64,000 nt of DNA from Thermoproteota archaeon (lineage in GTDB: Archaea > Thermoproteota > Thermoprotei > Thermofilales > B9-G17), in NCBI GenBank assembly GCA_029258885.1, contig JAPDJW010000002.1, positions 1 to 64,000 of the forward strand, given 5' to 3'. The position numbers and the translations under genes are program-made. Each line of letters starts with the position of its first letter. The stretch's first letter is position 1. Positions 1 through 64,000 of this stretch are shown here, in pieces. The notes below the pieces were generated by a model. That model did not search any database, had not been told where the DNA came from, and saw only the letters and a list, made by a program, of their open reading frames with translations.

Positions 1-120
1 GGAATAGTTGTAGTAGCTATTATAGCTATTGCGGCTGCCGCCCTGCTTTTAGCTTTTAGGAAAAAGCCTCCTCCTCAACCTCCTCCACCACCGCCCCCGC
101 CTCCTGATGAGTGGTATTGA
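1..120 (+). CDS. 3' end of a membrane-anchored surface protein (partial); paralog of 1419..4172
   Basis: Frame 1 reads GIVVVAIIAIAAAALLLAFRKKPPPQPPPPPPPPPDEWY-stop, identical to the C-terminus of the 917-aa ORF. Confidence 0.85.
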   Translation, partial: GIVVVAIIAIAAAALLLAFRKKPPPQPPPPPPPPPDEWY

Positions 121-127
121 AGTTATT
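1..127 (+). repeat. 127-bp exact direct repeat, copy 1 (copy 2 at 4053..4179)
   Basis: Base-by-base identity at offset 4052, ending 7 nt after the TGA stop. Confidence 0.95.
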
Positions 128-349
128 GAAAAGAAGCATAGGATACTTAAGGTCTTAAGTGAGCTTGAAAAGGCTGTATAGTTAGAGTGAGATTAACTAT
201 TCCATATATGTATAGGCTTGAGGAAGGATATAATACATATCGGGTTAGATCAGACGGCTGAATTATTACTTTATCAATAGCCTTCGATAATGTAAACATC
301 GGCGGAGTTAAACAATCCTAGTTAAAAGCCTTTTATTTTATTTCAACTA

Positions 350-772
350 CTAGATCTTAGGAATATGTGGGGGCAAAATTGTAATTCCGTGCTTTTGAGC
401 CTGGCTTCTAAGCTTTCTATCATAGGATGCTATTGGGAGTTTTCCTTCTAATGCTATCTGAATCAGTACTTTATCATTAAATCTCGATAGTGATATATTC
501 TCATCCAGGATTAATGATAGGGCGGATAGTATTATCTTCCCTGTTTCAGCGACTACTCTTGTCCTCTCCGATTCCATGTATTCTAATACCTTATCATACA
601 CATCCTTTGCACTTACTCCCAGCCCCTTCATGAACCATACGTATTCATATAGGACAATTAAGGGCAAATACCATATATTCAAGCTATCTAGAAGCTTCCT
701 GGCATCCCTATGAAATATTGAATCCTCGAAGGTATCGTAGATTAATACGTTAGTATCTATTAGAGCCTTCAT
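350..772 (-). CDS. vapC: PIN-domain VapC-family toxin
   Basis: N-terminal ALIDTNVL, internal E (VLYEY), LNDK-like SRFNDK and SYDRKL motifs; overlaps the upstream AbrB gene by 4 nt. Confidence 0.9.
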   Translation of the reverse strand: MKALIDTNVLIYDTFEDSIFHRDARKLLDSLNIWYLPLIVLYEYVWFMKGLGVSAKDVYDKVLEYMESERTRVVAETGKIILSALSLILDENISLSRFNDKVLIQIALEGKLPIASYDRKLRSQAQKHGITILPPHIPKI

Positions 773-996
773 GCTAGGGTTTCACCCAAGCCTTTCTCGA
801 TAATACGCTCAATTTCCTCGGGAGTAAGTTTTCTCCCAGCTTTTAGCGTCTTCCTCTTCCTCTCAACCTTAACCATAATAATTCTACCCCTATCATCCAG
901 CAGAACCTCTAAGTAATCTCCCTCCCTCAAACCTATTTTATTCCGAATCTCCACAGGAATGGTAACCTGAAAATTCCTAGTAACCTTAACCCTCAT
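769..996 (-). CDS. vapB: AbrB/MazE/SpoVT-family antitoxin
   Basis: KVTRNFQVTIPVEIRNKIGLREGDYLEV swapped-hairpin signature; directly upstream of the PIN gene. Confidence 0.9.
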   Translation of the reverse strand: MRVKVTRNFQVTIPVEIRNKIGLREGDYLEVLLDDRGRIIMVKVERKRKTLKAGRKLTPEEIERIIEKGLGETLA

Positions 997-1038
997 AGTA
1001 GAGAAGATTAAATAGTAATATATAAAAGTTTCTAGTAA
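978..1038 (-). promoter_or_regulatory. Iterated TAGTAR boxes, putative antitoxin operator
   Basis: TAGTAA at 978, TAGTAG at 996, TAGTAA at 1013 and 1033 (17-20 bp spacing), spanning the promoter and first codons of the antitoxin gene. Confidence 0.4.
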
Positions 1039-1418
1039 TCATAATACTACAGCTAAAGATTTATCAAAACAACTTATTATATATGCAGAAATACTTCAAG
1101 CCTTCCTCTTAATTGTGTTCTAGCAACACATCTACAGATTAATCTAAGCCATTGAAATATTACAATGCCAAAGTTGGTTATGAACTAATTATGTACTTAT
1201 GAAGCTGTAAGTACTATAATTGACATTATACAAAGCTTAATTGAGCTAGATATTTCCAGTAGCCTCAGTTTAAGCAGTATTTATCTCAGCATTTACAGTA
1301 AAGAATTAACTTCGTTACAATTAATTCTTCATTAACACTCTAAAAAAATAAGAAAACAAAAACAAGAATAAATATATATAATAAGAATATAACATTATAA
1401 TGCAGAGGGAGATAAAAT

Positions 1419-4172
1419 ATGTTTAAAAATGTAAAAATTTACCTATTAATAACCTTAATTATAGCCACGCCATTTTATACAGTTCAAGCTCAGCCAAAAC
1501 CTAAGTGGACTACGGGAACCATGGGAACAGCCACATCATTAAGCTGGTACGACGGGCTACTAGCAGCAGGAACAACAGGAAAACACATATTAGTATTCAA
1601 TACAGATGGCAACCTAAAATGGAAATATGAGACGGGAGGACGGATTAAAAGCGTTACGTGGAATGGCGATGGATTGCTAGCAGCAGGAAGCGATGACTGC
1701 TATGTTTATGTTTTTGATGCAGATGGCAACCTAAAATGGAAATATGAGACGGGAGGCGGGATTAAAAGCGTTACGTGGAGTAGCGATGGATTGCTTGCGG
1801 CAGGAAGCGATGACTGCTATGTTTATGTTTTTGATGCAGATGGCAACCTAAAATGGAAATATGAGACGGGAGGCCCGGTTGAAAGCGTTGCATGGAGTAG
1901 CGATGAATTGCTTGCGGCAGGAAGCTGGGACGAGCATGTTTATGTTTTTGATGCAGAGGGCAACCTAAAATGGAAATACATGACAGAAGGCTTGGTTTAT
2001 CGCTTTGCGTGGAGTAGCGATGGATTGCTAGCAGCAGGATGCGGTTGCTATGTTTATGTTTTTGATGCAGAGGGCAACCTAAAATGGAAATACATGACAG
2101 AAGGCGGGATTGAAAGCGTTGCATGGAGTAGCGATGGATTGCTAGCAGCTGCCTCCTACTACTATGTTTATGTTTTTAATGCAGAGGGCAACCTAAAATG
2201 GAAATACATGACAGAAGACTCGGTTTGGTGCGTTGCGTGGAGTAGCGATGGATTGCTTGCGGCGGGAAGCGATGACTGCTATGTTTATGTTTTTAATGCA
2301 GAGGGCAACCTAAAATGGAAATACAAAACAAAATGGTGGATTAGAAGCGTTGCATGGAGTAGCGATGGATTGCTTGCGGCAGGAAGCTATGACTGGCATG
2401 TTTATGTTTTTGATGCAGACGGCAACCTAAAATGGAAATATGAGACGGGAGGCGGGATTAAAAGCATTGTATGGAGTAGCGATGGATTGCTAGCAGCAGG
2501 AAGCGATGGCTGCTATGTTTATGTTTTTAATGCAGAGGGCAACCTAAAATGGAAATACGAGGCGGGAGGCCCAGTTGGAAGCGTTACGTGGAGTAGCGAT
2601 GGATTGCTAGCAGCAGGAAGCGATGACTGCTATGTTTATGTTTTTAATGCAGAGGGCAACCTAAAATGGAAATACAAAACAAAATGGTGGATTAGAAGCG
2701 TTGCATGGAGTAGCGATGGATTGCTTGCGGCGGGAAGCTATGACGGGCATGTTTATGTTTTTGATGCAGATGGCAACCTAAAATGGAAATATGAAACAGG
2801 AGGGGTTGAAAGCGTTGCATGGAGTAGCGATGGATTGCTAGCAGCAGGATGCGGTTATGTTTATGTTTTTGATGCAGAGGGCAACCTAAAATGGAAATAC
2901 ATGACAGAAGGCGGGATTGAAAGCGTTACGTGGAATGGCGATGGATTGCTTGCGGCGGGAAGCGATGACGGGCATGTTTATGTTTTTGATGCAGATGGCA
3001 ACCTAAAATGGAAATATGAAACAGGAGGCTGGGTTAGATGCGTTGCATGGAGTAGCGATGGATTGCTTGCGGCAGGAAGCTGGGACGGGCATGTTTATGT
3101 TTTTGATGCAGACGGCAACCTAAAATGGAAATATGATACGAGAAGCTCGATTGAAAGCGTAGCGTGGAGTAGCGATGGATTGCTAGCAGCAGGGGGCGGC
3201 TGCTATGTTTATGTTTTTGATGCAGACGGCAACCTAAAATGGAAATATGATACGAGAGGCTCAGTTGAAAGCGTAGCGTGGGGTGGTAACATGTTGGCTG
3301 TAGGAGGTGTTGGTTTGTATGTTTTTGCTTATGCTTCTGTCTATACTTTGGCTTTTAGTAATGTTTTTGATGACTTCTATTTCTATGTTGACAATGTTAA
3401 GTATTATGGAAACAGTACTGCTTTGGGCACTGGATGCTTTGAGGTTGCTGTTGAGGAGGTATATTTATTTGATAATGTTAGGTATATATTTACTGGATGG
3501 AGCGATGGAGTATTAACTCCGAATAGAACCGTATGCCTGGAGGAAGATATAACTTTGTATCCGATGTTTAAGAAGCAGTACTACGTAGATGCTTATAGCG
3601 AGTATGGGATGGTGACTGGCGCAGGATGGTATGATGAGAGCTCCACGGCTACGGTAGCGGTTGCTACGGTGGAGATAAATTATGGTAATGGCACTAGAAG
3701 GGTATTTAGCTACTGGCTGGCTGATGGAGTATATGCGTCCTCGTCCTCGCCTTACAGCTTTACGGTGGATAAGCCGTATACTATTGAAGCTGTTTGGAAG
3801 AAGCAGTACTACGTAGACGTTCATAGTAAATATGGGACGATAACCGGTGCTGGATGGTATGATGAAGGCTCCACGGCTACAGTATCTGTATCGGAGACAG
3901 CTGTAAGCGGTTTGCTGTTTAATGGGATCTTTGAGGGGTGGATGGATGAAAGCGGCTATATTGTATCTAGATCGCCTACGTACACGTTTACTGTAGATAA
4001 GCCTGTAACGCTTACCGCTGTATGGAGGGAGGAGCTAAACTTAATGTTTGCGGGAATAGTTGTAGTAGCTATTATAGCTATTGCGGCTGCCGCCCTGCTT
4101 TTAGCTTTTAGGAAAAAGCCTCCTCCTCAACCTCCTCCACCACCGCCCCCGCCTCCTGATGAGTGGTATTGA
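1419..4172 (+). CDS. Secreted, membrane-anchored WD40/PQQ-like beta-propeller protein (16 blades) with two InlB-B-like stalk repeats, C-terminal TM helix and polyproline tail
   Basis: Signal peptide; 15 LKWKY motifs spaced by about 39 aa; two KKQYYVD..GAGWYDE repeats; TM segment then RKKPPP..DEWY. Confidence 0.9.
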   Translation: MFKNVKIYLLITLIIATPFYTVQAQPKPKWTTGTMGTATSLSWYDGLLAAGTTGKHILVFNTDGNLKWKYETGGRIKSVTWNGDGLLAAGSDDCYVYVFDADGNLKWKYETGGGIKSVTWSSDGLLAAGSDDCYVYVFDADGNLKWKYETGGPVESVAWSSDELLAAGSWDEHVYVFDAEGNLKWKYMTEGLVYRFAWSSDGLLAAGCGCYVYVFDAEGNLKWKYMTEGGIESVAWSSDGLLAAASYYYVYVFNAEGNLKWKYMTEDSVWCVAWSSDGLLAAGSDDCYVYVFNAEGNLKWKYKTKWWIRSVAWSSDGLLAAGSYDWHVYVFDADGNLKWKYETGGGIKSIVWSSDGLLAAGSDGCYVYVFNAEGNLKWKYEAGGPVGSVTWSSDGLLAAGSDDCYVYVFNAEGNLKWKYKTKWWIRSVAWSSDGLLAAGSYDGHVYVFDADGNLKWKYETGGVESVAWSSDGLLAAGCGYVYVFDAEGNLKWKYMTEGGIESVTWNGDGLLAAGSDDGHVYVFDADGNLKWKYETGGWVRCVAWSSDGLLAAGSWDGHVYVFDADGNLKWKYDTRSSIESVAWSSDGLLAAGGGCYVYVFDADGNLKWKYDTRGSVESVAWGGNMLAVGGVGLYVFAYASVYTLAFSNVFDDFYFYVDNVKYYGNSTALGTGCFEVAVEEVYLFDNVRYIFTGWSDGVLTPNRTVCLEEDITLYPMFKKQYYVDAYSEYGMVTGAGWYDESSTATVAVATVEINYGNGTRRVFSYWLADGVYASSSSPYSFTVDKPYTIEAVWKKQYYVDVHSKYGTITGAGWYDEGSTATVSVSETAVSGLLFNGIFEGWMDESGYIVSRSPTYTFTVDKPVTLTAVWREELNLMFAGIVVVAIIAIAAAALLLAFRKKPPPQPPPPPPPPPDEWY
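1608..3290 (+). repeat. Intragenic tandem array of about 117-bp repeats (some 108-114 bp)
   Basis: Invariant GGCAACCTAAAATGGAAATA occurs 15 times; variable blocks lie between invariant blocks. Confidence 0.95.
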
Positions 4173-4179
4173 AGTTATT
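4053..4179 (+). repeat. 127-bp exact direct repeat, copy 2
   Basis: Identical to 1..127. Confidence 0.95.
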
Positions 4180-4364
4180 AATGGTAGGTGTGGAAGCCCT
4201 AGGTATAATTTAAAATGTTTAGTTATTTTTGTAACAGGTTAAGTAGTATAGTTTTGTTTTACTGCGTCTGGCGATCTTAAGGTTTTATCTCTGATTTTGG
4301 CTGGAACTCTTTTTTTAAGAGTTTCTATATATTTTAAATATTTCTTTGGAATATATTATTCGGG

Positions 4365-5303
4365 ATGCTTATGAAGACGGCTGTTGTAGTTGATGGGGTT
4401 ACTAAGTATTTTGGGGATGAGAGGACGCTGGATAATGTTAGCTTGGAGATTAGGGAGGGGGAGATCCTCGTTTTGCTTGGTCCTAACGGCTCTGGGAAGA
4501 CTACTTTAATGAGGTGTATTGTGGGTGTTTTGAGGCCGAATAGGGGTAGGGTGCTTGTGTATGGTAGGGAGCCGTACAACGACCTCGATGTTAAGGGGTT
4601 GATAGGTTACGTGCCTCAGGAGCACTATCTCTATGAGAATCTTACGGGGTTTGAGAATTACCTTTACTATGCTGCTCTGGAGGGTGTTGACGATAGGACC
4701 GCCCTAGAGAGGCTTGAGAGGTTTAAGGATATTTTTGATTTGGGTGAATGGTTCTATAAGAAGAAGCTGAAGACCTACTCGGGCGGTATGATTAGGAAGA
4801 CGAATATTGTTGTGGCGCTTAGCCACGACCCTAAGGTTTTTGTTATGGATGAGCCTACGGCTGGTCTTGATCCGAATGCTCGTAGGGGGCTTTGGGATAC
4901 GATATTGAAGCTTAGGGAGGAGGATCGGACGATCATTTTGGCTACGCACCTCTTTGAGGATGCTGAGGTGCTGGCGGATAGGGTCGTTATAATGTATAGG
5001 GGGCGTATAAGGGAGGTTGATGAGGTGGAGGCTTTAAAGGAGAAGGTTGGCTATAAATTTGCCGTTGAGGTTGAGTTTGCAAGTGAGCCTAGTGAGGATG
5101 CTAGGAGGGTTGTTGAAAGCTACGATGGCTCTAGGGTGCTTCGTGTCGGCTACACGTATAGGATATTGACTAATGATGCTAAGCTTGTTGAGAGGCTTGA
5201 GGAGGATCTTCGGAATGTGAAGTCTAGGATTTTACGTCTTGAGGCCCGTAGAATCTCCCTAGGTGATGTATACTTCCTGCTAACGGGGGTGATGTTGAAG
5301 TGA
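4365..5303 (+). CDS. ABC transporter ATP-binding protein (multidrug/ABC-2 type)
   Basis: Walker A GPNGSGKT, signature YSGGM, Walker B VMDEPT, H-loop ATH. Confidence 0.92.
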   Translation: MLMKTAVVVDGVTKYFGDERTLDNVSLEIREGEILVLLGPNGSGKTTLMRCIVGVLRPNRGRVLVYGREPYNDLDVKGLIGYVPQEHYLYENLTGFENYLYYAALEGVDDRTALERLERFKDIFDLGEWFYKKKLKTYSGGMIRKTNIVVALSHDPKVFVMDEPTAGLDPNARRGLWDTILKLREEDRTIILATHLFEDAEVLADRVVIMYRGRIREVDEVEALKEKVGYKFAVEVEFASEPSEDARRVVESYDGSRVLRVGYTYRILTNDAKLVERLEEDLRNVKSRILRLEARRISLGDVYFLLTGVMLK

Positions 5304-6613
5304 GGGGTAGGACTATCTATCGTATGGTTGTATCCTATCTTAAGATGAGCTTTAGGGATAAGACGGTATTGTTTTGGAGCGTTATGTTCCCGCTGCTACT
5401 TTTGACGTTTATAGTGTTTCTCTTCGCTCCCAAACCCGTTGGAGAACAGGCTACAGTAAAGACTGTTAGTGTAATGGTCGTACCAGCTAGACAGACTAGT
5501 GATCTTATAGAGCTTGCTAAAGAGTACGTGAAGTACATGAATTTAACGGAGTTTAATGGTCAGAAGGTCTTTATAGCCGAGGTTGCTAACGTAGCTCTTG
5601 ATGTAGCGGTTGAAATGCTTAGGAACGGGAGCTGCGATGTTGTGCTTTATCTTCCAGAGGATGCAGTTGATGAAATGCGTGATTTTACCGTAGTGGCTAA
5701 GGTATATGTTTTAACGGGGACGCCTAACATCGTGGAGGAGCAGATGAATGAGATGCTTATAGTGAACTTCCTTCATCAGACGGGAATGTACCTCATTCAC
5801 GGAGTTGTTGACTACGCTGTAACGCCGATAATTTCAAACAGCAGTAAGATAATACGTGTTGAGCCGAGGCTGGCGGAATCCATAGGGATTCTAAGGGTCG
5901 TTAAGGAGGTTATGTGGAATAATACTAAGGTGGAGGTCGTTAGAGTTAAGCCTAAGGGTGCTGAGGAAGGAGATATAAGGCCTTACGTTATAGGCTGGAT
6001 GACAGTATCAGTTATATTTATGCAGTACATGTTCAGCGGAATACTGGGCGGAGCGTCCTCCACATCAAGGATGTTTGAGAAGAGGTATCTGGAGAGGATA
6101 TTCTCTACTAGGGTTTCCCCAATGGAGATATTCGTCGGCCTACTTATATCCTGGATAGCATCATTGACGGTGCCTACGATGGTATGTCTTGCATGGGGTA
6201 TTCTAGTGCTTGGAGCAAAGTTTACAATAACGCCTCTAAGCCCAGAGTTCCCAGTAGTAGTATTGCTCGTCCTGATTGGAGCTATCTTGTCGATATCCAT
6301 AGGTCTACTGGTGGGGCTACTTGTTAGATCGACTGAGGCTGCCAGCGTGGTAGCTAACCTCATAGTGTGGCCCTCGATGATGCTCGGAGGCTTCTGGCTG
6401 CCAAGATTTATGCTACCGGAGTTTGCTAGGGTAATCTCGGAGATTCATCCCCTCTCGATGCTCCTATACTCTACCGTGGATATAGCCCTCTATAAGCGCC
6501 CGTTAACGGCTATACTTGTTCCAGCAGTAACAGCAACTGTAGTAACTGTCGTAGCCCTTACGTTGTCGTCGATACTATATAGGCGGAGGGTTACAAAATA
6601 CCTTGAAAGGTGA
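5300..6613 (+). CDS. ABC-2 type permease
   Basis: One N-terminal TM, a large extracellular loop and five C-terminal TMs; GGFWLP motif; GTGA overlap with the ATPase gene. Confidence 0.88.
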   Translation: MRGRTIYRMVVSYLKMSFRDKTVLFWSVMFPLLLLTFIVFLFAPKPVGEQATVKTVSVMVVPARQTSDLIELAKEYVKYMNLTEFNGQKVFIAEVANVALDVAVEMLRNGSCDVVLYLPEDAVDEMRDFTVVAKVYVLTGTPNIVEEQMNEMLIVNFLHQTGMYLIHGVVDYAVTPIISNSSKIIRVEPRLAESIGILRVVKEVMWNNTKVEVVRVKPKGAEEGDIRPYVIGWMTVSVIFMQYMFSGILGGASSTSRMFEKRYLERIFSTRVSPMEIFVGLLISWIASLTVPTMVCLAWGILVLGAKFTITPLSPEFPVVVLLVLIGAILSISIGLLVGLLVRSTEAASVVANLIVWPSMMLGGFWLPRFMLPEFARVISEIHPLSMLLYSTVDIALYKRPLTAILVPAVTATVVTVVALTLSSILYRRRVTKYLER

Positions 6614-7284
6614 GGAGCTTGGAGAAGGTTGAGAAAGTTCTCGAGGATTATAGGAGCTTAGGGAGGCTAGCGGTTAAGATAATAGCTTACAGATTTAGAA
6701 TATTTACATCCGTTATAGTCCTCTCCATAAACTCTATTTTTTCAGCAATGTATCTAACCATAGGGTTGCTGGAGAAGGCAGGTAGCCTACCTAGACTACC
6801 GATTCTCGATATATTCTTCTGGATAATACCTTTCATGCTAACTCTTCTGTTAGTCTTCATCCTATTCGGGATATTTAAGCGGGCATTCCTAGAGATTCCT
6901 AAGCTCATAAAGCCTAGGGAGAAAGTTAGGATAAATGTGGGTCTAGTATTCTCAATAGCATATAGCTTACCGTTCCTTATAGTATATATTGCTGCTCCGC
7001 CTCTCCCGTTCTGGGATGAGTATGCATGGTACTATGCACTCCTAGTAGGTTCGTTAATAGTCACGTTATTCTACGAGAGGCCTCTCTCGAGGGCGTACCC
7101 TGAACTTTCGATAAAGATATTCTACACTATCACGGTACTGCTACTGCTGTTTTCTCCTATACCAGTAGCATTAACCACGCTTGGAATAGGGGGGCTTGCA
7201 TCGATAGCTTCATCACTGATAACGACCATATGTTACCTTGTTTCCGCTCTTAGGGAGATATATAGAGCGGAGAGGCTTACATGA
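6610..7284 (+). CDS. Multi-pass membrane protein, unknown function
   Basis: About six hydrophobic helices; translationally coupled within the ABC operon. Confidence 0.75.
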   Translation: MRSLEKVEKVLEDYRSLGRLAVKIIAYRFRIFTSVIVLSINSIFSAMYLTIGLLEKAGSLPRLPILDIFFWIIPFMLTLLLVFILFGIFKRAFLEIPKLIKPREKVRINVGLVFSIAYSLPFLIVYIAAPPLPFWDEYAWYYALLVGSLIVTLFYERPLSRAYPELSIKIFYTITVLLLLFSPIPVALTTLGIGGLASIASSLITTICYLVSALREIYRAERLT

Positions 7285-7601
7285 GCGAGATAGTAAGGGT
7301 CGTCGCACGCCTAGATCCAGTGCTTAGACACCCCACTCGATTTAGCATAGTTACCATACTCATTACAACAGGTCCTAAGACTATGGGGGAGATAGCCAAA
7401 ATACTAGATATAGATTGGGGGCCCTTGAGCACGCATGTCGAGCGGTTGAAGGAGGAAGGCTATATTAAGGCTAAAAGGGGGATAACTATGAAAGGGCCGA
7501 GAACCTTCCTTATCTTAACCGATAAGGGCGTTAGAAAGTATTATGAATACCTAGATACGCTTGAGGAGATATTGAAGAAGATAAAAGGTACCGAAAGATA
7601 G
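7281..7601 (+). CDS. Winged-helix transcriptional regulator (ArsR/MarR-like)
   Basis: LRHPTRFSIVTIL..LSTHVERLKEEGYI..LTDKG pattern. Confidence 0.85.
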   Translation: MSEIVRVVARLDPVLRHPTRFSIVTILITTGPKTMGEIAKILDIDWGPLSTHVERLKEEGYIKAKRGITMKGPRTFLILTDKGVRKYYEYLDTLEEILKKIKGTER

Positions 7602-7689
7602 CTGAAGCATACCTAGAATCTATAGTAATGTTTAATAATTGACTTTTGACAATATTTTAAGTCGATAGAAGGATGCTAGTGACGTATCT

Positions 7690-7896
7690 ATGGTTGATGT
7701 TGTTGTCGATATTTTCGGTAGGGAGAAGAGGAAGCTCTCGGTTAGGAAGGGTATTAGGATAGTTAGTTTACTTGAGATGCTTAATATTATTCCCGAGGAA
7801 GTTGTCGTGGTAGTTGATGGGGAGATTACTCCCGAGGATGAGAGGATAACTAGGGACTGCGTTATCGAATTACTGCCCGTTGTTTCGGGCGGATAA
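7690..7896 (+). CDS. ThiS/MoaD ubiquitin-like sulfur carrier (TtuB-like)
   Basis: 68 aa ending VVSGG; adjacent to TtuA. Confidence 0.88.
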   Translation: MVDVVVDIFGREKRKLSVRKGIRIVSLLEMLNIIPEEVVVVVDGEITPEDERITRDCVIELLPVVSGG

Positions 7897-7907
7897 GTTG
7901 ATGCCCT

Positions 7908-8852
7908 ATGTACACTTGTGGGATATGTGGTGAAAGAGCTAATATCGTCTTAAAGGCTAGGAATCTTAGTTTATGCTCTAAGTGTTTCGTTGAATGGTTC
8001 GAGGATAATGTTAGGGAGAATATTATTAAGTGGGATATGGTTAGGAGGGGGGATGTCGTAGCTGTAGCTACTTCCGGGGGTAAGGATAGCTTAACCACGC
8101 TGTATTTAATGAACAAAATGGCTAGGGACTTCAGTATTAGGGTTTTAGGTCTTCACGTTAATGAGGGGATTAAGGGCTATAGGGAATTCAAGCTTAAGGC
8201 CCTCATCGATTTCTGTAGGAAACACGATATTGAGCTTCACATCGTTAGTTTTAAGGAGTACTTTGGATATGCCTTGGATGAAATGATCGAGAAGGCTAGG
8301 AGTAGGGGTAAGATGGTTTATAAGCCATGTACTATCTGTGGAGTGTTTAGGAGGTACCTAATTAATCTCTACGCTAGAAAACTGGGAGCCACTAAAGTTG
8401 CTACTGGACATAACCTGGATGATGAAGTGCAAGTGTTCATCATGAATATATTCAATAATAATATGATGAATATTGCAAGAGAGAAGGCTGTAACTGGCAT
8501 AGCCTTCAGCCCCAAGTTCGTCCCAAGGATAAAGCCCCTCTACTCCCTCTATGAAAAGGAGGTTGTAATGTATGCCTACCTTAAAGGCATAAGAACACCG
8601 CACGTGGAGTGCCCCTATGTCATATACTCCTCAAGACATCTAATTAGGCATATGATTAATGAACTTGAGTATTTAAACCCTGGATTCAAGCTAAAGCTGC
8701 TTGAAGCTAAGGAGAAAGCTCAAAGGATGCTCTCGAGGGAGTACAGCAGATACATGGTTGTCGGGGAATGCAAGATCTGTGGCGAACCCTCCTCTGGAGA
8801 CATTTGCAAGGCATGCCAGCTACGTAGCTATCTTTCAAATATTTCTGTTTAG
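7908..8852 (+). CDS. ttuA: tRNA 2-thiouridine synthase, TtuA/Ncs6 family
   Basis: N- and C-terminal Zn fingers, PP-loop SGGKDS, CxxC (PCTICG), GHNLDD, ECPY. Confidence 0.9.
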   Translation: MYTCGICGERANIVLKARNLSLCSKCFVEWFEDNVRENIIKWDMVRRGDVVAVATSGGKDSLTTLYLMNKMARDFSIRVLGLHVNEGIKGYREFKLKALIDFCRKHDIELHIVSFKEYFGYALDEMIEKARSRGKMVYKPCTICGVFRRYLINLYARKLGATKVATGHNLDDEVQVFIMNIFNNNMMNIAREKAVTGIAFSPKFVPRIKPLYSLYEKEVVMYAYLKGIRTPHVECPYVIYSSRHLIRHMINELEYLNPGFKLKLLEAKEKAQRMLSREYSRYMVVGECKICGEPSSGDICKACQLRSYLSNISV

Positions 8853-8990
8853 GATAGTTCAGAATTCTTTAATCTGGCTCTCGCAGTTTAAGCTCATGGC
8901 TTTTCGTTTTAGGTAATGTTTATTAACGAGACAATACTATCTTGAAATGCTTTCCGTACCTACCGTTATGCTAGGTTTGTACGGATTACT

Positions 8991-10355
8991 GTGGTGGTTG
9001 TTTTGGATATATTGATATCTAATGCCGATTTATTGCTTACCCTAAGTGAGCACGGCGTCTTAAGGAATGCTAGCATAGTCGTAGAGGAGAATGAGATAAT
9101 TGACTTCGGTAAGAGCTACGAGATAGAGAGGAAATATGGTAGAAACTTCGATTATGTTATTGACGCTAGAGGTATGATTGTAGTGCCCGGCTTTATTCAA
9201 ACTCATGTCCATCTAGTTCAAACAATTTTTAGGGGTCTTGCCGACGATTTATCATTACTTGATTGGTTAGGTAAACGTATTCTCCCGATGGAGGCACGTA
9301 TTTCAGCTGAGGGCGTATACTACTCATCCCTGCTGGCCTGCATTGAGCTACTCATGTCCGGCACGACTACTATAGTTGACTTTGGAAGTGTTAGACATCA
9401 GGAGAAGGTTTTCGAAGCCATTAGGGACTCGGGAATTAGAGCGTTCTCTGGGAAGATAATTATGGATATGGGGGATTCCTTCGTTCCCGAGGAGCTAATT
9501 GAAGACTATAGGGAGGCGTTGAGCAGCAGCGTGAACCTTCTCAAAAGGTGGAATGGCTTCGAGGGGAGGATATGGTATGCTTTTTCTCCCAGGTTTGTCC
9601 TCTCCTGTAGTGAGGAGTGTTTGAGGGAGACTGCATATGTAGCTAGGGAACATAATGCACTTATTCAAACCCATGCCTCGGAGAATAAGGATGAGGTTAA
9701 GCTTGTCAGGGAGATTATTGGTATAAATAACGTCGAATATCTACATAAGGTTGGCTTGACAGGAAGAGATGTTATACTCGCCCATTGTATTTGGATTGAT
9801 GACTATGAAATGGAAATACTTTATAGAACTAAAACGAATGTTGCCCATTGTCCATCTGCTAACATGAAGCTGGGGTCAGGTATAGCTAGGGTTCCCGAGA
9901 TGCTTGAGAGAGGCATAAACGTAACTATAGGGGCTGACGGAGCACCCTGTAATAATAATCTGGACGTATTTACTGAAATGAGGCATGCTTCGCTTATACA
10001 GAAAGCTAGGCTTACCGATCCTGAAGTGCTACCAGCTGATAAGGTATTACGTATGGCTACGGTTAATGGAGCCAAAGCTTTAGGTATAAGCGATATTGGT
10101 TCTATAAGGAAGGGTTCTAAGGCAGATCTAGTGTTGATATCACTGAAGGATATTAACGTTAATCCGTTTACGCGCTTACACGACCCCTATTCGGTGATAG
10201 TTTATTCTGCTAAGGCGTCAAACGTTAGGTACACTATAGTTAATGGAAAAATAGTTGTGGCGGGAGGCAGACCTAAGATCAACTTATACAATCTAATTGA
10301 AAAGGTGTGTGACGTAGCCTCCAAGCTTGCCGAGGAAATATTTGATGAAAACTAA
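8991..10355 (+). CDS. Metal-dependent amidohydrolase (5'-deoxyadenosine/MTA-SAH deaminase family)
   Basis: PGFIQTHVH, THASE, AHCPSANMKL and GADG motifs. Confidence 0.88.
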   Translation: MVVVLDILISNADLLLTLSEHGVLRNASIVVEENEIIDFGKSYEIERKYGRNFDYVIDARGMIVVPGFIQTHVHLVQTIFRGLADDLSLLDWLGKRILPMEARISAEGVYYSSLLACIELLMSGTTTIVDFGSVRHQEKVFEAIRDSGIRAFSGKIIMDMGDSFVPEELIEDYREALSSSVNLLKRWNGFEGRIWYAFSPRFVLSCSEECLRETAYVAREHNALIQTHASENKDEVKLVREIIGINNVEYLHKVGLTGRDVILAHCIWIDDYEMEILYRTKTNVAHCPSANMKLGSGIARVPEMLERGINVTIGADGAPCNNNLDVFTEMRHASLIQKARLTDPEVLPADKVLRMATVNGAKALGISDIGSIRKGSKADLVLISLKDINVNPFTRLHDPYSVIVYSAKASNVRYTIVNGKIVVAGGRPKINLYNLIEKVCDVASKLAEEIFDEN

Positions 10356-10727
10356 CCAGCTTTATCAGCGTCCTCCTGAAACTACCTTTATCTTTTAAAT
10401 TATAATTCTGTAATATTCTCAGGAAGTTAGCGGCAATTCTATATGGTAGGGGTTTAATTTCATGCCCTGATACTGGGCTTGTTAGGCAGTATGTGTTAAA
10501 TCTCGCTCATATGGGTCTGATGGGGTTGTTCTGGTCTATTTATAGCTAAGGGAAAAGTTAAGGGTGCTGAAGAAGTTGATGTCCGAACGCCTGATGATAT
10601 AGTTAAGGATACGCTTCAATGGATGCAAGCTATATATCCTAAGTATTTAGGTTCTGATTAAGCACGAAAGACATTAGTACTAGCATGCTAGGTAAATATA
10701 GGGAAACTGATTTATGGAGGGAGGGGA

Positions 10728-11492
10728 TTGAAAGTTTTAGAGGTTATTGATCTTAGTGTATCGGTGTCGGGCAGGATTATCTTAGAGGATATTAGCTTTA
10801 GCTTAGATAAGGGTGAGGTAAGTGTTTTAATGGGTCCTAATGCTTCGGGTAAGACTAGCCTTGCTATGGCTTTACTCGGTCATCCGGACTATAAGGTGAC
10901 TAAGGGTAGGATAATTTTAAATGGGGAGGATATTACTAACATGCCCCTGCATGAGAGAGTTTTAAAGGGGCTTTTTGTATCCTTCCAGGCTCCACCCGAG
11001 GTTAGCGGTGTTAGGCTCGGGAACGTATTGAGGGATGTTCTGAGGAAGAGGGGGCTAAGCGATGAAGAGGTTGAGGAAGAGTTAAGTAGGATTTTAAAGT
11101 TGACTGATATACCCAGCGAGTTTTTGATCAGGAGCGTTAATGTCGGCTTCTCGGGCGGTGAGAGGAAGAGGGTTGAGATGGCCTTTGCATTAGCTGTTAA
11201 TCCTAAGGTTGCCGTCCTCGATGAAATAGATTCTGGGGTTGATATGGATTCTCTTAAGGATATTGCTGGATGTATTCAAGAGCTAAATAATAGAGGCGTT
11301 GCAGTTTTAATAATTACTCATTACAAAAATATACTGAATTATATCATTCCCGATCACGTATACGTTTTAGGTAAAGGCGTATTTAGGAAGTTTAGGGATG
11401 TCTCTATTGCTAGGCTTATCGAAAAATGCGGCTACGAGTGTATTTTGGGGGAAAAATGCGATTTAATGAGGCGAAAAAATAGTGGGCGATGA
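10728..11492 (+). CDS. sufC: Fe-S assembly ATPase SufC (SmsC)
   Basis: GPNASGKT, VNVGFSGGERKR, LDEIDSG and IITHY motifs. Confidence 0.92.
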   Translation: MKVLEVIDLSVSVSGRIILEDISFSLDKGEVSVLMGPNASGKTSLAMALLGHPDYKVTKGRIILNGEDITNMPLHERVLKGLFVSFQAPPEVSGVRLGNVLRDVLRKRGLSDEEVEEELSRILKLTDIPSEFLIRSVNVGFSGGERKRVEMAFALAVNPKVAVLDEIDSGVDMDSLKDIAGCIQELNNRGVAVLIITHYKNILNYIIPDHVYVLGKGVFRKFRDVSIARLIEKCGYECILGEKCDLMRRKNSGR

Positions 11493-12738
11493 ATATCCTG
11501 AATGGTTAAGGAAGGCGAAAAGAAGAGCTAGAGAGTTTATTGATAGGCTTCCTCCGCCTAAATATGGGGCTCCACTTAATTTAGAGGATATTCTCTCCGA
11601 GGATGAGGAACTGTCGACTGTTGAATCTATTGATGATATGCCTCCTGAGGCTAAGAAGGCGTATCTGAGCTTAAGTTTACACGAAGTGAAAAGTAGTGCC
11701 GTAGCTATACAGGTTGATGCTAGGGCATGGTACGAGGAATACGTTAAGAGCATTATTCCGAAGGGAGTTGAGATAATGAATACTGATGAGGCGGTTAGGA
11801 GATATGATTGGCTTAAAGACTATTGGTTTAAGGCCTTCCCCATGACGTTAAATAGGTTGACGGCGATTCACGCTGCTTATAGTAGGGGTGGCGCATTCAT
11901 ACACGTGGCGGAGGGAGTTAAAGTTAGGGATCCTATTCAGAGTTGTTTTATTGTAGCATCTAGTAGGTATGCGCAGTTACCCCATAGCATAGTTATAGCT
12001 GAGCCTAATTCGGAGATACATATAATCTCAGGCTGTACCGCGCCATCCATGGTTGGCGGCTCACTTCACGCCGGCTTAACGGAGGTATACGTTAAGAGGG
12101 GAGCTAAAGTTGTTTCAACAATTATAGAAATGTGGAGTAGAGAAACGCACTCTAGGCCTCTTAAGGCCGTTATCGTCGAGGATGGAGGCGAGTATATAGA
12201 AAACTTCGTAGTGCTTGATCCAGGTAAGTCGATACAGGCTTATCCTACGGTCATTCTTAGGGGCGTAAGCTCATCTACCGTTATGAGAACTATTAGCATA
12301 GGCTCTAGGGACGCTGATGTGGATATAGGTGAAGCAGCTTATCTCTTCGGTAAGGGAAGTAGGGCTAGGCTGATAAACCGCGCCGTAGCAATGGATACAT
12401 CAGTAGTTAGGCAGAGAACTAAGGCTTGGAGTAAGGCTTCAGGCACTTCAGCCTTCTTGGAATGTAGTGGCGTAATCATAGGTGATAAAGCCATTATAGA
12501 AACCTATCCAACTTTAAAGGCCGACGTTAAAGATACTGAACTATACCATGAATCGGCTGTTGGAAAGTTCTCTAAGAACCAGCTGATATACCTCATGAGC
12601 AAAGGCTTCTCCGAAGATGAGGCAGTAGCTCTACTGATAAGAGGCTTCCTTGACCCCAAAATACTTAATCTGCCAAAGCCTATCGAGATACAAGTTTCAA
12701 GAATAGTAGACCTTATAATTAAGCGAGGGATCGGGTAG
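11482..12738 (+). CDS. sufB: Fe-S scaffold SufB/SufD-family protein (archaeal SmsB type)
   Basis: SGCTAP, LECSG, HESAVG and YLMSKG motifs; coupled to sufC. Confidence 0.88.
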   Translation: MGDEYPEWLRKAKRRAREFIDRLPPPKYGAPLNLEDILSEDEELSTVESIDDMPPEAKKAYLSLSLHEVKSSAVAIQVDARAWYEEYVKSIIPKGVEIMNTDEAVRRYDWLKDYWFKAFPMTLNRLTAIHAAYSRGGAFIHVAEGVKVRDPIQSCFIVASSRYAQLPHSIVIAEPNSEIHIISGCTAPSMVGGSLHAGLTEVYVKRGAKVVSTIIEMWSRETHSRPLKAVIVEDGGEYIENFVVLDPGKSIQAYPTVILRGVSSSTVMRTISIGSRDADVDIGEAAYLFGKGSRARLINRAVAMDTSVVRQRTKAWSKASGTSAFLECSGVIIGDKAIIETYPTLKADVKDTELYHESAVGKFSKNQLIYLMSKGFSEDEAVALLIRGFLDPKILNLPKPIEIQVSRIVDLIIKRGIG

Positions 12739-12815
12739 TTTAATTGTTCAGCGACCCCCTTCTATTCCCTAAAACCCATGTGGTATTACTACAAGCCTCG
12801 GCTTCTATCCCTAAA

Positions 12816-13469
12816 TTAAACTTTGAACTTCATTAGTTCGTCCTTGTATATATCCAGCTCTAGCAGAAAATTGTTCAGCATTCTCACGGGTACTATCGGT
12901 ACATTTAGATGAAATTTCACTCTTGGATGAAGCGTTGTAATAACGACTGGTATGACATCCTTAAGATCCTTATGGATCCTCTTTTCCCTTATGATCTTCT
13001 CGGCTAGCGCCTTGGTTCTAGCTAAATGCTTCTCAACTATCCTCTTGACGCTTGAAGGCGGTATTCTCTTCCACCTCTTACAGTCGATGGATAAAACTAG
13101 CCCTCTCCTCACGGCCACTATGTCAATTTCATATCTTTTATTGTCCAGCTTAAACCTATAATTCCTGTTAACCTGAAAGCCGTGTTTTATAGTTATTTCC
13201 GATACCAGCTCCTCTACATCGCTCCACCCGAATGAGTTGAGTATAAGCTCTAATTCAATTCCCGCATTCATAAGCGTTTGAGCGAGGCTCAGCCTATCTC
13301 TGACGTAGACCCTCCTTTTACCTACGTCTATTGATATGGAGTTGAGGCGGATGAGAGCCCTCACGACTGATTCCACGGATACTCCGGAGAGGCTGGCTAT
13401 ATCCTCAAGTGAGGCAGATAAATCTTTATCAATACACTTCACTAGATTCAGGTATATTATTTCAAGCAC
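12816..13469 (-). CDS. HTH plus restriction-endonuclease-fold (Mrr/NERD-like) protein
   Basis: EIDIVAVRRGLVLSIDCKRW PD-(D/E)xK-like motif. Confidence 0.7.
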   Translation of the reverse strand: MLEIIYLNLVKCIDKDLSASLEDIASLSGVSVESVVRALIRLNSISIDVGKRRVYVRDRLSLAQTLMNAGIELELILNSFGWSDVEELVSEITIKHGFQVNRNYRFKLDNKRYEIDIVAVRRGLVLSIDCKRWKRIPPSSVKRIVEKHLARTKALAEKIIREKRIHKDLKDVIPVVITTLHPRVKFHLNVPIVPVRMLNNFLLELDIYKDELMKFKV

Positions 13470-13493
13470 AAGCTAAATTTCCCATAAAGTTAT

Positions 13494-14435
13494 TTAAGTA
13501 TTCATTAGGGACTCAGGTCTCCACGGCTTCTTAATGAGCTTATCCAGAATTTTCTCCCAATTGCTTAAGCCCTTCCTCCGGCTTCTCTCTCTACTCTTCA
13601 CGGCATCTCTAACTTTCCTAAAGCTCCTTTTTCTTAAAGCCACTTGGCAGAACCTGTTTACTTTGCATGCATCGTCGGGATTGAAGAAAAATATGTATTT
13701 ATGGTATTTCCTTACCTCGAATTTTCCTCTAAAGTATGCCACACTATAGAAGTTTCTACCCAGCCTATTCTTTAAGGCATCCGTATATATGGTTAACATA
13801 AGCGATGGTACGCGTGAAAGGAGATAGCCAGCAGTACCTAGAAACTTCCTTCTAACTTCTTCCTTTGGCTTGTATGCTCCAAGGTATCCCCCCGACTTAA
13901 CTATCTCTAAAACGTTTTCAACAAGCAATGGCATTGGTATGCATCCTCCAAACTCTCCTCCAAGAACACCTATCCCTAGGAGTGACTTTAGCCCCAGCTT
14001 TCTTTTAGCTTCTACTAGCAATGCTAGAGCCATCGAGTCGTTAGTAGTTGAACCCACGTCGGGCTCGTCGCCTTTAACTATTATATCTCCGCCGAAATCA
14101 ACCCCAATAAATGCTTTAACATTTAGGTCATCGATGATCTTCTCTAAGCCCTCCAATGCTTCATTCAGGCCATCCCTTATACATATAGAGTATACCCTCC
14201 ATCCTAGCGACGCTATGTGAGGCTCAAAGAATCTTCCGCTACTCCAGCTAGCTGGATTAATTTCTAGGAGGGAACCAGCTACAACTTTAGCGTTGACAAT
14301 ATTATGCTTATGGCAGTTCAGTACTCCAAGAATGGATACGTCCAACCCTAGCTGTTTTAGTGCAATAGCTACTGAAAGGGATCCTCCGCTGTCTCCGCCC
14401 CCGCCTAGACCACCAACTAATATCATGGGGATCAT
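13494..14435 (-). CDS. DUF1152-family protein
   Basis: GGGGD, GVDFGGD and DSMALA motifs typical of DUF1152. Confidence 0.75.
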   Translation of the reverse strand: MIPMILVGGLGGGGDSGGSLSVAIALKQLGLDVSILGVLNCHKHNIVNAKVVAGSLLEINPASWSSGRFFEPHIASLGWRVYSICIRDGLNEALEGLEKIIDDLNVKAFIGVDFGGDIIVKGDEPDVGSTTNDSMALALLVEAKRKLGLKSLLGIGVLGGEFGGCIPMPLLVENVLEIVKSGGYLGAYKPKEEVRRKFLGTAGYLLSRVPSLMLTIYTDALKNRLGRNFYSVAYFRGKFEVRKYHKYIFFFNPDDACKVNRFCQVALRKRSFRKVRDAVKSRERSRRKGLSNWEKILDKLIKKPWRPESLMNT

Positions 14436-14517
14436 TCCTCAACGGCATTATTAGATTATGGTGATTGTTTAAATACATTTATATAGCAGATAATTCTTTC
14501 CTTGAACATTATAAAAG

Positions 14518-16356
14518 GTGGAGAATAGCTTGGGATACTATAGGATTATTTTAAAGAAGATTTTAATTTCAGCTCTTTCAGGCTTCCTTATATCGCTTAT
14601 TAATCTACTGCCTTATCTCCTGTATAGGTTTAGGATATATCCTCCCATCGACATCTATACAACCGCAAGCACTCTCAACAATATACTGTATTATACTGTA
14701 GCGTTTCTAATAGCCTTGAAATCGGGCTCATCAAAGAGAGGTCTACTGACAGGAACATCAATATCAACTTCAAGAGAGGCTGGAAAGCAGATATTGAGGA
14801 ACATTACCAGGGGGCAGGAGGAGTACCTCTTCAGTAGAAGTGCAGCTTTTTCAAAATCGTTCTTCATTCCATTTCAACTGCCGGATATCTCGTTTGTCGA
14901 TATTGCTGTAGGTATATCAATTTCTATACTCGCAGGCTACCTCTGCTATTTAAATAAGCTACTTGTCCCCCTCAAGCATCCATCCAGTGGGAAGTTTAAG
15001 ACGGTATATGTTCTAAGGGACTACTGGTCGAATAGACAGCTATTCGGCAAAAACGTTCCGCCTGAGGAGCCTAGGATAGATTTATCGGAGCCAGGAGAAT
15101 ACCCCAGAGACCCCGTTCCGGAGCTTATAGTTGCAGGAGGCGGCACCACTATAGATGTTGTATCTCCAACGGGAGAGGTTGTAGCTTCAGGCCTACTTAA
15201 TCCTGAGATACTTGTTCCGCTTAAGGAGCCAGTATGGAATCCGCTTCCACTAGTGTTCGAGGAGAAAATGAGGAAGTATTCTCTCCCAATATTTATCTTA
15301 GCTATGCTATCGATATTCGCATTAATGTACTGGGAGCTCAGCCTGCTGTACTCTAGGACCATAAGCATTTTTGGCCCGATTACGAGTATAATACCTCCCT
15401 CCCCATCCCTAACTGTTCTATTAGGCTTATTCTCGAAGCTCATGTATCCATCGGTCGTCCTCACAATTATCCTAATACTAGCGTACGCTAAGGTAAATAG
15501 AATTAAGAAAATGAAGCCTGAGACATCGCTAGCTCTAACGCTGTACCTGCTGTTATCCCCAATAATCATTCTATCAGCCTTCCAGGCATCATTTATCTGG
15601 ATCACGACAGCAAATATGGGCTTAGCCAACATGTGGACTATACTACTTATAATACCAACCATCATTCTCGCGTTAACCGCCATAAGGATTAGAGCGTTCG
15701 AGAAGGTAACGGTGTACCTCTATGACAACACGGAGTCTAGGGTCAGAACCTTTAGATTTGCCGCAGATAGACCAGCGTGGCTTAAAGCCGATTACTACTG
15801 GGTATTAAGGTACATGTACTTCTGGCCTGCCGAAATAACGTTCCCGTTGCCACATATCGACTGGGAAAGGCTTGAGCTATGGGTTAATGCGCGTAACGGC
15901 GCCGTTGAGTGGGTTGTAACAGACTACCACTACAGGGAGCTATGGTATGAAATACTAGGCAGAATAAGTAGGATTATAGTCGACTTCGATCCGAACTTCC
16001 ATACACCCCTGCCAGTAACCTTTGAGGATGAATATGAGTACATATTAAGCTTTTTAAATAGAGGATTAAATTTAGCCAGCTACATTAAGGCTCAGCTTAA
16101 GCTAATATTTAAAGGACAATGGATGAATTTATGGACTGGCACGATATTCGAGAGCCCTATGAGGAGAGAGTATAGCCAGCTTCATCCGGCTAATTTCATT
16201 CAGAAGATTGTGAAGTCGAAGCTACTCTCGATGAGGTTAGCGAGCCTACATTGGAAAAAATGGAGATATCCACTAGGAGCCGATAGAAAGGATCTATATT
16301 CAGTTACTGGCAGAAATTACCCAGCTACTCAAGAGGATATAATATTGGTTGAATAA
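14518..16356 (+). CDS. Uncharacterised multi-pass membrane protein with C-terminal soluble domain
   Basis: Long ORF with two TM clusters and a Trp/Tyr-rich C-terminal domain. Confidence 0.75.
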   Translation: MENSLGYYRIILKKILISALSGFLISLINLLPYLLYRFRIYPPIDIYTTASTLNNILYYTVAFLIALKSGSSKRGLLTGTSISTSREAGKQILRNITRGQEEYLFSRSAAFSKSFFIPFQLPDISFVDIAVGISISILAGYLCYLNKLLVPLKHPSSGKFKTVYVLRDYWSNRQLFGKNVPPEEPRIDLSEPGEYPRDPVPELIVAGGGTTIDVVSPTGEVVASGLLNPEILVPLKEPVWNPLPLVFEEKMRKYSLPIFILAMLSIFALMYWELSLLYSRTISIFGPITSIIPPSPSLTVLLGLFSKLMYPSVVLTIILILAYAKVNRIKKMKPETSLALTLYLLLSPIIILSAFQASFIWITTANMGLANMWTILLIIPTIILALTAIRIRAFEKVTVYLYDNTESRVRTFRFAADRPAWLKADYYWVLRYMYFWPAEITFPLPHIDWERLELWVNARNGAVEWVVTDYHYRELWYEILGRISRIIVDFDPNFHTPLPVTFEDEYEYILSFLNRGLNLASYIKAQLKLIFKGQWMNLWTGTIFESPMRREYSQLHPANFIQKIVKSKLLSMRLASLHWKKWRYPLGADRKDLYSVTGRNYPATQEDIILVE

Positions 16357-16439
16357 ACGACTATTTTATCTCTTTTTGGTTTGTTTTTCGAACTAAAAAT
16401 TTATAAATTGAACATTTTAGGTTTTAATTACGAGGTGAA

Positions 16440-17057
16440 ATGGATATGGTTCTTCAACCGGGTATGAAAGCTCCCGATTTCGAAATAGAGGCTTATAAGC
16501 CGGATACCGACGAAATAGTTAAGGTTAAGCTAAGCGACTTTAAGGGCAAGTGGGTTATTCTATGCTTCTATCCAGCTGACTTTACTTTCGTCTGCTCAAC
16601 AGAGCTGGCGGCTATGGCTCACGCATACGATACATTCAAGGAGCTCAACGTTGAAGTCGTAAGCATAAGCACTGACACTGTCTTCGACCATAAGGGCTGG
16701 GTTGAACAGGAGCCACTACTAAAGGGTAGAGTAAAGTTTCTAATGGGCTCCGATCCAACCGGTAAGGTTGCTAGAACATATGGAGTCTACAGTGAGGAGA
16801 GCGGAGTAGCGTTTAGGGGCAGATTTATCATCGACCCTGATGGAGTCATTCAGGCATATGAAGTAGTTAACCTAAGTATGGGCAGGAATGTGAACGAATT
16901 AATTAGACAGATTAAGGCGTTACAATACATAAGAGAACATCCAGACGAGGTAACTCCAGCACAGTGGGAGCCCGGTAAACCAACGATTAAGCCATCCATA
17001 AAGATATCTGGAAAAGTAGGAGACCAAATACCGAAGGGTAGCTACAGCTACTGGTAG
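16440..17057 (+). CDS. ahpC: Peroxiredoxin (AhpC/Prx1 family)
   Basis: FYPADFTFVCSTE peroxidatic motif, FRGRFIIDPDG, GRNVNE. Confidence 0.93.
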   Translation: MDMVLQPGMKAPDFEIEAYKPDTDEIVKVKLSDFKGKWVILCFYPADFTFVCSTELAAMAHAYDTFKELNVEVVSISTDTVFDHKGWVEQEPLLKGRVKFLMGSDPTGKVARTYGVYSEESGVAFRGRFIIDPDGVIQAYEVVNLSMGRNVNELIRQIKALQYIREHPDEVTPAQWEPGKPTIKPSIKISGKVGDQIPKGSYSYW

Positions 17058-17185
17058 ATAAATTCAATAAAACTCCCCATTCTCTACCCAATTTTTATCT
17101 CATTCTGTCCAGCAGTTTTAAATCGTTCCCTTTAGGTTTTGAAATATAAATAAATTTTATATTTTAGTAACATATTAGTTCATAT

Positions 17186-17569
17186 ATGGACACGAATAAG
17201 TTCTTGGGGGAACTTATTTATACGCCCGAGAAAGCTACCGGAGAAGCTATAAGTAAAGTTGAATCCCATACCCCTAAGATTGAGGCTCCTGATGTAGTTA
17301 AGGCTAATGAACCTTTCGAGTTAACGGTGTCCGTAGGTCCGCATCCAAATACTGTTCAGCACTCTATCCGTAGAATAGAGGTGTATTTCTATGAGGAAGG
17401 TAGAGCCTTCAATCCGATACTTTTAGCTAGTATTGATTTAACGCCCGTGTATTCTGATCCAAAGATATCTCTAACGCTGAGAATTGGTAAGAGCGGCATA
17501 GTATATGCTGTTGGATACTGTAATCTACATGGACTATGGGAGGCTAGAAAGAAAATAAAGGTTGAATAA
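17186..17569 (+). CDS. Superoxide reductase-like (desulfoferrodoxin class II/SORL) protein
   Basis: ESHTP, PHP..QHSI and YCNLHGLWE iron-ligand motifs. Confidence 0.88.
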   Translation: MDTNKFLGELIYTPEKATGEAISKVESHTPKIEAPDVVKANEPFELTVSVGPHPNTVQHSIRRIEVYFYEEGRAFNPILLASIDLTPVYSDPKISLTLRIGKSGIVYAVGYCNLHGLWEARKKIKVE

Positions 17570-17574
17570 CTATC

Positions 17575-17889
17575 CTAGTCCTCGATTAGTTCCTTTACTT
17601 CCTCTAATCCTTTTTTAAGTTCTGAAACCTGCTCTTCATCAAACAGTTTAAGTAGTGCCAGGAATTCGCCTACGTGTGTTTTCTCCTCTCTAGCTACTTC
17701 TTCGAATACTTTACGTACCTTTTCGTCATCTATGGCTTTAGCGAACTGTAGGTAGAGATTTATTGCGTCGAGCTCGGCTATGATTGCGATTCTTAATGCC
17801 TGAACTACCTCATCCCTAGTAAATTTCCTATCGACAGGCAACTCAAAGGGGTTTTTTCCTAACAAATTTACACCAATATTATACCGCAT
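17575..17889 (-). CDS. Short ferritin-like protein (encapsulin-cargo Flp/EncFtn type)
   Basis: ALRIAIIAELDAINLY and EEVAREEKTHVGEF di-iron motifs. Confidence 0.85.
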   Translation of the reverse strand: MRYNIGVNLLGKNPFELPVDRKFTRDEVVQALRIAIIAELDAINLYLQFAKAIDDEKVRKVFEEVAREEKTHVGEFLALLKLFDEEQVSELKKGLEEVKELIED

Positions 17890-17954
17890 CCCATGTTAAT
17901 ATATGATTCGTATAAAATTATCAGCTAGCTCTAATCATCTTCTCGTATCTTCTC

Positions 17955-18278
17955 TCATATAATTCTGCCCTCAGCTATAGCGTATCTATATATGAAACCT
18001 ACACTTTCTCTATATCTTTCAAAATCATCGTAAGAGACTATTAGTAGATCGAGTGGAAGATTTATTCTCCTGTATATTTCGTACCAAAGCTCTCTTTTTC
18101 TTTTAACATTCATATGTCCCTTAACAACTACTAGTAAATCCCAGTCTGAATGTTCTTCAAAATCTCCTCTAGCTCTTGAGCCAAATAGAATAATTCTATC
18201 TATCTCAACTCCATATTCATCTGCTACCTTCAGGATAATTTTCTTAATCTTTTTGAGTATTTCCTTCGTTTGCGCCAT
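17955..18278 (-). CDS. Minimal nucleotidyltransferase (MNT)
   Basis: LFGSRARGD..SDWDLLVV motif; likely start MAQTKE at 18278. Confidence 0.88.
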   Translation of the reverse strand: MAQTKEILKKIKKIILKVADEYGVEIDRIILFGSRARGDFEEHSDWDLLVVVKGHMNVKRKRELWYEIYRRINLPLDLLIVSYDDFERYRESVGFIYRYAIAEGRII

Positions 18279-18346
18279 CACAATAAATATAAATTTGTAC
18301 GTTATAAAGTCATCTACGTTTAGACAGCTGAAGCTATAGTAGAACC

Positions 18347-19216
18347 ATGAGCCCATCTTTAAGAAATAGGCGGAAAGCATTAGGCTATGCTTCATTGCTA
18401 TCACTGACGTTTTTGTGGGGTACTTCCTTTCCAGCCATTAAGATCACGGTTAATGGAGTAGGCTTTATATATTATGTGTTTTTACGCTTCATCTTTGCCT
18501 CAATTGTCTTAATAGTTCTGCTGGCACCTAAGCTGAATTTTCTGGAGTTAAGGAGACATTTTAAACCCGGAGTTGTATTGGGTGTGATATTCTTCCTCGG
18601 CTTGTCGTTTCAGGGATTCGGTATGGAGTATACTTCAGCCTCAAACTCGGCGTTCATTACCAGTTTAAGTGTAGTGATACTCTATGTAATTGAAGTAGCG
18701 TTAGGTAGGGAGAAGCTTTCTCTTAAGCTTATAGGCTCGATAGCGCTATCCATGCTGGGCGTATACATGTTATCCTTCGAAGACTCTTTCACGCCAAACA
18801 TTGGGGACATGATTGTATTAGTTGGTTCGATCTTTTGGGCTCTCCACATAATGTTTGTAGGCAACTATACGAGGAAATATAATCTAATCTACCTGCTTTT
18901 AACCCAAGTATTGGTAACGATGATTTGTGGAGTAATACCTCTTCCGTTCGCCTCCTATCCTAGTAGAAGCATTATTCTAGCAGTACTCCCCCACACGGTA
19001 TATCTCGCCCTAGCATGCACGATCCTAGCTAATATGCTTCAACTTTATGGACAGAGGTATATAAGGGATGTAAACGCCGCATTAATCTACCTCCTTAAGC
19101 CAGTGTTTGCAACGATATTGTCCATTATAATACTGGGCGAAAACATATCCTTAAGACAGAGTATAGGAATACTGGCTATAGTAACTGCGGTGGCATTAAG
19201 TAGCCGCGAGATTTAG
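18347..19216 (+). CDS. EamA/DMT family transporter
   Basis: LWGTSFPAIK, SASNSAFI; ten TM helices in two EamA halves. Confidence 0.9.
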   Translation: MSPSLRNRRKALGYASLLSLTFLWGTSFPAIKITVNGVGFIYYVFLRFIFASIVLIVLLAPKLNFLELRRHFKPGVVLGVIFFLGLSFQGFGMEYTSASNSAFITSLSVVILYVIEVALGREKLSLKLIGSIALSMLGVYMLSFEDSFTPNIGDMIVLVGSIFWALHIMFVGNYTRKYNLIYLLLTQVLVTMICGVIPLPFASYPSRSIILAVLPHTVYLALACTILANMLQLYGQRYIRDVNAALIYLLKPVFATILSIIILGENISLRQSIGILAIVTAVALSSREI

Positions 19217-19293
19217 TCGATGAAGATATAACATTTCTGCCGTATAGATATTAGTAGTATAGCTTATGCTGTGAGAAGCTATGGGTGGCGTCT

Positions 19294-19597
19294 ATGGATC
19301 TCGGTAGGGTCTTTGTTAAGACGCCGGGCTGGAAGGTAGATAGCGGCGGTAGGCTCTATATTGAAGATAACGTTCTTCGGTTTAAGATAGAATTTTATCG
19401 ATAGGATTATTGGTAGAAAGGGCTTTGAGATAAAGAAAGAGGAGATAACTGGATGGAGGGAAGCTAAGGGCTCCTACCTTGGGAGGAAGATTCCATCAGT
19501 TATAATTACCACTGAAAAAGGAGAATACGTTATAATGTTTCCTAGGGATAAGGAGGGTAAATCTAGGGCTGCATTGAAAGAATGGCTTTCAAAGTAA
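19294..19597 (+). pseudogene. Small (about 100 aa) PH-fold-like protein interrupted by a +1 frameshift in a T4 run
   Basis: MDLGRVFVKTPGWK..KIEF continues as IDRIIGRKGFEIKKEE..LKEWLSK-stop if one T at 19393-19396 is removed; span is 304 nt = 101 codons + 1. Confidence 0.6.
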
Positions 19598-19625
19598 CTT
19601 TACCTTAAACTCAGGTTAGGATATG

Positions 19626-20432
19626 TTAAACTTGTTCTTTTAGTATTTTCTGGAAGGATATTGCTAGGAATAGGAATATTGCTACTCCTGCAGCTATGTT
19701 AGATAACGCTAATCCCACTATTCTCCCTATTCCATATACTGTAAAATCTATTAGACTATGTAGTATTGTTGGAAGAATAATGCCTCCGGTCTTCTCTCTT
19801 AAAACGCCGAATATGATGCCTAGGAAGCATGCAAATAGGGTTACCATGACTATTACTGGGCTTATAAAAGCTCTTCCGGTAAATGGATTAATTCCCGTTA
19901 AGATATGAGGTATTCCGAAGAATACGACTCCGGTAATTAGTGTGCCTCTACTCCACTTGAAATCGACTCCAAGTATCTTCTCATATTTATGCGTAAATAC
20001 TTCGTTTAACCTGGACTGTACGTATCCTCTAAAGAAGAGCTCCTCCGAAAAGCCAACGAATAAGAAGAACCAAATTGCATCTATAATTAGAGCTCTTAAA
20101 TTTATCCTTAATCTCGGCGCCATAAGCAATGATGCTAGCACTATAATTACGTCAATAATGGCGAAGAGGAGTATAGTGTAGGTAGCCCACTTAACGCTGA
20201 ACCGTAGGTTTCTAGGAAGTATACGATAGTTCCTCGATTTCCTATGAATTAGAATACCTACAAATCCTAGTATAATCATTACTGTTTTAGAGTACCACCC
20301 ATATTGCATCTGATAAATAGCCTGAAGATACCATGCTACAACAAAGAAGACTGCTTCAACGATAGAGACTTCAATTATGGCTTTTAACTTATCACTTAAT
20401 GCAGAGTTTACTGCTCCCGGATTACGTGGCAT
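19626..20432 (-). CDS. CPBP (CAAX-protease family) intramembrane metalloprotease
   Basis: SEELFFRG, FGIPH and HSLID motifs; start uncertain (the ORF extends to 20543). Confidence 0.88.
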   Translation of the reverse strand: MPRNPGAVNSALSDKLKAIIEVSIVEAVFFVVAWYLQAIYQMQYGWYSKTVMIILGFVGILIHRKSRNYRILPRNLRFSVKWATYTILLFAIIDVIIVLASLLMAPRLRINLRALIIDAIWFFLFVGFSEELFFRGYVQSRLNEVFTHKYEKILGVDFKWSRGTLITGVVFFGIPHILTGINPFTGRAFISPVIVMVTLFACFLGIIFGVLREKTGGIILPTILHSLIDFTVYGIGRIVGLALSNIAAGVAIFLFLAISFQKILKEQV

Positions 20433-20646
20433 CTCGGAATCCTCCGGTAACATAGCATCTGTAGTTTTAGGAATAGCTTCAAACAATATAATTATATCTA
20501 TTGACTTATTACCTAAAGTGGATGATAGACCGCTTTGAATCAATTAACGTCCGCTATTAGAATTCTGTTTCCGGGTCTTAATGAGCCTTGAAGTATCAGT
20601 CTTTAAGATTGTCCTTCGGGTATTTTGTTACCCATTTGAGGAAAAA

Positions 20647-20676
20647 TTTATAAACATTTAGTTTGAATATCGAACT
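20647..20676 (+). promoter_or_regulatory. TATA box plus imperfect palindrome before the Lrp/AsnC gene (putative autoregulatory operator)
   Basis: TTTATAAA at 20647; AGTTTG-N5-CGAACT at 20660-20676 abuts the ATG. Confidence 0.45.
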
Positions 20677-21111
20677 ATGGATGAAAGAAACCTCCGTATA
20701 ATCGAGCTTCTGATTAGGAATGCGAGAATTTCAAAGTCCGAGATTGCTAAAGAGCTGGGTATTACTGAGACTGCCGTTAGGAAGAGGATTAGGAAGCTTG
20801 AGGATGAGAGGGTAATTTTAGGCTACAGGGCTATTGTAAACTATAGGAAGATAGGTATGGTTTACTCCTTTACTGGCATCGATGTTGAACCTGAAGCGCT
20901 TATAGATGTTATGAGGAGCCTTAAGGCTATGAGGGAGGTTTGCGCCCTTTATCTAACATCTGGAGACCATGATCTTCTAGTTGAAATAGTATGTAGGAAT
21001 ATGAATGAACTTGAGAAGTTACATAAGAAGATTGCCAGCTTAAGAGGTGTAAGGAAAATCTGTCCGGCTATTATCACTGAGATTATTGAGATCAGGAAGG
21101 GTTGTTCATAG
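20677..21111 (+). CDS. Lrp/AsnC-family transcriptional regulator
   Basis: MDERNLRIIELL..ETAVRKRIRKLE HTH; TSGDHD RAM domain. Confidence 0.92.
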   Translation: MDERNLRIIELLIRNARISKSEIAKELGITETAVRKRIRKLEDERVILGYRAIVNYRKIGMVYSFTGIDVEPEALIDVMRSLKAMREVCALYLTSGDHDLLVEIVCRNMNELEKLHKKIASLRGVRKICPAIITEIIEIRKGCS

Positions 21112-21173
21112 AAGCTTAGAAAACTATATTAATTGTAGTACAGAACATTATTTGGATTTGCTGGGTGTAGGCT

Positions 21174-21941
21174 ATGCCTAAATGTGATTATTGCGGCGCT
21201 GAGGTTTATCTACCTTATAAGTGTAAGTACTGTGGCGGTATATTCTGTGCAGAGCACCATCTACCCGAAAACCATAACTGTCCAGGACTGAAGAGAGGAG
21301 AATGGACTCCAACGTATATGCCGTCCCGATACGCGCTTGAATATAAAGTATATACTGAGGAGGAGCTTAGGAGGCCTAAGTTTAGGCTGCCTGCACTATT
21401 TTCCCCAGATGAGCTTAAGGATCTGGTTTTAGCTATGATGGCTATTTTCCTCGTCTATTTCTCAATAGCTATCAATTATTTTCACCCCATAGCCTTTCTG
21501 TATATATTGGTTGCCGTATTTACTGGATTCTTCCTACACGAGATGGCTCACAGATTTACCGCTATACATTTCGGGTATAGGGCTAGGTTTGTTGCAACTA
21601 GAGAAGGTTTAATCATAACAGCTCTCTCGGCTCTCCTACCTATCAAGATTATTGCGCCTGGCCACGTAGCGATTTACACCTATAGCATTGATAGGAGAAA
21701 GCTTGGTTTGATATCGTTAGCTGGACCCTTGAGTAATTTATTGATTGCATTGACTGCTTTAATCCTGCCTATAAGTGGTCTACTTAAGCTGTTCATTCTT
21801 ATAGTTAACTTGGATATAGCGTTCTTCAACATGATTCCATTAGGGATACTTGATGGATATAAGATTTTTAAGTGGGATAAAGCTGTCTGGGCCATATTCT
21901 TCATTATCGTGCTTGCTTTATGGGTTTATGTCCGCTTTTAA
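21174..21941 (+). CDS. AN1-type zinc finger fused to an M50 (site-2) metallopeptidase
   Basis: CDYC..CKYC..FCAEHHLPENHNC; HEMAH; FNMIPLGILDG. Confidence 0.88.
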   Translation: MPKCDYCGAEVYLPYKCKYCGGIFCAEHHLPENHNCPGLKRGEWTPTYMPSRYALEYKVYTEEELRRPKFRLPALFSPDELKDLVLAMMAIFLVYFSIAINYFHPIAFLYILVAVFTGFFLHEMAHRFTAIHFGYRARFVATREGLIITALSALLPIKIIAPGHVAIYTYSIDRRKLGLISLAGPLSNLLIALTALILPISGLLKLFILIVNLDIAFFNMIPLGILDGYKIFKWDKAVWAIFFIIVLALWVYVRF

Positions 21942-21992
21942 CGTTAAGTTTAGTCGGTACCTTTAATAGCCTGACAGCCATTGATGTAGCCG

Positions 21993-23792
21993 GTGGCTGT
22001 TATGAATAAAATTATTCCCAGCATAGATGAAATGACTATTGAGGGTTTTAAGGAGGGCTTTAGGAGGATTATTGAGGTTAAACGTAGGGCTGGGCTTAAG
22101 GCTGTGCTGGATAATCCCCCGGACCTGTTCGAACGTGCTAAAATGTATGGTACCCAGTATAGAAATGGCTCATGGAACTGGGCTTCTAATATCTGGCATA
22201 GGTCGGCTGCAAACACTGTTGTTATTAATAGTGACGATGAGTTGATGTATGAGCATAAGTTGCTTATGGTTAGGGTTCTCGAGCATATATTGGCTCAGGG
22301 ACCTATTATTAAGGTTGATGGATACGTTGGTAAGCCGGGTACTCCGGCGCAGATGCACGCTAGGGTTTACGTGGATCCACAGTTCCCCGATATAGCTTAT
22401 AGGTGGAAGCAGCTGGTCTTCGATGCTCCGCCCGATGAGGAGCCTGATATTGAGGTCTTCGTCATACCCCACTATCTACGTAACCCGATAATTCCGGGCA
22501 CTAATAAAATGCTTATGGTTATGCGTTTCCCCCACCATAACTACAGTATTATTACCGCCTCATCCTACCAGGGCGAGGTTAAGAAAGCAGTGTTAACCCA
22601 CTGGATATATCACGTATATAAACGCGGCGGAACAGGCGAGCACGCTGCTCTGAGGGAGTTCACGGTTAAGCGTGTCGATGGGAGAGAGAAGAGGATAGTT
22701 ATGGCTATATGGGGGTTGACTGGTACCGGAAAATCCACGCATGGAATGTACGTTTGGACTGAGGAAAACGCTAAGATTTATATTGAGAAATTTGGCGTAA
22801 ACCCGCTTGACTACGTTAAGGATCAGGTTATTAAAAACGATGATATTATAGCTATTTTCGAGGATAGGGTTATAGGCTCCGAGAGGGGGTGCTGGACTAA
22901 GACGGAGGATTTGACTCCAGCGCAGGTTGCTATATGGAATGCCGCTACTAGTCCTAGGGCGCTACATGAGAATACAGAATTCGACGAAAACGGTAACCCG
23001 TGTTTTGAGGGGAAACTGTTTCAGTATTTTGGCTCGCCTAATAGAAATGCTAGGAGCGTCCTTTACCTGGAGGATACGGGATATTTTGACGGTGATATAG
23101 CGTCAAGTGGCCCGTTAACTACGGCTGTCTTTCTTAGTCCAGGCTACTTCACCGATTATGCCTGGGTTAAAATCGTTGACCCAGCTTTTGCAGCTAAGGT
23201 GTTGGCTGATGGTAGGACTATTGGACATCCAGCGCAGGCGAAGGAGGTTATTGGCAGGATTAGGTTTGTAGCTAGATATGCTCATCCATTCACTATCGGC
23301 GTAAGTAATACAGCGCATGTGGTTCGATTCTACAAGTATCTCCTAAAGAGGATTGAGGAGGGAGATCCCATAGAGGTTTATCTGCTGAATACTACTGGTA
23401 GGATAATTGCTAAGTATAAATGGGTAAGGAAGAAGTTTGGCGATCATGAACTTGAAGTACCGGAGCCAATACTAGTGGAGGTTAACGGTATACCTAAAGC
23501 AATCGGCGGAACAAGACCATCGATTGAGGAGACAGAATTATTCCTACTTCAAGCGGTTAGAGGCGCTGTAGAGTATAAGCCCCACCCGGTATGGGGCGAG
23601 AAGGTACTAGTGCCAGCTAAAGTTCCAGGCATAAACGAGGAGAGATTGAGAGAGCTTGATCCAACGAGCTATGTACCGATGGATGAATATAGGCGGCTAG
23701 TTAAGGCGATTGTTGAAATGAGCAAATACTATCTGGATAAAAACTGTCCCAATCTACCCGAGGAAATATATCATGCAATGGACATAGATTAA
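21993..23792 (+). CDS. pckA: Phosphoenolpyruvate carboxykinase, divergent ATP-type family
   Basis: P-loop GLTGTGKST, KNDD, SERGCWTKT and YLLNT motifs. Confidence 0.75.
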   Translation: MAVMNKIIPSIDEMTIEGFKEGFRRIIEVKRRAGLKAVLDNPPDLFERAKMYGTQYRNGSWNWASNIWHRSAANTVVINSDDELMYEHKLLMVRVLEHILAQGPIIKVDGYVGKPGTPAQMHARVYVDPQFPDIAYRWKQLVFDAPPDEEPDIEVFVIPHYLRNPIIPGTNKMLMVMRFPHHNYSIITASSYQGEVKKAVLTHWIYHVYKRGGTGEHAALREFTVKRVDGREKRIVMAIWGLTGTGKSTHGMYVWTEENAKIYIEKFGVNPLDYVKDQVIKNDDIIAIFEDRVIGSERGCWTKTEDLTPAQVAIWNAATSPRALHENTEFDENGNPCFEGKLFQYFGSPNRNARSVLYLEDTGYFDGDIASSGPLTTAVFLSPGYFTDYAWVKIVDPAFAAKVLADGRTIGHPAQAKEVIGRIRFVARYAHPFTIGVSNTAHVVRFYKYLLKRIEEGDPIEVYLLNTTGRIIAKYKWVRKKFGDHELEVPEPILVEVNGIPKAIGGTRPSIEETELFLLQAVRGAVEYKPHPVWGEKVLVPAKVPGINEERLRELDPTSYVPMDEYRRLVKAIVEMSKYYLDKNCPNLPEEIYHAMDID

Positions 23793-24016
23793 ACTAAAAC
23801 TGTGAAAACTAAGCCGAATATTTTTGAATATACACTATTTTGACAACCATCTCATTATTTAAAGAAATTATATAATATAATACGCGTATTCTAAGGCAAA
23901 GGTTATATAGAGCATTCAGGAGCATATAATTGAATGATGTATTTGCCGAGTACTGAATCTGTGATGACCCATTCATGAACTGATATTTTCCTATGATAAT
24001 CCAATAGGTTATCTGA

Positions 24017-24437
24017 TTGGATAATATAAACGGCAACTTCACTATATACGCCGGGACTAAGATATGGAGCAACCACCTTTCCCTTCTAAACGACAGCACG
24101 GCGGTATTCTACTCCAAGGTGTTTGTATACAGCCTGGACTTCCCAGCCCTATCCACCACCGTCAAACTGACATTCAAAAGCTACGGATGGCTACCCAACA
24201 CAACTATATACGTAGCCGAGCTCGCCACGCCCGTTTATGCTCTGAACTGGAGCGATACTAGGGTATGGGGGAGGCTTAAAATCATAGACTGGGCTAAAGT
24301 AGAGCCCGTCGAGGGGCTGGATAATAATCCAGGTCAAGAACCTTAAGACCAGCGAGATTAGGGAGGAGCGGTTCTACGGAGACCCCTACGCAGGCTTCAG
24401 CGTAAACGTGCCGAGAAGTACGAGGTATGGTCGATAG
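24017..24437 (+). pseudogene. Internal fragment of a surface-glycoprotein-like gene, frameshifted
   Basis: Beta-rich reading with several N-x-S/T sequons; continues IIQVKNLKTSEIREERFYGDP in another frame near 24319; no proper start. Confidence 0.5.
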
Positions 24438-24755
24438 CTATAGCCCAAGTGTAAATAGGATTTATGTAAGTGTAAAATACAGCAGAATTATGTTAGTAGG
24501 GAAGCCATTAATTTAATTTTATTTCCTATGATTGCCTGCTTTCTGTGCTATATGCTTTGGGAGCATGAATTAATCTATTAGTAGCTATATAAGATATTTG
24601 CGTCTGGGTAAGCAATATATAGTAGGCTCGCTAGACTCTAAAACAAGTCTTAGTTAGCTCATAGGATAATGAGTTTTTATAGTTTGCTAAGAAAGTTTAA
24701 TTTAGCTCTATCTCCCGTACCTTTTGGGACGCCCTTAAAATTTAAAGACTGGAAA

Positions 24756-27700
24756 TTATTTTTCTTTCTTCCATGATCGATACAATAGTATTAGTGCTGA
24801 AAATAGAGTAATTAATGCTAAAAGGATAATCCAGGGCGGCACTATAACAGTATATTCAAATTGAGGAGAAGTGGCGATATTACCGACGTTATCTACAGCC
24901 TCAATATAGTATATTATTTTAGTCCCTAAGGGGTGAGGAGGTATTCTCGCCTCATAAGTATCTGAATTCGCCGCATTCATGGTTATTTTATTCCAAGTCT
25001 TTCCATGATCGTTAGTATAGAGCAAATATACTGTACTAATTCCCGATTCATTGTCGGCAACGCGCGCAGACACAGTAACAGTATCTAGGAAGGATACAGA
25101 AGCCGGATTCTGGCTCAATTCTATTATTTCCGGAGCGTTTAGGTCAATTATAAAGGTTAATTTTACTTTAGTGGGTACATAAGACCATAAGTAGGTAAGC
25201 TTATCTTCTTGTCTATCAATTGATGTTGGATTTGGCTCTATCCAGGTAATATAAGATTTAGGGTGTAATATGATTTTTACAAGAATCATATCCATGTGTC
25301 GCACTGTAAGGTTGAAGACTTCGTTTGTCAGATCCATGTTTAGAACGTTTTCCTCATTTTTATTATTTACTAGGTACCCCTCATAATTTTTCTTTACGAA
25401 GATTTTCTCTTTAGTTACCTCTAGTACTATCTCTAGTGACACCACGTTCTCTCGGAGATAAGATTCTCCGAGACATTCGACGATTAATGTATGGTCTTTA
25501 ATGGTAAGGCTGTTGACTATAACGTCAGGGAATCCTATATACGTTGTATATAAATTAATTACTTCTGGTGATAAATTAATTAGATTATACATCATCTCTG
25601 CGTACTCTCTCGACTTAAAAGTTATGTTTAAGGCTATTGATGCTAGAAATATGCCATTAAATTCGCTTCCGTTAACGAGAATTTTAAGTCTATCTTGAAC
25701 TTTAAAAATGTATTCTGGGAAAATTCCAACTGTTGGAAAAATTCCATTAAAGTTATATTCAATAAGTCCTTTTTCTTTAACCAAAATTATTATTTCTCCA
25801 TAATGATTTTCTTTTGAGTATAACTGGAACTGTATGTCATTATCTATTTCATTTCCGTCTTTTAAATATCTATTTTTAATTATTTTTCTAGAATAACCTT
25901 TTATTGGCGGTGAAAGACTACACTTAAGTATTGTTGAATCTTCCAAGCTAGAGGATAACTCGCTTCTCTCTATTCTCTTTATTCTAACTATTATTTCCTC
26001 GTATCCTTGGTTACTTATGTCCACGATAGCGAAATTGAGATAGGAAACAAAGTTAATTATTCTGCCTAGTGTTGCGCCTGTTATTACTTTGCCAGCTATT
26101 TCCAATCCGCCGTCAGCGAGCTTCTTTATTGTGTATTTAGTTGCCATTTTTACAATATGTGGGGCTAAGATTTTAAATAGTTCTATTATAGCATCATCAG
26201 CATCTGTTAAAATTCTCTTCGTTTTAATCCAGTCATTGTACCAATTCTCAAGCTCGGGAATAATTGAGGAGAAAATTAGACTTAACAATTCGTTAGAATA
26301 TGGGGGAAAGATTTCTGGCTGATATGTACTTAGTATCCCGTAAATGTATGCTACGGATCTTATTGCAATATTAGGCGTTACTACAATTTTTATAATTTTA
26401 GACCTTCTAGTGAAATTTATGCTGAATGATACTTCAGCGGTTTCACGTGGAAAGAGGCATCGAGTTACACGCTGACTCCATCCCGAGGATGTGGGAACCA
26501 ATATTTTAACGTCAAACCATGTTTCTCTTAGGTTCTTAATTGTGAGATTTATTCTTGTAGATCCATTAGCCTCCTTGCTTATCCCAGTTAGACTTATCTC
26601 AACAATACCTCCTTGTGACCAAGGCAGCAAATTATCTGTTAACCTTGCTTCCTCCTCAAGAATGTATTTGAACTGTATCAGAATCTGACAATATCCTATT
26701 CCTTCGAGAAAGCCTGATTTTTGTCCTTTGACCACAATTCTGTAATTCCCCTCTTCCACCAGATAACTGAGCGGCACATAGGCGTAGTATTCGCCCAGTC
26801 GCATATTCCCATTAAAATCTTTTTCTTCAAAACTTAGCTTCATTATGGTGCCGCTAGGCGTAATGAGATTGCCATTTAGGGCGACTCCACTTAATCTTCT
26901 TCCATTATAGTCTTTCGTTACAGCTATAACTTCTAGTAGAGGAGGACCTTTTATAATTCCCTCCTCTGTCTCTATTTCGAACTCCTTTATAGATGCATGG
27001 ACGGTAAGCAATATTCCTGCCTCTTCTTGTTTAGAAGCACCCTTGGGGAGTATTTTGATGGTGCTCCAGGACATAGCTATCCTAAGATTGTCACGAAGCA
27101 CGACTACAATTATGTTCTCTTGTGGAGACTCGCCCATTCCTATAACTTTTACTTTAAATGCTTTAAACAAAGAGTCTAGGTTAACAGTTACTGTGTGAGA
27201 ATCGATAATGTTACCCTCTGAGGAGTCTAACACCAGTATCTTAGAAGAAGTTCGAACCTGTATATCTAGTGGCAACATAACGTCGCTAGTAACCCTTATC
27301 TCGAAAAAGCTCTCCTCTCCAGACCTGATTTGAAAGTTCTTCCCACTCTTTCCATTGAAGAGAAATTCTATTTCGATTACGGGGACTTTGACGCCTATCC
27401 ATATTATTTTTTGTATCTCATACTTATTCCCCTCGGTATCACTGTATGTTATATTTGTTCGGATTTCATAATCGCCACCTCTGCTTGCCCTGAGAATAAG
27501 CTTGTAGCACTCGCTTTTAGATGGAGGTAGCGTTGAAATTTTAAACGTCAGGTCTCCTCTTACGACTTGTAGTGCCTCTTTCGGCAGATCTATAGAACAA
27601 GAGACGTTAACAGCTAAGCTATCGCCCGTATTCTTTACGATTAAATTCATTTCGATGATATCCCCTATGATTACCTGTCTTGTAGCAAGTGAATAATCAA

Positions 27701-29621
27701 CAAGGACCAATGGGCCTTCTACAACAAAGGATATCCACTCGCTTGAACACCCCTTGTGCATGCGATCTCCTTTAAAGAATGCCTTAGCCTTCCACAAACC
27801 TGGAATATCTGGAGTAAACGCTATCTCGAATTTACCATCTGCATTGCTTTGAGTTTTAATTTTTAAGGTGTTTCCATCAGGCCTTGTTAACACAATTTCG
27901 ACTTCGACTGATATTAACGGCGTTATAGCTCCACTAAATACTACGCTTTCTCCAAATTTGATGCTAGAGGGGTCTACATCTAAATAAATACTGGTTTCAA
28001 TTTTATCTTCAACTATAATTTTTAAACTAGCTTTTCTGGTTTTGCCTCCGCCGGATGCTATTATGTAGACATTATACTCTCCCGGTTTTGCATCCTCAAG
28101 AATAGCTATATCAACTGTAGATGAGAATGTAGGCATTCCATATAGTGAGCTAAACGTTATGACACCTACACTCGATGGTAAACCGCTATAGCTTAAGTCA
28201 ACTCTGCTTGGAGATCCGCTTATTAATGTGACGGTGACCTTGCAGGCTTTCTCAATAAGATCTCCTCTAATGATCTTTATGGTGCTGGGCTCTACGGTCA
28301 CTTTAAAGTCGAAAGAAGGCTCTGTTTCCTGTATTATTAATGTTGCTGAGACCGTATGTACTTTAGTTCCATAGGTTCCCTTGACTACTATGAAGTACTG
28401 ACCTGTTTTAACGTCCGAAGTAGTTTTTATTGTTAATATGGATTTTTCCCCGGGTGGTACCGGATTCTTAGAGAAAATTGCAGAGACTCCGCTTGAAGGA
28501 AGACCCGATACGCTTAGAGTAACTTCATTAGTCCATCCATTACTACCTATAACTTCAACCTCAAATATAGCCGTTTCTCCAGGTTTTATTGTTCTTGAGG
28601 TCGGCGTTATTGATAGGGAGAAGTCTGGTGCTGGTGGGGCGTTGACGCTAAATGCATCGTTCGCAGTCGCCTGTTTTGTCTTAGAAACACCGGTTTTACC
28701 TGGACCCTCCCACGCCGTTATTTCAACCTTTATCGTATATGAACCTGTCTCGGCATCAGAGGGGATGATCCACTGATCTTCTAACACTTTTACGGATCCT
28801 GGGTTAAGGTATATAGATTCAGATATAGTGTTTTGGTATGCTATATTTCCGCTTGGTGCTATTACTGTAAATTTAGTTTCAGCTGTATCGATCTGTATGT
28901 TGCCAGTATTTTTAATTCTGGCCCAAAGCTTAACAGTCTCTCCAGTATCATACGAAGTTTTATCGGATGTGAGCAAGTCTATTACGAAATCTAGGTTCTC
29001 TATTTTCTCGAAATTTGCTGTAAGAGTTCCTGGACCGTTTACAATTAAAAGAGTCTCTTGACTATATGGATCTTCTACAGATAAGCTTCCGGTAGTTGTC
29101 CAGCTTTTGAATTTATACCCGGAGGATGGGTTAGCGGCTATGTATATTTTGTTATCATAATCAGGCGGCAAGTTTACTTCCCATGTGACCTGGCCATTTG
29201 TATAGGTCTTACCAGTTCGTGAACCATAGGTTATCGACCCTACGTCGGATGGATTTGTGTAGAATGTTATTTTAGCTGAAAAAACTGCTTTAATCCATCC
29301 ATCACCTTGTACTCGAACTGTTGTTGGATTAATGCCTATATTGGATATGTAGACACCACTATCCTTGGACCCGCTATACTCCCAGTGGTGGAAGGCATAG
29401 TCCTTCGGTGGATTTGCCCTTGCTTCATAATCCCCCTGAGGGTAATCTCCACTTTGACCATTAGTATATGTTGTCCCTGAAAAAGTTATTGATCCTACAT
29501 GTGGGTTAGTATAGAATGTTACCTTATATCCTGGCGAAGTGCTAGATCTATATATAACCAGTGGGTTTACGAGAATTATTAGGATAAGGAGGATTATTAC
29601 TTTTCTCAAACTATTTTTCAT
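24756..29621 (-). CDS. Very large secreted/surface protein with multiple Ig-like (CARDB/InlB-B-like) domains and C-terminal TM anchor
   Basis: Signal peptide; repeated beta-sandwich patterns (VTFYTNP, PDFSLSITP, YYIEAVDNVGN); terminal TM followed by basic residues. Confidence 0.85.
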   Translation of the reverse strand: MKNSLRKVIILLILIILVNPLVIYRSSTSPGYKVTFYTNPHVGSITFSGTTYTNGQSGDYPQGDYEARANPPKDYAFHHWEYSGSKDSGVYISNIGINPTTVRVQGDGWIKAVFSAKITFYTNPSDVGSITYGSRTGKTYTNGQVTWEVNLPPDYDNKIYIAANPSSGYKFKSWTTTGSLSVEDPYSQETLLIVNGPGTLTANFEKIENLDFVIDLLTSDKTSYDTGETVKLWARIKNTGNIQIDTAETKFTVIAPSGNIAYQNTISESIYLNPGSVKVLEDQWIIPSDAETGSYTIKVEITAWEGPGKTGVSKTKQATANDAFSVNAPPAPDFSLSITPTSRTIKPGETAIFEVEVIGSNGWTNEVTLSVSGLPSSGVSAIFSKNPVPPGEKSILTIKTTSDVKTGQYFIVVKGTYGTKVHTVSATLIIQETEPSFDFKVTVEPSTIKIIRGDLIEKACKVTVTLISGSPSRVDLSYSGLPSSVGVITFSSLYGMPTFSSTVDIAILEDAKPGEYNVYIIASGGGKTRKASLKIIVEDKIETSIYLDVDPSSIKFGESVVFSGAITPLISVEVEIVLTRPDGNTLKIKTQSNADGKFEIAFTPDIPGLWKAKAFFKGDRMHKGCSSEWISFVVEGPLVLVDYSLATRQVIIGDIIEMNLIVKNTGDSLAVNVSCSIDLPKEALQVVRGDLTFKISTLPPSKSECYKLILRASRGGDYEIRTNITYSDTEGNKYEIQKIIWIGVKVPVIEIEFLFNGKSGKNFQIRSGEESFFEIRVTSDVMLPLDIQVRTSSKILVLDSSEGNIIDSHTVTVNLDSLFKAFKVKVIGMGESPQENIIVVVLRDNLRIAMSWSTIKILPKGASKQEEAGILLTVHASIKEFEIETEEGIIKGPPLLEVIAVTKDYNGRRLSGVALNGNLITPSGTIMKLSFEEKDFNGNMRLGEYYAYVPLSYLVEEGNYRIVVKGQKSGFLEGIGYCQILIQFKYILEEEARLTDNLLPWSQGGIVEISLTGISKEANGSTRINLTIKNLRETWFDVKILVPTSSGWSQRVTRCLFPRETAEVSFSINFTRRSKIIKIVVTPNIAIRSVAYIYGILSTYQPEIFPPYSNELLSLIFSSIIPELENWYNDWIKTKRILTDADDAIIELFKILAPHIVKMATKYTIKKLADGGLEIAGKVITGATLGRIINFVSYLNFAIVDISNQGYEEIIVRIKRIERSELSSSLEDSTILKCSLSPPIKGYSRKIIKNRYLKDGNEIDNDIQFQLYSKENHYGEIIILVKEKGLIEYNFNGIFPTVGIFPEYIFKVQDRLKILVNGSEFNGIFLASIALNITFKSREYAEMMYNLINLSPEVINLYTTYIGFPDVIVNSLTIKDHTLIVECLGESYLRENVVSLEIVLEVTKEKIFVKKNYEGYLVNNKNEENVLNMDLTNEVFNLTVRHMDMILVKIILHPKSYITWIEPNPTSIDRQEDKLTYLWSYVPTKVKLTFIIDLNAPEIIELSQNPASVSFLDTVTVSARVADNESGISTVYLLYTNDHGKTWNKITMNAANSDTYEARIPPHPLGTKIIYYIEAVDNVGNIATSPQFEYTVIVPPWIILLALITLFSALILLYRSWKKEK

Positions 29622-29768
29622 AATAATCCTCCTTTAAGATTTTATTGATATATTCATCTTATTTCATTAATAAATTTTGTGAACTACTTTGCTAATACCA
29701 ATAGCTTGCGCTTTCCTCGTCTAAGTACGCATAACTATACTTCTAGCAGTGCTAACAGCTTAGAATAA

Positions 29769-30515
29769 CTATCTTATAGCTCTTGCTACTACTGGCAATC
29801 CTGGCCCTGGAAAACCAAGAGACGAGACTCAATGTAAAAAACTTGAGAATCCATGGCTATGTGATCCCCCATCCAAGAATTTCCTCAACCTTCTTCCATT
29901 TACCACTAGAGTGGAGATAGATGACGTGAGGTTTATCGTTCTTGCGAGCATAATCTTTAAATAGGGATTTCTCATATAACCATGGGTGGAAAGCCACGAC
30001 TCCGTCTATCTTGAGGACTCTTGATATCTCAAGAATGACCTTTTCAGGATGTATCATTTCTGATAAGGCTCCTTGAGAGAGAACTACATTAAAAGCCTCG
30101 TCATGAAAATGGTAGCATTTCCGCATTACACTTACTAGGGTGAACGTTTGGAATTAAGGAATTAAGCTTGTTCTTTAGCTGGATAAGCTGCCCCCTAAAT
30201 ATATCGATTCCAACTAATTCTCTAACCTTATTAGCTATTTTCAGCGTTTAAAAGCCTGTTCCGTAGGCTACATTCAAGGCAATAGTATTTTTGGATAGGC
30301 TAATAGATATTAATGCATGGCTAGAAGCTTCTCTATAGCCTGGAATTAACTTAACATATTTATCATAGTATTTACTAAACCGGTCATATGTATACGCTAT
30401 AACCTTATTCCAGTATATGTCCCTAGCTAACCTACAAATTACGTAGAATGGCGTGAAGAAAAGGGAAGCTGTTATGCTTAATAAGTATATGGGCCTTGAT
30501 TCAGTTCAAATTCAT
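29769..30515 (-). pseudogene. Class I SAM-dependent methyltransferase pseudogene
   Basis: ALNVAYGTGF followed by in-frame TAA (30248-30250), then ELVGIDI, NAEMLPF, frameshift into DEAFNVVLSQGAL. Confidence 0.75.
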
Positions 30516-30559
30516 GTCCTTATATACCTAATTAATCATACCTTAAAATTATCGATCTT

Positions 30560-31087
30560 TCAGCTATAAACCCTCTCGTCCACACATATTTTTATCTGAT
30601 TATATAGTTTAATTATATCTTCTTTCCTCCAGTTTCTGCTTGTAAATATCTTCTTTTCAGGTTTTTCGTGTCCAGGCCTCTGGAATAGTATTTCCACATA
30701 GTCGTAGCCGAAGAGTAGAATATCGATTATGCCTAGTGTGGATGGAAATGCTCTACCTTTCCTCACATCCTTTATCCATGTTATCGGTATATACCAGCTT
30801 AATACGTTATTTTTAAGCAATCTTACTCCACCTTTATCTACTATTAACGTCTCCCTACCCGACCTCCTCCCCTTTAGATATGCTATTGCTCCAGCTAGAA
30901 TTAATGCCCCACCTATGCTGTCTGCTATCATAATCTTCTGATACCTCCCTTCAATAGGAACCATGAGCAGTGCAATTGATATGAGGACTATAATAGCTAG
31001 CCCCTCGATAATTAACGTGCGGCCAACCCATTCCAGATACGAGCAACGCGAGGTAATTTTTAAGGAATTATCCGACATACTTCCCAA
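30560..31087 (-). CDS. Hypothetical membrane protein (two TMs plus PH-like soluble part)
   Basis: ORF with two hydrophobic helices. Confidence 0.65.
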   Translation of the reverse strand: MGSMSDNSLKITSRCSYLEWVGRTLIIEGLAIIVLISIALLMVPIEGRYQKIMIADSIGGALILAGAIAYLKGRRSGRETLIVDKGGVRLLKNNVLSWYIPITWIKDVRKGRAFPSTLGIIDILLFGYDYVEILFQRPGHEKPEKKIFTSRNWRKEDIIKLYNQIKICVDERVYS

Positions 31088-31180
31088 TAATTCAATAGAT
31101 TATGATAAAAATATCTGTGCCCCAATTTAGGCGTAAGACAATATAATAGCTGGCATAAATTTCGTTCTAAAGCGGAAACG

Positions 31181-32227
31181 CTATACCATATAATTTAATG
31201 CATCCGTTATCGACGCAATCCTCCTCGAATATATATCGAGAATGTATCTATCATATAGATTTTTGCTTTTCGCTAGCTGATAGAGGTTTTTAAGTATTTT
31301 CAGGCTTTTCCTCAAGTGGTTTCGTATATTCCCTTTCTCATAGCCCACTCCATTATATAGCTGTATTTGCCTCTCGCTCCAGTCTCCCGGCTGATCCATA
31401 CCTGGAGCATATTCATGAAACATCCTCTCCACAGTCTCGTAGTCCGCCACTGCTCCTAGAAAATTAATCTCGCCTCTGCTACCCCACAGGGATTCATCCG
31501 GTCCGTAGAGGGGCATATCATATAGGTTGCTTGCTAAGGGAGCTAGATCCTGCATGGCTATAACATATATCTTATTTACGCCGATTCCATATAGGAAGTC
31601 CTCCAACTTCCTTAGTCCCTCTATTGCTATGAAGCCGTAAAGTATTACTTCCTCGATTCTAGCATCCCTATCATTAAGGAAAACGTAGAGGTCCCGTATG
31701 GATTCTATGAGCGTACGTCCAGTAGCTATCGTATCGGCTACTATTAGGCAGTAATCTCCATTCGATACATTGCAGTATCTTCTATAATTGATAACTACTT
31801 TCCTCTCTCTATGGTTTCGGTATGAACTCAAGATATACTTGGGTCTAACATATGCCTCATGGAAGGATAGGCCTTCCTCCTTCAATGATTCATGCAACAT
31901 ATAGCCCAGCGAAGCCCTCAATACATGGAGATATATTATCGGCATCTCCGGTTTTATGGCTCTAGCTATTATCTTAGCTGCCTCCCTCGAAGCAGTGCTA
32001 TTGAGATCTATAAATTTAGCTCCAACGATCTCCGGCTTACAGGCTATCTCTGATCCTTCGATAGTATCTAGGATATATACCTTAGTCGGCCTTCTACCCC
32101 ACTTAACTGAAAACAGCCGCGTATCCTCATTAAGATAGTTCAGGTCAAGCTTTTCGGTTAAATCTACGTTAATTCTATGTCTGCTTATGATTTCATCGAG
32201 AAGCCTTTGATTTTGAATGTAGTTCAA
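31181..32227 (-). CDS. Uncharacterised phosphoribosyltransferase-fold protein (UPRTase-like)
   Basis: HVLRASLGY resembles UPRT PILRAGLGM; LIVADTIATGRT is a PRPP-binding loop. Confidence 0.65.
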   Translation of the reverse strand: MNYIQNQRLLDEIISRHRINVDLTEKLDLNYLNEDTRLFSVKWGRRPTKVYILDTIEGSEIACKPEIVGAKFIDLNSTASREAAKIIARAIKPEMPIIYLHVLRASLGYMLHESLKEEGLSFHEAYVRPKYILSSYRNHRERKVVINYRRYCNVSNGDYCLIVADTIATGRTLIESIRDLYVFLNDRDARIEEVILYGFIAIEGLRKLEDFLYGIGVNKIYVIAMQDLAPLASNLYDMPLYGPDESLWGSRGEINFLGAVADYETVERMFHEYAPGMDQPGDWSERQIQLYNGVGYEKGNIRNHLRKSLKILKNLYQLAKSKNLYDRYILDIYSRRIASITDALNYMV

Positions 32228-32426
32228 TGCCCTAGCCTAAAATAAGGTGAAGAACTTATTAACCTTACTTTTACTTATCCTAGTTTTCCATTTAGCTACT
32301 CCAGTTATTTTTTCAAATAGATGAGGCTACATAATTTTTAAGTTAAATTTTATTTAGTATTAGGGGGGTTTATTAGGCTTATTTTGATGTGTTAAGTTTA
32401 AATTTATGTTTGTAATAGATAGATGT

Positions 32427-32849
32427 ATGAGCAAAGTTGGGACGATTGGATATCATTATATTATAGAGGCAACGGGATGTGACCCGAAGATACTCGCTGA
32501 CTCGAAAAGGCTAAGGGATATACTCACTGAGTCAGCTAAGGTAGGAAAGATGGATATTAGAATAGTGCACTTTTACAAGTTCTCGCCAACGGGCGTCAGC
32601 GGAATGATAGTGGTATCGGAGTCGCACATATCCATTCATACATGGCCCGAGGAGGGCTACGCAGCAATAGATGTATACATCTGCGGTACGAAGTCGGAGC
32701 CGGAGAAGACTATCGAGTATATACTAGAGCACATCAAGGCAAAGTATGCACACATAACGGAAATCAAGAGGGGAATTAAGGACAACGATGAGTATACGCA
32801 CAGCATACTTTCATGGGACGAGACATTTGAAGGATCAAACCAAGATTAA
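32427..32849 (+). CDS. speD: S-adenosylmethionine decarboxylase proenzyme
   Basis: GVSGMIVVSESHISIHTWPE self-cleavage motif; start uncertain (the ORF begins 32406). Confidence 0.9.
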   Translation: MSKVGTIGYHYIIEATGCDPKILADSKRLRDILTESAKVGKMDIRIVHFYKFSPTGVSGMIVVSESHISIHTWPEEGYAAIDVYICGTKSEPEKTIEYILEHIKAKYAHITEIKRGIKDNDEYTHSILSWDETFEGSNQD

Positions 32850-33706
32850 TTTATTCTATATTTAAATAGCTCCAGCATAAGCCTTCTCTCGGAAACATTC
32901 ATAGGTCTCCCTAAAAACTCCTCAATATTCCCGTATAGCATATTTACGTCTCCATCATACATTCCACCAACTATCCACAGTAGTGCGTCTAGCCTTAAGG
33001 GCGGTATACGGGAGAGATAGCATATATCGCTCCAAACTCTCCTTACCAGAGTAGGATATTTACTTCTTAGAATCCTAACGGCATCAGACAATTTAATATT
33101 GTCTTCGGCCTCTATGACGCCATTTGATAGGCTTACCATACATACTCTATAGTCTACTGGTATGGGTATCTCAAACGGTACCTCTATCGATTTTCCCAAC
33201 GCCTTGAGTAGATAGTAGAACATTTTAATGCTGAAGACAATGGTTTTGGAGTCGCTTCTCGTATCCAATATACGGGCGAGATCATTTCGTAGCTTGGCCA
33301 GATCTAGGACGTATTCATCGAACTTAAGTCTTAGTAGTTGAGGCATCCTAGATATGTATAGTCTAGCTCTGCGTAGCCTAGCATCCCTGAATCTTCCTAG
33401 GCTTGGACTGTTCTCAACGAAGCTTAAGAGTATTAGTTCGGGTCTTTCCCCAGCGTTCCTGGCTACATGTTCTGCGAGGAGATTCCAGTGTTTTTCGCCC
33501 TTAACTGATAACATATAGCTTACTAATGCTGTTCCAACAATGATAATTGCCGCATCGACGGGATCATCTAGGATACTTAATATTTTTCGGACAACAACGT
33601 ATTGTATATCCTTTTCTTCGAGTTCATCTATTATCTTCCTACATGACGCCAGTATTTTACCGATTAATAATACTCTATCTCTATTAATTGAAAACATTTC
33701 AACCAC
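32846..33706 (-). CDS. Archaeal N-glycosylase/DNA lyase (AGOG)
   Basis: YMLSVKGEKHW, KTIVFSIKM, IPIPVDYRV and PPLRLDALLW motifs. Confidence 0.85.
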   Translation of the reverse strand: MVEMFSINRDRVLLIGKILASCRKIIDELEEKDIQYVVVRKILSILDDPVDAAIIIVGTALVSYMLSVKGEKHWNLLAEHVARNAGERPELILLSFVENSPSLGRFRDARLRRARLYISRMPQLLRLKFDEYVLDLAKLRNDLARILDTRSDSKTIVFSIKMFYYLLKALGKSIEVPFEIPIPVDYRVCMVSLSNGVIEAEDNIKLSDAVRILRSKYPTLVRRVWSDICYLSRIPPLRLDALLWIVGGMYDGDVNMLYGNIEEFLGRPMNVSERRLMLELFKYRIN

Positions 33707-33899
33707 TAATACTCCTTTTAACTATCTTAAGTATTTTAAGCGCCTTTCTCCTGCTTCGAGTCCTCAGCAACACATAGCTACCCATATCAACTACGTTAAA
33801 ATCGCTTAGACTTATACCCAGCCTACTAAGCAGACTCTTCTCTACTTTAACTACGTAGTAGCCCTCCGGATCCCTAGGTCCAAGCTCGCTCAATGACAT
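33699..33899 (-). CDS. Small hypothetical protein coupled to AGOG
   Basis: 66-aa ORF with ATG start, overlapping the AGOG start by 8 nt. Confidence 0.65.
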   Translation of the reverse strand: MSLSELGPRDPEGYYVVKVEKSLLSRLGISLSDFNVVDMGSYVLLRTRSRRKALKILKIVKRSISG

Positions 33900-34047
33900 A
33901 CCGCTAGAATTGATAACTCTAGCAATTAATTTGCTTTACCTCACTTAAACGTATACAACAAAGACTATTCGTTTATTTGGGATATTTTGGGAACGCTATA
34001 TTTATATTTCTCTTTTTGTTTGGATGCTTGGTGCTATCAGGCTTACG

Positions 34048-34219
34048 CCGATGACGGCTTACCCCGTAACCCGCACCCAGTGGTGTGCGGGAATGTAGCT
34101 CCCAATGAACCATCGAAAAAGGTGAAGTGGATGAGGAAGAAGCCCGTGCCAGCCATCAAAATATCGAAAATACCCAAAAGATAATGCACAGGCAACCACG
34201 TGTGTTACCAGTACCAGAG
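34048..34219 (+). ncRNA. Stand-alone IS200/IS605 TnpB omega-RNA (right-end RNA) homolog with flanking putative guide
   Basis: 34065-34199 aligns without gaps to the reverse complement of 36565-36699 at 106/135 identity; both end GGCAACCAC and then diverge. Confidence 0.75.
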
Positions 34220-34666
34220 ATACTTCTCGTAGTTTTCAACTTTGTATTTTCTGCCCTTCTTAACTATTTTAAATCCCTCGTTTCTCAGCCTCTCCGCCTG
34301 TAGCTCTACGCCGCCGGGGAACTTTTCGTTTAAGCTTCCATCGGCCTTTAATACGCGCCAGTAAGGTGTTACCTCGTCTAAGGTTTTCTCTCCCTTTCTC
34401 AGCATCTCCTCCGCGCACTCCGCAGCTATACGTAGGAACCATCCCGTAGCTAGTGGGCAGGTTAAGTCTGCTCCAAAATCTTTTGCAAGCTTATCCCTCA
34501 GTATTTTAACGGTAGAGAGCCTGCCCTTGGGAATCTGCCTTATCATGGAATCCACTAAGAGAGGCGAAGGTACAAGCATCTTGCCTCTTCCACGGGGATC
34601 ATCTTCAATATGCGGCTTAATATCCTTCCTAAGCTTTTCACACCAAGTCTTTCTCTTATAAACCAT
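34205..34666 (-). CDS. MGMT-family alkyltransferase-like protein
   Basis: IRQIPKGRLST and TPYWRVL (no active-site Cys); likely start MVYKRK. Confidence 0.85.
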   Translation of the reverse strand: MVYKRKTWCEKLRKDIKPHIEDDPRGRGKMLVPSPLLVDSMIRQIPKGRLSTVKILRDKLAKDFGADLTCPLATGWFLRIAAECAEEMLRKGEKTLDEVTPYWRVLKADGSLNEKFPGGVELQAERLRNEGFKIVKKGRKYKVENYEKYLWYW

Positions 34667-34990
34667 AGTTAAAAGCACCGATATCCAATAGTGTGCCATC
34701 AACATAAATCTAACCTATAAGATTGTTGTATGATAGCTTAGTGGTTGCTATAGTCGTACGAGTTAATTAAGCTAATTGAGTTTTGACTTGCCTATAGCAG
34801 TAATGCTATCGAACTGTATGAGCTATAGGTGAAAATATGAATTAGCTGAAATGTGTAAGGTTTATGAAAGAAGTTTTAACTACAGGGAAAAGCCAGTTGT
34901 TATACCTATGTAGTTAAAAGATCTATAGATAAGCAGTTTAGGAAGAAGAGATTATAAGTTGCACGAGATTGTAAGGAAAGATGTATGTTA

Positions 34991-35066
34991 TGGGGCCCGG
35001 GCCGAGATTTGAACTCGGGATCTTCGGCTCCACAGGCCGATGTGTTGCCGCTACACCACCCGGGCC
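34991..35066 (-). tRNA. tRNA-His(GUG), intronless, with encoded G-1 and CCA
   Basis: Cloverleaf: acceptor GCCCGGG/CCCGGGC, anticodon loop CTGTGGA, T-loop GTTCAAATC, 3' C-CCA. Confidence 0.97.
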
Positions 35067-35242
35067 TCATTTAGTGTTTTAAAGAACTTTGATTTATATT
35101 TTTTGACGGTATTATGGGGTGTGGTGACTTTCATAATAATTTTAGATTATCGCGGGTTGTTGGTGATGGCTTTCTACGTGTTTGTCGATTGTCGTCTACA
35201 GTATGTTTATTTCTATCTACTGTTATTTTATGGTAGGGGATT

Positions 35243-36109
35243 ATGGTTTCTGAGATTGATTTAAGCTATATTTTTCAGGCTTTATCGCATGAGACTAGAA
35301 GGAAGATGATTAAGATTTTGGCTGAGAGGGGGTCTTTATCGTTTAGTGAGCTTATGGAGCTGGCTGGTATCGAGGAGACGGGTACTTTTGGCTTTCATAT
35401 GAGGAGGATTGAGGATTTAGTTGAGAAGCTTGATGATGGAAGGTATAGACTCTCGGATTTAGGTAGGCTTGCCTATAGCATTATATGTTTTGCTGAAGGT
35501 AAGGGAGATATTGTACCGTCTCGCCCCGTTAAAGGGGAGGTTAAGGTGTTTAACTATATATCTAAGGTTGTTGTTGATAGAAGTTTGCTGGAGAAGTACA
35601 GTAAGGTTGGCTTCGACTATATTGGTAAGGTCGTATTCACGGAGGATGTCGATGAGGAGCTATTCAGGGATAAGGTTCTCTTCTTTAAGGGAGTTGGGAA
35701 AATTGTTGTCCCTAAGCACTTGGTTAGGTTAGCTTACAGCCTACTGGATGAATACTGTGGCAGCGTTATCGGATATGAGGATAAGGTTCCGAAGCGGTGG
35801 CTTGAGGAGAAGAGAGGGGTCAGGGAACTGGTTAACTACGGTGAAATGGTAATTACCAGGAGAAGGCTTGAGAAGGCAGTTGAGGAAGGCTATATGCTTA
35901 GAATAGAAAACCATGGCACGCTCATCATAGAGGAGGACGTCAATCCCGAGCTATTCGAAAGAGCAGTATTTTCGATAGATTCACGTGGAGAAATATATGC
36001 CGCCAGTAAGCTACATAGGATAATCTCGGATAAGATAGAGAGTATAAGCGGAGGAGTAAGGGATCTAGCAGAGCTTACTGAGAAGGGTGCTTCACTTCAA
36101 CATGCTTAG
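35243..36109 (+). CDS. ArsR-family winged-helix protein with unknown C-terminal domain
   Basis: FQALSHETRRKMIKILAE..LSFSELME..FGFHMRRI HTH. Confidence 0.82.
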   Translation: MVSEIDLSYIFQALSHETRRKMIKILAERGSLSFSELMELAGIEETGTFGFHMRRIEDLVEKLDDGRYRLSDLGRLAYSIICFAEGKGDIVPSRPVKGEVKVFNYISKVVVDRSLLEKYSKVGFDYIGKVVFTEDVDEELFRDKVLFFKGVGKIVVPKHLVRLAYSLLDEYCGSVIGYEDKVPKRWLEEKRGVRELVNYGEMVITRRRLEKAVEEGYMLRIENHGTLIIEEDVNPELFERAVFSIDSRGEIYAASKLHRIISDKIESISGGVRDLAELTEKGASLQHA

Positions 36110-36564
36110 CAGTTTACGTAGCTCGTTAATCTTAGCTTTTACGGCCTCCTCTGTCTTGAATTCATGCTCTATTCTATCTAGTAGCTTGCTTATTTTTACT
36201 TTTAAATCTCCTCCAGCTAGCTCCTCCACTCTTTTCCAGTCGATTGAATAGTAGTGCATGATCATTAGTTTAAGGGCGTCCTCTAAATCTTTGATGGAGG
36301 ATAGTATTAATACTTTAGCAACTATGTTCTCTTCCAGAGGAGTTATTTTAACGTCCTGACATTTTACGTGAACTGTAATGCTGCGCTTAAGCGACTCCTC
36401 GTCTAAATATGTTCTTGGATACTTGAAGTCAAGCCTATATCCATCTACGATAACGGTGAAGTGTCCTCCATTCCTATATGCTGCAAGTGCTTCATTGGGA
36501 TTTATATCGAAGTTCTCCCTTTTAAGCTCCTCTACAAGCCTATATATCGATTGTAGGCTATCTG
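36092..36564 (-). pseudogene. 3' part of a nucleotidyltransferase-like (AbiEii/DUF6036-like) gene interrupted by the IS element
   Basis: Open frame from the IS right end to TGA: ..GYRLDFKYP..TPLEENIVAKVL..KDLEDALKL; no start codon outside the IS. Confidence 0.6.
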
Positions 36565-37836
36565 GTGGTTGCCCGTGCTTTATATTTTGGAAATTATGAG
36601 TATTTCAGGAATTTGCACGGGCTTCTCCCTCAGCCACCTCATCTGGCTCGGTGGTTCATTGGAAGCTACATCCCCGCACACCACTAGGTGCAGGTTACGA
36701 TGGATTAGGCATATTCTCCCGCTCCTGATGGCTACTTTGCCGTCATTGGAGCGGGAGAAGAGGTTAAGACAAGCAACATACTGAGCGTTAAATGTAAAAC
36801 CACATCTCCTACATCTAAATGTCTCTTTATCAACTCTATTCCTCTTATCCATGTAACCGCATATTGGGCATGTGATGGAGGTTTTCCTAGCATTAACCTC
36901 CAGTACACTCAAGCCTCGTTCATAGAATTTATAGTCAATGTACTCTATGAACCTACGGTATGGGAAGGTGGATAACCTGTAGTTCAGTTGCTTACTCTTC
37001 TTCCTACCATTAAGCCTTAAGTCCTTGAGGTTCTCTCTGATTAAGTCAGCCTCATATTCCTTGGCAGTCTCTGCTAGTAACGTAGTTATCTTCTTTAACC
37101 TATCCTCTACACGCTTCCTCTCACGACGACCATACTTAGCTAGGAGCTTATCGCGTACTCTTGGGTTCTTCACTTTCTCTTGTATGCTCTTCCTGATTCT
37201 CCTGTAGTTAGTACGTATTTTCCTGATATCGTGCCTTATTGAGAACAGTACAGCTTCATTCCTATTGTAATTAACTAGTAGGCAGTCAATACTATCCTCA
37301 TTAATATCTATGAAAAGCTTATTCTCATGCTCACCAACCTCAACGTTCTTACGTATGGTTAGGAGTAAGTAGATACTGTTACCATCAACTAGCATCTTGG
37401 AGTTGCCTAGCTTAGCTCCTTCAAGCTCTCTCCTAGCGTAATCGTACTTCATCACTAGGAATCTTAAGTAGACACCATTACCTTTAGATACCGTCAGTAC
37501 TGAGAAGCCGTGCCTTCTCTCAAGCTTGTAGGTATCAACGTGGAGTTCAACGACTTTATTATCCTCTACTGTAGGTAGTGATGGCGGCGATATTCTCTTC
37601 CTCTTCTTCTCCGGTAACCGCTTCCACCTGTTCAGTAGCTTCCTGTAGCTACGGTACATTGCTAACGCCCTCTTATATGCTTCCTGAACAAACTTATTGT
37701 GTAGGTGAGGATACCTTTCTCTCAATACTCTATAGCATAGCTCGTGTGCTTTCTTCCTACTGCAAACATTATTTTTAACAATGATTTTTAGAGCATCCCT
37801 TATCATTGCTGTATAGTCGTTTAGAAGAGAGAACAA
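36565..37836 (-). mobile_element. IS200/IS605-family element remnant (tnpB plus right end; no tnpA or left end)
   Basis: tnpB ORF plus right end GCACGGGCAACCAC shared with the second copy at 34186-34199. Confidence 0.8.
36580..37836 (-). CDS. tnpB: TnpB RNA-guided endonuclease homolog; RuvC-III Asp replaced by Gln; probably N-terminally truncated
   Basis: RuvC-I FIDIN, RuvC-II RENL, Zn finger CPICG/CRRCG, RuvC-III NAQYVACLNL; only a TTG start is available. Confidence 0.88.
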   Translation of the reverse strand: MFSLLNDYTAMIRDALKIIVKNNVCSRKKAHELCYRVLRERYPHLHNKFVQEAYKRALAMYRSYRKLLNRWKRLPEKKRKRISPPSLPTVEDNKVVELHVDTYKLERRHGFSVLTVSKGNGVYLRFLVMKYDYARRELEGAKLGNSKMLVDGNSIYLLLTIRKNVEVGEHENKLFIDINEDSIDCLLVNYNRNEAVLFSIRHDIRKIRTNYRRIRKSIQEKVKNPRVRDKLLAKYGRRERKRVEDRLKKITTLLAETAKEYEADLIRENLKDLRLNGRKKSKQLNYRLSTFPYRRFIEYIDYKFYERGLSVLEVNARKTSITCPICGYMDKRNRVDKETFRCRRCGFTFNAQYVACLNLFSRSNDGKVAIRSGRICLIHRNLHLVVCGDVASNEPPSQMRWLREKPVQIPEILIISKI

Positions 37837-37837
37837 C

Positions 37838-38212
37838 TGGTTATATAGGGAATATATTGCCTTAAGGAAATATGCTGAAAAATATGGAATTAGCTTTGCA
37901 ACATGTAAGGAGGGTTTCTTCAGCCTTCATACGGCTCCGGACTGCTGTGGCATGTTTTTCCTCGAAGACTATGTGCTAAGACCTACTCTTTATGAGGCGT
38001 GGCTTATGTATAGGCGGGATCGACGGGTTCCATCGATCGATGAATTACTTTCCGAATATTGTACCCAAGGAAATTACATCTGTAGTATTAGATTAGTCGA
38101 CTACCCGAGGGTAATTAGGAAGGGTATTAGAAATCACGAAAAAATGTTGGGGAAAGTGTTATGTAATAGAGAGCTTTTAGGGAAGGTAGCTTTTGAATTC
38201 ACCTATGTTTAG
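37838..38212 (+). pseudogene. C-terminal remnant of a radical-SAM (SPL-like) protein
   Basis: Open frame WLYREYIALRKYAEKYGISFATCKEGFFSLHTAPDCCG..; the 5' part is missing and abuts tnpB back-to-back. Confidence 0.6.
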
Positions 38213-38508
38213 CTTTTCGTCGAGTTTACGCATACGTGTTGGCGGTGCCTATATGTATGTCTATGTACAGTCATGTTGCAGTTGTGGTGGTAGAGGTGCT
38301 GGCATGTGCACTTGTGTGTTCTAGTACAGTTATGGATTCTTAATCTAGTGTGGTTCTGACAGCATATTCTACACGGAGTATATCCCTGCCCTTCACTATC
38401 GTCTGTTGATTGATCCTGAACTGTTGTGCTTGGCTGGGTGTATGCTATAATTAGTCCTGCAAGCACTATCAGCATTATTATTGAAACTACGGCTATCGTC
38501 TTCATCAA
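38209..38508 (-). CDS. Small secreted/anchored Cys/His-rich protein
   Basis: N-terminal hydrophobic helix, acidic linker, then a Cys/His-rich tail. Confidence 0.65.
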   Translation of the reverse strand: MMKTIAVVSIIMLIVLAGLIIAYTQPSTTVQDQSTDDSEGQGYTPCRICCQNHTRLRIHNCTRTHKCTCQHLYHHNCNMTVHRHTYRHRQHVCVNSTKS

Positions 38509-38544
38509 GCATTAGGGGGCTAGGATACCTTAATTAAGGATTAT

Positions 38545-38973
38545 TCACAATTTGTGACTCCTAATTCGACTCAAGTCGTTATCCCATGTGCATAGCTTGT
38601 ATCTGAGCCTTAATATGGGATCCTTATCCACTAGAACTAGACCTTCCTTGAATATCCTAATTCTAATCCAGTCGCGGGCGAAACGTATATCGACAAAATC
38701 TATAGGGAAACCTATATTCCTTTCAAGCTTCTCGGCTAAATCGCTCAGATAATTATACGATTCTATTATGTCAGCTATCTTATTATCTAGAATTACCGCT
38801 ATATCTATATCCCTGAAAGGCCTATCCTTAAGGAATCCTCCGAAAAGTATTGCACATACAATGTTATCATCCTTAAGTAGTAGTTCCCTAATTAAATCTA
38901 CGACCTTCTCCTTTTCGCCGGGACTTAAAGTGTAAAATCTCAGTTTAGAACTATCCTTTATGCTTGGCTGCAT
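38545..38973 (-). CDS. Minimal nucleotidyltransferase (MNT antitoxin)
   Basis: LFGGFLKDRPFRDIDIAV motif; start MQPSIK overlaps the HEPN stop. Confidence 0.85.
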   Translation of the reverse strand: MQPSIKDSSKLRFYTLSPGEKEKVVDLIRELLLKDDNIVCAILFGGFLKDRPFRDIDIAVILDNKIADIIESYNYLSDLAEKLERNIGFPIDFVDIRFARDWIRIRIFKEGLVLVDKDPILRLRYKLCTWDNDLSRIRSHKL

Positions 38974-39382
38974 ATTTAATAACCTCATCGATAAACGTTT
39001 TAATAGAGCCGATACCACTTTCCCTCGCATTCTTATATATTAAGGAATCATCTACCTCCCAGTACCTATGTACGACTAGATTCCTTAAACCCACAAGTTT
39101 TATCATATTATTAGCGGTATTCTCATCTATAACATTTAGTCTCGCTAATTCCCTAAAAACATCCTTATATGCCTCCGGTGCTTCATTGAATACCTCCTCC
39201 AAAATATGTATGCCCATAAGTGTACAGGCTTCCACCACCTGTACTATTGCATACCTCACTGCAAATACTATCTTGAAATCGTTTAGGAATAGATTTAATG
39301 GTCTAGAAGTAGCATCCTCAATTACCTTAAGCGCTACCTCCGCTTCACGCCTTAATCTATTTAATCGCCTAAAGTCTAACAT
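38951..39382 (-). CDS. HEPN-domain RNase toxin (DUF86/HepT-like)
   Basis: GLRNLVVHRYW R-x4-H motif. Confidence 0.88.
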   Translation of the reverse strand: MLDFRRLNRLRREAEVALKVIEDATSRPLNLFLNDFKIVFAVRYAIVQVVEACTLMGIHILEEVFNEAPEAYKDVFRELARLNVIDENTANNMIKLVGLRNLVVHRYWEVDDSLIYKNARESGIGSIKTFIDEVIKYAAKHKG

Positions 39383-39487
39383 TATATCCTTACCAATTAC
39401 TTATCTATCAATAGTTTATATAAACACTTGTTCCTAGATTAGCACTAAGAAGATAAGTTAAATAGCCTATGTTTTTAGTATTTCGTT

Positions 39488-40075
39488 ATGGGAGATATAA
39501 TCAATGTTCTAGTTAACATTGCTAGGGAGACACAGGGTATTAAGTGGATTCTAGTCGGTAGTACGGCGAGCTATTTAAACGGCGTGGACGTTAGGCCTAA
39601 GGATATCGATATTTTATCCGATAGAGATGGCGCAATTGCCCTTGGAAGGTATTTATCCGCAAAGTACGAAGTTGTTAAGCCCATGACGTATAGCACTTCA
39701 GAAGTATATGAGAGCTACTTTGGAATATATAAAATAGGTGCCGTAAAAGTGGAGGTTATGGGCAACCTGGTAATTAAGGGTAGGTATGGAAGATTCTCGG
39801 TACCCTTTGATGAAATGCTACGCTTTTCTAGGGAGATTATATTAAAAGGGGTAGTTGTTCGACTAGTTCCGCTCGAGTGGCAGCTTGTAGCAAACCTCTA
39901 CATTCCAGGTAAGGAGAAGCGTGTGGACAGGATACTTGATGCTCTAGTAAGAAATGGTATAGATATTGAAGCGTTAAGATACATATTAAAGTATTGTAGC
40001 AAGGGAGTCGCTACAGTGGTTAATAGACTGCTGAAATCTAGAGGAGTAGAAGTCCAGTTAAATTACTTTATGTGA
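39488..40075 (+). CDS. Nucleotidyltransferase-family protein
   Basis: WILVGSTAS..GVDVRPKDIDIL motif. Confidence 0.8.
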   Translation: MGDIINVLVNIARETQGIKWILVGSTASYLNGVDVRPKDIDILSDRDGAIALGRYLSAKYEVVKPMTYSTSEVYESYFGIYKIGAVKVEVMGNLVIKGRYGRFSVPFDEMLRFSREIILKGVVVRLVPLEWQLVANLYIPGKEKRVDRILDALVRNGIDIEALRYILKYCSKGVATVVNRLLKSRGVEVQLNYFM

Positions 40076-40116
40076 TCTTTACTGGTTTTAGAAAAGGAGA
40101 TTGGAATAAAATAGGT

Positions 40117-41367
40117 TTATAGGGTTTTGAATAGTAGTTTCAGTGATTTAATTAGTCCCAGCTTCTTGATTATTAGTGACTGTTTAGCTTTTAAGGCATT
40201 ATAGGCATATTTCCTGGAGTACTTGTGGTTTAGTAGCCATCCCATTATCCTCCTCAGCTCTCTATCCTCTATCGCTGCCTCTACTAGAGCATCCACTAGG
40301 TCGTCTGAGAGGTCGTGACCGTAGGACATCTTATGTAGCTTCATCGCATACTTTATTTCCTCCTCGTATATCTCTTTCATCCATCTATCCTGATACCTCT
40401 TTAGCGACGTCTCGCTTAGATCATTTTCTTCAAGCGCCTTAGCGATTACTTCGCTTGCAATAATTCCTGATCTTAGGGCATAGAATATTCCCTCGTAGCT
40501 GTAGGGATCAACTAGGCCGGCTGCGTCGCCTACTACCACGAACCTGTGTCCGTAGGTCTTCTTCAGCGGCTCGGTGGGTATGGTGTCTGCTACCAGCTTC
40601 TTCCCTTCAACAAGCCTTATTTTCGCTCCCTTAAGCTTCTCTGAGGCTATTGGATGCTCCTTTATGAACTTGTCAAGCCTTTCAATCATCATTTTAGCGT
40701 TTGTGCCAGCGTAGAAGTGTAGCCCTACCTCCACAACGTCCCTTCGCGGGAACATCCATACGTAGGCTAGCTGAGAATACGCCTGGTTGAAGTACACCTC
40801 TATGGCGTCTCCTATCCTCTCGTCAATTATCTTCTCGGGGAGCTCAAGCTCATACTGTATTACATTTATGTACTTCGGCGTCTCTATCCCCAGCTGTTTG
40901 CTTAAATTGGACTCCATGCCATATGCTCCTATAAGAACCTCGGCCTCATACTTCTCCTCCTTCCCCTCAACCTCCGCTGTAACCTCAACCTTATCCTCGA
41001 ATATCTTTATCTTAGTGGCCTTGGCATTATTGATTACGTCGGCGCCAGCCTTCTCAGCGCTATCCATGAGCCATTTATCGTATGCTGGCCTATAGACTAT
41101 GAAGCCTGGCTCCTTGGCACTGCCAACGTAAACGGATTTATTCGACCTCGAGACGACAAGGCCTTTAACTATCTTCCTCTCAACTAATTCATCGGGAACT
41201 TTAAGCAGATTATAGCATCCATTAGATATTCCTCCAGCACACGGCTTTACTCTCAGCCTAGAACCCTTCTCGAGAAGAACTACGTTAACCTTATTCTCGG
41301 CAAGCCTCCAGGCAGATATTGCACCAGAAGGACCACCGCCGATAACTACGACGTCATACTTTTTCAT
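40117..41367 (-). CDS. Geranylgeranyl reductase-family FAD oxidoreductase
   Basis: YDVVVIGGGPSG, KPCAGG, YVWMFP and VGDAAGLVDP motifs; likely start MKKYD. Confidence 0.9.
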   Translation of the reverse strand: MKKYDVVVIGGGPSGAISAWRLAENKVNVVLLEKGSRLRVKPCAGGISNGCYNLLKVPDELVERKIVKGLVVSRSNKSVYVGSAKEPGFIVYRPAYDKWLMDSAEKAGADVINNAKATKIKIFEDKVEVTAEVEGKEEKYEAEVLIGAYGMESNLSKQLGIETPKYINVIQYELELPEKIIDERIGDAIEVYFNQAYSQLAYVWMFPRRDVVEVGLHFYAGTNAKMMIERLDKFIKEHPIASEKLKGAKIRLVEGKKLVADTIPTEPLKKTYGHRFVVVGDAAGLVDPYSYEGIFYALRSGIIASEVIAKALEENDLSETSLKRYQDRWMKEIYEEEIKYAMKLHKMSYGHDLSDDLVDALVEAAIEDRELRRIMGWLLNHKYSRKYAYNALKAKQSLIIKKLGLIKSLKLLFKTL

Positions 41368-41719
41368 AAACAGCACCGATATCTTAAAAGCCTTCAAATT
41401 AATAAGCATTAACACATATTCTATTGAAGACTATGGTAACAGTCAACTATCCGTGATATTACTCCTTTAATAATAGAGTAATAGCTACGTTATGCTTATC
41501 GATTTAAAATATTTTATCGCTCTTGTTTTTAGGTTAAATGATTTATTGTTGTAATGTATTATAGCGTATGGATCGGGTTAAGCTTAAGCTGACCCTCACA
41601 GACGAGCAGGTAATAGAGATGCTCCGAAAACACCGCTGACCTAACGGCGTAAGAATACACGCTGATACAAGAAAATCTGATTGAATATGTTTTCTGATTT
41701 TAGGTTAAAAGTTCTAGTC

Positions 41720-42808
41720 CTAGATAATTGCCTTTCCATCTTTTTTGTTGAATATATGGATGTGTTTGACGGGGATCTCAATATAAATCGTTTCATCCGG
41801 CTTTAGGCTTATTTCGCCTGGATATCTTGCTTTGTATATTTTTCCTCCTAGGCTAAAGTTAATAATCATTTCCCCTCCAAGTGGTTCCACAACATATACT
41901 CTACATTTGACCGTCGATGCCCTTGGTTCCTTATATATTTTAATGTGTTCAGGTCTTATACCTAAAACCACTTCTAAACCCGCCTTATCCCTTAAGATGC
42001 TACTAAATGTTTTTGGTAGTTTCAGTTTAAATTCTCCAGCATCTAGAACGATAAAGTCGTCCTTATATGTGAGAGTTGCATCAAAGAAGTTCATGGCAGG
42101 GGATCCTATAAAACCTGCAACGAATATATTTTGTGGTTTTTTATATAGATCACTTGGTGTACCTATTTGCTGAATCTTACCTTTATGAAAGACTACTATT
42201 CTGTCAGCCATAGTCATTGCTTCCACTTGATCATGTGTGACATAGATTGTAGTTATTCCTAACTCTTTCTGCAGCCTCTTGAGCTCGGCTCTCATATATA
42301 CTCTTAGCTTTGCATCTAAATTGCTCAGTGGCTCATCCATGAGGAAGACCTTGGGTTCTCGGACCAATGCTCTTCCTAATGCAACTCTCTGTTGTTGCCC
42401 ACCACTAAGCTGGCTTGGTCTCCTATCTAAAAGGTCTTCAATTTTTAGTAACTTAGCGACCTCTTCTACCTTTGCTTTAATGTACTTTTTCGGCATTTTT
42501 CTTACTTGCAAGGGAAAGGCTAAGTTATCGAATACCGTCATGTGCGGATAAAGTGCATAGTTTTGAAATACCATTGCGACGTCCCTTTCCCTGGGCGGTA
42601 TGTTGTTAACTAGTCTGCCACCAATGTATATTTCTCCTTCGTCAGGCCTTTCTAGTCCTGCAATCAACCTTAAAGTAGTAGTTTTTCCAGAACCGCTAGG
42701 CCCCAAGAGAACCACGAACTCCTTATCTTTAACGTCAAAGGATACCTTATTTACGGCTATTACCTTACCGAAACGCTTTGTAAGATTTTTAACTTTCACA
42801 TCCGCCAT
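41720..42808 (-). CDS. Sugar ABC transporter ATPase (MalK/MsmX type)
   Basis: GPSGSGKT, LSGGQQQR, LMDEP, TOBE domain. Confidence 0.93.
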   Translation of the reverse strand: MADVKVKNLTKRFGKVIAVNKVSFDVKDKEFVVLLGPSGSGKTTTLRLIAGLERPDEGEIYIGGRLVNNIPPRERDVAMVFQNYALYPHMTVFDNLAFPLQVRKMPKKYIKAKVEEVAKLLKIEDLLDRRPSQLSGGQQQRVALGRALVREPKVFLMDEPLSNLDAKLRVYMRAELKRLQKELGITTIYVTHDQVEAMTMADRIVVFHKGKIQQIGTPSDLYKKPQNIFVAGFIGSPAMNFFDATLTYKDDFIVLDAGEFKLKLPKTFSSILRDKAGLEVVLGIRPEHIKIYKEPRASTVKCRVYVVEPLGGEMIINFSLGGKIYKARYPGEISLKPDETIYIEIPVKHIHIFNKKDGKAII

Positions 42809-42825
42809 GTTTCATCACGCTCCAT

Positions 42826-43659
42826 TTAGCCTTTAACTACCCAGCCGACCATTCCTCGGATATAGTATTTCTGTAAGGCAAGATATAATACTATAGGTAC
42901 AGCTATGATTATGAGCGAGGCAGCGGATAAAACACCCCAGTCAACATGATACTGGCCTCTCATTAGAGGCAGTCTCTGCGTTGCCAAAAGTTTATCAGGA
43001 GAATATATGAGAATTAACGCTAAGAAGAAGTCGCTCCAAACCCATGTGAATTGTAGTGCTGCAACTGATGCTATCCCCGGTAAGGATAGAGGGAGAACTA
43101 TTTTATAAAATATCTGGAAGTCCGTGGCCCCATCTATTCTAGCAGCTTCCTCCACTTCAACGGGAAGCGTGGCAAAGAAATTTTTCATAAAAAGTATTAT
43201 CCAAGGTAATCCCCACGCTGTATGTACTATGCTTAATCCGATAAGGCTGTCGAGCAATCCCAGTTTTTTCATTAACTGAAATAAAGGTATTGCGATGCTC
43301 TGTTGAGGAACCGCCATCAATAAAACAATTGTAAGGAAAAGGTAGCTTTTGATCGTAAAGCTGTATCTAGCGAAAGCGTACGCAGCAAGTGCTCCTATTA
43401 TTATCGGCATTATAGTTGCAGGAATCGTAACTATTAATGAATTTACTATTCCCTTACTGAGGGGTGCGGTCGGATGATATAAAGCATTAAATATGTTGGT
43501 TAATGAAGGGTTAAATTCGCTAAAATCCCACCATCCACGTACTATTTCCTTGTATGGTCTAATCGAAGCCATTAATATCCCCATTAGTGGCAGAATCCAT
43601 ACAAACGATATGGCCCATGCTATTACGTTGATAAGTATGGCAACCTTGTTTATCTTCAT
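42826..43659 (-). CDS. Carbohydrate ABC permease (MalG type)
   Basis: EEAARIDGA EAA motif. Confidence 0.92.
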   Translation of the reverse strand: MKINKVAILINVIAWAISFVWILPLMGILMASIRPYKEIVRGWWDFSEFNPSLTNIFNALYHPTAPLSKGIVNSLIVTIPATIMPIIIGALAAYAFARYSFTIKSYLFLTIVLLMAVPQQSIAIPLFQLMKKLGLLDSLIGLSIVHTAWGLPWIILFMKNFFATLPVEVEEAARIDGATDFQIFYKIVLPLSLPGIASVAALQFTWVWSDFFLALILIYSPDKLLATQRLPLMRGQYHVDWGVLSAASLIIIAVPIVLYLALQKYYIRGMVGWVVKG

Positions 43660-44534
43660 TTTCTCACCACGTACTTAAACATGACTATAGCAACAATTAG
43701 GGTTAGTGCAGTTAAAAGAGTGGCGATTACGGATGAGGCGTTAAAGTCTAGGCTTCTAAATGCTAGGAAATACATCAATAATGCGAGAACGTTTGAAGCC
43801 CCTCCAGGTCCGCCATAAGTTGCCACATAAACTATATCGAATATTTTAAGCTCCCATAAAAGGGTCATCGTAACCACAGTTGTTGTAACCGGCTTAAGGA
43901 GAGGCAGGGTTATTCGAAAGAATATCTGCATAGAGGAAGCTCCATCAATTTTTGCAGCCTCGTAATACTCCTTTGGTATCATAGCGAGACCAGCAGAGTA
44001 TAGAATTAAACTAAACCCAGTCCAAAGCCAAACAGAACCTAAAATTAAGGAAAATAAGGCTGTGTCAGGGTACATGGTCCAGGTCCTGACAAGGTGACCT
44101 AAACCAATCGCCTTGAGAAACATATTAACAACCCCTACCTCCCTGTCGAAGGTAAACCTAATAATTATTCCTCCCACGATTAGGGGAGTCACCATGCCTA
44201 AAAATATGATGGATTTAATTATGGATGAACCCTTCACGTTCTGTAGAAGAACTGCTAGTACCAATCCGAGGAGTGTGGATAGGGGAAGATGTATGAGAAT
44301 CCAGATAGCGTTATGAACTATAGCCCCCATCGGGAAGTAACCCTTTAAAATTCCATCGTAGTTGATCACTTCCCTCCTACTTAAAACTCTAATATAGTTG
44401 TCAAAACCTACAAAATAACCTTCAGGAGAGAGAAAACTGAGAGAAATAGTAGCAGAAATTGGATATAGGACGAAAATTATTATCAGAATTAGGGCAGGTA
44501 AAATGAAAAAGTAGGGGGTTAGGTTTAGCTTCAT
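43656..44534 (-). CDS. Carbohydrate ABC permease (MalF type)
   Basis: YYEAAKIDGA EAA motif. Confidence 0.92.
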   Translation of the reverse strand: MKLNLTPYFFILPALILIIIFVLYPISATISLSFLSPEGYFVGFDNYIRVLSRREVINYDGILKGYFPMGAIVHNAIWILIHLPLSTLLGLVLAVLLQNVKGSSIIKSIIFLGMVTPLIVGGIIIRFTFDREVGVVNMFLKAIGLGHLVRTWTMYPDTALFSLILGSVWLWTGFSLILYSAGLAMIPKEYYEAAKIDGASSMQIFFRITLPLLKPVTTTVVTMTLLWELKIFDIVYVATYGGPGGASNVLALLMYFLAFRSLDFNASSVIATLLTALTLIVAIVMFKYVVRK

Positions 44535-44546
44535 CCCGTATCTACC

Positions 44547-45842
44547 TTATCCCTTTGGAGCCTTTTCCTGTAGGGCTTCAAGTACACTATCTAAAGCATC
44601 TGGATTTACCCATAATAACTTTAACTGATCCCAGAAGGTCGGTTGGAATTCTCCGCCAATTGAATCGTCTAAATCTGATAGCACTTCCTTACCAACTAAA
44701 AGCTTTGCAACTTCTCTATCAACAGGTGGATAGGCATCTAAGGGGACGTTGACGTTAGTAGCGAGATGTCCTCCCTGAGCAACCTGAAGTCTTTGAGCTT
44801 CTGCACTGCATAAGAACTTAAAGAACTCCTTCGCTGCTTCTAAGTTTTTGGTGTAAACAGGTATAAAGAAGTAATCAGGTGCAAACACTAGACCTTTATT
44901 TCCTGGTAGGGAGAAGACGCCGAGATCGGATGGATCTTCCACCATTCCAGTTATCCAGCTTCCCATAAAGTATAAAGCGTAATCTCCTTTCCACCATAAT
45001 TCTAGAGCTGTTGTCCACTCTATGGGTTCGCTAAAGTATCCTTTACGTAGAAGTGGAACTATTCTTTCCTCAAATATTTGCCTGACTTCCGGATCTGTCC
45101 ATTTAACTTTTCCTGCTATAAGATCCCTTTGAAGCTGGGGACCACCATAGGTTATGAGAAAATGCTCCACTACATCAGAAATAGGCCATCCTACACCATC
45201 TCCCGTAACTATTGGAGCTTTAATTCCCTCTATGCCCTTAATTTGTTCAAGCAAATTAACGAATTCGTCCCAAGTCTCAGGAACCGTTAAATTGTATTTA
45301 TTAAAGAAGGATTTTCTATACCAGAACCCCGGTTTAACTTTCCCTGTCCATACTCCGCCGTATATCCTACCATTTAGTTTAACGGCATCAAGAGCGCCCG
45401 GTAAGAAATCAGCTTCATTAATTAGATCTGTAACATCCACAACATGCCCCTTCTTCGCCTGCTCAACTATAAACCATCCCCACATAAAGATGACATCGCC
45501 AGGTGTAGAATTGGCTTCAAACTGTGCTGGTAGTATAGTCGCTAGGTCTTCAGCTCGATAAATCTTGTATATTACTTTTATACCAGTCATGCGCTCAAAT
45601 CTCTCTAAGACAGGCATGAAAGCATCCATTTCAGGCCCAGCCCAGGGACCTATCACCGTTATTGTAGCAGGTATTTCGCCAACCTTTTCCTTAATTGCTT
45701 CTATCGCTTCCAGTTTCTGACTTATCTCATCTAACTTGGCTGAAAGCGTTGCAACCATAGACTGCAATTGAGCTATTATTGCTCCAGTGGAGATAATAAC
45801 GATAAGCAAGGTTGTCACAAGAAGTATTTCCGTTCTAGTCAT
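44547..45842 (-). CDS. Sugar ABC substrate-binding protein (alpha-glucoside/trehalose type)
   Basis: N-terminal anchor plus coiled coil; VIGPWAGPE, GFWYRK and GWPISD motifs. Confidence 0.9.
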   Translation of the reverse strand: MTRTEILLVTTLLIVIISTGAIIAQLQSMVATLSAKLDEISQKLEAIEAIKEKVGEIPATITVIGPWAGPEMDAFMPVLERFERMTGIKVIYKIYRAEDLATILPAQFEANSTPGDVIFMWGWFIVEQAKKGHVVDVTDLINEADFLPGALDAVKLNGRIYGGVWTGKVKPGFWYRKSFFNKYNLTVPETWDEFVNLLEQIKGIEGIKAPIVTGDGVGWPISDVVEHFLITYGGPQLQRDLIAGKVKWTDPEVRQIFEERIVPLLRKGYFSEPIEWTTALELWWKGDYALYFMGSWITGMVEDPSDLGVFSLPGNKGLVFAPDYFFIPVYTKNLEAAKEFFKFLCSAEAQRLQVAQGGHLATNVNVPLDAYPPVDREVAKLLVGKEVLSDLDDSIGGEFQPTFWDQLKLLWVNPDALDSVLEALQEKAPKG

Positions 45843-45992
45843 AATACCACCCGCCAGTGATAAATATAGAGTAAAACTAATATATAAGTTTTATTACAAT
45901 TAAAACTGATTTTAATTAAACTTAAACAAAAACGTTAAGCAAATATTTCAAATAGGAATAATAGATATAATCAATAAATCTGGAGTAGGATA

Positions 45993-47003
45993 GTGGATAT
46001 GAACCAAAGAAATGAGCTGATAGACATCTTAAGAGAGAAGCTCGCAAGCCTAGGCTTAACTTCATATGAAATTACGGTATATCTTACTTTGCTAAGAGAG
46101 GGCCCCCTATCGGCTGGCGAGATAGCCAAGAGAAGCGGCATCCCACATAGTAGAGTATACGATATAATCCATAGATTGGATGAAAAGGATCTAGTTGAGA
46201 TATTTTACGGCAAGCCTAAAAAGGTTAAGGCAGTTGACCCAAACATAGCACTTTATGCACTCGTTGAAAGAAAGAAGAGAAAGCTGGATAGGCTATGTAA
46301 TCATGCATTAAGTTTGATAAATACTGTTATATTGGCAGGTAAACAAGCTGAAAAAACCACTTGGGTTATTGAGACTAGCCTAGCTGAAGTAGTATCACAT
46401 CTGATCTTAAAAGCGAGACATCAGCTTCTCCTAGCATCCGACCACGTTTTAATCGATGAATTGAGTGATGAGCTATGCCATGTATCTAAAAATGGAGTAA
46501 ATGTAACAGTAATATGTTATGATAACATAGAAAAGCTAGGTTCTAAAGATAAATTAGTTCAGGCTGGGGTAGAACTTTACGTAAGAAAGGCTTATTCATT
46601 AACTATAGTCCTTATTGATTTTCTAGCTGGAGCCATAAGTAGCCCCGGTATCAGCTATTCAATAATGACAACCGAACCTGTCCTCATAAGAGCTTTAATG
46701 GATCTTTTCTACAGCTCGATCGTAAATACTTCAAGCATTGTAGCAAAGCCACCGGAAGTAAGAGGCCGCTTCGTTTCAATATGGGCAATTATAAATAAAA
46801 TTGAAAAAGGTAGGAAACTGCGTGTAAATGGAATAGATTTAAAGACAGGAAAAGAGGTGATTGTTGAAGGAGTAGTCGAAGACAAAATAATAGAGGATGG
46901 AGTTGTGTGCTTGCTTTTAAGGACTGAGAAAGGAATAGTTAAGGTGGGTGGATTAGGCGCAATGCTAGAAGATATAGAGGGACTTATATTCGAAGTAATT
47001 TAG
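45993..47003 (+). CDS. trmB: TrmB-family sugar-responsive regulator
   Basis: GLTSYEITVYLTLL..IPHSRVYDI HTH; C-terminal VGGLGAMLEDIEG. Confidence 0.88.
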   Translation: MDMNQRNELIDILREKLASLGLTSYEITVYLTLLREGPLSAGEIAKRSGIPHSRVYDIIHRLDEKDLVEIFYGKPKKVKAVDPNIALYALVERKKRKLDRLCNHALSLINTVILAGKQAEKTTWVIETSLAEVVSHLILKARHQLLLASDHVLIDELSDELCHVSKNGVNVTVICYDNIEKLGSKDKLVQAGVELYVRKAYSLTIVLIDFLAGAISSPGISYSIMTTEPVLIRALMDLFYSSIVNTSSIVAKPPEVRGRFVSIWAIINKIEKGRKLRVNGIDLKTGKEVIVEGVVEDKIIEDGVVCLLLRTEKGIVKVGGLGAMLEDIEGLIFEVI

Positions 47004-47015
47004 AGAGGTGTTTAG

Positions 47016-48245
47016 GTGAAAGTTTCAGTTAAACGAGATAGAAGACTGGAAGACTATAGAAAGATAGTTTCGGACGCTGTTCTAAATAGCATAATGAGCA
47101 TTGCCGATAAGCTTAAGGGATTATCTGTTATTCATGTAAATTCGACTTCATTTGGTGGGGGTGTAGCTGAAATATTACATAGCATGGTCCCTTTAATGGC
47201 TTCAGTGGGTCTGGATGTCGAATGGAATGTCATAGAAGCGCCTATCGAATTCTTTAATATTACAAAGTTATTACATCATGGAATTCAAGGAATGAAAGTA
47301 GACTTTGATGAGGGTATGAAAAGTTTTTACCTAAAAATAAATGAGGAAAATGTAGCGAAAATAGATTTAGATAAAGATTTCATAGTAATTCATGACCCAC
47401 AACCCTTGCCGATTAAATATTTTGCAAAAGATCATGGATTGTGGATTTGGAGATGTCATATAGATGCGTCTTCCCCGTATAAGCCAGTTTGGAATTTCAT
47501 CAGCAAATTTGTTAAACTGTATGATTCCTATATTTTTCATATGGAGGAATATGTTCAACCGGACTTGGATAGAGGAAAGGCATTTATCATGCCTCCGTCG
47601 ATAGATCCTCTCACGGAGAAAAATAGAGAAATGAGTGACTCAGAGATAATGGATATCCTTGATAAATTTGACATAGATCCAGAGAAGCCCATACTAATAC
47701 AAGTCGCCAGATTTGATCCGTGGAAGGATCCTATAGGAGCTATAAAAGTATATAGGAAGGTAAAGGAGCGGGAGCCTGGACTTCAGCTTTTACTTGTAGC
47801 ATCTATGGCACATGATGATCCTGAGGGATGGGTATATTATGAAAAAGCCGTTAGGTATGCTGGAGAAGATTACAATATTCATTTTCTAACAAACGTTGTT
47901 GGTGTTGGTGATAGGGAGGTTAATGCTTTCCAGAGGGCGGCTGATGTAGCGCTTCAAATGAGTATAAGAGAGGGATTTGGTTTAGCAGTTACAGAAGCGC
48001 TCTGGAAAGAGACGCCAGTTGTAGCTAGAGGGGTGGGTGGAATTAAATTACAAGTAATTAATGGTATAAACGGATTCATTATTAAAACGGTAGATGAAGC
48101 AGCAGAAAGAGTCTTGTATTTGCTTAAAAACCGAGCCTTAAGAGAGAAAATGGGCAGAAGAGGTCGAGATCACGTTAAAAGGAATTTTCTGATTACTAGA
48201 CACCTTTTTGATTACCTAAAACTTTTCTATAAGTTATACTATTAA
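47016..48245 (+). CDS. treT: Trehalose glycosyltransferring synthase
   Basis: HVNSTSFGGGVAEIL, IHDPQP, WRCHID, RFDPWKD and EGFGLAVTEA motifs. Confidence 0.9.
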   Translation: MKVSVKRDRRLEDYRKIVSDAVLNSIMSIADKLKGLSVIHVNSTSFGGGVAEILHSMVPLMASVGLDVEWNVIEAPIEFFNITKLLHHGIQGMKVDFDEGMKSFYLKINEENVAKIDLDKDFIVIHDPQPLPIKYFAKDHGLWIWRCHIDASSPYKPVWNFISKFVKLYDSYIFHMEEYVQPDLDRGKAFIMPPSIDPLTEKNREMSDSEIMDILDKFDIDPEKPILIQVARFDPWKDPIGAIKVYRKVKEREPGLQLLLVASMAHDDPEGWVYYEKAVRYAGEDYNIHFLTNVVGVGDREVNAFQRAADVALQMSIREGFGLAVTEALWKETPVVARGVGGIKLQVINGINGFIIKTVDEAAERVLYLLKNRALREKMGRRGRDHVKRNFLITRHLFDYLKLFYKLYY

Positions 48246-48320
48246 GCCGTAGTTTAAGCCAAAATACGTTACAACGATAAATTATTTAACTTAAAACAAG
48301 AGCGTAAAATAGTATCATAG

Positions 48321-48776
48321 TTACCAAATTACTTTAACTCCTGATCTCTTAGCCACGTATGATAGATCTTTATCGCCAGTAACTATTGGTATCCTAAATT
48401 TTAGGGCAAGAACTATAGTAGTAGCATCCGCAATTGACAGTCTTCTATGCTTTAAAGTATCATCCGTAGCTTCCCTCAATATTCTATCTCCTCTTATCTT
48501 CACCTGTGAAGCTGATGCAGCAATATTTACATCGAGCTCTGCTACTTTAAAATATATCTTGACAAATTCTATTAGTTCTTCCTCATTTTTAAATGGCAAC
48601 CTCCCTCTTCTCCAATGATATGCCAGCTCATAAATAATGAGATAATGAACTATACCATCTAATGTCCCAGTTCTTATACTATCCAGAACCTTAAGGGCCC
48701 TAAACGGTATCTGCCCTGAGAAATCGGCCATAATTGCATAGGAATCCACTATTACTGCTGAAATCTTCTCAACCAT
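48321..48776 (-). CDS. vapC: PIN-domain VapC-family toxin
   Basis: VIVDSYA, IYEL, LSIADA and VTGD motifs. Confidence 0.85.
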   Translation of the reverse strand: MVEKISAVIVDSYAIMADFSGQIPFRALKVLDSIRTGTLDGIVHYLIIYELAYHWRRGRLPFKNEEELIEFVKIYFKVAELDVNIAASASQVKIRGDRILREATDDTLKHRRLSIADATTIVLALKFRIPIVTGDKDLSYVAKRSGVKVIW

Positions 48777-49003
48777 TCTTCCTCCTCCATATCAATTTCA
48801 CGTTCAGCTTCATCTATGTTAAAGCTTATCTTTCGGCCACGTTCACGAAGGATACTCCATAGATCCTTAGTTTTTAATATTATTTTATCTTCCTTAACTT
48901 CAAGCTCTAGCACCATACCCTCTTTAATTCCTAAACTATCGCGAATCTCCTTAGGTATTACTATAACGCCGCGTTTACCTACCCTTACCCTAAAAATATA
49001 CAT
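48752..49003 (-). CDS. vapB: AbrB/MazE-family antitoxin
   Basis: RVGKRGVIVIPKEIRDSLGIKEG; GGTGA RBS before the ATG at 49003. Confidence 0.88.
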   Translation of the reverse strand: MYIFRVRVGKRGVIVIPKEIRDSLGIKEGMVLELEVKEDKIILKTKDLWSILRERGRKISFNIDEAEREIDMEEEEWLRRFQQ

Positions 49004-49094
49004 CACCTTACATACATAACATAGAGTTAGATTAATAAATTCTTCTGACAGAAAACAATATTTTTCAGACATAAAGCGTATCATTCAATAATTA

Positions 49095-50264
49095 TTAATA
49101 AAATATCATTACTGGTACTGCGAGTTCCTCCGGGGAAAGGCCTCCGTGATGTCCTAGTAATTTCTTCTCCTCCTCTTTAGGCGGCTTTGTTGATACTATC
49201 ACTCCATCTAGAGCTGCTAGAACATATCTTCCAAATCTGGTCCATACGTTTCTCGGAGGGGTACGGCCGAAAAGCTTCTCATATTCATCTAAGCCGAATA
49301 TTGTAGCCTTATCTTTAAGCTCTCCCAAGTCATCCTCGTAAACATCTGTATCCGGTATTAGGTACAGGAACCTCCTCTCTCCGAAGGGTGGTAGTATAAG
49401 CTTATCCATTACGGGCTTATCTACTATGTAGGTCTCCTCCTTAACATCTATCTGGCCGTGGTCGGCTGTAATTACTACTATGGAGTTCATTCTAGTAGCC
49501 TCCTCAATTATCGACCTAATATACTTGGAGAACATCCTTAGTCCCGCCCCGACTTCAAGCGAGCTTGGACCATAGACGTGAGATAAGTCGTCTAGTTCGC
49601 TCCAGTAGCTCACCACTAAACCCTTTTCAATGTTCTTCAATGCGGTTAGTGTTCTGCTAGCAGCATCGCTTAAAGCAACGTACTTCACTATCTCTGATCC
49701 ACGAATTAGTTCATCCGTGAATATGCCCTCTAAATGCCACTCACCAACCACCATATACGACTTAATATCCTTACTCGTAAGCTTCTCGTAAATTGTGTCC
49801 GTGAGAAGTAGACTAAAGGATTTCTCCTCCTCACTCTGCTTCTTTATCTTAAGGCTTTCAACTATAGCTCCAAGCTCCTTAATATACATCCTATACCCCG
49901 ATACTCCATGAACTCCCGGCGGCTCACCTGTTGCAAGTGTAGCAAGTGCAGTGGCAGTAGTTGATGGCGCTACGCTACTGAAAACGTCCACGTATTTAAC
50001 TATCTCTAAAATATCCCTTATTTCATCGATATGTTTAAGTATCGTTGATACGCCGAAGGAGTCAACTATAAGGAAAAGTATCTTCTTCCTGCCTGGAGTA
50101 ATCTCCGCCAGGTAGCCGGACTCACTAAGTAAGAATTCCATAATTAATTTAGCTAATCCATCTAGCCCCTTACCACCGTATCTCGGTCTCGATAAACCAT
50201 TCTCGTCAACTGCGTCTCTAAAGCTTTGTAGGCCATCTTCGAGCGTGTTTACCCAATTATTCAT
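49095..50264 (-). CDS. Alkaline phosphatase superfamily / nucleotide pyrophosphatase
   Basis: LIVDSFG, PSTTATA, DDLSHVYG, TADHG and HHGG motifs. Confidence 0.85.
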   Translation of the reverse strand: MNNWVNTLEDGLQSFRDAVDENGLSRPRYGGKGLDGLAKLIMEFLLSESGYLAEITPGRKKILFLIVDSFGVSTILKHIDEIRDILEIVKYVDVFSSVAPSTTATALATLATGEPPGVHGVSGYRMYIKELGAIVESLKIKKQSEEEKSFSLLLTDTIYEKLTSKDIKSYMVVGEWHLEGIFTDELIRGSEIVKYVALSDAASRTLTALKNIEKGLVVSYWSELDDLSHVYGPSSLEVGAGLRMFSKYIRSIIEEATRMNSIVVITADHGQIDVKEETYIVDKPVMDKLILPPFGERRFLYLIPDTDVYEDDLGELKDKATIFGLDEYEKLFGRTPPRNVWTRFGRYVLAALDGVIVSTKPPKEEEKKLLGHHGGLSPEELAVPVMIFY

Positions 50265-50385
50265 GCAAGAATTATGCGCGTTGAATCATATACGGTTTTC
50301 TATGAAAATATAGGGCCTCGAATCTTACGCAAAATATTGGATAAAAGATATTGATGATGTAACTCTATTATGAAACTGTGGGAGA

Positions 50386-51624
50386 ATGGCTTTAAATGTA
50401 GATGGTATAAGGAAGGATTTTCCTATTTTAAGTAGAAAAATTAACGGCAATCCTCTAGTATACTTCGATAATGCTGCTTCTACGCTTAAACCCGTTCAGG
50501 TGATAGAATCGATAAGTAGGTTCTATGGGATGCATTATGCTAACGTTCATAGAGGTGTACATACTTTAAGTCAGGAAGCCTCGGACATGTATGAGGAGGC
50601 TAGAGCCACTATACGTAAGTTTATAAGCGCTCGTAGCGATAGAGAAATAATCTTTACGATGAATGCTACTGAGGCACTGAATGCTATAGCCTATGGTATC
50701 TGTCAGAGGTATGTCGGAAGGGGCGATGAGATAATTTTAACGGTGATGGAGCACCACAGCAACATGCTGCCGTGGATCAGATATGCGAGAGAAAGGGAAG
50801 CCAGAATAAAGTATGTTGATATAAAGGAAAACGGGGTTTTAAAATACGATATGCTCAACGACCTTATCAGCGAGAGAACTAGAGTTATAGCTTTAACACA
50901 TGTATCCAACGTCCTGGGAACAATTAATGACATAAGCTACGTGGTTAAGCTTGCACGTGAAGTAGATGCCTTCGTCGTAGTAGATGGAGCACAATCCGTT
51001 CCTCACATGCCTATCAACGTATATAGTCTTGATATAGATTTCCTAGCGTTCAGCGGCCATAAAATGCTTGGCCCCACGGGTATAGGTGTTCTATGGGGGA
51101 GAGAGGATATTTTAAGTGAAATGCCTCCATTTAAGCTTGGAGGAGGAATAGTTAAGGAGGTTGCTTTAGACAAAGTTAAGCTTGAGGATCTACCCCTTAA
51201 AATGGAAGCTGGCACACCAAACATAGCTGGCGCCATAGGACTAGCTGAGGCGGCTAAATACTTAATGAACATAGGTATGGAGAACGTTATAGAACACGAG
51301 AAACAGCTAGTTAAGTATACTTTAAGGCTCATGCACGACGAATTAGAGGATTATATCGAAATCTACGGTCCACTAGATCCCGAGATTAGAAGCGGCATAG
51401 TAACATTTAACTTAAAGGGAGTTAATCCACATGCAGTAGGCGCCATCCTTGATAGTTACGGAATAGCCGTAAGAACAGGTATGCACTGTGCACATCCTCT
51501 GCATCAGAAACTTAACCTAAAAGGTACCGTACGGGCAAGCTACTACATATACAATACTAGTGAAGAAATCGAATACATGGTCAACACCCTCAAAGAAATC
51601 GTAAAGGAGGTTTCTCATACCTAA
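50386..51624 (+). CDS. sufS: SufS-type cysteine desulfurase
   Basis: YFDNAAS, VDGAQS, FSGHKMLGPTG and RTGMHCA motifs. Confidence 0.93.
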   Translation: MALNVDGIRKDFPILSRKINGNPLVYFDNAASTLKPVQVIESISRFYGMHYANVHRGVHTLSQEASDMYEEARATIRKFISARSDREIIFTMNATEALNAIAYGICQRYVGRGDEIILTVMEHHSNMLPWIRYAREREARIKYVDIKENGVLKYDMLNDLISERTRVIALTHVSNVLGTINDISYVVKLAREVDAFVVVDGAQSVPHMPINVYSLDIDFLAFSGHKMLGPTGIGVLWGREDILSEMPPFKLGGGIVKEVALDKVKLEDLPLKMEAGTPNIAGAIGLAEAAKYLMNIGMENVIEHEKQLVKYTLRLMHDELEDYIEIYGPLDPEIRSGIVTFNLKGVNPHAVGAILDSYGIAVRTGMHCAHPLHQKLNLKGTVRASYYIYNTSEEIEYMVNTLKEIVKEVSHT

Positions 51625-51867
51625 GATTTTTATAAAGTCTAAATAATTTAGCCAAGTGCTTTATTCACGATAAGGATATATCCTCAACCATATCTTAGGG
51701 AAGAACAAATGTTATCTTTATAAACCTTATTAACTAGACATCTATAACCCTGTTATATATGGAAGAAAACAACCTACCGAATACGGATTTAAGAGTTTTT
51801 CCGGATATTCTATCACTGTTAATTAATAATTGACCTAACTGTTTCATAACTATGAAACAATAAACCT

Positions 51868-52050
51868 GACTTCTGGAATGAGGCTAGAAAGCATGCCGAG
51901 AAAAGTAATGCCTTAAATTTGGATCAGTTTGAAAATGACGCTAATTTCGAGGTTCACTGTAATACAACGGCCAGGGAAATTATTCTGCAACTTAAATCTA
52001 TTGGAAGACACCAAACTATGTAATAGCTGGTATTGAAACATCGAGTCACG
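51868..52050 (+). pseudogene. Cysteine synthase (CysK/M-like) remnant
   Basis: LNLDQFENDANFEVHCNTTAREI resembles DQFxNPAN..HY.TTG.EI; then, frameshifted, YVIAGIETS resembles VAGIGTG. Confidence 0.55.
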
Positions 52051-52243
52051 TTCCAATACCAGCCTAGAGTATATGAGTGACCTAGATCCCGTAGAGGATT
52101 TGAAGGCCGTTGCTGAGAAGTAGTGTACTTATGGTACATAAGCCTTATATATTTAACATTTATATCATAGTATCTTAGATATATATGTTTGTGTGATACA
52201 TGTTTTACCAAAGCATACGGTATCGCTACGAGGGTGAGGCAGT

Positions 52244-53809
52244 ATGCTAAGGAATATGGCTGTTTTCTGTCTAGTTTTCCTAGTTATACTGTCTGCTGTC
52301 CACGTATATTCGATGCCTGATATGGTGTTTGTAGTTAGCTCCTACTCCTGGACTAGGTTGTCTGGCAGAGCTGGCGGCGTTAACGTTCTGGAGCTTATCC
52401 TAACGTATTATGGTGATAGAATTATTCTTAACGTTAGGGTGCACCTTAAGCTTATGAACGACAGCTGGAGCTATACTGCTACTCCGTGTTTTGAGGGCTC
52501 TTGGGAGCCAGGTTTTTCTAAGAAGTTTAGTTTTATTGTGAATGCCAGCGAAATTCCTAATGATATAAAAGCTCTGGTTAAGGTAACGTACGATTCTGTT
52601 GCAGAGAAGGTTGGAGGTAAGTACGAGGTTAGTTCCGAAGGTGGTGAATATACGTTCTCCTTTGACTTGAAATATTCAGGTCTGCCTCTGCCGTCGATTT
52701 ATGTTAAGCCTAATACCTTGATTGATGGTATGGTAAACAATATTTCACTAATGATTTTCAATAATGGCTCCGGCAACATTATTGATCCCCAGGTAACTGT
52801 TTACGTTAGTGGAGCAACGATTATTGATAGACCTACCCCCTTGAGGCTATCCTATAGTAAGATAGAGGCAGGGAGCTACGTTATTGAGAAAATGGAGGTG
52901 TTACCTTCCCAGAAACAGGTTACTTTTACAGTTAATATTAACTATCTGGATGAGGAAGGCAATGTTAGGAATGAGCAATATACCATAACTTTGCCCGTTA
53001 TTGAAAGTACTACCGTTTTAGTTTTAGCTGAACCAAATAAGCTGTTTTCGGGCTCTATCAAAAGGATTAAAGTTAGAGTGATAAACTTAGGCGATATACC
53101 GCTTCTCAACACGTTACTTAAGCTGTATACGTCGCAGGGCTCGGGCATCGTGGTTAGTCCACAGCTTATAGAGCTTGGTGATATAGGTCCCCAGGATAGC
53201 GTTGAGTGCGAGGTTGAGGTAAGCGTACCTCTTACTGTTATCAGTACCCAGAATATACTTTACGATTTAATCTATAGAAGCGTAAAGGGGGTTAGGCTGG
53301 TTATACACGGCTCACTTAACGTTTTTGTCGTTGAAAAGGCAAGGCTGATAGTATCGTCAATAGATTATGTTCCGGAGAAGCCTTCGGTTAATAGCACGGT
53401 AGTTCTCTCTATAAGCCTAATAAATACTGGAAACCTAGCCCTAAATAGCATTAATGTTACTGTTGAACAGTCTAGCGGTTTAATACCCCTAAGGAAAACC
53501 TACTATTTTATAGGACAGCTTAATCCACAATCTCCAGTAAGCGTACCATTCTCATTTAGGGCAGTTGAGGTAGGCGAGCAGACTATTAAGATTATAGTAT
53601 TTTATAAGGATATATATGGTGCCTCCTGGAACATTACGCGTGAAGTATCCATTGATGTTTCAGGAAAAAGCGCAGGCTCTAACTCATCCACTAGCCCTGT
53701 GGGCGGAGCACTTAGCATTATGGATGAGCTAATAGTTCTGGCCATTTTGGTAGCTATTGTAGGTCTAGTAGCTGTTATGTGGTTTTTAGGTAAGAGGAGG
53801 AGGCAATGA
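52244..53809 (+). CDS. COG1361 S-layer-domain protein
   Basis: Signal peptide, CARDB-like repeats (LINTGN), C-terminal TM; precedes a MacB-type ABC pair. Confidence 0.82.
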   Translation: MLRNMAVFCLVFLVILSAVHVYSMPDMVFVVSSYSWTRLSGRAGGVNVLELILTYYGDRIILNVRVHLKLMNDSWSYTATPCFEGSWEPGFSKKFSFIVNASEIPNDIKALVKVTYDSVAEKVGGKYEVSSEGGEYTFSFDLKYSGLPLPSIYVKPNTLIDGMVNNISLMIFNNGSGNIIDPQVTVYVSGATIIDRPTPLRLSYSKIEAGSYVIEKMEVLPSQKQVTFTVNINYLDEEGNVRNEQYTITLPVIESTTVLVLAEPNKLFSGSIKRIKVRVINLGDIPLLNTLLKLYTSQGSGIVVSPQLIELGDIGPQDSVECEVEVSVPLTVISTQNILYDLIYRSVKGVRLVIHGSLNVFVVEKARLIVSSIDYVPEKPSVNSTVVLSISLINTGNLALNSINVTVEQSSGLIPLRKTYYFIGQLNPQSPVSVPFSFRAVEVGEQTIKIIVFYKDIYGASWNITREVSIDVSGKSAGSNSSTSPVGGALSIMDELIVLAILVAIVGLVAVMWFLGKRRRQ

Positions 53810-54987
53810 GAATAACTGACTACTTTTACCTATCCTTTGCGAGTCTCAGTGAGAGAAAGGGCAGGACTATCGGCGCAATTATAGGCGTTATTATAGCTGT
53901 CGTAGCTCTCTCAATGGCTCTGGGAATAGGTGAATCTTTTCAAGCAGTTTTTAAGGAGGAGCTAGGAAAGTCGCTGGCTGCTAACTCCGTATATGTTGTG
54001 GGTTCAAGCCTTACTGATGTAGATTTAATGTATTTCAGGGAAATTCCCGGAGTTAAGGATGTTTTCGGTGTGGCTCTGCGTTCTGCGCTTATAGTTGATC
54101 CATCCGGTAGTAAGAGTGTAATGATAGTTGCTATGGATCCTGATAAGATACCGATATATCTGGGTTTGAATAGCCTGGATGATCTTCTGATTGAGGGGCT
54201 GGGCGCCCCTGAGGGTTTAGGAGTGATTGTTGGAAGTGATATTTGGCGTGACCCGCAGACCGGGGATAAGCTTAGGAATATTGGGGAATCGTTGACTTTA
54301 ACTATTAAGGGTAGGAGTTCACGGCAGTTTACGGTCTTTATAGCGGGTTTAGCTAAATCGGTGGGTGGATTTAGAGGACCGACGTTTAATCCCGATATCA
54401 TGATATTTATGGATCCCGAGGTTTTCTTCACTTATGTTAGTAGAAGGAAAGTCTATACATTTGCGGTTGTAGTTATTGAGGATGTCGGTATGCTTGAATA
54501 TATCGAGGCTGAGCTGAGAGCACTGGCTCCACCGGGTGCTAGGGTTTTCTCACCGATAGCTATGGTTCAGCAGGTTAACGTGTTTGTTAGTTCCCTACAG
54601 ATGATACTTGCACTTATATCCTCCGTTGGAATAGGTGTAACAGCGTTGTGGGTTTTTGATAGCATGACTATAAGTGTAGTCCATAGAACTAGGGAGATAG
54701 GTATTTTAAAGGCTATAGGCTTTAAATCTATCGACATACTGCTTCTATTCCTGATGGAAGCTATCTATATATCGTTAATAGGCTCTTTTATCGGGATAGG
54801 AGTATCCTTAATCCTAGCAAATACCTTCGCAATACCAGTATTTAGGTACAGAATGAAAGCTATGATTACACCTACGATAATTTTGCTCTCTATAGTTCTT
54901 CCAACATTAGCTAATTTAGTTGCCTCAATAATACCTGCTAAGAAAGCTGCTAGTCTAGATCCCGTGAGGGCGTTAAGGTATGAGTAG
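53806..54987 (+). CDS. MacB/FtsX-family ABC permease
   Basis: RTREIGILKAIG and LDPVRALRYE motifs. Confidence 0.9.
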   Translation: MRITDYFYLSFASLSERKGRTIGAIIGVIIAVVALSMALGIGESFQAVFKEELGKSLAANSVYVVGSSLTDVDLMYFREIPGVKDVFGVALRSALIVDPSGSKSVMIVAMDPDKIPIYLGLNSLDDLLIEGLGAPEGLGVIVGSDIWRDPQTGDKLRNIGESLTLTIKGRSSRQFTVFIAGLAKSVGGFRGPTFNPDIMIFMDPEVFFTYVSRRKVYTFAVVVIEDVGMLEYIEAELRALAPPGARVFSPIAMVQQVNVFVSSLQMILALISSVGIGVTALWVFDSMTISVVHRTREIGILKAIGFKSIDILLLFLMEAIYISLIGSFIGIGVSLILANTFAIPVFRYRMKAMITPTIILLSIVLPTLANLVASIIPAKKAASLDPVRALRYE

Positions 54988-55711
54988 TATAGTTACTGTT
55001 AGGGGGCTCTGGAAGATCTATAGCATGGATGGGTATACTGTCGAGGCTTTAAGGGGCATCGACATGGACGTTAAGGAAGGCGAATTCGTGGCCGTGGTTG
55101 GTCCATCTGGTAGTGGTAAGAGTACGCTACTGCACATCATAGGCGGCTTAGATAGACCTACTAGAGGAATAGTGAGAGTTGGTGGTGTTGAGATAGGTAG
55201 CTTAAAGAGTGATAGAGAGCTGAGCGATTTTAGAAATAAGTTTATAGGCTTTATATTCCAGATGTTCTACCTAGTCCCTAGGTTTACAGCGCTACAGAAC
55301 GTTGAACTCCCCCTAATTGCTAGAGGAGTACCTAGGGATGAACGCAGGAGAATGGCTTTTGAAGCCCTTGAAATGGTTGGTCTTAAGGATAAAGCATATT
55401 CTAGGCCAAGTCAGCTTAGTGGAGGCGAACAGCAGAGAGTAGCTATCGCTAGGGCTATCGTTGGAAAACCAAAGCTACTTCTAGCTGATGAACCTACAGG
55501 AAACCTGGATTCAAGAACTGCCGCAAATATAATGAATGTATTTAAACGCCTAAACAAGGAACTTAACATTACCGTTATACTTGTAACTCATAACTTAAGC
55601 CTAGTATGGTACTGCGATAGAGTCTTTAGACTAGCCGATGGCAAGGTTGTAGACGTATATAAGCCTAATGAATACGAGAAGTTATTAAGATCGTTTACAC
55701 TAAAGTCATAG
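54980..55711 (+). CDS. LolD/MacB-family ABC ATPase
   Basis: GPSGSGKST, LSGGEQQRVAIARA and LADEPTGNLDS motifs. Confidence 0.93.
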   Translation: MSSIVTVRGLWKIYSMDGYTVEALRGIDMDVKEGEFVAVVGPSGSGKSTLLHIIGGLDRPTRGIVRVGGVEIGSLKSDRELSDFRNKFIGFIFQMFYLVPRFTALQNVELPLIARGVPRDERRRMAFEALEMVGLKDKAYSRPSQLSGGEQQRVAIARAIVGKPKLLLADEPTGNLDSRTAANIMNVFKRLNKELNITVILVTHNLSLVWYCDRVFRLADGKVVDVYKPNEYEKLLRSFTLKS

Positions 55712-55800
55712 CATTACTATAGGAAATGAACATATATATAAGCTGAGAGATAGATAAGTTTATTAGTGAGCTAAGGCCTTTACTCTGGCTAGGTATAAGT

Positions 55801-56085
55801 ATGATTACCCTGAAGGAGTGGTATTGGGAGAAGTTTTATAATCCATACCTATTCGAGTTCTTCTACGGAATGTGGCCTCTTAAGGGCTACGACTTCAAGG
55901 TTAGGCTCGTCTTCATAGCTGGGAAGAACCTGCTATACTGCTACAATGGTCCTAAGGGAGTGTATGCGGTATTAGGGAAGATAAATAAGCGGGATCTCGA
56001 CAGAACGTATAGGAAATGGCACGAAAGCGGCTCCACACTAGACGACTATATAGAATATTTGTCTAATGCTGGCATGCTAGAATAA
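55801..56085 (+). CDS. Small hypothetical protein
   Basis: 94-aa ORF with ATG start and host-like codon usage. Confidence 0.6.
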   Translation: MITLKEWYWEKFYNPYLFEFFYGMWPLKGYDFKVRLVFIAGKNLLYCYNGPKGVYAVLGKINKRDLDRTYRKWHESGSTLDDYIEYLSNAGMLE

Positions 56086-56255
56086 AAGAACTGCTTTAAT
56101 TGGATTTCCTAAATCCGTATTCTTAAACCAGTTACGTCCGCCTCGGATATCCCTTAAAGCTAAACACGACGAGCTATAATTACCTTGCGTGGAATCGGAG
56201 CCAACCATGGTTAATCGTTATTAGTTTTAATATTATTTTATCATTCTGTGGAACC

Positions 56256-57650
56256 ATGCTTGATGCCGTGGTTATTGGTGGTGGAGTTACTGGAACTACC
56301 TTAGCCGCCTTATTATCGAGGAAGATGAAGGTACTTCTTTTGGAGTCTAGGGGCTATCTTGGCGGTAGAGCTGCGACTAGAACTCCGAGGGAGTGGGGGT
56401 GGGGTGACTCCGACGACTATAAAGTTGATTTCGGCCATCACATGATGGCTGCTAACGGCTTTATAGAGTATGCTGTACACTATACTGGCGCCGATAAATA
56501 CGTTAACTTGGTTAGAGTCCCTATTCCATACTTCTATAGGTATGGTAAGCTGTATCAGGCTCCAGTATCCTTTCTCCAGCAGCTTAGGGCATACGACTAC
56601 ATTCCCTTTGGACCAAAGCTTAAACTATTTAAGTTTATGCGATTCGTTAAGAGGGCAGGATTCAGCGAGATTATGAAGAAATATGCGTATACTCCATTAT
56701 CCGACTTGTTTAATGAATTTGGATTTGGAGACTACGAGAGGGAGCTAATTCTCGACGGTTTTGCCGCTGGATATCAGACTGTCGCGGACGAGAAGCTGAA
56801 CTCTGCAGCCGACCTAATATTCTGTCTTAAGATATTCTTTAAGGGACTTAAGAAGCATAAAACACCCCTACTGTATCCATACGGAGGGTTTGCTAGGCTC
56901 TCGGAGGCGTTTGCAAAGGTTGTCGAGGATAATGGTGGGGAGGTTAGGTTAAACTCTAGAGTTGAAAAGATTATCGTTGAGGATAATAGGGTTAAGGGAG
57001 TTGTTGTCGATGGTAAAAGGATAGAGGCGAAGTATGTAGCCATAACCTTCCCGATATATGAATCTCTTAGCCTATTTGATGAGGAAACTATTAAGAGGAA
57101 TAGTGACTTCTTCGATAGAGTTAAGGAATCCAGGAAGTATAGCTCGGGGCTCTTCCTAATTTTAACGGGCGCTAGGACTAGGCTTAGAGATAGGATGCTC
57201 AACACGTGGATATTTATTCCTAGGCAGGAGATAGATAGCAGGGATACCTATATGCTCGTAAGCGAAACGGGAGAGATGCTGGGAGTAGCTAAGGGAGATA
57301 GGTCGGTGACGTCGTTTGCAGTCCTATACGAGGAAGGCATGGACGTAAGTGAACTAAAGGATAAAATAGTTAGGAACGTGAGAAAGCTATTCCCGTCCTA
57401 TAGTTTCGATGAGGTTGACTGGCGTGCAGAGGTAGCCTTCCCAATAGTTGACGGAATTGCTAGGACTGTTGAATGGTATCATGAGAGGAGGTTTGGACCT
57501 AAGACTCCCATCGAAAACCTTTATGTTGCTGGAGACAGTGCCTACGAATTATCTACGGGAACTGATGGATGCGCCTCCTCCGCAATACTCACAGCAGAAG
57601 CCATACTCAAGGAAAAGATAATTGACCTAGAAACGTTCTTCAAGCTGTAA
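56256..57650 (+). CDS. FAD-dependent oxidoreductase (phytoene desaturase/amine oxidase-like)
   Basis: VVIGGGVTG, LGGRA, YPYGGF and NLYVAGD motifs. Confidence 0.85.
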   Translation: MLDAVVIGGGVTGTTLAALLSRKMKVLLLESRGYLGGRAATRTPREWGWGDSDDYKVDFGHHMMAANGFIEYAVHYTGADKYVNLVRVPIPYFYRYGKLYQAPVSFLQQLRAYDYIPFGPKLKLFKFMRFVKRAGFSEIMKKYAYTPLSDLFNEFGFGDYERELILDGFAAGYQTVADEKLNSAADLIFCLKIFFKGLKKHKTPLLYPYGGFARLSEAFAKVVEDNGGEVRLNSRVEKIIVEDNRVKGVVVDGKRIEAKYVAITFPIYESLSLFDEETIKRNSDFFDRVKESRKYSSGLFLILTGARTRLRDRMLNTWIFIPRQEIDSRDTYMLVSETGEMLGVAKGDRSVTSFAVLYEEGMDVSELKDKIVRNVRKLFPSYSFDEVDWRAEVAFPIVDGIARTVEWYHERRFGPKTPIENLYVAGDSAYELSTGTDGCASSAILTAEAILKEKIIDLETFFKL

Positions 57651-57843
57651 ATTCGTATGATATTTTATTTCTACCTCCCGATTTCAAGTTTCTTAAGTTA
57701 GCTACATAAAGGTGAAAACCTTCTCGCCGAAGCCCAGAAAAAGCTAAAGTTAATGAATTAACAGAATAGAGGCAAAGACGTATCCTTTTTATTTCTATTT
57801 TAATCCATTACTGGATAATCGTGTTAGAGTAGAGGGGGTTAGT

Positions 57844-58158
57844 TTAGGTTATTGATATATTGGTTTTATCTTCACAGATTAAATGTTGCCTTTCTTTTAT
57901 GAACTCGTCCTCGTATATTATGTTGCTTGTTTCTTCTCCATGTTTTTGAAGAAACTCTATTAGATCTTTGTCTCTTGTTAGGAAAGGTATGTTATTTGCT
58001 AGTGATGTAGTGTATAGCAGTAGATCTATTAGGTCTTTAAATCCTTTCTTTCTGAGCTTTAATGCTTTAATATAGCTTTCAACTGTTGGGTTTAATTGGT
58101 TAAATTCCTCTATTATCGAAATTAGTCCCGTTAATAGTATTTTATTTAGATATTTCAC
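57844..58158 (-). pseudogene. PIN-domain toxin with apparent N-terminal internal deletion
   Basis: Keeps C-terminal KDLIDLLLY and LTRD but lacks the N-terminal xxDT motif; GTG start overlaps the antitoxin end. Confidence 0.6.
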
Positions 58159-58387
58159 CTTGCATTTCCTCCGATTCTTTTTCAAATTCCTCAAATGTTG
58201 TTTTAGCATATTTTGGACCATGCAACGCTAGGTCGAAGGGGTCAGGAATTGGTTGGATTATTATTTTCATGCCCTCAACCTTTAGTTTTACATAGTCTCC
58301 TCCTTTTAGCCCTACGGCTAATGCTATTTGTTTATGTATATACAGCGTGTTTTTCTTGCTTAATCTTACCTTAACCTCAGAAACCAT
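58142..58387 (-). CDS. vapB: AbrB/MazE-family antitoxin
   Basis: VRLSKKNTLYIHKQIALAVGLKGGD..DPFDLALHGPKYAKTT. Confidence 0.85.
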   Translation of the reverse strand: MVSEVKVRLSKKNTLYIHKQIALAVGLKGGDYVKLKVEGMKIIIQPIPDPFDLALHGPKYAKTTFEEFEKESEEMQGEISK

Positions 58388-58438
58388 TTTATATTCCAGA
58401 AATATTTTGTTTTCCCAGAAATATATTTTTCTCAGATA
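58378..58438 (-). promoter_or_regulatory. Iterated CAGAAA boxes, putative antitoxin operator
   Basis: CAGAAA at 58378, 58397 and 58416 (19-bp period), CAGATA at 58433; the 10-mer CCAGAAATAT occurs twice. Confidence 0.45.
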
Positions 58439-58589
58439 TGCATGTTTAGCACAGCATACGACTCTTCAGAGTATATTTTGTCTCCTTAATGACTAATATC
58501 GTAAGCCATACTTTAGGGGCACTGATTATCCGAGAAATTCCTCGAGCAACATTGGTAATATTTTTATTCTTATATTACTCTTCTTAACT

Positions 58590-59597
58590 ATGGTTAAAAA
58601 CGGGCTTTTTAATCGATTAATGGGCTTCAATTGGAGTGGGCTTGTGCCTCCCCAATACCTCCTTGCTAATAGAAGGTTTGTTAAGGTTGTTCTAGAACCT
58701 CCCGACTTTAACCCTGGATCATGGCGTGGGGCCGGTAAGGTACTGGTTGATTATGAGAATAAGAAGTTTTGGCTTACGACGAGGCCGAGGAAGAGAAATC
58801 CTATAAGGGGGTACGGCTTCGAAATATACAGCTCGAAAAACGGGGAAGATTACAGCCTTAAGTTCTTCATGTCGAAGGAAGAGCTCTCCGAATTAATTGG
58901 TAAGAGTGTTAGAAGCATTGAAGGCCAGCAGATCATTAAGGATCCGTTGACTGGAATGTATTATCTCTATCTGTCAGTGGATACTCCACCTCGCGGATGG
59001 GAAACTGTTTTACTTAAATCTGATGATCCGACAGGACCCTGGAGCTACGTTGACGTTGTCTTAAGGAGGGATATGGATTACGATAGAGTTGAGGCAAGGG
59101 ATGCTACGATAGATATAGTTGATGGACTCTATCTTGCTGTCTATAAGGCTAACAGTGGAAGTAGAGTGAACATGGCTCTAGCTATTAGTAGCGATGGTAT
59201 AAACTGGAGGAAACTTGGAGTATTGAAGCTTAATGGAGAAAGTCAGCCGGATTATATGCTGATTTGCGGAAAAATTTTAAGCTCCACATTCGGCCCAATG
59301 ATGGTTGGAATGGAGAATACTACTGTGATTAAGGGAGCTTCTGTATCAAATAAGTTTGCAGCGTATATCATCGACATTTTTAACGTTAATTTGTTTAAGG
59401 TTTTTGAGGGTATATGGAGGCCAGGCTCTAGATATGAGAGGGGGGATTATCCTATACACAGCTACCTTGACATCGTATATGATCCATTCAGGGATAGGGT
59501 TTTAATGTATGTTGAGGCGATAGATCCAAGCGATATAGGCTTAAATAAAGAAATAGATAGAGTTCTGCTATACGAAGTTTCCTTAAGTAGTATCTAA
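58590..59597 (+). CDS. Five-bladed beta-propeller glycoside hydrolase-like protein (GH43/32/130 superfamily)
   Basis: SDDPTGPW, EARDATI and ALAISSDGINW blade motifs. Confidence 0.7.
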   Translation: MVKNGLFNRLMGFNWSGLVPPQYLLANRRFVKVVLEPPDFNPGSWRGAGKVLVDYENKKFWLTTRPRKRNPIRGYGFEIYSSKNGEDYSLKFFMSKEELSELIGKSVRSIEGQQIIKDPLTGMYYLYLSVDTPPRGWETVLLKSDDPTGPWSYVDVVLRRDMDYDRVEARDATIDIVDGLYLAVYKANSGSRVNMALAISSDGINWRKLGVLKLNGESQPDYMLICGKILSSTFGPMMVGMENTTVIKGASVSNKFAAYIIDIFNVNLFKVFEGIWRPGSRYERGDYPIHSYLDIVYDPFRDRVLMYVEAIDPSDIGLNKEIDRVLLYEVSLSSI

Positions 59598-62251
59598 ATA
59601 AACTCTATTTTTATTATGTTTCCTTCCTTTACCGTAAGTTCATTCTTGAAGTTAACTATGATGCTGTCCTCCTCAGTCACTGTGCTATAGGGTATCTCCG
59701 AATCATTTATCATTACTTTTGAGGGTTCACCGAATTTTGTGCTGAGCTCTAGGCTCCTAATCTTTAGTATGCCGTGTAGTACTTCTATGGTTAATATCTT
59801 AGCTTGATAATCGTACGTTACCGAGCCCCATGATCCATTTACTACCAGTGGTGCTTTAATTTTCTCGGAGTCTAGTTTAGGTTTAAATACGAGTTTTCCC
59901 GGCTGATAGTTTAAGCCAAATAATGATGTTAAGATAGCCCATGAATCCATAGCTCTATAGTAGTGTCCTCCGCATTCGATGTGGTTCCAGAATAAGCCGC
60001 TCTTTCCGTATCGCTCATAGACGTTCCTTGCTATCTTAAGCCCTTCCTCAATGAATCCCTCCTGTATGAGTAGAGAGGCGACAGAGTATTCGGTTCCAGT
60101 CCATGGAGTATCGGACTGTGAGCATGGTCTCCACTTTATATTTGTCCCGTTTGGATATACTATCTCCCCCATGAAGGAAGGTCTTTCTCCAGATGGATAG
60201 GCTCCATTAATTAATCCCTCCTCAGGCTTGTAGTTGTACTTTAGTATTTCCTTAAGGGAGCTACGTATCATGAATTCCTCCACTAAACGGCCTAAGCGAC
60301 ATAGGTTTGCATACCATTGTCCATTTAACTGATCAGCCATACACATTGAATCCCTTAATCCACTTACTGGATCATACCATAAATCGAAGTATTCACCGTT
60401 CCAGAGCATCTGAATAAATCTTTTCCTGGCCTTTTCATATAATTCTCTAATTTTATCTGCATAGTCCTTCTCTCCCATCATCTCCGCTGTCTTAACTACG
60501 GCCTTTAGAGCTGCTAACCATATCATACATACGTATGAGGAGTAGCCTAGAAAACACCATCCATCGTACGTTTGGAAAGATATAGGCTCATTAACCTTAC
60601 CCATAAGGAGGCTCAGTATATTATGGGATAGATTTATTGAGGCATATGCATCGAATCCTGAGGGCATATAGTGGTAAGGTAGGCCGTAGCCTAGCTCATC
60701 CATAGTCTTAAGAACCGTCTCCACCGATAACTTCACTTTACTCCACATATCCTCTAGGAATTTCCTGTCCCCCGTCCAGAGGTAGTCTCTGTAGACCATT
60801 AGGATAAACTTTGGCATTAAATCGACCATATGGTACGCATCTACCCTTGAGAATGTCTTTGGGAAGAAATGTGGCATTCGACCAGTTGGATCCTTACCGG
60901 TTATCCTAGCTATCCTTTTCAATACTTCGATTCTCCTCTTTTCATCGTATGCTATTGATGGATTCCTCGAAACCTCTTCTTTAAACCTTTCAACATTCTC
61001 CTGGAAGGCGAGCACATACCTACTATACTGTGGCTTACTTGGATCAAGCTGGAACTTTGCGAGCATCCTTATACAAGTTTTTTCAAGCTCGGGGAACATT
61101 AGCACCAGAGGTATTGAGCCATAGTACGCTACATCTAGAGTATTTAAGCCACAACAGCCGGGTCCTCCCTCCCATATGCCGAAGCTTCCATCCTTAGTAT
61201 AGAATGAGTTAGTAACTAGTGTCGTGAGCTGCGATGTAACGGTATCTATTATCCAGTAGTCTAGGGTAGAGCTATATAATATATCATGAAACTTCAGTGT
61301 ACGCTCCCTAAGGTATTTAAGGTTGCTTATAACGTAATCCAGCACGCTAACTGAGGATCTAAACCAGTTCTCATACATGTGGCCCAAATATATTCCATCG
61401 CAGTCTATATGGTTTGGGAAGAACCACGTTAGAATGAATACTATCTTCTCCTCTCCACCAGCCTCTACCTTAACTTTTCTAGCTAATACCCCGTAGATAT
61501 CCTCGCTCGAAGTACCTTCATCGACTCCATCGATATATCCATCGCTCCTGAAATCTATCCACATCTCCCTCATGCGCTCTATCTTCTTAGGCAGAGCGGC
61601 ATGATATGATACACTAGGACCTACTACTGCTAATGTCATCGATCCATTATATGTTCCATGATTTCTCGGGATATTTGCTCCATACATGTGGATATATACT
61701 AGATTCTTGCCCCTAAACGCCTTGTTTACTAGTATTCTGCCGCCATACCCGTATCCGATTGGATTCTTACATGCTGAGAGTATGCTTACTTCAACCTCTA
61801 TATCTGACGTATTCCTTATTTCGAACTCGAAGATAGCGGTTGGTAGGGATGAATTCTTTACATCGCCTGGTATGAAAGGCGTATAGGCTCTAAGCCTTAT
61901 TTCAACCGGAATATTGTCCTTGAATTTGAGCAAGGCTATCGGGTATTCACCGATATACTCTATTTCCTCTATGTTCTTAAGCCACGGCATGTGGTATAGA
62001 TCTCCACCTAAATCGTTCACCCCCAGCCTTAAAATCCTGACATATACTTCGTCCCCCACTTTCACTCTAGCTGCGAAGAAGAAGTCGTCTTGACCCATGC
62101 AGTTTTCCTCGCTCCCACAGCCCCTCCAAGGATTATTGTTGAATATCTGCCACTCATAGAACCTGCCATCAGGTCTAATTTCAAAGTATCCTGTTCCTAA
62201 TCCTCCAAGAGGTATCCCTGATTTAGGTATAATTTTAGAAACGTATTTCAA
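59594..62251 (-). CDS. GH116 family beta-glycosidase (non-lysosomal glucosylceramidase-like)
   Basis: GIPLGGLGTG, IWEG..LNTLDV, QTYDGW, MADQLNGQWY, PWTGTEY and HIECGGHYYRAM motifs. Confidence 0.92.
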   Translation of the reverse strand: MKYVSKIIPKSGIPLGGLGTGYFEIRPDGRFYEWQIFNNNPWRGCGSEENCMGQDDFFFAARVKVGDEVYVRILRLGVNDLGGDLYHMPWLKNIEEIEYIGEYPIALLKFKDNIPVEIRLRAYTPFIPGDVKNSSLPTAIFEFEIRNTSDIEVEVSILSACKNPIGYGYGGRILVNKAFRGKNLVYIHMYGANIPRNHGTYNGSMTLAVVGPSVSYHAALPKKIERMREMWIDFRSDGYIDGVDEGTSSEDIYGVLARKVKVEAGGEEKIVFILTWFFPNHIDCDGIYLGHMYENWFRSSVSVLDYVISNLKYLRERTLKFHDILYSSTLDYWIIDTVTSQLTTLVTNSFYTKDGSFGIWEGGPGCCGLNTLDVAYYGSIPLVLMFPELEKTCIRMLAKFQLDPSKPQYSRYVLAFQENVERFKEEVSRNPSIAYDEKRRIEVLKRIARITGKDPTGRMPHFFPKTFSRVDAYHMVDLMPKFILMVYRDYLWTGDRKFLEDMWSKVKLSVETVLKTMDELGYGLPYHYMPSGFDAYASINLSHNILSLLMGKVNEPISFQTYDGWCFLGYSSYVCMIWLAALKAVVKTAEMMGEKDYADKIRELYEKARKRFIQMLWNGEYFDLWYDPVSGLRDSMCMADQLNGQWYANLCRLGRLVEEFMIRSSLKEILKYNYKPEEGLINGAYPSGERPSFMGEIVYPNGTNIKWRPCSQSDTPWTGTEYSVASLLIQEGFIEEGLKIARNVYERYGKSGLFWNHIECGGHYYRAMDSWAILTSLFGLNYQPGKLVFKPKLDSEKIKAPLVVNGSWGSVTYDYQAKILTIEVLHGILKIRSLELSTKFGEPSKVMINDSEIPYSTVTEEDSIIVNFKNELTVKEGNIIKIEFI

Positions 62252-62343
62252 TTAATTCACCTAATTTAAGATGGAAAAAGGCATTATTAATCATTAGCAG
62301 TTATGGCCAGGCTAGACGAGTTAACATAGGCTATATATTCATT

Positions 62344-63330
62344 TTACCTACATCCTCTAGCTGCTTTAACTAAAGCCTTAATATTTTCGGGATGCGACCA
62401 TAGTGGTACTTCACAGCCAGCACTTAGAATATGATACCTGCCTCCTCCCCTTTCGATACATTCCCTAGCCTTATTAAACACTATATCCGGGACAGAATTT
62501 ACTAAAAGTCTTGTGTCAATATTGCCTAAAATACATTTATTTGCTAGTATCTTCTTCGCCTCCCTTAAATCCACGTAGCAATCCAGCTGAATTACGTCAA
62601 ATGATAAATTTTTCAAATGCTGTATGATCCTATTCGATCTTCCACACACATGTATTGCTGAATATACACCTCGCCGTTTAATATAAGACAATAGGTTCTC
62701 AACAGCCCTTCGAGCGTAGCGTTCAAATACGACTGGGCCTGCTAATATTAAACAAGGCTCTAAAACCATTATTAGATCCGCTTTACCCCTATCTATAAGT
62801 AGATCTACGTATCCTTTACTATATTCAGAAAGCTTAAAGATATATGTTTTAACGGAAGAAGTTTCTCCATATATTATTTTTCTGAAAACTTTAGCTATAC
62901 CAAATAGTTGACATAAAAAGGTAAAGGGGCCTAAAACATAGCCTCCTATAATTTTCTCGATGGAAAGCTCTTTAGATATCTTAGCTAAGGCTTTTACAAA
63001 TACCTTTATTCTCCCCCTCTCCTCATTAAAGATAGGTTCAGGCGGCTCTGTTAGATGTCCTACTATCGTTGGAAGACTATTCTTAATATCTATCTTTGCT
63101 CCTAAAGCTTCCGCCTCTAATGTGGTGTCCATGTAATGAAAAACTATATCAATATCATAGAATTTAGCAGCTTTAATCTGCAAACGAGCCATAAGCTCAG
63201 GATTTCTATAGGCCTCCTTAACAGATTCTCTATAAAGCATAGCTGAATGAGCACCTATGAGTGGAGCAACCGGAGTGTTAACCGGAATTTCGCCATTAAT
63301 CGCCTGTTCAACTAATTTTCTCCTGTTCAT
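62344..63330 (-). CDS. Uroporphyrinogen decarboxylase superfamily protein, MtaA/CmuA-like methyltransferase
   Basis: EAEALGA, IHVCG Zn motif, GNID and ILSAGCEVP. Confidence 0.82.
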   Translation of the reverse strand: MNRRKLVEQAINGEIPVNTPVAPLIGAHSAMLYRESVKEAYRNPELMARLQIKAAKFYDIDIVFHYMDTTLEAEALGAKIDIKNSLPTIVGHLTEPPEPIFNEERGRIKVFVKALAKISKELSIEKIIGGYVLGPFTFLCQLFGIAKVFRKIIYGETSSVKTYIFKLSEYSKGYVDLLIDRGKADLIMVLEPCLILAGPVVFERYARRAVENLLSYIKRRGVYSAIHVCGRSNRIIQHLKNLSFDVIQLDCYVDLREAKKILANKCILGNIDTRLLVNSVPDIVFNKARECIERGGGRYHILSAGCEVPLWSHPENIKALVKAARGCR

Positions 63331-63452
63331 TCCATCACTATCTAATACCTGCTTCTATACTATAGCCTCCCTATATTATGCAATACGTAATAACTTGGAA
63401 AATAAATAATTTAGTGATGTTACTTGTTATCCAAGGTACTTAGGTGTTTTAT

Positions 63453-64000
63453 ATGCCCTTAAGTATACGTTTAGCAACTCTGAATGATGCAGAAGGTATA
63501 ACGGAAGTACATTGCTCGGATGTTAATAGATGGTATAAAATAGTTAATGGCAGGAAGGTTGAGGCTAAATATGATGAATTGACGGTAGAGGATCGTTTCA
63601 GGCATGGAGGGCCTTGGATGAGCGTTGAGACCTGCGCAATTCACCTTAACTATATGCTTACATCAGGTCAGTATCCGATTATAGCTGAGCTTAACGGAAA
63701 AATAGTTGGTGAATTAGAGCTCTATATTGGTGAAGATAGAGGAGTTTTAGGTAAAACGGAATTCATAGACATACTTTACGTCCACAGGGACTTTAGGAGG
63801 AGGGGTATAGGTAGAATGTTGATAGCTAAAGCTCAGGAGATAGCCGTCAGCGAGGGATGTGATACCTTAAGCGTATGGCCTGAAGAGGATGCGATACCAT
63901 TCTATAGGAAATGTGGCTTAGATAAAGTAGCTTATAGGATAGTTAATCTAAGCATAGACTTGAAGAAAATAGAGAAGGTACACGCCGAATACGAGGTACT
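63453..64000 (+). CDS. GNAT-family acetyltransferase (partial, runs off the window)
   Basis: ATG at 63453 (MPLSIRLATLNDAEGI); LYVHRDFRRRGIGRML acetyl-CoA motif; frame open to the window end. Confidence 0.85.
   Translation, partial: MPLSIRLATLNDAEGITEVHCSDVNRWYKIVNGRKVEAKYDELTVEDRFRHGGPWMSVETCAIHLNYMLTSGQYPIIAELNGKIVGELELYIGEDRGVLGKTEFIDILYVHRDFRRRGIGRMLIAKAQEIAVSEGCDTLSVWPEEDAIPFYRKCGLDKVAYRIVNLSIDLKKIEKVHAEYEV

Follow-up and report, generated by a model that had tools for sequence, protein, structure and literature searches.

A truncated IS607-type tnpB in an archaeal family with glutamine or histidine at the RuvC-III catalytic position

The truncated tnpB gene and its catalytic residues

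The window considered here is the whole 64,000-nucleotide stretch of contig JAPDJW010000002.1, taken from a hydrothermal-vent archaeon of the Thermoproteota, and all coordinates refer to it. Its minus strand carries a tnpB gene that lacks its 5' end and encodes glutamine at the third RuvC catalytic position. The gene and its three catalytic codons are:

36580..37842, minus strand: 5'-truncated tnpB; a 418-aa ORF runs from a TTG at 37836, and homology to full-length tnpB starts from the junction at 37842, at about residue 23 of 442
37306..37308, minus strand: RuvC-I Asp codon GAT (D201 in full-length numbering; FIDINED)
37033..37035, minus strand: RuvC-II Glu codon GAG (E292 in full-length numbering; IRENL)
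36781..36783, minus strand: Gln codon CAG (Q376 in full-length numbering), placed by alignment at the RuvC-III catalytic Asp position

The frame from 36580 to 37836 is unbroken, and its product scores 111 bits against the NCBIfam model guided_TnpB NF040570 (cut-off 100) and 60.5 bits against the Pfam model Cas12f1-like_TNB PF07282, with both zinc-finger CxxC pairs retained. Full-length relatives are 442-444 aa long and begin M-x-IKTIEKTIKLKLIPLT; homology of the window protein begins only at ...NQLFSLL. An AlphaFold2 model of the full-length protein has a pLDDT of 88.7 and finds its best Foldseek matches among Cas12f and TnpB structures (TM 0.63 for AsCas12f), and the WED-REC-RuvC-TNB architecture of a TnpB is recognisable in the sequence and in this predicted fold. 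A phmmer search aligned the query segment FNAQYVACLNL with the NADxNAxxNI segment of solved Cas12f chains ('naDfnAsqNi' and 'naDynAarNi'). The glutamine is assigned to the canonical RuvC-III Asp position because it pairs with the Asp of the Cas12f NAD motif, and the triad of the window TnpB family thus reads D201-E292-Q376 rather than the canonical D-E-D.

An earlier note on this DNA had described intact RuvC-I and RuvC-II motifs, both CxxC pairs, an open frame and an Asp-to-Gln replacement at RuvC-III, the CAG codon lying two substitutions from any Asp codon (GAY). Codon reading and the alignment to the Cas12f chains agree with this description on every point, and no different Asp aligned as RuvC-III. 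The apparent N-terminal truncation that the note had pointed out is likewise real when the protein is set against its 442-444-aa relatives.

To place the residue in its family, we collected relatives of the window TnpB. Of 183 proteins obtained by a word-indexed search, the 120 matches listed are 59-99% identical to the query. Among the matches listed, the named sources are Thermoprotei, Desulfurococcales and related MAGs, and the motif is NAQY nearly throughout, with a few NVQY or NTQF and with NSHY in the most distant. Among 113 aligned relatives, position 376 is occupied by Gln 104 times and by His 9 times, and in none of them by Asp. D201, E292, the TNB arginine R358 and N382 are invariant across these 113 clade members, while conservation reaches at least 99% at S344, at N357 and at the four zinc cysteines; together they belong to a set of just 38 of the 442 positions that are conserved at this level.

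Cluster representatives were also searched exhaustively to see how the RuvC-III residue is distributed. Q or H is the residue in relatives that exceed about 40% identity, whereas Asp (DRD or NAD) predominates in more distant ones, beside further DRH and DRQ groups. A FastTree phylogeny of 101 representatives, from which the trait columns had been left out of the alignment and for which SH-like values are the only support, joins the window's clade as 7 representatives, all Q or H, with support 100. A second H/Q clade is placed separately and has a separate origin, and well-supported branches of the tree force at least five changes from D to H/Q. Within position 376 Gln and His interconvert, and such adherence to two residues does not match free drift after inactivation. 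Gln at RuvC-III is the ancestral and fixed state of the family, sometimes replaced by His, and is no lesion of the window copy. The caveat raised in the earlier note, that NAQY might be common to a mobile archaeal clade, was thereby borne out.

This distribution resembles that of known TnpB branches. Altae-Tran et al. (2023, PNAS; PMC10691335) report six large TnpB branches with altered RuvC-III, describe two branches, Ser-6 and RIIIr-6, as confined almost wholly to archaea, and argue that conserved RuvC-III substitutions mean a rearranged but still active site. Our family shares with the RIIIr-# and rearranged Ser-# branches of that account a branch-wide non-Asp RuvC-III with the RuvC-I Asp and RuvC-II Glu kept, an archaeal distribution and an association with a serine recombinase. 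It differs from RIIIr-4, an Asp-to-His branch without zinc finger and the sole substitution named in the main text of that source, in carrying mostly Gln and an intact C4 zinc finger. By sequence, the family fits the archaeal, serine-recombinase-linked, RuvC-III-altered TnpB branches that have been described.

An IS607-type element and its guide RNA

The closest relatives of the window copy lie at the orthologous site in three other records, L004 and L005 (99% identical protein) and L006 (91% identical protein, 96% identical DNA). In all three, a 205-aa gene with HTH_17 and Resolvase domains ends right at the tnpB start. A tblastn search detected a serine-recombinase tnpA immediately upstream of tnpB in 12 of the 12 loci for which upstream DNA is available, which answers the question of tnpA association that the earlier note had raised for its NAQY homologues. 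The HTH and serine-recombinase TnpA of an IS607 element is therefore a property of the family, and its absence from the window is due to a 2,269-bp deletion, described below.

Element ends were defined from 11 loci. Left ends start with GACTATTC, at a distance of ~85 nt from tnpA, and the sequences that precede them are unrelated; right ends are identical through ...GGCAACCAC / GCACGGGCAACCAC and then diverge into unrelated sequence, orthologous loci excepted. Conserved flanks, a second feature that the earlier note had wished to see examined, are thus lacking between non-orthologous loci. The ends are defined, without target-site duplication and with a scarless joint. The right end terminates ...CCAC and the left junction reads GAC, from which the core dinucleotide of the family would be AC; the GG core typical of most described IS607 members does not occur in it. 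A search of the left flanks for a TAM found no consensus upstream of the conserved GAC, and GAC itself may be read as TAM plus core.

Two different MAGs (loci L010 and L011) share an element of exactly 2,045 bp at 99.0% identity in different flanks and at different sites, and in each of two MAGs the family is present as a pair of copies or fragments. In the window's order the family is present in only 5 of 41 genomes, one copy each, spread over three families. The Gln/His family is a mobile IS607-type transposon of ~2.04 kb.

The right end of the window element overlaps a putative omegaRNA and is followed by part of a host gene, and a second right end lies nearby on the other strand:

36565..36747, minus strand: IS right end with the omegaRNA scaffold, which shares ~165 nt with the 3' end of tnpB and terminates in GCACGGGCAACCAC at 36565
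36545..36564, minus strand: guide-equivalent flank (begins CAGATAGCCTACAATCGA), part of the host nucleotidyltransferase-like gene split by the element
36092..36564, minus strand: disrupted host gene (nucleotidyltransferase-like), 3' portion; its intact homologues are open over 203-237 aa
~34030..34199, plus strand: solo right end or omegaRNA-like remnant of a second copy, ~80% identical to the tnpB 3' end
34200..34217, plus strand: flank next to the solo right end, beginning GTGTGTTACCAGTACCAG

RNAalifold predicted 38 pairs from 12 right ends, 9 of them with compensatory double changes that are concentrated in a 7-bp hairpin. Its stem, which is ACCGCC/GGCGGT in most of the copies, reads CCTGCAC/GTGCGGG in the two copies of the window, and it is this covariation of the omegaRNA that explains why the C-terminal tail of the window protein reads RNLHLVVCGDV when its relatives read RKTAQVVAVNV. 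The hairpin loop GUGGU and the 3'-terminal ACCAC are invariant, which would fit a pseudoknot. In sequence terms the family carries an omegaRNA that overlaps the 3' end of tnpB, ends at the right end and continues into a variable guide. An Rfam scan of the window returned a tRNA-His only, and no described family covers the omegaRNA.

Selection on the coding sequence was estimated by the pairwise Nei-Gojobori method across 11 loci. The median dN/dS of the tnpB body is 0.087 at a dS of 1.3, and dS falls to 0.47 in the last ~50 codons, which overlap the omegaRNA. The tnpB of the family is under strong purifying selection, and its omegaRNA is under selection as well. The neutral decay of homologues that the earlier note had named as telling against its proposal was not seen.

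The arrangement is that of IS607 elements with an active TnpB, such as those of the Clostridium botulinum IStron TnpB (bioRxiv 10.1101/2023.11.20.567912) and the ISFba1 TnpB (PDB 8iaz). These share with our family the order tnpA then tnpB, an omegaRNA that overlaps the tnpB 3' end and ends at the right end, a guide drawn from the right flank, and a short core shared by both junctions (here AC). In the IS607 TnpBs that have been tested, the triad is the canonical D-E-D and the ends and TAMs are of GG type (PMC13565253), whereas the family described here has D-E-Q/H, ...CCAC and GAC.

The earlier note was also correct in that two omegaRNA loci with different guides are present. Both right ends terminate GCAC(G/A)GGCAACCAC and are followed by unrelated sequence, and they are the only right ends in the genome. 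The solo copy has the same stem variant as the tnpB-linked omegaRNA without a tnpB body upstream, and the corresponding site of L006 is occupied by it too, for at least window positions 34101-34199, at which the L006 record stops. The guide linked to tnpB is the interior of a split host gene, because joining the left and right flanks of L004 restores a nucleotidyltransferase-like ORF of ~203 aa; four genomes of the order hold intact homologues with which this ORF is colinear, and the alignment to them has no gap when a single AC is retained as the common core. A search of the 2.1-Mb genome at up to 2 mismatches gave no further match for either guide, the one beside tnpB or the one beside the solo right end. 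The next-best matches have 3 mismatches, the same as reversed-pattern controls.

Deletion in the window copy and the question of domestication

Comparison of the window with L004 located the event that shortened the gene, at the following features:

37835..37842, no strand: deletion junction with the 8-bp microhomology AACCAGTT, from alignment to L004 and with unitig support
37843..38212, plus strand: 3' remnant of a radical-SAM gene cut by the same deletion, from comparison with L004

The two sequences align in two blocks that skip L004 positions 3750-6018 (2,269 bp) and overlap by the 8 bp of AACCAGTT. On the flank side, with L004 as reference, the lost stretch comprises the 5' part of the radical-SAM gene and three small ORFs. 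On the element side it comprises the IS left end, tnpA, a ribosome-binding site with the conserved sequence GAGGTG, and ~22 codons from the start of tnpB, which encode a long first WED beta-strand (residues 2-16 in the AlphaFold2 model), as the earlier note had supposed for the effect of the truncation. In metagenome run X1 a unitig of 1,117 nt covers positions 36748-37864 and passes through the junction with zero mismatches. No more than 22 nt of this unitig lie beyond the microhomology, and its support is not independent, as the source sample may be X1 itself. The undeleted continuation occurs in X1 (depth 6.3 against 22 for the junction unitig), X2 and X4. The deletion is a recent and still polymorphic event.

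An apparent truncation of this kind could be an assembly artefact in an organism that carries the full element, as the assembly is of metagenome type and the undeleted form is present in the same sample, X1. We regard this as very improbable, given that a mismatch-free unitig crosses the junction at more than three times the depth of the undeleted form and that a clean 8-bp microhomology is typical of a real deletion.

The window copy is immobile because its left end and tnpA are deleted, and it has presumably lost function. The remaining coding sequence is open and without visible decay, the deletion being too recent for decay to be judged; 11 synonymous and 3 non-synonymous codon differences separate it from L004, too few to judge relaxed selection. 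Immediately before the new 5' end of tnpB stands a TATA-like CTATATAA, and the shortened protein may be expressed fortuitously. In L006 the tnpA is split by a frameshift, and the insertion is decaying in several lineages.

The earlier note had proposed that the locus may be a TldR-like, domesticated or clade-wide nuclease-dead system with two omegaRNA loci of different guides nearby. Its clade-wide element stands, in that Gln or His is found throughout 113 relatives, and its domestication element does not, as the family is mobile and tnpA-linked and the window copy is a deleted one. A host-domesticated repressor that took one guide from beside tnpB and the other from the solo right end, at a distance of 2.4 kb, would account for the open frame, the single genomic copy and the missing tnpA, for two scaffold copies with different guides close by, and for the retention of the insertion at the same site in related strains. 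However, tnpA is missing solely through the recent polymorphic deletion, which took with it the left end and ~22 tnpB codons, and close relatives at the same site retain it. The guides are simply the DNA that flanks each right end, one of them within a disrupted gene; at up to 2 mismatches they match their own flanks only, with no sign of a host promoter as a target. The family is mobile and patchy, with defined ends and differing flanks.

Comparison with the TldRs of Wiegand et al. (PMC10705468) leads in the same direction. The window protein resembles them in its TnpB fold, linked guide RNA and changed RuvC residue. TldRs, in contrast, are bacterial, sit in a fixed non-transposon context beside a conserved partner gene and target a host promoter, none of which holds for this tnpA-linked family. 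Their definition requires that fewer than two triad residues be conserved, the zinc finger and the RuvC C-terminus often being lost as well, whereas here a single triad residue differs, two of three being kept along with the full zinc finger; single-residue cases were left out by the same authors as often spurious calls (PMC10705468). Domestication of the window copy is accordingly a reading to which we give almost no credence, and a change of the single RuvC-III residue is by itself no basis for calling a TnpB domesticated.

We consider it very probable that the locus is a decaying IS607 copy with a clade-wide Gln and without domestication. Its ancestral state would have been an IS607-type element of ~2.04 kb, with tnpA, tnpB and an omegaRNA overlapping the tnpB 3' end, inserted in a nucleotidyltransferase-like gene. 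The later microhomology deletion would have left the right-hand two thirds of this element, and the truncated protein, if made from an internal TTG or ATG, would probably be misfolded.

Chemistry of the D-E-Q/H pocket

In the intact elements, TnpA would excise and integrate as in other IS607 members, and TnpB with its omegaRNA would recognise the emptied or rejoined donor site by the right-flank guide and a TAM at the left junction. The difference between GAC at the left junction and CCAC at the scaffold end would permit self-avoidance, comparable to TGGG against TCGG in the Clostridium botulinum element. Recognition would employ a non-canonical D-E-Q/H RuvC pocket that seems still to be functionally constrained.

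Whether such a pocket also cuts depends on how its conservation is read. We lean slightly towards a pocket that has kept some nuclease activity, possibly with a changed preference for metal or substrate, because only Gln or His occurs at the third position, neither the TNB arginine nor the remainder of the pocket varies, dN/dS is about 0.09 and altered sites of this type are taken as active by Altae-Tran et al. (PMC10691335, main text). A pocket of two carboxylates is unusual for two-metal chemistry, and this counts against retained catalysis. We looked for an acidic residue that could stand in for the missing Asp. E204, in the D-x-N-E motif, is 98% conserved, yet it is present in Asp-type relatives too and is not specific to Q/H members. 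D389 is 99% conserved and follows the 12-residue RuvC-III helix, and the order of secondary structure probably puts it at the far end of that helix.

The competing explanation is that the pocket only binds, which is possible but unlikely. In its general form, equally doubtful to us, the whole Gln/His family would be unable to cleave DNA and yet be selected within active IS607 elements for RNA-guided binding alone, for example in marking or protecting the donor joint, in steering TnpA, or merely in processing or holding its RNA. Asp is absent at RuvC-III from all 113 relatives and mostly absent at -2 as well (NAQ, NVQ, NSH), and a relocated acidic residue could not be demonstrated from these alignments. 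Mutation of any DED residue abolished activity in the TnpBs that have been tested (PMC10705468). By analogy, Cas12m2 (type V-M), whose RuvC triad is HDD, has a pocket that binds one Mg2+ and the non-target strand and holds DNA tightly without cleavage (PMC10442227); this protein likewise has an altered yet conserved RuvC pocket and may serve as a mechanistic analogy for binding only, but it differs in being CRISPR-associated and much larger, with substitutions at the RuvC-I and RuvC-II positions (PMC10442227).

Against binding alone, a position that had lost its function should drift, but this one stays Gln or His while the two interconvert. D201, E292, R358 and N382 do not vary, conservation stands at 99% for S344 and N357, and the TNB zinc finger is kept, all features that TldRs tend to lose. 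We know of no described benefit to a transposon from a dead TnpB, which also weighs against it. The narrower proposition that Gln/His archaeal IS607 TnpBs are non-cleaving and are selected, in currently mobile transposons, for a nuclease-independent job such as donor-joint marking or recombinase steering seems to us more doubtful still. Either form concerns the chemistry of the family and is compatible with the reading of the locus as a decaying IS607 copy.

The window locus itself matters little, as it is a dying insertion sequence. Its value lies in the family to which it leads, a compact (~2.04 kb), evidently mobile and thermophile-borne TnpB-omegaRNA system in which the third catalytic residue is Gln or His and is held under strong purifying selection. 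Our literature search found no report of a bench test of whether 'rearranged' RuvC-III sites cut DNA, and published surveys assume cutting. If its members bind without cutting, the family would represent a natural, transposon-borne 'dCas12-like' binder in hyperthermophilic archaea, and an intact member is a reasonable bench target for the question of cleavage by RuvC-III-altered TnpBs.

Alleles and gene neighbourhood of the deletion

Deleted and undeleted alleles were found together at window positions 37835-37864 in the metagenome run X1, the probable source sample (unitig depths of ~22 vs ~6), and in two other vent/sediment metagenomes (X2 and X4) the undeleted continuation alone was observed at these positions. 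The surroundings of the deletion are rich in nucleotidyltransferase (NTase)-fold genes, listed here by window position.

38545-39382, (-) strand: HepT-like and nucleotidyltransferase (Pol-beta/MNT) genes, a toxin-antitoxin-type pair that adjoins the deletion
39488-40075, (+) strand: further NTase-like genes

The gene split by the IS is another NTase-like gene of the same neighbourhood.

Related TnpB proteins and elements

The genome containing the window (G000) encodes a sole other TnpB (27% identical).

G000:C2:438298-439467 (locus L002:1471-2742), (-) strand: other TnpB, 423 aa

This protein has a canonical RuvC-III Asp (WHRDVVACWNI), a RuvC-I motif of the form D-x-N-E, and a degenerate zinc finger in which CPIHKC is followed by just one further Cys. 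No tnpA was seen among the surrounding ORFs of at least 150 aa.

Two proteins, P0092 (516 aa) and P0023 (537 aa), represent longer ORFs in the TnpB family. In P0092 the C-terminal portion of TnpA comes first and continues in frame into TnpB, and P0023 has a PIN domain (PF01850) match in addition to the TnpB domain; both ORFs could be genuine fusions or could stem from frameshift artefacts.

Two further loci of the family (L010:3300-5344 and L011:1566-3610) share a 2,045-bp element at 99.0% identity, with differing flanks, and lie in MAGs labelled Thermoprotei archaeon and 'Nitrososphaerota archaeon'. This identity reflects either a binning or label issue or a very recent transfer or transposition.

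The two ends of the tnpB frame

In 7 of 11 loci, ATG, GTG and TTG are absent from the full-length tnpB frame at the Met position of relatives, which is occupied by AAG ACG or ACG ACG and preceded by a conserved GAGGTG Shine-Dalgarno-like motif 7-9 nt ahead.

L004:5940-5975, L006, L008, L010-L012 and L014: tnpA stop/tnpB start overlap without a standard tnpB start

Gene callers then pick an internal TTG ('LTKNDR...'). The missing start codon could indicate near-cognate initiation (ACG or ATT), coupling to tnpA, or repeated decay.

At the 3' end (window 36600-36700, (-) strand, and the equivalent region in relatives), the DNA encodes both protein and RNA, such that the omegaRNA stems are specified by the coding DNA for the TnpB C-terminal beta-meander (residues ~390-414). 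Compensatory changes in the stems, from ACCGCC/GGCGGT to CCTGCAC/GTGCGGG, change the peptide from RKTAQVVAVNV to RNLHLVVCGDV.
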